Positions 1 through 64,000 of a stretch of DNA of 64,000 nt are shown here, in pieces. Each line of letters begins with the position of its first letter. Within the stretch, counting starts at the first letter, position 1. The notes under the pieces were generated by a model that worked only from the letters and a program-made list of their open reading frames with translations, was not told the DNA's origin and searched no databases. The translations under genes and the position numbers were made by a program. The DNA lies in the NCBI GenBank assembly GCA_964247055.1, contig OZ176054.1:1240001-1304000 (forward strand), given 5' to 3'. Source of the stretch: Paragordius varius (lineage: Eukaryota; Animalia; Nematomorpha).

Positions 1-72
1 TAAATAGGTTATTATTCTACAGCTAAATGTTAAAATTTATTTTAAAACCAATTTTTAAATATTAAAATTTAG

Positions 73-3000
73 CTTGGGAACAAATATTATAAGGATCTTG
101 ACAGTATAAATGCATCACAAGAGACAAAATCTAATTCAGCCTTTAAACAAAGACACCGCGCATTTCACTTTAATAATAGTAGTCATTCAAATAACTTTTA
201 CGAAGAGGATTTTGATAAACAGCTGCAATTGGCTCAACAACAAATACACGTAACTTACTTTTTTTTCATTGTTTTAATATTTATGTCTTGACATGAATAA
301 AAACTATAATTTTTTGCATCATAATAGGCATTTGAACGTCAAAAACAGTCCTCCAATTCCCATTCCAAAGATTTAAGCCCAAATCAAAACAGCGATGAAA
401 CTGAGAATGGCGACTCCGAATCTTTAAATCCTTTTCCCGCGAACCCTAAAAATGGTTCTGTAACTTCGGGCCTTCCCAATCAAAATGATGGCGGTCAATA
501 CAAAAAGAATAACCAAAAATCATATTTTGATTCTAAGAAAAAATTTCAGGGCAAACAGTTGAATAACAGCGTTAAAAATGAAACAAGCCATTACAATAAT
601 AAAAACAATAAAAATGGCAAATTTAATACAATGGTAATTATAGAATTATTACCGCTGTTTTAATCATATAATAGCTATTTTTTAGTTAAAACATTAAACA
701 TACATAAAATAAGTTATGTGTTCGCTAAAATATAATTTATAGGGCAAATCTAGGCAATAAAAAATCATATAATAAGAAAATCAAGCTTTAAGGGATCCCA
801 AAGTTTTACTAAATCTGACTTTAAATTTTTTTATATATATACAGTTTAAAATTTAGGATAAGAATATCAAAGCTATCCAATGGGCTTAAAAGTGGCAATT
901 TCTATAATATTTGCTTTTATCATCAATATGCATTAAATTTAGCTAATATATTGCGATTATTTAGCCTTATTTAAATCGATTATATATAATTTTTAATTTT
1001 ATTATACGGATTCTCAATTGTCTCATCAGAATCTACCCAACTAATAATTTTATAGGAATGTAATCTTAATTTTAAGCGATTGTAAAACAAAATTTGAATT
1101 CATTTTAAAATGCAACATAAACCAATTAATTAATCGTGTTTTTTTAAACCACTCATTAAGACGGGAAGGGGTTTTTATAGGTTTCTTACATTATGGTTTT
1201 ACATGATTTCTGTTTATTCATTATAATCTTACAGGGTAATACTCAGACAAATTTTTATACGAATAAGAGTGATCCATCTAACTCGGTTGCAAACTCCAAC
1301 ACTTCATTCAATAACGATAATAAGAATTTCAAAAACAAAAAACATTTCAATAAACATGGAAATGCTGGTAGCGGAAATAAATACAACAAAGGTCACGCTG
1401 AAACTCATCAGGTTCAATTCACGAAACGACTTTGTCGTTATTATGTCGAGGGTCGTTGTGTTAAAGTATTTCTTTTCATTTTTTTACTAAATTTGGATTT
1501 TCGAATCATAATCAATCATTTACTAATTAATAGGGTTCGGAATGCAAATTTAGCCATGATGGGGATTTAAATCTAAAAAAGGAAGTTTGCAAATATTATG
1601 TGCAGAATACTTGCACTAAGGGAGATGCTTGCGTTTTTATGCATTGTAAGTTGATTAAATTGATTTTTTCAAAATTTTATAACAAATAAACTTATGAATG
1701 TGTCGTATTGTATGATTAATTAAGAGATGTTCACGCATCGTCTGCTTTATGTTAATATAATTTTTGATATATCATAATGTTTTATAAATACCATATAAAC
1801 TAATTATTCCATTTTTATGTTTGTTTATTTAGCTCAATTCCCATGCAAGTTTTTCCACACTGGTCAAAATTGTTTTGGGGCCGAAAATTGCAAATTTTCG
1901 CACGCTCTTCCCTTGTCGGATGAAGGAAGAGAATTGCTAAATAAGGTAAATACTGTTTTTTTATGTTAAATAAAAATATTTTTTATTCATAAATTATGAA
2001 ATTGGAAGTTTGTTTTAAATTAAATATATCACCGTTTACCTTAATATATAATCTATTATTCAAATATCCAGGCTATCAATAATCATTCGGCCAATCTTCA
2101 AATGACTGAAGAAACGCCTGAATTCGTCGATACTTTGATGGAAAATGAGTATTTTTTCTTGTATTTAATACGTAAACATATTATTTTTTACATAAAGATT
2201 AAATTATTGGTTAAAGATAACATTATATAGATATTTTCTCTAGTTGCATATTAAATGACTATTATAGCAAATAATATTGTTTCTTGCATCTTTATACGTT
2301 AATTTAGTAACAATCAAACAGTGAGCGTTGATCCAACCACCAATCTTTATGCTGAACAAGATGATACCTTTAATACGAATTATAGTGGATCACACAAAGG
2401 GTATTTCATTACTACCCCTGAAGAAAGCGAAAAGAAAAATGCCCAAGAACTACCCTTGTTCCCTTCTCTTATAAAAGTAGGTGGGGAAGATAATATGAAT
2501 GCGAAATCAAACGATAAAAAAGTGGAAGTCGATTTGAATGACCTTTTCGGAGATTCCGGGAATGAGGAGAAATCTTCCCAAAACGGATCGAGCGATGATG
2601 AAAGTGATTCCGAAGGTCGTCCAATGCCTTGTGGTTCAATCATGCAAACTTTGGCTTTGTTAAAATCTGAAGACACTAATAGGAATGCAACATCAACAAC
2701 ACAAGGTTTATTAGCCTAATTATCTATCCATAGTTTTTTTCTAAAAATATAAAATTGGAACTCGTTATACAAATATTTTAAATTTTCGAAAATTCGATTT
2801 TTATGCCAAAATTTAAAGGGATCAAAGTAACTTTTTTTGTTTTATATGGCATATATTAGGTTACACAAAAAAGGAAAGTTCTAACTTAGCAACGAAAGAA
2901 TCAGCCAACATAATAAACAGTCAAGAATCTTTGAGATGTATTGCTTCGGCCATTTCAACTCACAATTCTCCAAACATAAAATCTGAATGTATCTTTTTTT

Positions 3001-6000
3001 TCCATAAAGAAATTTATTATTTTATATACAAATATTATGTTTTGGGGAACGTAAAAACAAATTTTTTAAAAAAGACAACCTATTATATTGAATTTCGATT
3101 TTTTTTAAATATAACTCATCGTTTTGGGTTACAATAGAATATGAGTTTTGAAGTGGTAACACTCTTAATTATATAATATAGTTTCTGTAAGAAAGAAATA
3201 TCAATGTTCAAAAAGTGTGATTGTCTTTTGAAAAAAATATGGTTGGTTGTCTTTTAGTTTTAATGTTTTGCCTGTATAATTTCAAATCTTTTCAATCTAG
3301 ATCAACGTACCCCAGATACAAGTGATGTGGATTCAGACGCTGAACACAAAGATATAAAAATTTCAATTGACTCAACGGTGGGCGAAGGTATTATATATAT
3401 TAACAAAATTTGATTTAGTTCTCAAAAATAAGAGGTGATTAAATTTGTTGTAGATTATTAAAATAAATATAGTTTATAACATAATACAAGGAAATTTAAA
3501 AGAAAGTCGTAAGCGTAATACACATTTATATAATATGTTAGAATTTAAGATAATCCAAAATTGAAAATAAACTTCAATTTTTTGAAACTAACCATATTTT
3601 CTATATATTCGTATGATCAGGGTTCGAATTTTTTTAATTTAATATATAATTTTTACAGTAAAGAAACTATCATTTTTGAAAGGCAAATATCTTAATTGTT
3701 TTCTATATAGGCATATGATCTAAATTCAAATCTATAAAAGTTTTTTAGTTTTAAATTAATTTTGTAACTAAATATTATTTTTTTAGTTACCCTGGATGAT
3801 TATGAAGAGGATGAAGATAGAAACTCATCAGCTGTTTTGCAGATTGATGATTCTTTTGGATCCACAACGCTAACCCCAAAACCGAAAGTAAAAGCCAAGG
3901 TAAAGGAAATATCATTTGCTATTGGTGATAAAAAGACTGCCTCGGCTACGACAAAAAAAGTTGTTTGTCACAATAAAAACAATGTTGCCGCCGCTTTTTT
4001 AAATGATGCCGCCGACAATGACGAGCCAGGATCTGACAAAGAAAATTCTGGAAACAAAATGGCCGCCCCCGGTTCGGATTCTGAAAATGGCGACGACGAT
4101 GACGACGACGACCGACCCCAAAAGAGTTATCATGATTTTGGGATTGGGAACTTTTTGAGTTCTTTGAATGCTGCATCATCTACTGTTTCAAATACCGCTA
4201 TCACTAATACACCATCACTGGGAAAAGATATTCCCCAAAATGTGAATATGAACGGTAGTTTTAATTTAATTTTAAATTCTTAATAATAAAATGAAATTAC
4301 TCATCTTTCAATATTTAAGCAAAATTAGTGTGAATGCAATATCAAAAATTGTCCTAAACATAGAAACACAAATTATTTTTAATGAAGGATTTAATTATTT
4401 AAACTTGTTGAAAAACGGAGAAAAATCATAACCGCCCTGGGGCTTTTTATGTTAAATCATACATTTTCTATTGTTTAAAAACAGAAAAGTATTCATATTA
4501 TGATAATCAAAATGAAACAACGGTCATTTCTCCCAGCAATAGAAACAACAAATTTTATTCCAACAAAAGTGGCCATAATGATAAGTATGGACGATATGCT
4601 GGAAATAATGCTGGTGGATTCAAAAGAGGAGGTACTAACTAACAAGTTTTAAATTAAGTATTGCGCCAAAAAAATTGATTTAATACAAAAAATCAAAATT
4701 TTCTAAACTTTGATATCACCACATGTTTTTTTTTTCATTTTTCAAAAACATTGATATCCTGAAAGAACCGTTTAATCAATTTGAATTAATATAAAATGTA
4801 TATTATTAATTAATAACACATAAATATTAATTTATTAGGTAATCGAGGGATGTATCATCAAAATAGTAACCCCGGATCTGGTTTTAAATCATCCGCTCAA
4901 AATTCCACCAAATTTCGACCAAATATGAATGTCAATCCGAACAATAACAATAACTCAAATAACGCTTTGGCTACTGCAGCGGCCATGATGGCTATCATGA
5001 ATGCTCAGCAGAATTGCGTTGCCCCTGGCAACACACCCACACCTCCACTAGGTATGTGAGAAAAAGAATGGTGTTTTAAAATGTGTCATTATCAAAAAAA
5101 TTTTTTATACTTTGTGGGGAATAAAAGGAAATTATTAGTTAGATTTACGGTTTACTTTTATTATTTTAAGTATATCATTATTAATTCTCTGAATTTTTTC
5201 ATAAAAATTGGTAAATAGATGGATATAATTAAAACATTATTGATATGCTTTAACATTTATTTAACAGTTTTAAATTAATTGATATCAATAAAATTTTACA
5301 AAATCTCTGAATTTTTAACATTTAACAGGTAATATGAGCACAAACCCTATGATGGCCGCCATGTTTATGCAGCAAGCAGCCGGAATGATCCCCTCTGTCA
5401 TGATGAACGCAATGGGGCTCAACAACGCCCCACAAATGCCTCCACCCAATATGTTTATGGCGCCTGGACAAAAGTACATTTTTATGTAACAAGATTATAT
5501 GATGGTTAACTTTTTTATGAGAAGTTTTTTGATCCTTCTATAATTTATATATACATATATATTCAAAAAATGTATGAATTTACCATAGTATTTAGTTTTA
5601 AAACCAAAATTTGAAATTATGTTAACATTTAAAACTTTTTTTTCGTTAGCGCCAATATGAATAGCAATGTGACTTCAATGGTCGCCCCCAACATGTTATA
5701 CAATATGAATAATCAAAGTTTTGGAAGACCGCCCCTTCCACCCTTTAATAATGCCGCGACAATGTTTATGTCACCAAATAATACTAATTTGCCCAATTTT
5801 ATGATGCCAAACAACAACATAAACGCCGCCTTAAATGTTTCATCTTCGACGACTCCTTTGAAAGATAACACTAATGGCACAGGGTATTTCATGGTTTAAT
5901 TTCAAAGCTTTCTTTATAAAAATTACTGTATATCGCGGTAACTTAACTTGCATAATCCCGATTTTCACCATAATTCAATATAACAAAAGTTTTATCTGTA

Positions 6001-8752
6001 AATTGATAAATGATAAAATATTTAACAAAAATGGCAAAAATCTTATGAAAATGATTTTTTATATTTACCAAAGTAGTGGAATAAAATTATGAACTATACC
6101 AAAACAAATAATTCTATCCGATGTTAATTTAACTCAATTCATTTGGAATCAAATTATTAGGGGCTAGATATTTAGGTTCATGATGAATGACTTTTAACTG
6201 TAAATGATATGCATATATAAGCTTTTTTCTACATAATAATTAATATTTTTTAAGTAATTTATTGGCCATATTTATAAATTTCAATTTTATTTATTTAAAC
6301 TTATTCATTACAAAGCACAATAAATATTTTTTCCTGCTATAGAAATCAGACACCAATTAACATGAGTCCAAACGAAGAATTTGGAGGTGTTTCATCATTA
6401 TTGTCTCAACCAGCTGACTTCTCAAACATTGGCAACAATAAGATTTCAACAAATCCTTCACCAAATTTAATCGAGCATAAGGAGGATGGAAATAAAACGA
6501 CGACGGCAAAAGATTTTGATTTCCGAGTTTTTGATAACAAACATTTTAATTCCAATTCCAATAATCATTTAAATATTTTACCGCCTCCACCACCTAACAG
6601 TGGCACAATTCAACAATCACACTCATCAGGTTTCAATGTTAAACAACCATCATCATCAACTAAAATACAAAAGAGCAATAACCTAAATCAAAAACACTTA
6701 TGTTGGTCACTTAAACCAATAACGGAAATCCCGTTACGGCGAAGATGGAATCGACCGCCAGATGAAATCCTGCAAACGCCTGACGGAAAATTGATTGACC
6801 CAAGACTTAAACATCCCAACTATGTCGAAATGTTTGAAATGATGGCCCTGGCAAAGTAAAATACTTTTACAGCACGAAAAATTTTACACAATATAAAGTT
6901 TAAGACAAAAATATTTTAACCCTGTTTTTGTGTTTTAAAAGACTGTAAAATTGAAATTATACGGACGAAAAAAAGTAAAAAACAAAGAATTTTTAAAGCA
7001 CCCTATGCTTGCTCCGATCGATTTAAATTGTAAATATAAATTATTATAAATAATTATGTATTTACAATTGTTATTAAAAAAAGGAAAATCAAGGGCTAAA
7101 AAGTATGGTTGTCCCTTGAAAAAAATATATTAATCTCTATTTTTTTACGTTTTGCCTGTGCAATTCAAGTGTAATTGAAAACTTCCTTAAAATAATACAT
7201 GTTAAGTAACTCGTGTAGCCAATCGTTTTAGATAATTATTTAAAAACATATTTTAAATTCAATCTAATGTTTTTTATCCACCATAAAATCATTTTATACC
7301 ATATATATTATGTAATTTTGATAACCTTCATGACTTTTTACCATTTCTTTTATCAAAATTATCCTAAATTTTTGTGATTAATTTAGACAAGAGTTGAAAT
7401 CGAATGTAAGTTCAATTCCTGCACCATCTCAGCCAAATGCTACAATGATTGGTAATGTCGCTACCAGGGATCCCAGGCGAGCCAGGCACACTTCAACCAA
7501 TAATGCTCAAACATTAGAAACAACTTTTAATAAGAACAAACCTAGTAAAAAATTTGGTTTTTTTTCAAAAAAAGGATAATCTTTTAGAAATGTTCTTATA
7601 TATTACTAAATTATTGGGTTCTCACAGAGAGAAAACCACACTTTTGCATGCTAATAACAATTTTTTATATAGCAAAGTATTACCTTTTTATATTAATCGT
7701 TTCTATTGCTATATAACGAATTTTTTATTTTAGGTCACGATTACATAGCAATACCAAGTGGGAATAATAATCTCACCCCAGCACACACTTTACAAAAACA
7801 GGATTCGACAGCTTTCAATTCTGATTTCAATGTGGCATCAAATGCAAACATGTATACTCCCAAAAACATGGATAATATAAACAGTCCTGGACTAAAAAAA
7901 GTTGACAAATCTCGACGAGCCTTGAACAGTAATGTAAGTGAGCCAATTGTCACTCAAGAGGTTCCCATCATAATTCAGCCCTTTGCTCAAATTATCGGTT
8001 CGACATCTCTCAATAATAACAATAATACCATGTTTGCAAATATTAAAGATCCCAGTGATTACAGTTTAGCCGCTTCGTTCAATAACATTAGTGGTGGGGG
8101 GAAGAATGCATTTAAAATACCTAAGAAAAAAGCGCCACCTTTGCATAATAATGCTAATGATCAGCAAACACTTAATCAAACAACAACGGCATCAAATTCA
8201 CCTTTAAAAGATAAACCTTCAAATACTTTGCCTCAAGAAGAGATGACAAGCAGCTTAGCATCCATTTATTCTTGTGTCATTTCTATTGCTTCGGTTGAAG
8301 AAGGTAAAAGCCCCGTTGATAAAAATGATGGCTCATTCTCTCCTACAGAAACGGTGACTTCAACAGCTCCACCACCACCAAATAAAACCAAACTCAATTT
8401 ATCCGATTATAAAGCTCGAATCTCTTCAAACACACCCCTAAACACTGAAACATTAAACAGCAAAAACAACTTTAATACCAAGTTTTCAAGACCCTTTACC
8501 AACACAAATGTAAAAACAGTATCAAGCCACCACCAATCTACCAAACAAGACATCACTTGCATAGATATCGATGATGAAAACAATCAAAAAAATCCTGGAA
8601 TACAAAATGAAAAAAGCTCAGGACTCACCTTAAGTAACGTTAATTTAACGGCTTTAAACAATTTGGCTCCGTCAGAAAAAACGGCTAAAAAGTCACAAAA
8701 TATATTTACGCTCTATCAATCAGACCCTGAGAATGACAGTGATGAAGATTAA
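73..8752 (+). CDS. ZC3H4: ZC3H4/ZC3H6-like CCCH zinc-finger protein (Restrictor/Su(s) family), 5'-partial, about 17 exons
   Basis: GT-AG exons join in frame: 73-249, 328-633, 1235-1465, 1534-1645, 1833-1945, 2072-2148, 2308-2705, then exons starting 2860, 3301, 3788, 4485, 4839, 5329, 5650, 6343, 7388, and last exon 7734-8752 (TAA). Three tandem CCCH fingers: [40 protein letters not shown] and [22 protein letters not shown], followed by [14 protein letters not shown], the ZC3H4/6 pattern. C-terminal DPR motifs IDPRLKH and [10 protein letters not shown]3H4 versus ZC3H6 cannot be resolved. Confidence 0.85.
6943..7177. mobile_element. Degenerate MITE of the CAGTAAAAATTGAAATTATAC family (ZC3H4 intron)
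   Basis: Left end ctgtaaaattgaaattatacggacg and right end ttttgcctgtgcaattcaag resemble the inverted termini at 20862-21120. Confidence 0.4.
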
Positions 8753-8900
8753 TTTGATAGAAGTGTGCATGTAAGATAAATCAATCTCATTATGATATAC
8801 AAATTATAATTTATATATATATATAATGGATTCTAGATTTTCACAAATATTCTGAGTTATGCCATTATTTACAAATATATTTCATTTTACCCACTATACA

Positions 8901-8931
<31 letters not shown>

Positions 8932-9000
8932 TCTATCAAATAAATTGTTAAATACGCTTATATATATAATAATAGGATATTTGATAAGAACTCTTGGGCA

Positions 9001-12000
9001 TCTATATATTTATAAAAATGGAAAATGCTGGCTTTGTGATCTGGTACAGGAAAACCGGTAGACCCAATCAAATCCAAATATCGAAAAAATATAATCATTA
9101 ATAAATGTCCCGACAATAGCTTCGCCCTTTTTTTGAAATAGGCCCCCAGTTCGGGCCCACCCCGTATGAAAAACGGGTTTTTTTTGAAAACAGAAGTCCA
9201 CAAAATCGTGTTTTTGAGACAATTTTCCGGAGAACGTGTTGGACCATTCAATTTCAAATATGATTTTTGTTTACTTATTTTCGATTGCGCTGAACATAGT
9301 CGAGCCACTTTTTTGATTTAGGCCCTCTTTTTACCCGCTCCCCCCGTGAAATGCCACCTTTTTCAAAAAACAAAGTCCACAAAAATAATTTTTAAAATCG
9401 ATTTTTCGCCCTAGGTATGAGACCGTAAAAATTCAATAAAGATTCCACGTATTCCCTGTTAAAAGGCAAAAATTTTAGTCTACAGTTTATTTGATGATAG
9501 CTGCTGGGTAAGGAGCTACCCGCTAAAAACTGATTTTTCATATAACTTTGTGATCTGTTTCCGGAAAACGGGTGAAATCATTCAATTCCAAACATCGAAA
9601 AAATTTAATCATTAATGAATGCCCCGACAATAGCTTCGCCCTTTTTTGGAATTAGGTCCCCAGTTCGGGCCCACCCCGTATGAAAAACGGGTTTTTTTTG
9701 AAAACAGAAGTCCACAAAATCGTGTTTTTGAGACAATTTTCCGGAGAACGTGTTGGACCATTCAATTTCAAATATGATTTTTGTTTACTTATTTTCGATT
9801 GCGCTGAACATAGTCGAGCCACTTTTTTGATTTAGGCCCTCTTTTTACCCGCTCCCCCCGTGAAATGCCACCTTTTTCAAAAAACAAAGTCCACAAAAAT
9901 AATTTTTAAAATCGATTTTTCGCCCTAGGTATGAGACCGTAAAAATTCAATAAAGATTCCACGTATTCCCTGTTAAAAGGCAAAAATTTTAGTCTACAGT
10001 TTATTTGATGATAGCTGCTGGGTAAGGAGCTACCCGCTAAAAACTGATTTTTCATATAACTTTGTGATCTGTTTCCGGAAAACGGGTGAAATCATTCAAT
10101 TCCAAACATCGAAAAAATTTAATCATTAATGAATGCCCCGACAATAGCTTCGCCCTTTTTTGAAATTAGGTCCCCAGTTCGGGCCCACCCCGTGTGAAAA
10201 ATGGGTTAAGTCAATTTTTTGGAGAACGTGTTGGACCATTCAATTTCAAATATGATTTTTGTTTACTTATTTTTGATGGGGCTGAACATGGTCGAGTCAC
10301 TTTTTTGATTTAGGCCCTCTTTTTACCCGCTACCCCCGTAAAATGCCATTTTTTTCAAAAAAAACAAAGTCCACAAAAATATTTTTTTGATTGTATTTTT
10401 TTGTCCACGGTATGAGACTCTAAAAATTCGAGAAGGTTTTTTTCGTATTGCCTGTTAAAAGAAAAAAATTTTAGTCAAGCGTTTCTTTGATGATAACTGC
10501 TGAGTAAGGAGTATCTATCATATGTATAGCATGTTAAAAGATATATGGATATTAATACATTATTTATCCTCATCTATATATTTATAAAAATGGAAAATGC
10601 TGGCTTTGTGATCTGGTACAGGAAAACCGGTAGACCCAATCAAATCCAAATATCGAAAAAATATAATCATTAATAAATGTCCCGACAATAGCTTCGCCCT
10701 TTTTTTGAAATAGGCCCCCAGTTCGGGCCCACCCCGTATGAAAAACGGGTTTTTTTTGAAAACAGAAGTCCACAAAATCGTGTTTTTGAGACAATTTTCC
10801 GGAGAACGTGTTGGACCATTCAATTTCAAATATGATTTTTGTTTACTTATTTTCGATTGCGCTGAACATAGTCGAGCCACTTTTTTGATTTAGGCCCTCT
10901 TTTTACCCGCTCCCCCCGTGAAATGCCACCTTTTTCAAAAAACAAAGTCCACAAAAATAATTTTTAAAATCGATTTTTCGCCCTAGGTATGAGACCGTAA
11001 AAATTCAATAAAGATTCCACGTATTCCCTGTTAAAAGGCAAAAATTTTAGTCTACAGTTTATTTGATGATAGCTGCTGGGTAAGGAGCTACCCGCTAAAA
11101 ACTGATTTTTCATATAACTTTGTGATCTGTTTCCGGAAAACGGGTGAAATCATTCAATTCCAAACATCGAAAAAATTTAATCATTAATGAATGCCCCGAC
11201 AATAGCTTCGCCCTTTTTTGGAATTAGGTCCCCAGTTCGGGCCCACCCCGTATGAAAAACGGGTTTTTTTTGAAAACAGAAGTCCACAAAATCGTGTTTT
11301 TGAGACAATTTTCCGGAGAACGTGTTGGACCATTCAATTTCAAATATGATTTTTGTTTACTTATTTTCGATTGCGCTGAACATAGTCGAGCCACTTTTTT
11401 GATTTAGGCCCTCTTTTTACCCGCTCCCCCCGTGAAATGCCACCTTTTTCAAAAAACAAAGTCCACAAAAATAATTTTTAAAATCGATTTTTCGCCCTAG
11501 GTATGAGACCGTAAAAATTCAATAAAGATTCCACGTATTCCCTGTTAAAAGGCAAAAATTTTAGTCTACAGTTTATTTGATGATAGCTGCTGGGTAAGGA
11601 GCTACCCGCTAAAAACTGATTTTTCATATAACTTTGTGATCTGTTTCCGGAAAACGGGTGAAATCATTCAATTCCAAACATCGAAAAAATTTAATCATTA
11701 ATGAATGCCCCGACAATAGCTTCGCCCTTTTTTGGAATTAGGTCCCCAGTTCGGGCCCACCCCGTATGAAAAACGGGTTTTTTTTGAAAACAGAAGTCCA
11801 CAAAATCGTGTTTTTGAGACAATTTTCCGGAGAACGTGTTGGACCATTCAATTTCAAATATGATTTTTGTTTACTTATTTTCGATTGCGCTGAACATAGT
11901 CGAGCCACTTTTTTGATTTAGGCCCTCTTTTTACCCGCTCCCCCCGTGAAATGCCACCTTTTTCAAAAAACAAAGTTCACAAAAATAATTTTTTAAATCG

Positions 12001-12176
12001 ATTTTTCGCCCTAGGTATGAGACTGTAAAAATTCGAGAAAGATTTTTCGTATTGCCTGTTAAAAGGCAAAAATTTTAGTCAAGCGTTTCTTTAATGATAG
12101 ATGCTGAGTAAGGAGTATCTATCATATGTATAGCATGTTCAAAGATATATGGATATTAAAACATTATTTATGGTAA
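9001..12176 (+). repeat. Six ~514-bp tandem units arranged as two 3-unit higher-order blocks (~1572 bp period)
   Basis: Anchor gcttcgccc at 9119, 9633, 10147, 10691, 11205 and 11719 (spacings 514, 514, 544, 514, 514). Blocks restart at 9001 and 10573. Unit 3 has an internal deletion near 10200. Confidence 0.95.
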
Positions 12177-12334
12177 TCTATATATTTATTAAAATGGAAA
12201 ATGCTGGCTTTGTGATCTACAGGAAAACCGGTAGACCCATCAAAATCCAAACTTCGAACCCCCCTCTCTCCCCCCCCCCCCCAGAAGTCCGAAGGACTTC
12301 CTCGGGCTGCGTAGCAGCACGAGATTCACGCTAG
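9001..12334 (+). mobile_element. Non-autonomous composite Helitron carrying a 514-bp tandem array
   Basis: Begins A|TCtatatatttataaaaatgg (A at 9000) and ends CTAG|T (12331-12334, T at 12335). GC-rich hairpin ctcg-g-gctgc-gta-gcagc-a-cgag at 12301-12323 ends 7 nt before CTAG. No TSD. These are canonical Helitron termini. A second copy is at 54217-55465. Confidence 0.88.
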
Positions 12335-12620
12335 TTAAATAATATAAAATTTATTAGAAGCAAAATATATGGAGATATATCAATCAAGGTTATATATATA
12401 TTGTGTATACATTACATTCATGGTGGAAAAATTAAATTGTGTAAATAATTAATACAAAAATCAAAAATAATAATATCTTCAAAAAAGTAACTAACATCTA
12501 TATCTATACTATTGAGTGCCATTTTAATTTAATAAATTTTAGGAAAAGATAAAGATAATAAAAACAATATGATAAAACAAAATCAATATAGATTGGAATT
12601 ATTCTACAGTGTTTTTCATT

Positions 12621-15600
12621 TTATTTGAGATTTATCACAGTTTTACTTAGTGGAGTAGACAAATTGCGTTTATGAACCCTTTTAAATTCAATCGATGAAG
12701 GATGGCTTTGGATTTTGTTAGCAGACGGTTGATTATTTCTATTATCTATTTGATCTAATTTAGATTGATTCCAGCAATCGTTATTTATTAAATAAGTATT
12801 TTGATTTTTATGTGTTTTCCCCATTTTATGTGAAACTGAAGAAAAGGTAGGAGGCGATAATGTAGTAGTCTTCGATAATGGCAAAGTTTGACTTTTTTGT
12901 TTGACATCAAATTCAATCATACTTTCAGGATTATTTTTGTTGATGTTTAGAGTTTTAGGCAAAGAAATTATTGTATCAGATAACGAGGTTTTACAAGGAA
13001 ACCCATCATTTGCGCACATAATTTTGGGGGAATTTGAATGAGCTAATTTGTTTTTATTAAATACATTTCCTAGCGCGGATTTCGATTTATGTAAATAAGA
13101 CTTATCTTCACAATTTACATTATTTAAAATGGTTTCATCAATAGGAATATTGGAATTAACTATTATTTGATCGGTATCAATGATACCGTTGTTATTTTCA
13201 ATAAAATTTGTTTTGTTCTCAATTTTTGTGGATGAATAAGAACCATTTTTGCCGTTTTTTGAAAAGTAATATGTTTCATTATTTAACAAACATTTTTCCG
13301 CTAAAATATGAATCATTTTATGACCTAAGCCACCTTTAAATACTTGACCGCATAAACTTTCAAATAAGACCAAGAAAAAGCGGCGATTATACGCTCGACA
13401 TTGTAACATGTTAAAAGTTATCTTAAGACCATCCTTGGTTGTTTCACTTCCCACCAATGTTCGTATTTCATCTGCAAAAAATAATATAAAGAAAGAATAA
13501 TTATTTATATCCTAAAAAATATGCATCGAAAATGTACAATTTGTTTCGAAAAAAGTTAGTCGGCCTAATATTTCTATTTTTAACGGCCAAAAACATGCAA
13601 ATCAAAATTTTAAAATTAAAGATTTTACTAATCAATATAACTCGCATATAAGTATTTCGCTTCCATACTATCCTTTGTTAAAAATTAATATTTTTACAAA
13701 TTTAGTTTACGCCATAATTAAACCCATTTATATAAGTATTAAATACCAGGAACTGCTGAAATGATTTTGGCTAACGCTAAAACTTTAGTCCTTGCTTTTA
13801 AATTGGCATCTCTTTCCGTGTTGATAGTTGGAGAGTTATTTCGATTAGCCCCATACCAAACGCCATCAGGCCAAAATGTATCACTGTGAATATGTTTTAC
13901 AGTAAAAATTAAAAATTTAAATGCAATAAAACATAAAAAGTAAAAGATATTTTATAAATCATATCATTCTTATTTGGTTCTCTAAAGTTGAGAAAAATTT
14001 TGTAAAATTATTATAATAAATAAAAACAATAGGTCACATCTAAAATTGAGATTTTAAAAATATGTTAATGTATAAAAATGTAGTCTTATATATTTTATCT
14101 TGCCTTTATTTAAATATTTACTTTAATGATAAAAACAATCTCCTATTTAATAATCATTCAACTACGATTATTTAATACCAAATAGGTTATACCGAAATTT
14201 TTGTAGATAGTGATATATTTGTTGTGAGGAGGTTAGATGATCAATTTGTTCGAGCAGTTTTCTATAGTTTTAACAATATATATATAATATATTTTAAATA
14301 ATTCCACAAAATATCTAGTTCTGTTTATAAACAGATTGATTACCTATTCAAAAATCCGCCATAAGTGACTTGAAATAATTGTCGCAAAATAACGACCATT
14401 CGATGTCTTAACCACTGGTTACGGGTTCGTAAATCAAATATTTCATCCATCAGTAATATTAGGACTTTGAAAGTTATATTATCATCTCCCTAATAGCAAA
14501 TGTTATTCCATATAAAGTATGTGGGTAAAACATAGGTCTTAAATTTGATATAATCTGTAAAAAATATTTAACTAAAAAAATTTACATTAATAACTGAATT
14601 AAATGATAAATTAACATGTAAAAAAAATAACAAAAAAGATTTATTTCCTTATTGATAAGTTTTTAGTTCAATAATATTATCAAATTTCCCAAAATGCAAT
14701 ATTAACATAAAAATTTATTAAATTAATAATTGCTAGTGTTTTACAAACCTGTAAATGTGTATTAATATGCGCTTTAATCAATCCATAATTTTGGGCATTG
14801 GCACCCCAAAATATGCCTTGATTTGGATCTGTCAGTTGTTTTACTCCTGGAATGTAGGTCTAATGGTAAAAATTATGAGCTTAAAACAAGTAATTTTTTA
14901 AATATTAAATATTATACCATTGATTTTAGTTAAGATCTGACAATTAAAATAATAATTACTAGCCAATATTATAACTTAAATTTTGAAATTCTAAATAAAC
15001 TATATACGATTGATTTAATACTTAAATTAATAAAAAAAATTTTTTATTAAAAAACACCAAACTTTTTTATTTTTGATACTTTTTAAATTTTAAATCAAAA
15101 ATAAATTGCATTACAGCTAAATGTGCAAATTTTTCGATGCCGTCTTTCATGGTGTCAGAAACGCGAACGACAGAACCGACAATATTTTCGGGGACAGTTT
15201 TAACCATACTTCCCATGGCTCGCATTGATATCTTGAGTGGGTTCACAAATGTGTCCATCTAAAAAAATTATGTATTTTATTGTTTGAAATTTTTCTATAC
15301 ACGCACATATGTATATACACCATTTTTAAGCAAAGGCCATTTTTGGAGCAAAAACCGCTTTTTCTGTTTATATCAATAGATGTTATAATGTTGCGTTTGA
15401 TTAAAAAAATGTTGCTTTTAACCGAAAAATGGTATATCTAGTTTACCCTTTAAGGTTTACCAAATAAATGTCCATTATGTATCATATATCTATCTATAAG
15501 AATAAATGCAATTTGTGCCTTCATAAATTATTTAATGGTAAAAAAATCCCTTTTTTTTGCAAAAACACTTATAATAGTTAAAAATAATATGATATTACAT

Positions 15601-18600
15601 ACTATATACAGTCAAGTATCCTTTCTTTTATCAAAAATTTATTTTTTAGTTAAATGGGTATTGATATTTGTTAAAGAATGGAAAAAGCAAGAGCTCTATG
15701 GTAATAACAATATCACATCATCAAAAAAGTAAAAGAAGTGTGGGGAAAGGCGTCGAAAATCTTATATGGTAAAATCCGTTTTCACCATTATTTAAAATGA
15801 AGGGTTAGTTGTTAGTGTATTCATTACATTTAAACACATTTCCATTCTTTACCTATATTAATACCCATATACGAAAAAAAAAATTTTTTTGATAAATTAA
15901 AGGACACATGGCTGTTATTGAGTTCAAAACGACCGAATTCGGTAAAAGTATTTTAAATGTTATGTATTGTTGATTTAATGTCAATATACAAAATTTCAAA
16001 CTACAAAAATATTTAAATAATTTTTTTGTCTTACTAAATTTGTTGAAATAAAGATACCTCAACTAAATTTTTTCATTTATTTTATACTTTTCTTGCAATA
16101 TTTCCATTCCATTTTTCATAGGGCCCGGGTTCCAAAAAATGTTCAACCATATCTTTCAGTCCTTTATGCGTTTTTGTAAACTCTGGAGATACTAGGGTCT
16201 ACAGGTTAAAAAGGTTCAAAATTTGAAAAAATTATCATTAAAAAGCCGTAAAGATACTAATTTTGTTTCACTAAAAGAATCCTTTACCTTAATGTATGAA
16301 TCTAGGCTTTTCAACCGTTTCTCCAAAAATTCTTTGGTCATGTTACCAAAAGGACGTTTGGGTGGAAACTTTAATTGATCAATGTCAGAAAACTAAATAT
16401 AACAAGTATTAGAACAATATGAATTAATTAATATTTTCAATATAAAATCGTAGATTTTTTCAGTTATTAAATATTAAGCTTTTTTATTGTTTCTGTTTTC
16501 AAAAATGTAGCATTTAATTCTTATTAATATTTAGTTACCTTGTAGTATTAGGGCTAATTTTAAAAATAAAAAAATCCAACCTAATTAAAAAGATGGCCAA
16601 TTTTATAGACATAAGTAAGCTTTTTTGAAACCAAAATCAATTAGCAAAGCAAAACCATTTATTGCCCCCCAATAAGATGTGTTACCATAACCCGAAAAGA
16701 CAAAATGGCTGGTAAAACTGGTACAAAAATATGATTTTTCGCAAATAATAATATATATATATAATGTAAAAAACTACCCTTTCTCTCAAACTCATATGGA
16801 AATCATGGAATTCACTATATCTCCGATGTACGACCCAATGTGTTTTAATTCTAGCCGTGACTGAAGTGAAGGGAGATGGTTTAATAACATTGACATTGTT
16901 ATTGAATAAGTCAGCATTCGTAGCTTTAACGCTAAAATCATGGTTTTCCTTATAGTTATTATTGTAATTCTGAGTGGCATAAATATCATGAAAATCATTG
17001 TCAAGATAACCTCCACCATTATTATTTGGTAAATGCAATATTGAATTCTCTTTTTGTTGAATAAAACCATTCATACTATTTTTTGGAGCATTTGCGTGGT
17101 GAGTAGAATTAAATAAATTTTTAGGGTGAGTTGTTATGTGACCATTTGCTTCAGACTTATTTTTTGCCCTAAATTTTTGGGTAGCAATGATGGGAGGAAT
17201 ATCTTTGTTGATCTTATTTGGCGTTGATATGAGCGGTTTCCTTCCAATCGTAATGGCATACATGGCAAAAGTTTTTTCCATATCACGGGCAACAACTTGA
17301 TAAATCAAAAAAAATATATAGATTGAAATTTTACAGTAAAAGACAAAACATAAAAATTAAAGATTGATACTTATTAAAGTAGATAAAACCATAGTTTTTA
17401 TTCTTTTAATATATTCTATATAACCTATAATATAATTTCAATAGTGAGATATAAATATACATTTTTTCGTAATTTATATTAAATATCTTGGGTCAATTAA
17501 TAGTTTTTTTTAAAAATATTAGTCTTTAATTTTATCTTTTTTGTCTTTAAAATTGAAATTGGAATTTACTGTAAAATTAGGTCAACAGTCTCTATTACTT
17601 ATTTCGCAACCCAAAACAATAGGTCATATTAACAGAAATCAATGGTTTTCTTTATGGAAAAATTAATCGTTCGAATAATTTTTACCTATATGCGTAACAT
17701 GGGCCGTTAATTGATATTCATAAGCTAATCCCGATTTACAACTTTCAGCCAAATAATTTTTATTATTCACATTTGTGGGAAAAATTTGGTTTGAGTTTAA
17801 TGTATTTTCATAGTAATTATTATTATTATTTTGGGGTTTGAAATAATCTTGTACGTAATTGGTAAGGATATTTTTTCCATTGTGTTCTATATCATTTTGA
17901 TTCAAACTGGAAGAGTCTTTATCGATATGCGTTGATTCTCCAATAAAAAATGTTGCATCACACAATGTATTTGAAACAGAGTTAATACTTTCTATTTTAG
18001 AGTTGTTACAAACAGGCACAAGTGTTTGATCTAAAAGTATTGTAAAGTGGAATGAAAACAAAATTTTTACCATTGTTTGAGGTTAAAAAATAAAACACCG
18101 GTCTTATTGTTTTTAAAGGCAGTATACCATTTGTTATACAATCATTTTTTCATACAAAGATAATATTTTCACAAGCAAACGCAACATTTTTTTCAAGCAA
18201 AGATTACATTTTTTAATACAAATGCAACATTTGTACGATTATTATTGAAATTATAATTCAGCTAAAATTAAATGAATTTATTGGGGTGAATTTTCGATTA
18301 CTACAGTAATCTTTGTCAACAAATGTAAAAAATAAAATGTCATTTTAAAAAAGGGGGCATTTGAAAAATATTACTTTTGACTAAAAATGGTATATTTACG
18401 GTCATAACTATAATTAGGTAATCTATAAAAAGTAATAAAATTAATGATGCTCCCTAGAGTGTTCCACAATATACAACAAACTAGAAAGTTTGTAAGAAGG
18501 TACATTAGACTTTTAAGTAGTCATAAGTTATCAACTAAAACTTTTTTGTGACCAGCATGAGACGAACATTTTATAGGCACCGAATTTTAAATCATTATCG

Positions 18601-21600
18601 AAAAGGGTGTCTTCCATACTTAAAATTAATATTATTAATGTAGTGATTGTAATACATTTGCCACAATTCTATAATGAAATTTTGATTCATACATTTTTCC
18701 ACTCAAAACTATTATTTTAATATCGTTTTCATATTGATCTTATGGATGGTGATTAAAACAATTTTAAATTTGTTAAGTTATTTTCAAAGCGTTTTCTAAA
18801 ATTCTACCTAAAGATTGAATTTTTTCGATCGGAGGGGAACATTCTTGACTTGTTCCATTGCTACTGGTACAAGAGCTTTCACAGCAATCAGGAATTAAAT
18901 CCATTTCATTCAACATTTTGCAAAACAGGTCGTGTCGTTTGAACGATTCAAACAAACAATTGTCACCATGGGTGAATGTTTTATACACCTTAAAATGTAT
19001 TACAGTAAAAATTGAAATTATACATACTTCTATTAAACCGTATTTTTTAGCATATATATTAATTATTTATCTACAATATAAAATATATTATGTTAGACCT
19101 CTATAACATACTTTGCAATTTAAAACAATGGGTGTTTTTGATAAGGAAATATATTTCGTTATATTTTTACGTTTGTCATTTTTACAAATAAATGAAATAT
19201 AACTTGTATTAGAGAATAATATGCTTAAATCTTATATACCATGTACACTCAAATGACCTTTGATAAATTGAAATTCACCCTAAAATAAATTAGGTGTTTT
19301 TGGATATTAAAAATTATCTATATACTTTTATAATTTAAAGAAATAAATTTTTATTTAAAATTACTATAATGCTGATGTACTGATGAAAAAATAATATGAA
19401 AAGATAAATTTTCATTAATGATGAGTTATATTAGCCCGAAAAAAATTATTTTTAGGGTGAATTTGAATTGGTCGAGGATGAATTTACACAGTTTAAACGT
19501 TAATTTGAATTGTTAATAAATAAAATTATCAAAATTTATGTGATAAATTTTAAATAAAAAATAAAATTTCTATCAATTTTTTTGTATTAATTTGGATAAC
19601 TTTTATATCTTTTCTTATTCAACAATATTTAGTGTATGGAAAATCGATTAACGGTGATTCTCAACAACAACGGATATAAAATATACCTCTAGTTGCAAAT
19701 CATCAAACCAATCAGGACTAGGTATTTGCGTTTTAAATTTTGTCTTCAAAATACCAACCTTGATTGAATCAAGTTTAATATAATGGGGTGCCTGGTTAAT
19801 ATAATAAAGGTTATATTGTTTTAAAAAACTATTGGAGATAATTGAACTTATTCATATTATTGAAAAAAACTAAAATGGGCGGTCCCAATAGAAAGTTTTG
19901 TTTATCTTATAAAAATATTCATAAGCCAAAATATATATATAATTTAGAGAAAAAAATCATTTACAAACTATTCGAGGCCATTAACATTTTAGCAAAGTAT
20001 CCTTTTTTAAAACCGCTAAAAGTAAAGTTAATTTATTAAAATAAGATTTATATCGACAAAAAATGGTTAATTCATATTAAATTCAAATTTAATTAAAGTC
20101 ATGGAGTATTTTGGCCATCAGGAATAAATATTATCAGGCCTTTTGGATTCATATGTTATAAAAGTGCAAACTTTAAAATGGTTTAATATATTTCATATTT
20201 ATTAAAAAATGATGAATTTTGAAAGGCGTAGGATCGTCAACTATCCCAATTTCAATCTATTACATGTAATTATATGGAAAATTTACGGTTTAAGCAAGGA
20301 TTTTAAAATTTTTTGTATTAAAAGTCAAAAATATAATACCTTTTCCATTAAATATTGATCAAAAATCTTTTGTGCTTCAGTTGCGACCAGTTTAACGCAA
20401 ATTGGAATGTTTTTAGCAATCAAATTATTACAATCAACAGAAGCTTTATTGTTAAGTTGTGCTTTAAAATTTGAAAGCAAACCATCAACCATGTTTAAAT
20501 TAGTTTCTGGAAAATGCAGTTTGACATTTGCTTCTTGCTGTGCAACCAATAATTCCTTAGGGATTTGTTCACGTGACAGCGTCTTAAACGACTGCAAAAA
20601 TGGAATATTTAATTATAAGTTAGTTTTTTAAAAAATTAACAAAAGTTTTATAGGGTAAATTTAATTACTTCAACAGAAAGATAGAAATAAAGGTAATTTT
20701 GGCATTGAATTTCATTCAGATAATCTGTAAATATCAAAAAATTATAATCAATATAAAAATTACAACAAAAGGCAAAACGTGACAATTATAAATGTAAAAA
20801 CATATTTTAATAAAGAGCTATAAATGAAAAAATAAAAATTTGTCAATTTATTTTTAAATAGCATTAAAAATTGAAATTATACAGATTAAAAGGTAAAAGA
20901 CAAATACTTTTTTTAAACAACCATACAGTTAGAAACCTAATTTTCCCTACATTTATAATTTAATTATGATTTAATTATATAATATATAATTGACTGTGTA
21001 ACCAATTTACATCTCTATTTCATACTTGCCAGTTTACAATGAGTATATTTAAAAATTCAAGTTGATAAAAGAATAGTTTTATGTTTTTACATTTTGTCTG
21101 TATAATTTTAATTTTTACTGTAAATTAAGCCAATTTATGAATGTTTTATATTGAAATATATGCTTAAAATTGAATTGATGCTTACTTATAAAATAATCCA
21201 TTGAGATGGTATGATCTAACACATAGGAAAAATCAATTTTCCTCAACGCAGATGCTTGCTCGGGTGATAGAGATTTAAGCAATTGGTGCTAAAAATCACA
21301 AGTAAAAACGTAAAAATTTTCTTATTTTAATATAGGGATCATTCTTTGGTAAAAAAGCAACATTTCGTGATAAAAAAATTTTCCCAAATATCGAACCAAA
21401 TAGATTTTTATAAAAATATATACCATTATTTGCAATTTATATTAAATTAAATAAAAAGTAATTTACTCTTTTAATAAATAAAAAAATAAATAATAAAAAT
21501 AAATGTGTACCAATTCATTGTAAGTGGTGCCAAAATTGCCATCCTTCATTCGTTTGATTCTGGAATCCAGTATTCGTTTCAAATAATTCAAACTTTGAAG

Positions 21601-22798
21601 TCTTTGTTTAATTTCTGAATCTATAAAAAACAACAAATATTAAAAAATAATGTATATTCAATTCCCTTTTTAGTACACAAAAGACAACATTGGGGTTTAG
21701 GGTAATATAAATAGTACTAAATATATATAATGAATATTTAATTTTGTTTATTTGATATTTCATAAATAAAAGAAAAACAATTTTGCTTAATCCATATTTT
21801 AATAACATTTTAAAAATTATAGCCTAAATAAAAAAATTAACCGTAATCGCAACCATTTGACTAAAAAACAATTATTTCGCAAAATATTCTTTAGTACCGA
21901 TTTTTTTCATTACAATCATTTAATACCAAAACCCTAAACAGTTTTAATTTTTTACCATTCATCCCCCCAGTATCTTTAGATCTTTCAATTGTGATTTCAT
22001 GCAAAACTGTGTATCTAATGGCTTCTAAATCCTCTATCGTATCGAGAAGACGGATTGTATCCAAAAAATGTTCAACAGTTACCACATAATTCCCAAGCTA
22101 TATAGCATACATATAAATATTATACAGACAAAATAAAACGCAAAAAAAAAGAACATAATATTCAATTTGTCCTCGATTTTTCCCTTATACCCAAAATATT
22201 TTTTAAACAATATAGTCGATTGTCATTAAATTTTAACTATTTTTGTTTTATTTATGTGTTTCACAAAAGAAAAATTCTAAACCCGCATATTCAAATAATA
22301 GCCGAGTACTAGATGACGTGATTTTCCATAAAAAAATGATAATTTATTTATAAAAAAAACTAGCTTTTGGCAGGTTATATATATATATATATATATATAT
22401 AATGCGTTCCAATATATATTAAGAACTTCGCCACTAGATATATTTAACTATGTCAAACTCAAGTCTATATATATATATATATATATTTATCTAAACAATA
22501 CTGACATCTAATCCTACTATAGCTATTTTTTTCAACCCTAAAAACAATCTAACAGTTTTTCTCTCCAAATATTTTGACTATAAAGATTAGCACCAATGAT
22601 TTAAGTGCAAGAAACTAAAACTTCCTCTATTGTTCCATAAAACTATTTCCACCCCTAATTAACCCTTATATTATGCGTTTTTGGGCTAATATACGTCATC
22701 ATTAATAATTAAATTTCTTTAGACATGTTTTCGGTATTCAAAATGACATAATTTTTAGGGTAATGAAATGTTCAAGGGTGAATTTGAGATATAATATA

Positions 22799-22839
<41 letters not shown>

Positions 22840-23181
22840 ACACGTAAAGAGTGTCCTTGAACCCTTCAAGTGGATCCTTTAGCTTTTTTGTTTTGTTTTT
22901 ATCTTTTATCAATCATATCGTGTATTATTCATTTATTTTATCATTTTTAACCTATTTTCTTTATTTAACATGAACTTTAAATCAATCAAGAAACAATATA
23001 TCGTTATAACCTTCTAAAAAATTATTTTTTAACTTTTTAAAATTTTAACAGTTATTAAAAAATATATTAGTTTTTGGGTTATTACATGATTTTGTTAAAA
23101 ACATTTAAAAGTTAATAAATTTATTAAATTGGAAAAAATTATTTTGCAAAAAAAGTGCTTTTTGAATAACAAAATTCTATT

Positions 23182-23221
<40 letters not shown>

Positions 23222-26122
23222 AGAAAATTAGGTTAAAAAATAATAAAATTAAATACATACAAAAACTATGAAACTTAAAAATTTTAAGGACCAACTTGAA
23301 GTGTTCAAGGAAGGAAACTTTGATGCAAATTGTATACTATATCCCTTAATCAAAACCGAGCGAATTGTGAAAATAATCGTTAGGACGTGGAAAAAAGTAT
23401 TTGTAATAAATAAATTATCAAAAAAATCAAATAATTAGTACAAATATGTCCATAAAGGGAAATTTCCATTTGTGATGAAAACAATAAAAGTACCTCAATT
23501 CGACTAAATGTAGCTTTCGCGATAAACTTAAACTGACAAAATTTAGCAAAACTTAAAAACATATATTAGGATTTTGAGGTTAGATTGGATAGTTTTTTCA
23601 GCTGTTATTTCATAACTTAAAAATTTATTACCAAAAATATATGACGTATTCTCAATAATCAAAAAAAACTCTTACCAGCCAAATAATCAATTGATTTAAG
23701 TAATCTGGATCGGATAGTAGATTAATAATCGGACAGAAAACATAATGTGCCAAAACCTCCTACACACACAAAAAAATAAAATATTTTATGATAATATATT
23801 TTTGTATAATTGCAAATTAATTTTTTAGAAATCTTTATTATTTTTGGTTATAAAAACTATATATGTATAATAAATGCAAATACAATTATTATTAAAGTGT
23901 AATTTTTTGCGTCATTTTGTGTAAAATTTATGTTATCCTATAAAATAATAAAGGATTGGCTTATATAAAAAGTATTATTTTCTAAAATATAAATAAATAT
24001 ATTAAAATTTGTTATTGTTTCCAAAAAAGGGTTCTTTAGTTATTTTTTAAATAGATATACTGGTATAATCAAGTAAAAGTAAAATTAATAATATAGTCAT
24101 ATAAAATATTTTAGCCTTTATAAAAAAAACTCAAAAAACTTAATTCAATACCGATAATAAATGCCTGAGAATACGAGTATATTCTTCAACGGGGACAAGT
24201 ATATACAGTAAGAGTTGAGAAAATTTTCGGAAGTAATCTAAAATTAAAATCAAAATTTAAGTATTTTATCAAGAAAAAAATTTTTTTTTAAAACAATATT
24301 TCAAGATACCATGTAATGCATAAGGATTATTAGAAAGGGAATCATGAGAATATGGTTTTTGTTCCATTAGAGATTCTGACTCAAAAAATAATTGGTTCTT
24401 GGATTGTTCGTCGGAATTAGCCATTAACTCATCTAAATGTTATCGTAAATAAAAAGAATATAGTCAACACAATACAATTTTATATATAAATACTCGTACC
24501 ATCTTATTTTAAATACTCTACTGTTATATTCTTTTAATCTCTATTTCTCAAGATGTATCGTTATACACACATAAATCCAGGTAAAAAATAATTTTAGGGA
24601 ATTGCTTTTTAGCCAAATTTGATGTAACTGAAAATAATTGGCACATTTTTTTCCGTTGAAAAAATGCGCAATCGGTTAAACATATGTTAGCGGTCAGATT
24701 AAATGTTTTTAAAATAATACCCAAATTGTCAGATAATTTATGTGCATTGAATTGCTTAAAAGAGTTGTTTGTAATAGTGTAGTGCTTTAATATTTAACAA
24801 ATGTGGAAAATGCATGCCTTATGACAGTGCACTATAAAATGTTCCATCCATTTTTATCAGTATAAATAAGACTAAAAACATGTAATGAAACTGACGAAAA
24901 AATCTAAAATGTAGTAATATTTAATGTGCTAAAAACGAAAACTAAAAATCTATGTTTTTCAAAATTATTTTAAAAAGAATCAATCAACCTGTGAAGTTGT
25001 CATTTTTTGGATACAAATTCGTGTTATAAAATTTGGAATGTTTTTCATAATTCAGCGAATTATTTGTATGTGAGGATTCACGTTTTTTTGTATCGTGACA
25101 ATTATTGTAGTTTTGAACCAAAAAATCTTTGAATAAAATAACATATTTTGGCAAAATTTATAAAATTTAAAATAATAAATTTTATAATATAAAAGGAAAT
25201 CACATTTTCGAGATCACACTATTCGCAGCACAGTTCGTTTATACAGTAAAAATTAATATACGGACAAAATGTAAAGAATAAAATATTTTTTAAAATTAAA
25301 AATTTTTTTTGAACGCAACAATATATTTTTTACCTGGTGATGAGTTCAAAGAGCTCTGCATACGATTATTAGTATTATTATAATGGCTAAATTTATAAAG
25401 TTTGAGATGGTTAACAAAAATTTCCACACAAGTTTTCGCAAAAAAATACGTTAAGTTGGCATGTTTAAATCTAAAGAATCATTTATAAATATTAAAACTC
25501 TTGACTAATTTTGGATATGGAATGAGCAAATAGTTTTTTGAGTTTGGAGTAAAAACAATTTTTTTGATCCGTGGATGAAACGATAAATTTATACCAAACG
25601 ATTATAAAATCTCGTAAAATATAATCAATAATCTGTGGATAAAATTAAAAAAGGGTAAACTTGAAATAAGATTTCATCAATATTGGTGTCATTGGTTATA
25701 AATTGATCCTCGTGTCTTTCATCAGAATAGTGTTTAATTTCCTTAAAAATAAAATAATTCAAAAAAATTACCTTATAATGATTGTCTGATTCAAACAGCA
25801 TATTTTCATTCGAATGTTGTTTTATGGAATCGTAATAATGAATGTTTTGATTTGAAAGTTTTTGACCGTTTCGAAAAATTTTGGTACCCTTGGAAACATG
25901 AATAAGGGCACCGTCTATAAACCGATCTTTTATATGGCTGATTTTAAAGTGATGGGCATAATTGCAACCATAAAGTACTAATCTAAAACTTATTTGAAAA
26001 TAATACCCTGTTAGAAATAAACTAATCCACAAAAAGATACATTTCAGTATCGATGATAATAGAATATGGATGAATACGACAATTATTGCGCACACAGTAA
26101 ATTTATTTATCTGCAATCCCAT
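12621..26122 (-). CDS. SNX13: Sorting nexin 13 (TM-PXA-RGS-PX-Nexin_C), multi-exon
   Basis: ATG at 26122 with a hydrophobic N-terminus. PXA segments IDEILFQIIDYILRDFIIVWY, LFFESESLME and EVLAHYVFCPIINLLSDPDYLNQLIIWL. Linker DLEAIRYTVLHEITIERSKDTGG. RGS segments NYLYFYLSVE, AQKIFDQYLMEK and PSPDWFDDLQLE. PX segment HRRYSEFHDFHMSLRER..FPPKRPFGNMTKEFLEKRLKSL, then MDTFVNPLK. Nexin_C segment DEIRTLVGSETTKDGLKITFNMLQCRAYNRRFFLVLFESL. Stop at 12621. Confidence 0.9.
15609..15914. mobile_element. Tc1/mariner-type MITE (CAGTCA termini), longer relative of 36300-36518
   Basis: TA|cagtcaagtatcctttc...aaaggacacatggctg. The arms are homologous to the long inverted arms at 36300-36518. Confidence 0.7.
17334..17571. 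mobile_element. TA-flanked MITE with CAGTAAA termini
   Basis: TA|cagtaaaagacaaaac ... tttactg|TA. The termini match the family at 20862-21120. Confidence 0.5.
19245..19490. repeat. Inverted-repeat (MITE-like) element in an SNX13 intron
   Basis: aattgaaattcaccctaaaataaatt near 19270 is inverted relative to aattatttttagggtgaatttgaatt near 19445-19470. Related fragments occur near 18285 and 22770. Confidence 0.5.
20862..21120. mobile_element. MITE with CAGTAAAAATTGAAATTATACAGAC terminal inverted repeats
   Basis: Left cattaaaaattgaaattatacagattaaaaggtaaaa; right ttttacattttgtctgtataattttaatttttactg|TA. Single ends of the same motif at 19003 and 25244 and near 35690. Confidence 0.6.
22804..22837. 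repeat. (TA)n microsatellite
   Basis: Pure TA run. Similar runs at about 8900-8925, 22376-22401, 23186-23216, 30177-30216, 53096-53144 and 55458-55480. Confidence 0.95.
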
Positions 26123-26238
26123 TATGTATTCCGTTAAATTAAAACGTCCACATCAGAGTTTTGTAAACTAATAATTTTGTCACATATTGGAAAATTTTGA
26201 ATAATATTTTTTAATGAATGTTCCCCTCCAGCATTTGA
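26123..26238. promoter_or_regulatory. Putative bidirectional promoter region, SNX13/DNAJC5 (116 bp between ATGs)
   Basis: Divergent start codons at 26122 (-) and 26239 (+). Promoter function is inferred from the geometry only. Confidence 0.7.
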
Positions 26239-29200
26239 ATGTCCAAATCGTTTAAATCCCCTCACCGAGGATTATCGTATTTTATGATTTTTTATTAGTA
26301 AATATTTCTTTATAGAACCCGGAGTGATAGTCTTTATGAGCTAATTGGAGTTGGTAAAACTGCAAATGCGGAGGATATTAAGAAGGCTTATCGCAAAGTT
26401 TATTTTTGTGATAATATTTTTTTTAGTTGGCCCTTAAATTCCATCCAGATAAAAATTTAAACAATCCTGAAACTACGGAAAAAGTAATATATTATATAAA
26501 TTTCGTGTTTTAGTTTCAAAAAATTAATCGTGCATATGCCGTTCTCTCAGATCCTAATAAAAGGATTTTGTATGACCAATATGGAAGTTTGGGATTAATG
26601 ATTGCCGATCAATTGGGCGAGAAAAACATTAAAGCTTACATGTTTTTACAGTCAAAAGTGTGCAAAGTAATACATTTACATTTAGTTTCATATTTATTTT
26701 ATTACATAATATACTATCATGTGATGATTAAGCTATTTTGAAGTATTAAATTATTTGCTCTTCTTAAAATTATACGGTTGTTTATCACTTATTATAATAA
26801 GTTTTTGCAATTACAATGAGTTTTGGATTTATTAATTAGAATTACTTCTTTATTTATTTTAAAATTGTCAATTCGCTTTAAAATAGTTTAATGTAGTTCA
26901 ATAAAATAATTCTCAGCCATTGTCTTTATTTATTTAATGGATTAAATTTTTATTTGAAAAGTCTGATAAATTTTTGGGCATCACAGTTTTTCTTGTAACA
27001 ATAAATTAAAACGGTGTTCGCTATTTAAAATATCTATGTACTTAAATGTTATCAAGATATGATAATTTAAATAATATTCTCTATAATTATTTAATATTCA
27101 TTTTCCAAAGTTTTATAATTTATGTATTAGTTTTTTGCTGTATATTTTATACGTTTCTCATTTTCTAATATCTCTTATTAAAATATATAATTGTAAAATA
27201 AGAATGAGAAAGTGTTTTTTGAATATTCAGAGAAATGCATATATATTTAAAAAGATTAATCTATAGCGCAACAATACTACGGTTTGACTTGATAAATACA
27301 GTTATGTATTGCATAAAACAATCTTAGTTATAAAAGAAAAATCCCTGGTTGTATATCACATACATAATATTTTTTAAAAAATCATTTTTATTTTTTTATC
27401 GATTAACATTGTTTTATGCCATACGCTACTGTCTACTAAGTTTAGAAAATTTTAAATATTAAATAAATCTTAAAAATGTAATATTTTTTGTTAGGCCTTC
27501 CTGACAATCTGTGGATTGTTGACGTGCTGTTATTGTTGTTTTTGCTGCTTTTGTTGTTGCAATTTCTGTTGCGGTCGTTTTGTCCCCAAATACGATGACG
27601 AAGACGAACAAAATGAATACACTAATCTTAGAAAGGTAACATACTTTTGATATAAAAAATGATAAAATAACTATTTACAATTTTGAGTCAATTTAGCCAA
27701 GAACTTTTTGATATTAGAATACAAATATTAAAGGATAGATTTGAAATGTTTGAGAAAAAATTTAACTCATAAATCGTATAATAAAAAACGTTTAAATTTT
27801 TGTTTATATTATGTTAGTTTTTGATCTAAAAATTTATTTTGTAATTTAAATATTATTTTTTTTACTTTGCCAAAGTTAATATGCCATTTTATTTTAAAAA
27901 TGTTTATTGGGCGTTTAAATATACAGAATTTAATTTCAATTTATGTTAAATTTTGGGTTATTTCTATAAAAAAACATTATAATTCTTGGGTTATGACTTG
28001 TGTGATTGCAAATAAATTTTTTGATATTTATCTGTACAAAATATACCATATAATTGCGTATTTTTATTAGCCTGATGACATTAACACCACCACCAATAAT
28101 AATTTTGATGTGCCGAATACAACCGATAAAACTAAAATAATTCCTTCTCCAACTGATAACAATAATCGAAGAAATGAACCAATCGCTTTGGGAGCTTCGT
28201 CCAATGACACAGCTTTTGCGACGGCTAACCCTCTCATAATAACTGACAATTTTAATAATCCTGCTTTTAATGGTACGGGAAATACGTATTTATTACATTA
28301 TCAATATATATACAATTTTCAGTTAAAAGAAACATTGTTTTAACCAAACGCAATATTATTTCAAGCGAAGACAACTGAAAAATGTTGCGTTTGGTTAAAA
28401 AATTGCTTTTAACTGAAAAATATAATACAATTATAGTTTTTATAAGGGTATATGAGGTATTGTTTGAAATTGAGCAATAATTTTATGTGATAGAGATAAT
28501 TTTACACATTTTTAAATATTGTAACCTACTAAATTAAATATATATTACCCTCCATTTTTTCTCCAAGTAAGATAGTTTAAATAACAATACCGTTAAATTA
28601 ATCAGTTAACTTATGTCTCATGGATTTTTCTGATATCCAATTTTGGGATTAGTTTTAAAATTACAATTAAAAGTTTGAGGTTACATTTCTATCTATAGGG
28701 AACTTAGGTGGATAATTGCAAAATTTATATAATTTAGCTCATTTTAAACATGGACAGAAAAACTCGAATTTTTATTTTTAAAAAACGGTTTCGGAATCGC
28801 ATAATTTTTAAAAATATTTAGTTTCATTTTTTCAAAATAAGCGGGTATATATATTATTTAAGATAGGAAAAACCGCGTTTATAAGCACTTCTCTAAAATA
28901 ACTTAGAAAGTCACATATTTGAATAAATTTACTATTTTCCAATTAAAATAAATTCACCACATTAGACGATTTGACATTGATTTTAAGAAAAATGCGACAT
29001 ATTATCCGTTTTTAAACTAACCAGGATTATTTTAAGAATTTTTTCATGTGTGTGTCTTTCATTTTTACCCATTGATACATGTTGATAATTATATTTATTC
29101 ATTACCAACTCTTAGGTTTTAATGACATTGTACATACGTCACCGAACGCCACAAGAAATTTGCTTCAACAAGATTTTCCTCCTGCGTCGGAAACGACAAA

Positions 29201-29243
29201 TTTTGCGACGCATTCAGTCCTACACCCCTCTTACAACACATGA
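26239..29243 (+). CDS. DNAJC5: Cysteine string protein (DnaJ subfamily C member 5)
   Basis: Exons 26239-26276, 26316-26397, 26427-26483, 26514-26666, 27495-27635, 28071-28272 and probable last exon 29116-29243. J-domain [33 protein letters not shown] with HPD motif, then YDQYGSLGLMIADQLGEKN and the cysteine string CGLLTCCYCCFCCFCCCNFCCGRF. The last exon is less certain. Confidence 0.92.
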
Positions 29244-30174
29244 TCACAAAAATACCATCATATTTTCATTTTGCTTTTTGAGTGGCCCAATTTATTTGTA
29301 CAATAAAGACAATTATTTATATTAAGTCATAAATTGAAATTAAATTATGATTTCAAAATGAGTATATGTTTAACATTTATCAAAGATAATATGCTTATTT
29401 TATTTTTATAACCATTTATTATGTATATATATATGTATGTATTTGCCTTTGCAATATGATTTATTTTATAATTGTTACGGTATATGTAAACATTCAAAAC
29501 ACATTCTCTAGTATAATTTATAAATTATTTTATAATCTCAATTTACATATCGATAAATTTATTATATAACCTATATGTTATTATCACATGGAGTTTTATT
29601 GATGTGATTCGAAAAAATAGGCTAAAATATATTAAAAAATTGGTATACATGTTAGAAAAACCCTATTTGAAAAATTCGAGGTTTTCAAAATTGATTCCAA
29701 GTTTAAAGAATTTTTATAATAAAATTTTTATCAATGATATTAAATAATGGTATATTTAGAAGTCTATTGCACAAATAGCTTTAATTTTTTAAGAAAAAAA
29801 AATGGGATTTTACAAAAAAATATTTTCATCTTAAGATTGCAAAATTTTTGTCGGTTCTTTATCATAAATATGAAGAAGAAATTCATTTTTGAAAAATGGA
29901 TAGATCTTTGGATTATTATATTAAAAAATAAGATATGACATTATTTGTTGGATATCTCACCTGATTTTGTAAGTTAAATATCAAGTAAAAATTGAAATTC
30001 ATTATTTTGAATAGTAAATTGTGAATTAGCGATGTACGGTGACATAATCAATTATATATTTTATAACTAATTAAATAACTAATATAGAGACCAAGGTTTG
30101 AAATAGTATGGTTGTCGGTTGAAATTTTTTTTTATATGTTTACACTGCATCCTAAATCGGGGGTAGTATCCTAA

Positions 30175-30218
<44 letters not shown>

Positions 30219-30953
30219 ATATATATCCTAATAGTAAAATGTATCAGATCATTATGGTGCTTTTAATTTTGGCCCTTACGAATGATTTAAAAAGTTATTA
30301 TCATTGTAATAACTGCTCCTTATCAGAAAATGTTTCAATTTATTTTTTCAATAATTTTTTTTGGTTAAAGCCAGAGGCTTCATTCCACAAAATATTATTA
30401 AAATATATTAAAAACTATATATAAAAATTTAATTTAGATGTATCTCCAAAAAATTTACACTTCCACAAAATGAATTAGTTCTCTTATAAAGGCAAAAATG
30501 TCGAGATCGCGCGATAAAAATTTAAAATATATGCAAAATTTTATATTCAACTAAAAATATTTTTTAGAATGCACAATTTTTTCAAAAATTTAATGAAAAA
30601 TTTTCTCATTTCTTCATACTATTTTAAACATGACGGTTTAAAAACGCTTTAAGATATAATAACACTTTTTCTATATAATTCAATGATGCTGAACACTATC
30701 ACTTCAGAATTTTAATTTAAAATGTTTGCTAAATTTTAGTAAACTTTGTGAAAACACATATTTATTTAACATAGATATATAGACGAACGCTTAAAAATTT
30801 TGATGCAGTAGCAATGTGCAGCATCATTAAATCATTTTGAAATGTTTTAATAATATAAACGTTTTTAAATCGTTCATTATGCTTTAAAATATAAAAGTAC
30901 GTTTAACAAAATTTTAATATAAATTAAATTTTTGAAAAAAAGATTTCTTTTAG

Positions 30954-31222
30954 TATTATGTATCGAATATTACGAATCGGTGATGAAAATACAAAACAAT
31001 AATAATTTATTAAGAATTTCGATATATTTATACTTTTTAATTAATGATAATTTTAACATGCATGTGCGTCACAATTGTAAGAATATGTCTTTTATTCTAC
31101 GAATATAAATATAAGAATTCCACGAATAATGACGCACAAACACAAACGTAAGATGCGCTTAATATAATAAAATAATGTAAGAAAATATAATGATGCAACG
31201 TTGTAGTATCCACTACATATCA
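30954..31222 (-). repeat. 3' LTR
   Basis: 269 bp with 10 substitutions versus the 5' LTR by manual count (about 96% identical). Confidence 0.93.
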
Positions 31223-32325
31223 TTTTCTTCCTCCTCTAAAAAACGCTTCGGCGGTTTTCGAACTCGGTCTGGATACCGCCTGGGGGCCTCCCTCTGCTCA
31301 ACATCCGATCTCAGTTGATCGGCATGTTTTCGCATCTCTTTTCCATCTTCATCCTTTACTTCATAGGATAATGGCTCCGTCCTTACTTCCACCGTACCCG
31401 GTCGCCATCCTCTTGATGTCTCGCTCTTAATAAATATTGACTGATCCGGTGTGAATTCTCTTAAGGGTCTTGGTGGTGTACTTTCTTTAGGCGTTTCTTT
31501 ATCTTGCAACCAATTCAACGGTGTGTTGATGTTTCTCTTCAAAAACAACGATGCCGGGGTGGTCTTAATCCCGTTATGCCATGAATTACGGGCCAATAAA
31601 ACATTATTTAAAGCCTCCTGACTCTTCACGCCAGGCATCATCATGGAACGGAATCTCGACTTCAACGTATAAATTACTCTTTCTACCAAACCATTTGTCC
31701 TTGGGTGGTAGGGAGCCGACGTCACATGCTTAATGTTCCAGTTTGTCATCTTATCCCGAAAATTGAACGATTTGAAAAAAGTAGCATTATCAGATACTAG
31801 CATTCTTGGAAAACCATAAGAGGAAAACCATTTCTCCAATTGTTTCAAAATCACATCAGATGTAATACTGCTAAGTATCTCCACCTCCACCCATCTTGAG
31901 AACGCGTCAATTAAAACCAACCAATATTTACCACACATGGGACCCGCGATGTCCACATGGAGTCTTTCCCATATTCCCACATTGAAGTTCCATTTATATA
32001 CCGGATTCTCAGCAACGTTCGCCCTGTTCCTTAGACAACACTGACAGTCGTGTACTAACTTTTCAATGTCCTTATCCATTCCGGGCCAAAACACCACCAA
32101 CCTGACTGTGTTTTTCATAGCAACGATACCCGGATGTCCAACATGAAACCAAGCCAAAATTCGTCTTCGTGCAGCTGTTGGGATAACCAACCGATCACCA
32201 ACATATACGAAACCATCGGCTTGTTTGAGATCATTTCTAACGGGTTTGAATGCGGATAATTCCGGTGTTGACCAATCATTATTTTTAAGTGCCATACGTA
32301 GTCGTTTTAACAGTTTATCCTCCAA
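31213..32325 (-). CDS. Gypsy integrase portion of pol (uninterrupted ORF)
   Basis: HHCC finger FHVGHPG..CQCC, DDE core LHVDIAGP / LVSDNA / NGLVERV and C-terminal WRPGTVE..SYEV..HADQLR. The frame runs through the PPT and stops inside the 3' LTR. Confidence 0.9.
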   Translation of the reverse strand: MEDKLLKRLRMALKNNDWSTPELSAFKPVRNDLKQADGFVYVGDRLVIPTAARRRILAWFHVGHPGIVAMKNTVRLVVFWPGMDKDIEKLVHDCQCCLRNRANVAENPVYKWNFNVGIWERLHVDIAGPMCGKYWLVLIDAFSRWVEVEILSSITSDVILKQLEKWFSSYGFPRMLVSDNATFFKSFNFRDKMTNWNIKHVTSAPYHPRTNGLVERVIYTLKSRFRSMMMPGVKSQEALNNVLLARNSWHNGIKTTPASLFLKRNINTPLNWLQDKETPKESTPPRPLREFTPDQSIFIKSETSRGWRPGTVEVRTEPLSYEVKDEDGKEMRKHADQLRSDVEQREAPRRYPDRVRKPPKRFLEEEENDM

Positions 32326-34970
32326 ACAATCTTTTTTATTTGCGTTTTATTTAAATTTAAATCCACGAATGCGATTTGTCGGATTTTTTCGGCCACATAT
32401 TCATCATCATTGTCTACGGATGTCTGACTCTTTTCGGGAAGTCTTGAAAACACATCGGCCATGTTTGTTCATCCCGCAATATATTTCATATCAAAATCAT
32501 ACGCGGCGGCCTTGTAGATCCATCTTAACAATTTACAGTTTTTAATATCACTTAACTTCCGATTATTTCCGAATAAATGAACAACGGCTTATGATCTGAC
32601 CAGACCTCACATTTCTGTCCATAAATATAATAATGGAATTTTTCTAAACCAAATAACAAAGCCTTGGTTTCCAATTCAATCACAGAATAATTTTTCTCTG
32701 CATTCTGGCATTTTCTTGATGCAAATGCAATTGGTACCATACTCTTATTTTCCATTTGCAGAAGTACAGCTCCAAAGCCTTTTGTAGACGCATCCACTTG
32801 TATTATTGTTTTATTATTTATGTTATAAGTGGCAAGTAAAGATTCTCTTGATATTAAGTTTTTTGCTTGCTTGAATTCATTTTGATGTTCTTGTGACCAT
32901 CTCCATTCCTTTTTGGATCCTGTTAGTGCATGTAGATTACTAACTTTGATATGTAAACCAGGAATAAAACGTTCATAAAAATTGAGCAATCCCAAAAATG
33001 ATCTTAACTCAGTTTTATTGGTGGGTGTTGCACATTTAGCAATGGCGTCGAGCTTATCTTGTACAGGGCGGATTCCCTGTTTTGATAACTCAAACCCCAA
33101 AAATTTTATATTCTTCTGATACAGTTTTAATTTATCTTTTCTTAGTGTAAACCCGCATTTTTGTAACTTTGCTAGGTCTCGCTCAGATTTCTATCGTGTT
33201 CCTCTTTTGTTTTACCCACAATCAAAACATCGTCGAGATAAGCCATTGTGCCCCTGCAATCTTTGAGTACCTCATCCATTATTCTCTGGAAAAGCATGGG
33301 AGAAACCTTCAATCCAAATGGTAGGCGATTAAATTGAAAATATCCCATCGGGGTAGTAATAACTAAATATTTTTTACTTTCCACATCCACCGGAATTTGA
33401 AGGTATGCGTCCTTTAAATCAATGGACGAGAACCATGTGGATCCCGCACATTTAGATGCGATCGTGTCAAATGTCGGGATAATCTGAGATATGTTCTACA
33501 TCAAAGAATTGATAGTTACCCGGAAATCAGCGCACACCCTAATTTCCCCATTAGTTTTTACGACGTCAACCGTAGGAGTCGCCCATTCCACATGGTGTTG
33601 TGTTGGATCTTCGGGACTCACTATTCCCAGGTCTATCAGTCTCTGTATTTCCATCTCTACTTTACTCTGTAGTACCAATGGAATTCGCCGTGCAGCGCAG
33701 ACTTTTGGTATTGCATCTGATCGGACATACAATTTGACAGGATCACCGTTGTAACAACCCAATTTCCCGTTAAAGAGTTTTGGAAATCGCTTGAATACAT
33801 CATCATGACCATTATTATTAATAGATGTTATTTGATTAACTTTCACGTTATCCGGCAGGGTCATGCCACAACCAATGATCCACGGCAGCCCAAATATAGG
33901 AGATAACTCTTCTTCCGTCACAAAACATTCTAATTTCTTCGTAATATTTCCCATTGTTACATTGACAACTGTTTTTCCCAAGAGTTTGATTGGGTTGTTT
34001 CCGTAGGAAGTTAATCTGGGAGCACTTTTTAGTAACGGTGCTCCCACCGTCTTCCAAACATTTTTTTTAATCAAAGAAGCCGCAGCTCCAGTATCAAAAA
34101 CCATACTGACAGCTTGGCCATTAATCATAGCGCAAATGTTCGCTTGTGTGCCCCATTTATTATAATTAGCGTTTATATTATCACTATATCGTTTCTTATG
34201 GCGAGACATTGCCCGAAAATGATTTTTTTTATTACAATTGTGGCATATTTTTCCGAACGCGGGACATTGTTTTGGTATATGCGATTTACCACATTTGCTA
34301 CATCTCCGCTTCCATTTATTATTATTGCCATCATCATTTTTTTATATTCCATATTATTACTCTTATGATTATTATTATTATTATCATTCGACCGATTCTT
34401 TTGAATTTTGAGGATACTGCTTGACGACACATGGGAGGCAATATCGGCCCTTGCAAGTTCCTGAGCCAAGGCCATGTCGACAATGGTGGTTAATGACACC
34501 GCCTTCCCATCACACTTCGCATCGGGGAATCGTGAATAAAGATCCACTTCCAATGATTGCAAGTTTAATCCAGCCACAAAACTGTCTCTAATTCTCTCCT
34601 CCACCTCTGTTTGAAATTCAGCCTTTTCCGCCACACTCTTGACTCTTTGAAAAAATTCCGTGAATGTTTCTCCATCATTTCTCCGCAAACGAGCAAACTC
34701 AAACCTTGCAGCGAAGACAGACTTGGCAGGTGAGAAAAGTTTAAGACCAATGTCATGAATTTTAGACCAAGGAGCATCATCAATTGATTCCGGAAAAATC
34801 ATTGTTTCGATCTTATTAATTGTTTTAAGACCAGCTCCAGCCAAAAACAGTACTTTAATATTATCATCATTAATATCAACATTTTTGGAGATCATAACTC
34901 TTTTGACATATCTGATATAGGTGGCAAAATCATAATTGTCATCGTATCCTTCGATTGAAATTTTATCCAT
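32326..34970 (-). pseudogene. Disrupted gag-PR-RT-RNase H of the Gypsy element
   Basis: Frameshift in an A-run near 34340 before CSKCGKSHIPKQC/CHNCNKKNHFRAMS. In-frame TAG at 33496-33498. Frameshifts near 33174, 32585 and 32335. TGA near 32470. Confidence 0.88.
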
Positions 34971-34987
34971 CGTCTTCGTCGCCAGAA

Positions 34988-35256
34988 TATTACGTATCGA
35001 ATATTACGAATCGGTGATGAAAATACAAAACAATAATAATTTATTAAGGATTTCGTTATATTTATACTTTTTAATTAACGATAATTTTAACATGCATGTG
35101 CGTCACAATTGTAAGAATATGTCTTTTATTCTACGAATATATATTTAAGAATTCCACGAATAATGACGCACAAACATAAACGCAAGATGCGATTAATATA
35201 ATAAAATGATGTAAGAAAATATAATGATGCAACGTTGTAGTATCCACTACATATCA
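34988..35256 (-). repeat. 5' LTR
   Basis: Starts TGATATG at 35256 (minus strand), ends TAATA at 34988, and is followed after 3 nt by the PBS. Confidence 0.93.
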
Positions 35257-36299
35257 TTTAGAATTTTAAGTTGATATAATTTACAGATATTTATAATTTA
35301 TCGCGCCATCCCGGCATTTTTGCGTTTATTTTAACAGTACTAGCCCATTTTAGTAGAGGTAAAATAATTTGGCACTTCGGAGCCAAACAAAATATAAAAA
35401 TATTTTTTTACTTTTTATATGTAGTTTATGATATATTTTGATGATTTTTTTTAAATAAATCCTTTAGCCTTGTCAAAAAAAAATTATTTAAATTTATGTG
35501 CACAAGTTTGCCATTTCGATATGGAGCATTTACCACAAAAGTGTAAATAACTTTTTTAAATCACTCGTAATGTCTAAAATAAAAGCACTATGATAAGCCT
35601 ATATTTTCTTATCAATATATTGTATATAAATATATATATCTATATATTTTTTCTTATAATTTTTTGTGGACACCGTGTTATACGTTTTGTCTATATAATT
35701 TCAATTTTTACTGCACATATATATGAAATATTCTGTTTTAAGTAATTAATTTATTATCATATAATATCATTTTAAAGGAGTGTATATTCCCAATCTTAGA
35801 TACCAAACAACTTGATATATATGTTTTTAAATTAATACGATGTCAATGCAAAACTTTTACAGCATACGAAAAAGGAATTTATAAGAGACGGCTCGCCGCG
35901 ACATGTTTTGGTGTCGTTAAGGTTTATGTTCATTCAGTTTTGTATTTTCGGATTTGAATATAATATGACTGATTTGATTCAAATAGTAAAATACAAATTT
36001 TGAAATAGATATATTAATCGGATGTAACAATACCATATAATATTGTTAATGATAAAAGTCTGAAAATTCCACTAGTAATCTTAAATTAATCCAGCGTTTT
36101 TCGAATGCAGCTTTTAATCCCATTATTTATTATAATCGAAAAACTCCCAAATTTTTTAGACTGCTCAGTTTATTATAAAGTAAACAGTGGATGCACAAAT
36201 TACACGAAATAATGTATTAAAAAAGGAATGTATTGAGAACCTTTTTAAGAGTATTAATTAATTTAATGATTTATCCACTTTTATTTTGCGACGGAATTA

Positions 36300-36518
36300 C
36301 AGTCATGTATCCTTTATTTTATCAAAAGTTTATTTACGTTAAATGGGTATAAATATATGGTAAAGAATGGAAAAAACAAGAGCTCTATTGTATATCATAT
36401 TCATTAAAAAAGTATAAGAATTACCATAAAGCTCTTGTTTTTTCCATTCTTTACCAAATATTTATACCCATTTAACGAAACAAAATAAATTTTTGATAAA
36501 ATAAAGGATACATGACTT
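36300..36518. mobile_element. TA-flanked MITE with ~85-bp near-perfect inverted arms
   Basis: TA|cagtcatgtatcctttattttatcaaaa..gaatggaaaaaacaagagct is mirrored by agctcttgttttttccattc..ttttgataaaataaaggatacatgactt|TA. Confidence 0.85.
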
Positions 36519-39104
36519 TATTTGTTTTCAATCACATGCGCACAACATCAATAATATTAAGAGATGCACTTGAATGTATTAAATATTTCCATTCAAAAAA
36601 TAAGATTTTGTAGTAAGTTCAGCCGTTTTGATCAGAGCCGCGGTTCATTGGGAGATGGGCGTGATTTCAGATTTTTATCTTTCTGTTATTAACAATATTA
36701 TTATTACTATTAAAATTAATAAAAAAATGAAAATAATATTTTTAGAACCGCTATTTTGGTAGCTAAAACGTTAATAGTTTGGTAATCCACAAAAACACTT
36801 ACGGTTTCAATCACTGGTAAAAATCAAATTTTTTCAATGAAATAATTTGAAATTTTTTTTACAAAAAAACGTACGGGTTACAATAATTTTAGATTCAGTT
36901 ATGGCTATGAAATACGGATGATTAAAGCTATATATTTGGTATAACATACATTATTGATCAATATAAAAACTAATTTATTTTGTTTATATTCATTCATTGG
37001 TATAATCGAAGTGACATTGAATTTGCTTCGTCGCAAAATTTTTAAGGGCCCAATTATTAAATGTTTTTTATATATTTGCATTTCGCTGTTTCCCGTGTTA
37101 TTTATGTTAAATACGTAACATATAGGTATCGATCGATCGATTTATTACGTAAAATAAAAAGAATTTAATGTTACCGATTGATCTTCAACTCTTAGCTTTT
37201 ATTTTTTTTTCAAGTTTGAAAACAACAAAAAATATTGTTTTGTATTGATAATGTGTGCCCTTGAATTTTTTAGATATAAAATAATTGGAAATTATATAAT
37301 ACTCTGTTTGGGTGGGTTTAAGGTGCCCATATTTTTTATTAAAAAAATTTTTAAAAATATTTCCAATAATTTTTTTGTATTTTACAAAACATCAACATTA
37401 GTTAGGATCAAACAATAGGCAACGCTTTATGTGCTGAAGATTTGTAATTTGCGTTTTCCTATTGAAAAAAAAATGTTAAAATAAAATAACCATTGCACAT
37501 CTGTTTGATAATTATATAATATATTTTATGAAAAATAGATCAATAAAATAATAATTGAATACAACATTTTAATAAAAATAATAAATATCTCCATTCGAAA
37601 TCCGATAAAACCGATAAAAGCTATTGATTCCAAATTATATTTATATATATTTCTTTACAATCATTTTTAAGCTGACGTTTTTTTAATATCTGAATTTAAG
37701 GATTCGTTACATTCTTGCATATTATTCCAACATTTTAATCAGAATCGAACATTTTCAATATGGTATGTTTTCCATAATAATATAAATATGGCTTGTTAAT
37801 GATATAAATTAAAATTTATTACTTAAAAATGCTTATATTAGCTTTTTATTTTAACTAGTAGCTAATTTCGGTTCTAGATCCTATAAATAACATTTAATTA
37901 TTGATCATTTGTAAGAAATCAACAAACGCCATCATCCTTTTTTGTGTTTATTTTATTGAGCTATTGGGTGTGTTCAGCAATTGCATTTAACAATAAAACA
38001 TGGTATATTTTCATTCGCTATATTATCTATCCATATTTATGGTCATATATAGATACCGTATAAAATCTTATTGGACACTAATAATGATTGTACCATTTTT
38101 TGACTTTTTAAAAGGTGTGAAGTTTGTGGCAACTCGTTCGGTCAAGATAAATGGTGAATAGAAGGGGAAATATCCATGATAATTATTAAAAACTATTTTT
38201 CAAACTTTGTAAGGAGGCCACTTGGGTTTCTTTAGGTATTAAATCCAGCTATTGAATTCATGGTCCATAGATTATATATCACAGTAGTTTTAATTACGTC
38301 ATGCAAACTTATTTCTACCAATTGTAATAGTGGAAATCTTGATATAAAAACCTTTTAATGTCGATGCCCTTAACTCATTGTTTTGTTTGAAATTGAAGTT
38401 ATAGATATTATAAAATAGTATGGCGCCCCTAATCTGAAAGTTTCTCTTTTTTTGCCGTTAGTTTTGCTTAAAACAGTCTTTCCTAATTTCCTCAATTTGT
38501 ATAGTATTTTACCATATTAAAGCAGAAAGATTCGCCTTTAACATAATTTTTGTTAAAATTGATTTATATTTCACGATATATTGTATAGTAACTCAAGTGT
38601 TGTTTTGTTATCAGGAAACTGGATTTTTAAATTGGTATTAATTACTCATAATGTTTTTACACGAACGATATTTTCAAGGAAGATACCCATTTTTATTGGG
38701 GATAATTTTAGTTTTTAAACACCATACTTTAGACTTTTGAATAATAACCAAAAATATATATTCTTATAAGACAATATGTTTAAATAGAGTTGGATCACAT
38801 CTATTTGGTCGGCACTTCAAACAGGAGTCTTGCATTTAAAGTGACAAACAATATCGATGTTTTACTGTATTCGATAATTTTTTTAATTATTGTTTGCTCA
38901 AAAATGCATTAGGTTTATCAGGGCTAAAATATTCTCTTATATAATTTTTATAAACGGGCGTATGCTTCAAAATTAAAAAAAATGAAATTTTACTTTTTAA
39001 ATTACAATATATCTATCGGTAGACGTAATCATTCATCTTTCATTTTAAAATTTAGAAGGAAATCAGTTAGCTATATTTACATGATATTTTTTTATTTATT
39101 TTAG

Positions 39105-41958
39105 ACGGATTTGGGTTTCAATCAACAACAAGTCGCAGGTATCTTATTTTATACGCTTATAAATTAGCTTTATTGAATATATATATGAATGTACTCTCAA
39201 TATGATAAGCATAAATAATGGGGTTTTATTATATATCTATGAAGTGATTTTTGTAAAAAATCACCGTTTATATTGTTGAAAAATGATTTCAAAGTTTACG
39301 TTTTAATCATATCCTCTAAATTTATATAGGAAAAGAATACAATATAAGTTTTATAAAATCCTAGACCCTAAAATTAGTAAAAAATAATTGAAGGTATTTT
39401 GATAAAATCTGATTAAACAATATTAGTTATAAAAAAGTAACTTTTTTAATGTTTTGTAAGCTAAGGAGTCTAAAATTTAGATGGCACTCAAATCCATATA
39501 AATCAAACAGTTGATTTTCTGTATCAAACATTTAAAATTATTAACTTTAATATCGGTTTTTTAAAAGATTAAAACGGCAAAGATATTTAATTTTTTTATA
39601 TTTTTACATTTCTAAAATACTTTTCATAACACCAGACAACAAATTTTGACTTTTTTAAACTGCCATTCTTGTAAATTGATAATATACATTGAACATAAGT
39701 ATATATCTAACAAAAATTCTTCAACACTTAAGAATTTTTTATTATTAGGGTTTATCAATAATTTTTGGCCCCATATAACATTAAACTCTAAATTTTCAAA
39801 ATTTTAAATATAAAGCCATGTATATATATTCAGAAGAGCGCGAAAACTCTATCTTTCGGATGGTAGTTAGTCATTAAAATCAATCTGATTTAAAAGTTAT
39901 TTGAGTTTATATGGTCAAAATTTTCCACATATACACTAATTTATAATCATAAATTATTTTAACTAATTATTAGGGTTACATTAGTGATTTAAAAAAATTG
40001 AAAAAGCTTTTGGTTTGCTTTTTAATAAAAATTGTTAGTACCAAAATCATTTTTAGGGGCGACTAAAATGCATAGTTATAACTGTAAATTTCTCTAATTT
40101 TAAAGATAAAAAATACCTTATACTTTATTCTTGCCTCCTAAAGAAAATAAATTAATATTGATGATATGGTTATTTTCAAAAAACAAAAAACTTAAAAATG
40201 TCTGTTTTAAAATGATATAAAAGCATTAAATAAGTTTTTAAATCAAAATAACTATCTTATATTATCTTTTTTGGACAATCATTTCTAGATGATGTTTGAA
40301 CTATTTTCATCAATTAGTCTTATATAATATATTTTTGTTGTCTAGTGTAATATTTACAAAAGGTTGCAGTATGATTTTTATAATAATTTAAAATAGTGTA
40401 ATTATTTTTATCCTGCATAATTATTTAATATTTATTTAAAGAGCTCTGAAATAAGAAAACCACATAAAAAGGTATAAAGAGTTATGTTTTGAAACCTGGA
40501 ATTTGGTTAAATTGAATGATAAAGATTTATCATTCAATAGGATATTTATTTCTTTAAGACAGGTGAAAAAAGTAGTTTTTTTAAATCAAAATGAGAAAAT
40601 GTTTAATAATAAGTATTTAATTCCGCCAATATAATATAATATAAAATAATATAGTATGTAGCCACAACATTATGTTGCCGCATGTAAGCTTAATATAGAC
40701 TTGTAATTTTAATGAAAAAAATGATAATTTTTTTAAAATTTTTTATTATCAAATTTTCTTGATAATTTTTATTTTTCAATTTCCTCAACCAATTAAATAT
40801 ATTTAGAGTATCGTAAGGCTTTTAGCCAATTCGACAAAGACAATAAAGGCGAAATAGCTACCAGCAATCTCGCCATGGCTCTCAAAGTCCTCGGTCAATC
40901 CTTTGCTCCTTCCGATTTGAGAGAGATGATAAGAGATTTTGATCCAGGAAGTAATTTATAATGCTAGTTATTTAGTAATAAAATAATTAAGCCGAATACT
41001 TAATAGAAATCAAAAACGCTATAAAATAATTTCAAATTTTGTATTTTAGCTTTATATTTACTTTATACTTATATTGTGCGATATACCCCTCAAGTTTTAT
41101 TTTAAACTGCCAAAACATATCATTCCCAACCCATTTTAATCTATCGCGTCAAGCTAAACGTTTTTTCAAATGATAATTTAGATTTTTTATAAATTAATGT
41201 TTAGTTTAATAGGTATAATCATTTTCATTTCATTTTATAAATATTCGTAAATTTAAACTTTGTATGAAGGCAGTGGCAAATTGGATTTTGACGATTTTTG
41301 TATGATCATTGCAAAATACGTCTTGGATCAAGACACGGGAGCCGAGGATGAATTGAGAGAAGCTTTCAGATTATACGACAAAGGTAAAAGATTTCTATAT
41401 CTTTCAATTTTATTCTTTTAGAGTAAAAATTGAGCTTAAAATTTGTATCACAGTATACATGGCTAATTTTTCATAAAAATATTAGATAGCATATTCAGAA
41501 AAGCGCAATGGCTAATAAAAATAATAAGTGAAAAATAACTTTAAGACAATAGCTATCGGCGTAATTAATTAAAAACTTGTACATCCTTATTTATTACTGT
41601 AATACACTATAGATATATAATTATTGGATAATTAATTGGTGTAAAAAGGAAAAAAATTTTTGTATGTAAGTAGTAAAAAATTTTTCAAAAAAATTGATCC
41701 TTGCCTACCTACTAACAGAGTTTTCTTTCCGCATTATTTCAAATTGGCTTAAACTCCAAATTTATAACTTAATTTGATATTATAGGTGGCAATGGTTATA
41801 TTAAAGTAAGCGACCTTAGAGATCTCCTCCGTGCCATTGATGAATCCATTAGCGAACAAGAACTTGATCAGATGATCAAAGAAATCGATTCTGATAACAG
41901 TGGAACAGTCGACTTTGACGAATTCATGGAGATGATGGGAGTCAAAAAGAAAAATTAG
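39105..41958 (+). CDS. Troponin C (invertebrate type, four EF-hands); initiator ATG exon upstream and not fixed
   Basis: Exons 39105-39138, 40807-40950, 41270-41383 and 41786-41958 give [23 protein letters not shown]...[65 protein letters not shown], closely matching the C-lobe of nematode/arthropod troponin C. Candidate ATG|gt first exons at 37760-37762 or 38000-38002. Confidence 0.85.
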
Positions 41959-43145
41959 ATTTAAGTTTCCGTTTAATTTACATTTTTTCATTTAAAGATT
42001 GTGGCTAACTAAAAGCACAATATCTCATATTTTAATAACAAAATATTTTTTATAATTATATTTTAGCACTTTTGTTGCAGACTTATTACCTGTGTATTGT
42101 GATGATGTATTTGGCTTATTTTACTTTATTTTATATTTGGTTCATTTAATTAGCTGCGAAATGGAATATTAGAGCGCAATCATAATTATTATACATTGTC
42201 ATGCTAATTTCAATTATAAATAAAACTAAAATATTAATTATAAACAACGGAATATATGGTGAATACCATATAAGCGAAAAAACATGCAAACAGTTGATGT
42301 TAATAATGATACTATATCATATGGGCCTAAAATATTTTTCTGATTTCATATTTATTATTGTAAAATATTTGCCTGAATCTTAAAAATGAAATTTTGTTTT
42401 TTAGGTTTCTGCTTTTTTTCAAATTGCCCATTTTCGAATATCAAATTGTACATTTGATTTTTGAAAATATTTATATCCTAAATCTTTGATATATACTATT
42501 TTCGATGGTAAATGTGATAAATATCCATGGAAAAATATTCCAATATAGAATCGTAATTTTTGTCGCTTATTAAAGGTTTGAGTAAAGCAGCTAATTTAAC
42601 TCTTTCATCTTAAAATATTGTATCTTATGATTGAAATTTAATTTTTAGGTTTTATTATGCGTGTGTTTTGATATATCTTTTCTTAAAAAGTTGGTTATAT
42701 ATTAATATGCTCTTCTTAAAATTTTGGAGATTATACAGAAGGCTTTTAATTTTTTAATATTAATAAAATTATAAACTGCTGAAGGGGTTTTACATTAGAC
42801 GGGTGAGGTCACGAATATTGAATTTTTAAAAATATGAGATTATTTTTAACTAATATGTTATAAATATATTTTATTGAAATGGAAAATTTATATGGGTGCA
42901 ATTTAATAGGTAAATATAGATAGTTTTTAAAGGGACAATGAGTATATGGGTGTAAAGATCGTAGAAAATGGAATATATGCCTATTGTAAGGTGAATTTTG
43001 AAAATATACATTTTTATACAATCATAATATAATATTGATAATATTAAGCAAAATATTAAACTAAAAATATATTGAGATGCAATAAATAGTTTTGTTTTGT
43101 AACACGAATTAAGTGTTTGTTCGTTTTAAGAAATGCGGTTTATTT

Positions 43146-46100
43146 TCATAAATCTGTTGCCAATTTTTTGTTAGAATCAGATTCTAGATCTTGAGAATCA
43201 CTTTGGTCATCATCCTCCATTTGACTGCTGTGACAAAAGGGAACATCCTTTTTGTCTAAACCACTCTGGATTAAAATTTATAAAATTTGCTTGATATAAT
43301 ATGATTTCATAGATTGGCGGTTTAACTTATCAAAATTTTATAGAAAATACGTTAAAATATGTAGAAATAATATCATTATTTAGGAAAATAATAATCTATT
43401 AGGTTTTTATTTGATATATATAAGGTAAAAAAAGTTAAAAAAACGAGGTATCCTATTTTTAGTTAATTCCTAAGTTTTTTTTACCTTTATATCATCATGC
43501 ATTATTTTTTTGCCATTTACCGAATATGCTAACACTATAAAAAAGGTAAATTATAAATAAAATGAATTCTGATTTATATCATATTTTCTTAATACACTAT
43601 ATTAAATTTAAAGTATTTTGAACAAAAAAAAAACTAAAATTAAAATAGAAACTGTAAAATTTGAGTAAGAATCCGCTAAAGCCGTATCATTTTCTCCAGT
43701 CTGATCATTATTATTATTGCTGCTGCTATGTATGGAATATGTATCTTTTGAACTATTTACTTTTTTATTGGGATTAATATCACTTTTATCAGCGTTATGA
43801 AGGTTTGACATGGTCGAAGTTTTAATGTTAAGGGGTTTGGAGTTAAACATTTGATTTTTTTCATATTGTACAGGTATATCTTTGATATTTTTGGGATTAT
43901 CATTATGTATAATATTGTTCATGGTACTAGTTTTAGACATTTTATGATGCGTATCAAAAAAATGTTCATTGTCGTTTTTATTGTAGCTTTTGGTTTCGAA
44001 ATGGGTTTTTGATGATGTTTGGCATTCAACAGGAATTTCACGGTTTATTTCGGCCCCTTCTAAACCTCCCTTAAAACGTTTCCGTGGTGATTCTACCAAT
44101 TTATTTGCCAAAGTGTCTTTTCTAATAATCGCAAAAATATGAATAAATAAAATACAAAATTATTTTTAAATATATGTCAGTTATAATGACAAAACAAAGA
44201 GTTATACAAGACTACATTTTTAATTTTTTGATATTAAAATGGAGATATATCTATAACCAAAAGTCTAACTTCACAACCCAAAAGCACAGGTTATAATTAA
44301 AAAATTAAGGATAAAACTATTAGATTACTTATTTTTTGTCATCTAAAAATTTAAAATTTTTTATGTATTTTATTAAAAATGAAAATAATAAAACTACTTT
44401 TGATGCATATTTGATTGGCTAATATCATTCTCATCAAATGCTTCCAATCGCCTAACAATTTTGGTTGAAGAACTAATCAAGTTTCCAGGAACCTTTTCTG
44501 CAATTTTTTCCGCCGCATGTTTTTGGGGATTGTTTTGTCGGTGGTTACTGATAACTTTAATCGGTACTTTTTTCTATTTAAAATAAATTAAACCATTATA
44601 AATAGTAATAGTTTGAGGCAAACAAAGTAAAAATCGGTTTAAAAGTTTTAATAGGCATATTTTGTTTGGTATTCTATATATTTATTCAGGAGGGATATTA
44701 GTATTATTTTAGGAGAACATAATTGTTTATAAAACTAAATTTATCCCATTTCTCATTTTTTCTGACAAAAACTATATCGCTAAAAAGATCTTCTTTGTGA
44801 TTCAAATATTTGATTATTTTGTAAAAAGGCTCTATTAAATTAATAAAAACATTGAAAACCAAAGAAAAAGTAATATATCTAAATGATTTAAAAATAGTTA
44901 TAAAAAAATATGACATTAGAATTTAAACAATCGACACCAAAAATAGACAAAGCTAAGAAAAGTATGGATAAATAAGGTCATACAAAAAATTGACAGAAAA
45001 TTAATTAGTGTTATTCAACATTACTATATTAGTATATAACAATGTTAATTGTTAATTTTAGTAATAACACTACACACCATTGTTAGATAAATATTTATTT
45101 CAATATATTGGTTTTAAACACTTTTAATCCAAAACCAAACAAGGTATAAATTTATTTCTTCCCCGCAAAAATAAACCTGAGAATGGTGTTTTGAAGTGAA
45201 ATTAGTTGGTGTTGGTGTATATCCACTATCAGGATCCTCGTCTCTATTCAAGAAGTTATTGGAAAGAGACGAGGAAGACCGTTTATTCTGAGAGATAATA
45301 ATACGATTTTGTGCCTCTTGACTCGACATGGGTCCGTAAACTTTTGTGTTGGTAAAAGTCAATTGACGAACAGTTATTTCTTTTTGTAATTTTGCATTCA
45401 CATTTTCCTGATTTTTACTAGTAGTATTTCTTTCGTGTAAAATCTTTTGTTCATCTCCGCAATTATTATCCAATTGAAAGGTTGGTGTAGCTGCGTTGTT
45501 TCTTTTGTTAGTGGCTTTTTTAGCAGATGACAAGGGTGTTTTCAAAATGCTATTTAAAACAATCGGACTTTTTCCACCACCAAGGAAATGATGTGGCTTA
45601 GGAGGGGCCGAGACAGTATAACCTTCATAGACATGTTTTTGTGGAACTAGCTTTTTGGGTAACAATTTAGGTGTCCCCAACAATGTGGATGTCGTAGTGT
45701 TAAAATTTCGTGAAATATTTTTGCTTTTGGCCCTCCCTCCAGAATTGAGAGATTCATAAATGTTTCCACCTAAACCAGCTGCTGCTGCTTGCTAAGTACA
45801 TTAGTTAAAAAATATTAGATTTAATGAGTGAGTAATCTGGGTTAGTTACAGTTAATAATTAGTTAGTAAGTCTTTGTGTTAACTCCTTGAAAAATAAATC
45901 CCTTGCTACAAAGGTTTGTTTTTATCACAATGCTCACTATTAGAGATAAAAATTTAAAAAACATTTTTTGGCTCAAATAGTATTAAATAATAATAAGCCA
46001 TATAATCTGATTTTACCGTCTAGATATGAAAACATATAAGAATACAATTTTGAAGCAAAATAGCCCCCAAATAAACCGAAATTAGCATAAAGTTAGTGTT

Positions 46101-46627
46101 AAAATTTACCCTAAGTATTCGAGAAGAACGTTTTTTGTATTTGTTAATGACTTGTCGATTCTGTAAATTCTTGAGACTGCTATGTTGAAATTTTGCACCT
46201 GTTGGCAATGGTACAATCCCACCAAGGTTTATTGCTCCTCTTGTGTTGTTGTTACGAATGGTTTCATTGCAAGGCTTTCTATTTCTATTTGTAATACTCC
46301 CTGTCGGACTGTCGAGTTGCGTTGAAGTTAGCTAATATATATAAAAATTCCCAATTATTGATAAAATTAAATAAAAAAAAACCAAAAAAGGACTGCTAAA
46401 ATAAAGTTATATGTGAAACCCTTCAATAATAAACACCAAAAGAGTATGGGTCTTGTAGCATTGACAATACTACACAATTGTACTTAAGGTTTTTACTTAA
46501 AAATTAAGCTTTTGCATTTTTTGGCATCGTTGATTAATACGAAACACAACAAAACATTTTCCAATTATTATGCAAGTTTTAACATAAACTTACAATGTAA
46601 CCACTAAAAACAAACTACCATATTCAC

Positions 46628-46664
<37 letters not shown>

Positions 46665-49600
46665 TTAAATCGACTCAAATTTTGGTGGGAAAGTGCTCCA
46701 GTCATATTGGAATTACTAACATTATTTTGATTTGTGAGATTGTACAAATTAGCCAAGCTTCCGTAATAAGAATTGGTAGCCATCATATTATTAGCAGTAA
46801 GGGGATTTCGACTTTTAGAAGCTGAATGCAAGAGAATAGATGAGGGACCAGGGGTCAGAGGTTTAGTTCCATAAGTCATTTCTAATTTCGTTGTTTCTTT
46901 CCGTACTTTATTCTATGACAAAGTTTAGTTTTGTGATATGTTAAATAAATTGATCATTTTTGAAGCTTTAATTTAGAAAATAAAGTAACATAATTGCACA
47001 TAATATGAAAAACTAAATGCATTAAATGTCTGAATAATATCAAAATTTTTAGCTAAGGTAAAATTTTTACAAAAAATTGTATAATTATATTATAAATAAA
47101 ATTCGTAACTAATTAATATCATAAAAAATAAACTTTCAAACAAAACTGTACAATACCCTATTTTCTTTTTCAATTTCCTTGTTGTAATGATAATTGGCCC
47201 ATTGTTCTTGAATAAATGCGTGGAAAGAGCCAGAATGATATATAAAAGGTATGTTATGCCTAGATTCCCAATCACTTATAGCCATATTTATTTGATGCTC
47301 CAACTGTTTATACAGTAAAAATTCTTTTTAGACCAATATAGAGTAAGTTTAATGAAATATAGGCAAATGAAAGTAATTTATTACAAAGCTTAGATTTAAC
47401 AAGTTAATATACTTTGCTCTTAAATTTATTTAAAACTGCCAAGTAAATTGAGTAAGCTCCACGGGTATCAAACCCAATTACAAGGCCAAGGGTCTAAAAA
47501 TATGAGTAACTTTTCGGTTTAATTAAGACTTGTTTTAATTTTAATTTAACATATTTTAAATCCTTTTTAAGCAAAGTATTATGGTAAAAAATAACTTATT
47601 ATATACCTTGGGAAGTTTAATAGCTACGCGTTTTCTCTCCTTTTCTTCGAGTAATAAATTACCTCCCCGATTTTTGAAACGATTCACATCCTTGGCTTGA
47701 TGCTAAAATTAAATTATTTCATATGAATATTTTGTTTAAGGACAAAAAAATAAATAAATTACCTCTAAATGTATCATTTTATCCCAAAGAGCATTGCGTT
47801 CCTCAATCATATTTCTCAGTGATTCAGTTTGAACCAAATAACATTTCCATTTTTGGATTTCTTTTTCGTGATCATCAATCAATTCTTCCGTAAAGTCGGC
47901 TAAAGTAATAAATTATTTTTATAAATTATTTGCTATAACTTTGATGAAATAGTTTATTATGTAATCTAAATACAAATGTGAAGACATGGTGTAAGGAGAA
48001 TTAAAATAAATTATATTGGTAGGTTATTATAAAGAGAAAATCGTTCAATTGCATATAATAATGCGAAAATTTTTTATGGTTAAACAAAACGATTAGCGCA
48101 CGAAATTTAAAAACAATTTTGAATCCATGAGATTATTTATAAATGGAAAAGCGGATGCTAAATTTATTCGACCCCAATAAGTCAATTTCGAAATTTGCAT
48201 CAACTGTACCAAATCGAACCTTTAAATATTATGATTAAATAAAATAGGTTTAGATATTTCGGACACATCAAACGTGCTTCAGAACAATGGAAAAATAAAA
48301 TTTTATCCCTACATCCCGAAGGTAACAATCGCAGGGGCAGACCAACATTTAACTGGAAAAAAAACAATAAATAATGATTTAAGTATTGTCAACAGTGATG
48401 ATAATGCCTGGCAGGATCGCAAATAATACAGACAGCTTCTATACGGATATAATGGCTAGCCATTTACAATGGTTTATAGATCTGTGCTTTAAAAGAATGC
48501 AATTATAATTGGAGTTAAAGAACATATTTAAGAAACTTATTGCAATTTACCTTAAAATTACTTTTTTATATTATCTCCAAAAAGATTAAAACAAGAACCC
48601 CAAATCAAAAATTCTAAAACTTAAAAAACAAAACATATTATCAAAACTAACTTGAATAGAGTTGTGGGAAGGCAGATTTGGCTTCCTCGTGCACATAACA
48701 TTGTTCCCAAAGTTCACGAATTTCCCAACGCAATTTCTCCAAATATTTTTCCATATTGGCTGTCAGCACTGAACGACAATCAACGTACTCAGATTCAATC
48801 TGTTACACATTCCAAAATAAGAGAAAAAATTATCCCTAGAAATTAAAATTTAGGCATCTATAAAAGTTATCGATGATATATGGGGTCAAATTTCAAAATA
48901 TACTTTCCAGCCTTTCAAGGATTGATTGAAAATGTAAAGTTAAAAGAAATTTAAAATTTATTCGAAACATAAAGCACTTTATAATATTTTTCTCTAAAGC
49001 AATCTAAATTTAACATATTTAAAAATATTGATATTACGGGGTCAATTTAAAACAATACTATGCTTTGTACGGCATTTTAGGTGGCTTTAAACTGAAAATT
49101 TTTAAAAAAGATGCATTTATTCGCATAACAGTGCAGCGCTGTTTATAATTAGATTTAGGATGTATTATTTTTAGAAGATACGAAGCTTGAAAAATATTTT
49201 TTTATAAAGTGTACTCAAAGTTGAATAATTATTATATAATAAAATTTTGTAAATATAATTTACTAATTTATAGCTTAAAACAAAAAACCTAAAATGATTT
49301 TTACATTATATATTTTGTTTATTGATATTATTCATATAAAGATAAAATTTACCGCTTGATATGTTGAATGTTTGAGATCCCGATGAGCGGATAAAAATTT
49401 ATTTTGATATTCGACCGGTTTTTCTAGCCGTTTCCAAACTTCCTTCAATTTTTCCACCAATCCGTTTATTTTGGTTTCGCGTTCAATTCTTTGGAATTTT
49501 AACTAAAATAAATCAAATAATTTCGCATTTAAATTCAATATTATAAATTTTTAAAAAAACGCAAACATTTTCATAAAGTTCTTCCAAATCTTTAAGATGA

Positions 49601-50322
49601 ATATCAGTGATTGCAACGTTATTGTGGTCATTGGATGATAATTTCAATTTTTTTTCCAATTCAGATTGGGGTGTATACTCAATGATTTCATATAAATGTA
49701 AAATTTGTTTCCGAAGTGAATTAAACCGTGATATACGTTTTTTCTAAAAAACAAATAGCTAAATTTTAAAACTTTCTCTTCTTCAAGGGAATTAATATAT
49801 GTTCTATAGTTTTCTAAAACTTCGGAGGTAGGCAATTCTTCACGGTCAATTTTATACCGTTTGAATTCCATTTGTTTGCATAATGTGGATTCTTGCTTTT
49901 GCAAAGCAATAAAGTCTTCCATTCTATTATCCCGTTCGATTGCTAATTTTTCTTTCTTGCATTTAAGTGCATTAAAAGCTTTGAGTAAATTTGAATGGAT
50001 ATCAATCTATAAAAATGAAATTGCTATTAGTATTAACCTCCAAGGGTTCACATCCAAGTATGTTGGATAGTTTAGTTATTTCTTGGTGCCATTCTAGACA
50101 AATTTTTTTGTATTCCTCTTTCAATTGCTGTTCTTCATTTATCATGCGATCCAAAACATTCTTACAGTGATCAAAAGCTTGTAAGCACCGATCATCAAAA
50201 GACTGGCCTTCAAAACCAATTTCTCTCCAAATATCGAATAACATATTCATATTTGTTTTTACATATTCGCATAACTGATCTATACTTTTTCTAATTTTTA
50301 GAAATAAAAGATACTTTGACAT
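43146..50322 (-). CDS. PRC1: Protein regulator of cytokinesis 1 (MAP65/ASE1 family)
   Basis: N-terminal MLFDIWREIGF..LDRMINEEQQLKE; LRWEIRELWEQCY (exon about 48652-48800); DFTEELIDDHEKEI; signature DVNRFKNRGGNLLLEEKER..KLPKLEHQI..WESRH; Ser/Thr/Pro-rich tail; TGA at 43148-43146. Confidence 0.9.
48204..48450 (+). mobile_element. 5'-truncated, decayed RTE-clade LINE 3' fragment in a PRC1 intron (antisense)
   Basis: Translates as LYQIEPLNIMIK*NRFRYFGHIKR..HPEGNNRRGRPTFNW / KKTINNDL..AWQDRK*YRQ, resembling the R.RWFGHV.R..G.R.RGRP..W.D..D..DR..WR C-terminus of RTE reverse transcriptases, with stops and a frameshift. Confidence 0.65.
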
Positions 50323-50510
50323 GAGTAGTTGGACGGTTCAAATTTCAAATAATCGCCAAAATGTTATTGGACGAATGAAAAGCTGTTTAAAAAAATTTTT
50401 ATACTTTATATTCTAGGTTAATTATATTATTTTTATTAAAATATATATATTTTTTTGTATTTTTCGTATCATGTGTTTTATTTAAGAGCTCAGATTTTAA
50501 AGTTTAAGCG
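50323..50510. promoter_or_regulatory. Putative bidirectional promoter region, PRC1/ARF6 (188 bp between ATGs)
   Basis: Divergent start codons at 50322 (-) and 50511 (+). Promoter function is inferred from the geometry only. Confidence 0.7.
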
Positions 50511-52816
<2,306 letters not shown>

Positions 52817-53092
52817 CTCCCCTCCTCTATAAATGAACATTCTCATCTTGCCTAAAATGTGATAAAACAAGAAATACAATTATGTGGTAAATATTTCTTA
52901 AAAGATCCGTATTTTTGTCCTACACAATCTCACCTAATATATAAATGGATTATTTATAAACTTTCCAAATTCAATCCAATGTTTGTTTGATAAATATCCG
53001 GTTTCTTATACACTTTTTTGTAATATAATGTTAACAAAAAACTAAAAATCTATCATATACATGATACCAAATAATTCCACTTAATTTATAGA

Positions 53093-53148
<56 letters not shown>

Positions 53149-54216
53149 CTATTTATTTTATATCAAATACACACTGCATTTAAAAGTACATATCACTCAC
53201 TCGCCCACATAACAATTTATCGTTGTAAAATATTCTCACTTAAGGATTGACTTTATTGGATCAGAACTTTGTCTTTATTGTTAAACTGTATAGAGAATGT
53301 TCATTAATACACACTGCATTCATAATCTATATATTTTAAGGTAAAATATCAAAAATCTTCCACCATTTATAATTAATAAACACGGCGCCCATAATATACA
53401 ATTGCAAAAATTATTAGTATGATACATGTAAAATATATTTTATCTATATTGCAATAAATAAAGTTTTTAACCTAGCGAAATAGATATGCAGACAAATCAC
53501 CTGTCAAAAAAGAAATTAAGAGTCGCTGGGTTATAAACTAAATCTTAATAGAGATTAAAGTCAATAAGGGAATTATATTTGGAATTTACAATCTCTTTTA
53601 ATAGTTGTTAAATAATCATAGTTTACAAATAAACTATATTTCTAGACATTTTAATAGACAATTTGGTTTATATTGATATCTGCCTTATCGAATTTGATTT
53701 TATAGTTTTCCAATAATTTAAGGTCTTTTTATGTTTTCCACAGTACTATAAATTTTATAAAGTTGTGGTAAAATAGTTTTTTTATTATAATAGTATGACA
53801 AAATATTATTTTAATTATAGTTAAATCTAACTTGATTTCAAAAATATTTGCTAAATCTTACATATTTTGTATATATTGTTTGGGTATGTCCTTTAAGTCA
53901 TAATTTATCTGTATAAACAGACTAACGATTATGTCGGTTTAAGGATCCTAACTTTTGCTGATAAGCTTCTAGTAAAATTGAAATTGAGTCTATAGTTCTA
54001 TTATATATTAATGATAATAAATGGGCCTGTAGTTTTTTAAAAACTTGTTTAAAACTTATAAAATATTTTTTAATAAAGGCCTAGGCGATAAATGGTTATT
54101 TAATACATGGCGAAATTCTTCTCCCATATATTAAGGAATAAAAAAATACTTTGATTTTGAATAAACTTATACACTTTCCTAATCCACATTATACATTTTT
54201 TAATTGTATATATATA

Positions 54217-55465
54217 CTAGCGTGAATCTCGTGCTGCTACGCAGCCCGAGGAAGTCCTTCGCACTTTTGGGGGGGGGGGGGGGGGGTTCGAAGTTTGGAT
54301 TTTAATGGGTCTACCGGTTTTCCTGTACCAGATCACAAAGCCAGCATTTTCCATTTTTATAAATATATAGATTACCATAAATAATGTTTTAATATCCATA
54401 TATCTTTTAACATGCTATACATATGATAGATACTCCTTACTCAGCAGCTATCATCAAAGAAACGCCTGACTAAAATTTTTGCCTTTTAACAGGCATTACG
54501 AAAAATCCTTCTCGAATTTTTACAGTCTCATACCTTGGGCAAAAAAATACAATCAAAAAAATATTTTTGTGGACTTTGTTTTTTTTTGAAAAAAATGGCA
54601 TTTTACGGGGGGAGCGGGTAAAAAGAGGGCCTAAATCAAAAAAGTGGCTCGGCTATGTTCAGCGCAATCGAAAATAAGTAAACAAAAATCATATTTAAAA
54701 TTGAATGGTCCAACACGTTCTCTGGAAAATTGTCTCAAAGACACGATTTTTGTGGACTTCTGTTTTCAAAAAAACCCGTTTTTCATACGGGGTGGGCCCG
54801 AACTGGGGGCCTATTTCAAAAAAGGGCGAAGCTATTGTCGGGACATTTATTAATGATTGTATTTTTTCGATATTTGGATTTGATTGGGTCTACCGGTTTT
54901 CCGGAAACAGATCACAAAGTTATATGAAAAATCAGTTTTTAGCGGGCAGCTCCTTACCCAGCAGCTATCATCAAATAAACGGTAGACTAAAATTTTTGCC
55001 TTTTAACAGGGAATACGTGGAATCTTTATTGAATTTTTACGGTCCCATACCTAGGGCGAAAAATCGATTTAAAAAATTATTTTTGTGGACTTTGTTTTTT
55101 GAAAAAGGTGGCATTTCACGGGGGGAGCGGGTAAAAAGAGGGCCTAAATCAAAAAAGTGGCTCGGCTATGTTCAGCGCAATCGAAAATAAGTAAACAAAA
55201 ATCATATTTAAAATTGAATGGCCCAACACGTTCTCCGGAAAATTGTCTCAAAGACACGATTTTTGTGGACTTCTGTTTTTTAAAAAAAACCGTTTTTCAT
55301 ACGGGGTGGGCCCGAACTGGGGGCCTATTTCAAAAAAAGGGCGAAGCTATTGTCGGGGCATTCATTAATGATTATATTTTTTCGATATTTGGATTTGATT
55401 GGGTCTACCGGTTTTCCTGTACCAGATCACAAAGCCAGCATTTTCCATTTTTATAAATATATATA
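54217..55465 (-). mobile_element. Second copy of the composite Helitron (two satellite units)
   Basis: 3' CTAG at 54220-54217 with the identical terminal hairpin. Internal TCtatatatttat terminus at 54371. Two units 515 bp apart (54824 and 55339). The outer 5' end merges into (TA)n at about 55465-55480. Confidence 0.88.
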
Positions 55466-56655
55466 TATATATATATATATTAAATTTACCATTTTTATAA
55501 TAAAGATGTTAAATATTAAATAATAAATTGTCTTTGTTATTAACAAAATCTTATTTATCTTTCAGACTAATTTGACAAGGCTAGCTAATAAATATATGAT
55601 GAAAATATTTAACTGTTAAATTGGAGTTTTATTAAATCACGATTAAGTTGGTTAACGCATCATAATGTTTAAGTTAAATTTTGGTTGAATTTTTCGTTTT
55701 CCAATATAAAATTTTGTTAAAGAGAATAAAATAAATTGAGAAATCCTATACACTAAAACAAAATTTGAATGATCCAACCAGCTGATTAATTGGCTTTAAA
55801 TATATGAAATATGGAGGCTTCATTTATTTATCATTTATTTAAATTTATTTATTATATATTTAAACTTAGTGTCAATAGATAACCAAAATACAGCTATGGT
55901 ATATGAAATAATTTAAATTTTTACAAAGTCGTTTTGGAAGGTTTTTATAATATCTAAAATACGGAATAACTTGAAGATATTTTCAATAAATTTAACGCTT
56001 AAAGTACGTCATTTAGCGGTGGATACCCAACCAGGAAAACTTTCTTTTTACCACAAAATTATTTATAACAAAATTAAAATTTTTTATTCATAATAAATTC
56101 AACCTATATTAAATCTAATCTGGTAAAAAGGATTAATTTTTATTATAAATTACGCCATCCTTTAAAATTACGGAGGGTACTATTAATTAATAATGTCTAA
56201 TACGATTTTTTATTAACTCTTGCCATAATTATCAATAAACGACCAAATCTTAAAAGGGCCTTTTGTAAAATTATTATTACAGCCATAAGGAGTGATTTTA
56301 CCATTTATAGACGGTAGTAATTATAATTTTTTTGGAATTTCCATTTGTTTGTATATATAAATCGCCGACGATGTTTAGTTGAATAAAGAAATTTTGAAAA
56401 TTTTATTTTATGGTATTACCTCCGGATTTCTGTTGGATCTAACTAAATTTTTTATATTAATGTATGTACAATATTTTAAACAGGGTTTTTAAAATACTCT
56501 GCATTTTAGGGTAGCGCTTAAGGTAGTTTTATTTAATTGAGTTTTATATTGAATATGTATTATAGTGTTTTTCTAAATGACATCATCGTTACATAGCGAT
56601 GAAGGGTTTATATTAATTTGCTTTGATTGTTGAATCATAAAAGTGTTTTAATATT

Positions 56656-59600
56656 ATGAACTTTAAAACATTTTTAACGCTGTGTTTTTGTGGGAGTTGT
56701 TGTGTGGGAGGAGAGGCAGAAGAAGTGGAAGTGATTGCCAACGATGGTGAGGAGGGGACAACAGCCGATTCTAGGAGGAATCGAGGCTGTTGTCCCCGGT
56801 GGAAGAACCGGTGGGGGTTCTTCCAGAAGAGGAGAAGGGAACCGCCGGGTAAGATTTTTTAAATATTTCTTGCTTGCTTTTAAGAGTGCAAGTTTAATTT
56901 ATCCTAATGCTGATTAATTATTATTTAGATGGCGATGTGGGGAAACGCGGGGTGCCCCGGAAGAGTTTGTTAGGAGCTTTGCGACAAATATTCCGTAAGA
57001 AGCGTCGTCCCCCTCCAGGTATTATAAACCTACAATTTTTTAAGAAATGTCGTGTGCTACGGCAAAGTTGGTAAATCTTTTTCACTACCCAATAACTTTT
57101 ATTACTATTTTTAAACAATAATAAGGATAATTACATATGGATGTAGAAAGTTAATAAAGTTAGCTTGCATAATTCATAAGCGATTAAAATATTGTGTTAA
57201 AAAAACCTTAAAACAGAGAAAATGATTTAAAGTACCAGCTTTGTTCCGTTATTCATCAAGTAATTTAAGGTTACGATATGTAAGGTTATTTATAAAAAAC
57301 GATATCGTTCCAATTAAATAAAAGATAGTCAAATAAATTCAAATATTTTTGATTTATGGTAATTTGTTAACCTTTTTTTAGATGCCAAGCAAGAAAAACC
57401 AGGAAATGAATCAGGTAATTACAGAAAAATATATTGATATTTAAGTATGAAGAATGTTTTGATTAACATGCCAAATATAATCAATTTAAATAAATACGAT
57501 TCTGACAAAGTTTATTCAAATTAACATTTAGTTGTTATTTACAGGCAAATATTTTTTTTATTTAGTTCACAGTATTGTAGGGCCGCAAGAGGAGGGCGCT
57601 GGTGATTTCGAGCCTGCAAAAACAGGTAGATTATAATTATACTTTGGTATTTTTTTGGGCATTATTCTATATATCAATACAATCAAATTTTAATAAATCT
57701 TGAATGTTTTAAAAGTATACTATTTTTAACCTTTATTTAGTTTCATCTCAGTATGGTTCGGCTAAATCTTGTTGGCAAAATGACTCATGTATTATATGAA
57801 ATTATTATATAAATACTTTTTACAATTGTTTATAAAACCGTCAATATTTTAGTATCCAGTTATCCTGATGCAGTTGACCCTCCTAAAGCGGTGAGTAAAT
57901 ATTCATCTCTTAAAATTTTTCTTTTCATAAACAAAATTAATGAAAAATATCATTACTATCAACATTTTTATATTTATTTTATGGCACAATAAAGATTATC
58001 AAAAACTTCCCGCCCGAATATAATGTCTGCAAAAAACTTGGAGAAGGGTATTTTTATTTAGTTTATAATACTTTATAAGAATATAGGTTAATTACTTAAT
58101 AAATTTTATATTTTTAGGGCCTTTGGTACTGTATTCTTGGCCAAAGATCGTAAAAAGAATACCGTAGCATTAAAAAAGATAAAACTCAAGAACAAACAGC
58201 TTAATTACGAAGCGGTCAGTGAAATATTTTTATTGATGAACCTTAAACATCCCAACATTGTCAAATATCTTGGCTCCAGCTTTTATGGACACAGTTTATG
58301 GGTAATGGAGTTATCTAATTGCATGAATTAATATTTACAATATGTGTCATTTCGCTGTCTATTCGTTTGCTTTTTCATTATGTACAGATCGTCATGGAGA
58401 ACATTGATGGGGTTACATTGTGTGATTTGGCTCGTCAAAAGCTTTGCGAACCTTTACTAGCCTTAATCTGTCATCAGGTTAATTTTTTATTTTGTTAAAT
58501 TAGAATCCTGATTTTGAGTATTTATTTTTCACAAGATCAATTTGATTAGGCTTATAGGATGATTTCTGATTTTAGTGTTTCAAAAAATAATGTTTATATA
58601 CGATGCAATTTACACTTAATATTGGTGTGAATGTATGATACAGAGTATAGAAAAAATATACCACCTTAACCTAACAATCTTGTAAAAATATGTATCAGGA
58701 TTGTCGCTTTTTCGGCTTTATGTATAGATATATTTTTATATGAGATGAATCGTTTATATAAAATAATAAGTCCAACGCATACAATATTAAATGCCAAAGG
58801 ATTCATAAAAATGTTTAGTTATCACTTCTGGCTGTCAAACTTTAACCAAAGCATCTATGATTGGACCTTAAACGCATACATATTGATGGTTTGTAGGCGA
58901 AATTTCTAATAATTTTACATAAAAAGTGTACCCTTTTTAAAAATATTTTTTTTTCAATGTATAAACTAGCCATTAAATATTTTATCTGTTTTTTTTGAAC
59001 ACAATTTCGAATTCATAATTTTGTTTCGAAACTCTTTCAAATATACCGTTTGAACTTCAAGTTGGTCCTTAAACATTTCAGTTGGTCCTTTAGTTAATGC
59101 ATTTTAATTTCACCCATAACTATTTATAATTTGATTTTAATTCTAATCTTATTGCCCAAATCTTAAAATATGTATGTATCCATTTTAACCGAATCCAAAA
59201 ATGTAGGACTTTCGGAACGGCCTTTTAAGATTTTTATATATTATAGACGTTTTGGTCTTTAAATATAGTTTATAATATTTTTTAAAAATTTTCTGAAACG
59301 ATGATCGTAACTTCTACTAAATTTGGGCTATTTTGATATGGGGCAATAACATCGTCATCTTTTTTATTGGTAAAGCTCAAAAGTAAAAATAGCAGAAAAT
59401 TCTTGAAATATTTGTCCATAATATATACATTTCATCAAGATATTTGAGAATTAAGAGTAAATTAAACTAAAAATTAACAGGATGTTATATAACTTTTTGC
59501 CACTTTTTTCATAGATCTTGGAAGCCTTATCTCATATACATTCCAAATATATTGTACATAGAGACATAAAATCTACCAATATCATGATTGATTCCAATGG

Positions 59601-60797
59601 TACATTCAAACTCAGTAATATATTTAATTAATTGAAAATATATACAACTCTAACCACGACTCCTGGGCCGCATGCGGCTCTTAAAATGCTTCTATGTTAC
59701 CCTGAACTATATATTATATTTTTTGATATACTTTTTTGGGATATTAGTATCTGCAGATGCGTCAAGCAGCCATAAAATTTTTATCAGTATTATAGGGCGC
59801 GCGACCCTTCAAAAATAATATTTTTTGTAAAACTTATATTTTTTGGAGAACACCATTAATATTATAAAAGGCTTATCGAAAATTTGAATTTTATAAAATA
59901 TGGATTAAACTTTGATTCCATAACAATCTATTATTAACAATGGAGCTAAATTTTTTTATTGTCCACAATACAAAAATAATCATATAGAAGAATTGACACA
60001 ATTTTGTTAAATATTTCCATTATAATAGTTGATTTTGGACTGGCAAAATTGAGCTACCATCCCTCTGCCAAGATAGCAGGCACTTCTTGCTACTTTGCAG
60101 AGGAGACCCTTTTTAAGGGTATACAGGATCGGAAATCGGATATTTGGGCCCTGGGCATCGTTTGTATTGAGATGGTAGATGGAGAGTTACCCTATGCACA
60201 TCTCCATCCCAGCCAGGTAATTTTATCAATTTTTTTTCATATAGCTGAATTGTAATACAATATGCATTTTAATGGTTGCTTATTTCACACTCTAGTTGGG
60301 CAATTTGCAACTCAGTAATGTATGGAAAAAAGAAAGGAAAAAAAATATTTATCAACATTTTATTGTTTTTTCAATATACTATTGTATTGCAAATTTCCCA
60401 ACTAGAGTGTGAAATAAGCATCCATTAAAATTCATACTGTATCTATGGTTTTTACGGCATAATAAAACATAAAATTAAAATTAGATCATGCATAAGATGA
60501 TGACTCAGGGCAAACCATTCTGCAACAAGAGGTGCAGCATTTTCTTTTCAGAATTCATTAACGTCTGCCTGGAGGACCCTCCACTACGTCCACCAGCCTC
60601 TGATCTTCTGAAAGTATGTTAATTTTTTACATAATCAAACGAAATCTTTTTATGCAATTAAACTCATTTTATATTTGCAATTATTTTTTTAGCATCCTTT
60701 TCTCGATTTGGCCGCCTCAAGGGCGTGGCTCAGCTATATTGTCGCAACAAACAAAGTAAACATATATGGTGATTTTTTACAAAAATATATTAAATAA
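56656..60797 (+). CDS. Divergent STE20/PAK-like Ser/Thr kinase with a Cys-rich, polybasic N-terminus
   Basis: In-frame exons 56656-56848 and 56929-57018, short exons near 57382, 57566, 57741, 57853 and 57995, then exons starting 58119, 58389, 59516, 60029, 60485 and 60693. Motifs KLGEGAFGTV, VALKKI, LKHPNIVKY, IVMENIDG, VHRDIKSTN, DFG, GTSCYFAEE, SDIWALGIVCIEMVDGELPY and FINVCLEDPPLRP..LLKHPFL. Start codon and extreme C-terminus are uncertain. Confidence 0.8.
59640..59810. mobile_element. Possible hAT-derived relic in a kinase intron
   Basis: GC-rich gggccgcatgcggctc motif resembles hAT subterminal sequence. No clear TIR pair or TSD found. Confidence 0.25.
60258..60439. mobile_element. TA-flanked palindromic MITE in a kinase intron
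   Basis: TA|caatatgcattttaatggttgcttatttcacactctagttgggcaatttgcaa ... ttgcaaatttcccaactagagtgtgaaataagcatccattaaaattcatactg|TA. 46/49 identity over the core arms. Confidence 0.85.
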
Positions 60798-61319
60798 TTA
60801 ATGTTTTTATATATATATAAAAAATCAAGCAAAAAGAAGCGTATATATAAAGCTGACCAAATAACAGCAACTGCTAAAAATGACCATTATCATTTTGCAT
60901 AAATATCGGCCTTGATTAGCTTGCACATAGCATTTATAGAACTAATGGCTAAAGTATACATAATATTTCGTTGTCTTTTAAATATAAACAACAAAAAATA
61001 GTCGTTTACTAAAAAAATCATTGCTGTATAATATAATGTGAGAATAAAATTCACAAATACACCAATTTAACCCAAAATTTAATGATCATTATAGAGAGGC
61101 TCTCATATTTATTTCATTTTTGTCATGCATGTTAAACGAATTTTTTTTGTATCAACATACCATTTGTTTTGTTTTGCCATTTTTTATTCAAATTCAAACA
61201 TTGTTGTATCGAACCAAATCCTTATTGAGCTTTCACAATCCGAAAAAAAGGATAAGCTCTATAAGATAAAGAATATACAATTTAAATTCCTTTTTTTCCT
61301 TTTTAATTATAAGGGTAAA

Positions 61320-61450
61320 AATTTTATTCGGACATGTAAAGGCCACACTCGCCTGTCCAGGGCTGACAGTGATGATTTAGTAGTTTGTGGGTTTGAACTC
61401 TAGCAGAACTGTAAGAGTCTGGCGCCCTACCTACTATACCATCACGCCTC
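61320..61450 (-). mobile_element. tRNA-derived SINE-like element
   Basis: Minus strand reads GGCGTGA-TGGTATAGTAGG (A box, 61441-61430) ... GAGTTCAAACCC (B box, 61400-61389) with tRNA-like spacing, no acceptor-stem pairing, and a GC-rich body. Confidence 0.55.
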
Positions 61451-64000
61451 TATATTAGATAAAAGAATGCGAATAAACAATATATTAAACAGCTGTCTTG
61501 ATTATTACTATTCAATGCTTGATGTTTAATTTTTATAGGGCAAACTTTAATATAAAAAATCATAAAATCCGGATATACAATATAAGAACCAACTTGTGAA
61601 TGACTAACTTAAAAGATTAATGAACAACCCGTAATGTATGAAGTCCTTTAAAAAAGTAAAATAAAATATGTATGAACTTGAATTTTTATTATATATTAGA
61701 AGCAATAAATCAAACACAATAATAATATGACCGACAACAATTACAGTTATGATCGAATCTTGATACAATCTAAAACCTTAAAGGTTACAGAAATGAAGAA
61801 ACTTTGCTTATATCAAAAATTTAAAAGCAATCATTAGTGTTGGTTTAGTTATAAAGACATCAGTTGTGCCTATAAATTTGATACAGATCCCATTTTACTT
61901 ATCATACAGCAAATGACAAATACACCTGGCTGATTTCGACTAACTAGCCTCTTTTCTTTCATCATCAATTATTATATTGAATTTTGTACATTTGCGGCAC
62001 TCATTACCATCATTAGAAAAGGTGTATTGGACTAGAAGCTTATGTATGCTCTATCGATTAAACATCAAACAAAGATTCGGAATATTGAAAGTTATGATTT
62101 CTTGGGAAGGAGTGTGACATAAAACGCCAGACAACGCAATTTCCAATAATTAATTTATTCCATACATCATTCAAAAAACCTGGGCAGACTAGAAGACTAA
62201 CAGTAAAATAATGTTCCGTCTCATATGGCATTCATCTTTTACCAGAGCAGGAGCCAAATATGTACAGGCCGATTCAGTTGATTACCTTTAATTGCATGTC
62301 CAAATCATTTTCCAAATAAAATATAAATTTCCAACTATTATTTTTATTTAAATGATTTTAATTTTTCGTTACCCTATTTCAAACTCAATAATAGAAAATT
62401 CTGATGAAATTTATATATGCCGTTACATTATTTAAAGTGCTCTTGGTAAGAGGCATATAAAGTAAAAAAATACTTTTGTTTTCACTATATCAAAAAATTG
62501 TAAATCGTTTATCTTTATTTCACGTAATCAGTCATTGAGCCTTATTATAAAGTATCATATGTTTAAAAAACGAAATGCTTCCTTCTAACTATTAATAACA
62601 TTTATAGAAATTAAAAGCTAGTTTGTCCATTGAATTTTATATTTTGGAGTATTCTACGGTTGTTGTCGCCATGTTTATAATATAAGCTAAATTAGTATGC
62701 TATTATAATTCAAAATATTGTATTTTATTGCATTTAAATAATCGTTTTAATAAAATCCATCTGAGCTTTCCCTTAGAATATTTGAGGATAATTTTTTACA
62801 TGACAACTATATATTTATAAAGAAATGTAAAAAACCTCGTAAATTTTATGGAAAAAGTTTTCACCTGTTACCTCGTTTCCAACATACTTCATAATAGGTT
62901 ATACGTTTCAAAAAATTTGTTAATAAACGTGCTAAACATTAATTGAATGGTTTTATTATATAATGTCCAAATGATTTCACTAAAATTTAAGAGCTTATCT
63001 ACGACTACTCCCGTATATTAATGCACCAAACCAAGCAAAGAAAACACGCTCTACGATGATATTTTTAATAAGGGCGGAATTGGTTTTCAATCAACTATAA
63101 TTTAAAACAATTTCTGTAAACTCGCCAAGTTTTTCCGCTCAGGTAAAATTAGGGTCATGACATTTTGTTTAAACGAGTTTTTGAATTCTAAATGATGAAT
63201 AAATAAGTTAACTAAGTCAAGCTTTAAAAATCACTTGCAAAACAATGAATAACCACCTTTAACAATTTAAATTCATTCTTAAAATTTTTTGAAATTTCCT
63301 CGAACACGAATCATCCTTAAGGTAATTTTAGGAAATCATATAAAATATATTTTTATTTCAATTGTTATGCTTTATATATTAATTTTTATGCGCCTCTTTA
63401 TCTGTTCAAGAATGCATTTTGATTCGTGATATATCATTCAAAATAGTAGTGAAAACTCAATGCATGTTAATATGTTTTACATCAATAATTAACATTGGAC
63501 ATAGGAAACAAACCCATGAAACAAAAGCCTGATCCTCCAAAAATATATTTAACTAATCGATGTAAATAGCTCAAACTTTGTGTACAATGATTTAAAAAAT
63601 ATAAAACAAAAAAGTTTTTTTTAAACCAAAAGCTTTTTAATTTATTTTTTTTACTCATAAACCATAATTATATTAAAATAATTTATATTATTTTTAAATT
63701 AGTTTTTTACAATATTTTGAGTTGAAAATTCTGACTATTAAGAGCCATTACATCACATTGATTTAAATGACTTACTACCATTCGAAGATTCAATCTTTTG
63801 CACCATCTAAAAAATTTTGAGTTTAAAGTTGAATTGGGGCCAAAAAATTTCGATAAACACCAAGAGAAATTTTGGGTATTAGACCAATTTTTTATACTAT
63901 TTATGTCCTTCAATGTAATAAATTAAAATGGCACTTAATAGTCAGAGTTGTCTATATTTATAGAACTGGCCACTTATTTTATTTGTGTTACAACCCGTTG

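Follow-up and report, generated by a model that had tools for sequence, protein, structure and literature searches.

How does a Helitron come to have three beginnings and one end? The question is raised by a 3.3-kb stretch (positions 9001-12334) of a 64,000-nucleotide segment of the genome of the nematomorph Paragordius varius; the whole segment is called the window below. The stretch holds three copies of a 31-bp 5' terminus and six units of ~514 bp, and has a single 3' end. The original prediction, made from the sequence of the window, was that it is a snapshot of rolling-circle amplification, in which the left ends of a Helitron with a 158-bp minimal form were being multiplied into a higher-order satellite. 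The analysis below leads to another description: 9001-12334 is one ordinary dispersed copy of an abundant, young, non-coding Helitron family in an AT-rich animal genome.

Architecture of the element

The element is a canonical non-autonomous Helitron, with an A/TC start and an end composed of two hairpins, 11 nt and CTAG/T (slashes mark the element boundaries). A 41-nt pattern of the 5' terminus matched at 9001 and 10573 without mismatches and at 12177 with one mismatch; two further matches lie in a second family copy (54331-54371 and 55425-55465, minus strand). These five matches in the window compare with none in shuffles of it. An A stands directly 5' of the termini at 9001, 10573 and 12177, as had been predicted. 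The 5' end at 9001 is TCTATATA..., beginning with TC, and the 31-nt terminus reads TCTATATATTT...GCTGG. The terminus-specific part is confined to these 31 nt, and the shared CTTTGTGATCT after them is already the start of a unit.

The 3' end is single, again as predicted. Its adjacent hairpins (12284-12300 and 12301-12323) are followed by 11 nt ending in CTAG (12331-12334) and then by a T; folded as DNA, the end forms two triloop hairpins (-15.3 kcal/mol, z -4.65).

Units were classified by comparison with 12 other copies, on which an A-type (first after a terminus) and a C-type (last before a tail) were defined by 95 diagnostic columns. Read from the left on the forward strand, the outer 5' terminus (LTS 1, 9001-9031, A at 9000) is followed by units A1 (9032-9545, 514 bp, pure A-type), B1 (9546-10059, 514 bp, a hybrid that is C-type over its first ~110-130 nt and A-type thereafter) and C1 (10060-10510, 451 bp, pure C-type with a 36-bp deletion). 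After the first internal terminus (LTS 2, 10573-10603, located by pattern match) come A2 (10604-11117) and B2 (11118-11631), which are 100% identical to A1 and B1, respectively, and C2 (11632-12114, 483 bp), a mosaic that switches from B-type to C-type at about alignment column 390, which lies near unit position 390. Unit starts thus fall at 9032, 9546, 10060, 10604, 11118 and 11632. The third unit of both blocks breaks off at unit position 484 and gives way to a 62-bp spacer, here called the tail, which precedes each internal terminus: at 10511-10572 it is a variant ending CCTCA, unrelated to the 3' terminus, and at 12115-12176 a variant ending GGTAA. The tail had not been singled out in the original prediction. 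Block lengths are 1572 bp and 1604 bp.

The innermost terminus (LTS 3, 12177-12207, the one with a mismatch) leads into the first ~54 nt of a unit, with a 3-bp deletion (12208-12258), which is the standard beginning of the family's short 3' end and is also found in the simple element at locus L059. A C-rich tract whose length differs among copies (12259-12282) and the 3' terminus (RTS, 12284-12334) complete the element, all on the forward strand. Mapping of units and termini thereby confirmed the predicted order LTS-3 units-LTS-3 units-LTS-RTS. The second family copy (54217-55465, minus strand, 1249 bp) is a smaller version: LTS-A unit-C unit-tail-LTS-short 3' end.

An inverted-repeat search of 8000-13500 gave no terminal inverted repeats for the element. 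An Rfam scan of the window gave no matches, nor did Pfam for the flanking open reading frames at 7706-8752 and 12621-13457, and a protein atlas search with the former returned no usable match.

A dispersed family with precise ends

The assembly searched is AT-rich and comprises 110.6 Mb in 44 contigs. A 28-mer made of the last 17 nt of the terminus and the first 11 nt of the unit (window 9015-9042) occurs 2191 times, and a 30-mer from the 3' terminus 719 times, giving an excess of 5' over 3' termini of about 3:1; the reversed controls gave 0 in both cases. A unit-specific 30-mer occurs 2951 times (control 0), or ~1.3 times per 5' terminus. At the stringency of this count the units are not mainly free satellite.

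Copies are dispersed over contigs with flanks that differ between loci; they were tabulated from a sample of 66 loci that were read. Simple relatives were collected on contig C1, where 20 isolated 5' termini, followed in genome order, yielded 12 complete elements of 0.53-2.6 kb. All 12 have A before the 5' terminus and 11 end in CTAG/T, the 3' end of L054 being degenerate. These elements have one 5' terminus, one or more units directly after it, a 3' region, a C-tract, two hairpins and CTAG. The units are therefore the normal body of single-terminus relatives, placed right after the 31-nt terminus, which contradicts the view that the satellite is built of amplified left ends.

The sub-family to which the window copy belongs has equally precise boundaries, with A before 18 of 18 outer termini and T after 32 of 32 CTAG ends. 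The outer terminus begins with TC in 17 of the 18 sampled; the second window copy reads TATATA instead. No consistent target-site duplication was found: it was absent in 11 of 16 copies, the others having TA-rich flanks of low complexity. A Helentron or DINE-type identity was considered and rejected given the insertion between A and T and the TC...CTAG ends, the central array being the only feature in common.

Matches to the Helitron_like_N domain number 16 in the genome, and 12 of them are broken by stop codons. At L039/L061, a 5' terminus (87%) and a unit (84%) lie ~1.37 kb upstream of a degenerate Rep domain. The 5' side of this locus suggests that the unit may be the former 5' leader of the autonomous parent.

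Multiple 5' termini as a family trait

In the original prediction, the innermost 158 bp (12177-12334) were taken to be a complete minimal Helitron. Searching the genome with this core gave full-length 158-bp matches at 90-100% identity. In all 32 core-type ends that were read, among them those of 29 other loci, the second core of L029 and the second window copy, a tail stands upstream, as do one to three units and a further 5' terminus, and none of the 32 is a solo core. With the junction between unit position 54 and the C-tract as a marker, there are 199 core-type ends genome-wide (control 0). Because a sample of core-matching loci may be biased, unbiased pattern positions on contigs C1 and C2 were cross-matched as well. 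They include 34 core-type ends, of which 26 are composite and none was shown to be solo: in 22 an exact junction of tail and terminus lies 74-82 bp upstream, four are composite on other evidence, and the remaining eight are in neither class in a count of exact matches only. The search for the core alone, whose failure had been named beforehand as telling against the prediction, thus returned only composite copies, and the core as an independent minimal Helitron is not supported by the sampled copies. Nor was any evidence found that the innermost terminus starts a transposition.

Junctions of tail and 5' terminus are correspondingly common, with 432 in the genome for the GGTAA variant and 232 for the CCTCA variant (control 0 for each). 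The family layout is (5' terminus - 1 to 3 units - tail)n - 5' terminus - short 3' end, and there are ~200 such ends. The number of modules per copy ranges from 1 to more than 15 at regular spacing, with 2 to more than 15 5' termini per copy elsewhere, and long regular arrays of 567-bp, 1056-bp and 1058-bp modules are found at other loci. Short complete elements of 0.7 and 1.2 kb correspond to the 3' part of longer ones; such elements would also fit occasional starts at an internal terminus.

Several of these features are what rolling-circle amplification would give, that is, replication of a circle that lacks the 3' terminator or has been released between two 5' nick sites, followed by head-to-tail integration. 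The combination of many 5' ends with one 3' end is the published pattern, each module starts exactly at a 5' terminus and has no 3' terminus, 5' termini exceed 3' termini about threefold in the genome, and the long arrays at other loci are regular. The junctions and the units themselves make this origin unlikely, as described in the next two sections.

A single junction copied many times

The simple element at L059 shows how the composite differs from its relatives. Its short 3' end is the same as that of the window sub-family, but it has an ordinary unit junction of 30 bp; the sole difference is that in the window sub-family these 30 bp are replaced by 93 bp, namely the 62-bp unrelated tail and a second 31-bp 5' terminus. 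Internal junctions always have this same non-terminal spacer and never a 3' terminus, indicating that the junction arose once. This is hard to reconcile with rolling-circle replication, since a spacer unrelated to either terminus at each junction points to a sequence made once and then copied, while a fresh concatemer would be expected to have junctions built of termini.

The tail contains no hairpin and no CTRR. Its derivation from the sequence that precedes the 3' terminus in simple elements was rejected as unsupported, alignments to that region being no better than those of shuffles (z 1-2.6).

An older composite, L042, gives some indication of how the junction may have formed. It consists of a 5' terminus, a body of ~840 bp, an unrelated AT-rich spacer of ~220 bp that ends in the tail, a second 5' terminus and then a full simple element with its own 3' terminus. 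The ~220-bp unrelated spacer makes read-through, or duplication of an element plus its flank, the probable origin. A search with 198 bp of the spacer gave at least 45 genomic copies, and no unique founder locus for the tail could be identified in this way, the spacer being itself repeated.

Nested self-insertion offers another route to such composites: each extra 5' terminus would be a separate insertion, after which the whole would move as one element bounded by the outermost 5' end and the first 3' end. For Fusarium and maize, this model has been proposed in the literature to account for elements that combine several 5' termini with one 3' terminus, and it is a plausible origin for the first composite here, with two elements only 17 bp apart at L029. 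As the mode by which modules increased in number it has the uniformity of the junctions against it, because independent insertions would not hit one particular nucleotide each time, always with the same 62-bp spacer left behind. Modules that are 100% identical over 1162 bp and that number from 1 to more than 15 at regular spacing do not fit it either, and we regard it as quite improbable as an account of the element.

The two tail variants also bear on how composites moved. The tail before the core is GGTAA in 31 cases and CCTCA in one, and the tail at internal junctions is CCTCA in 12 and GGTAA in four. The arrangement seen in the window copy, CCTCA internally and GGTAA before the core, recurs at at least 11 dispersed loci that are closest to it, from which we infer that composites with at least two modules moved as units. 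CCTCA tails before cores are also present genome-wide, so the arrangement characterizes a lineage of the family.

Mosaic units and the identity of the two modules

Units of the window copy resolve cleanly on the 95 diagnostic columns. A1 is A-type and C1 is C-type at all 95. B1 has seven C-type columns followed by 88 A-type columns, and C2 is C-type, A-type and C-type in turn with single clean switches, its last C-type part reaching unit position 484. Misaligned homologous exchange, in which a C unit pairs with an A unit to give A-B-C, would be expected together with gene conversion to produce mosaics of this kind. Clean recombinant units with switch points inside them are, by the same token, evidence against a rolling-circle origin.

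The two modules are identical over 1162 bp (9001-10162 = 10573-11734). The tract of identity ends at 10163/11735, within unit 3, and beyond it the modules differ by ~15%, with an indel of 36 bp, and end in different tail variants. A fresh rolling-circle concatemer would be expected to be identical from terminus to tail; here perfect identity stops inside a unit. Taken together, the fixed tail-terminus junction found family-wide, the lack of an internal 3' terminus, the mosaics and the end of identity within a unit speak against reading the locus as a snapshot of amplification.

Perfect identity over 1162 bp could in principle also come from mis-assembly of a repeat, with the 1.57-kb block doubled in the assembly only. 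The last ~400 bp, however, are not the same in the two blocks, and neither are the tail variants, which makes simple assembly duplication unlikely, and dozens of loci spread over many contigs show the multi-module layout, so that we attach very little weight to an artefact of this type.

Elsewhere in the genome, the copies most similar to that at 9001-12334 share 93-97% identity with it. An identity of 1162 bp that ends inside a unit, set against relatives that have diverged by several percent, points to local conversion or unequal crossing-over of recent date. Comparison of within- and between-locus identity was uninformative over the first 331 bp of the modules, since this part is 95-100% conserved across the whole family. 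Copies with three-unit modules at other loci show 93% identity, so the B unit may predate the insertion at 9001-12334; given these copies, some of the recombination events would be older than that insertion.

Discussion

The comparisons above favor a history in which the composite spread by transposition and the numbers of its units and modules were altered by unequal homologous exchange and gene conversion, and we consider this history likely. It would start from an element with a single terminus, a body of ~514-bp units, a C-tract, two hairpins and CTAG. One event, occurring once, would then have placed a truncated element, unrelated DNA and a second element in series, either because a truncated element was read through into a neighboring element or because an element was duplicated in tandem together with its flank. 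The composite would next have transposed from the outer terminus to the single 3' terminus; that it spread by transposition follows from the many copies with different flanks, all of them A/TC...CTAG/T. Unit and module numbers would subsequently have shifted via unequal homologous exchange or gene conversion between repeats, as the hybrid units and the tract of identity ending inside a unit imply. Homogenization of the two modules at 9001-12334 most likely took place in situ, and the internal termini would be passengers of the repeated module.

A stronger claim would be that the repeated 5' termini are functional nick sites, such that the transposase can start, or make a second cut, at any of them and so builds and spreads its own higher-order satellite. 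Were this true, module-length circles running from 5' terminus to tail, or nested shorter elements, would be released, the 0.7- and 1.2-kb elements would be such products, and the satellite would be a result of the transposition machinery rather than of host recombination. We think this doubtful.

Helitron arrays that combine multiple starts with a single end are already known from plants and fungi, and satellites borne by Helitrons from animals, and the locus introduces no new principle. The nearest parallel is in plants, where truncated Helitrons joined in tandem, with multiple 5' ends but one 3' end per array, are described from 27 genomes, and where rolling-circle replication of a terminator-less circle is the published hypothesis for centromeric Helitron arrays (Xiong, Dooner & Du 2016, Plant J 88:1038, as summarized in PMC12628747). 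The likeness extends to several 5' termini with one 3' terminus, repeats without a 3' end and over-representation of 5' sequences. Unlike the centromeric arrays of plants, the elements reported here are dispersed in the gene-rich DNA of an animal genome. A further difference is the fixed, unrelated 62-bp spacer at the junctions here, where the evidence favors unequal recombination over rolling-circle replication.

Composite elements are also the model for the FoHeli Helitrons of Fusarium oxysporum, which have multiple 5' termini and one 3' terminus (PMC5148889), and for maize Helitrons with multiple termini (PMC3288121). The Fusarium paper in addition cites tandem Helitron insertions in bat and Drosophila (PMC5148889). 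The present family resembles the Fusarium and maize elements in the composite model, with a start at the outer 5' end and a stop at the first 3' end. The 5' pieces duplicated in the Fusarium elements are few and short (<200 bp), whereas here the modules are 0.57-1.6 kb long with internal tandem units and, at other loci, reach double-digit numbers.

Central tandem repeats that seed satellites have been reported for Drosophila DINE-TR1 and for Cg170-carrying elements of oyster (PMC8268682), and 166-bp arrays occur inside Xenopus Heli2Xen (PMC12001565). These elements share with the present family conserved ends around a satellite-like array whose length differs among copies. Unlike here, the 5' terminus itself is not repeated in their arrays. 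The DINE and oyster elements are moreover Helentrons with different ends, in contrast to the canonical A/TC...hairpin-CTAG/T structure of the elements described here.

For annotation, the family carries a practical warning, as repeat finders will break copies of this kind up into "nested" Helitrons, none of which exists as a unit of its own. In the copy at 9001-12334, recombination events can be read from the sequence, since its ends are precise, its flanks intact and its unit types diagnostic; it is a clear and well-bounded animal example of a transposon body becoming satellite-like DNA.

Family members within the window

The family of the main non-autonomous Helitron at 9001-12334 is represented once more in the window, by a 1249-bp copy on the reverse strand at 54217-55465. 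Flanked by TA repeats, it is laid out as 5′ terminus, A unit (the type that follows a 5′ terminus), C unit (the type that precedes a tail), tail, 5′ terminus and short 3′ end; its outer terminus reads TATATA in place of TCTATA. A 161-aa open reading frame at 54705-55190 is contained within this copy and is probably spurious. A Ty3/gypsy-type LTR retrotransposon remnant (31213-34970, reverse strand) lies where the window, and nowhere else along it, becomes GC-richer; it is recognized by the domain content of its open reading frames: integrase (zinc-binding and core domains), RNase H and aspartyl protease.

The 514-bp units of the main element are themselves made up of diverged sub-repeats, seen across 9045-12258 (e.g., at 9045 and 9225, and at 9559 and 9739). 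Because the two clear sub-repeat copies are 180 nt apart and ~63-76% alike, the unit looks as if a shorter monomer had long ago been built up into a higher-order repeat.

Variation at the 3′ end

Immediately 5′ of the terminator hairpins lies a C-rich tract, at 12259-12282 in the window and in the same place in sampled genome loci L002-L030 and L041-L060. The tract was found in all 44 inspected copies that retain the 3′ end region, its length varying among copies from ~7 to 25 nt. Another locus, L033 (G000:C8:2815695-2819219), has a 3′ terminus copy (98%; L033:1279-1328, reverse strand) that is preceded by ACCCCACCAA instead of a plain C-tract and has beside it, in the opposite orientation, a degenerate Rep domain.

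Composite copies, larger arrays and a candidate parent

An older composite Helitron is seen at L042:1881-2164 (G000:C1:2154500-2160500). Between its two halves lies an AT-rich spacer of ~220 bp that is unrelated to them and has the tail as its end. With 198 bp of this spacer as query, at least 45 genome copies were found at 82-95% identity.

Long, regular runs of tail-terminus junctions, the family's module boundary, occur at G000:C1:10349587-10355284 (reverse strand; 11 junctions, ~567-bp spacing) and at G000:C3:10030847-10053993 (forward strand; ~37 junctions), the latter with mixed spacings of 580, 776 and 1050 bp plus one larger gap. Both multi-start arrays far exceed the 9001-12334 array in size.

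Elsewhere, a 5′-terminus-like sequence (87%) and a unit (84%) (L039:131-624 / L061:1007-1500; G000:C2:10244090-10249798) form a candidate relic of the family's autonomous parent; a Helitron Rep domain, itself degenerate, follows ~1.37 kb downstream of them.
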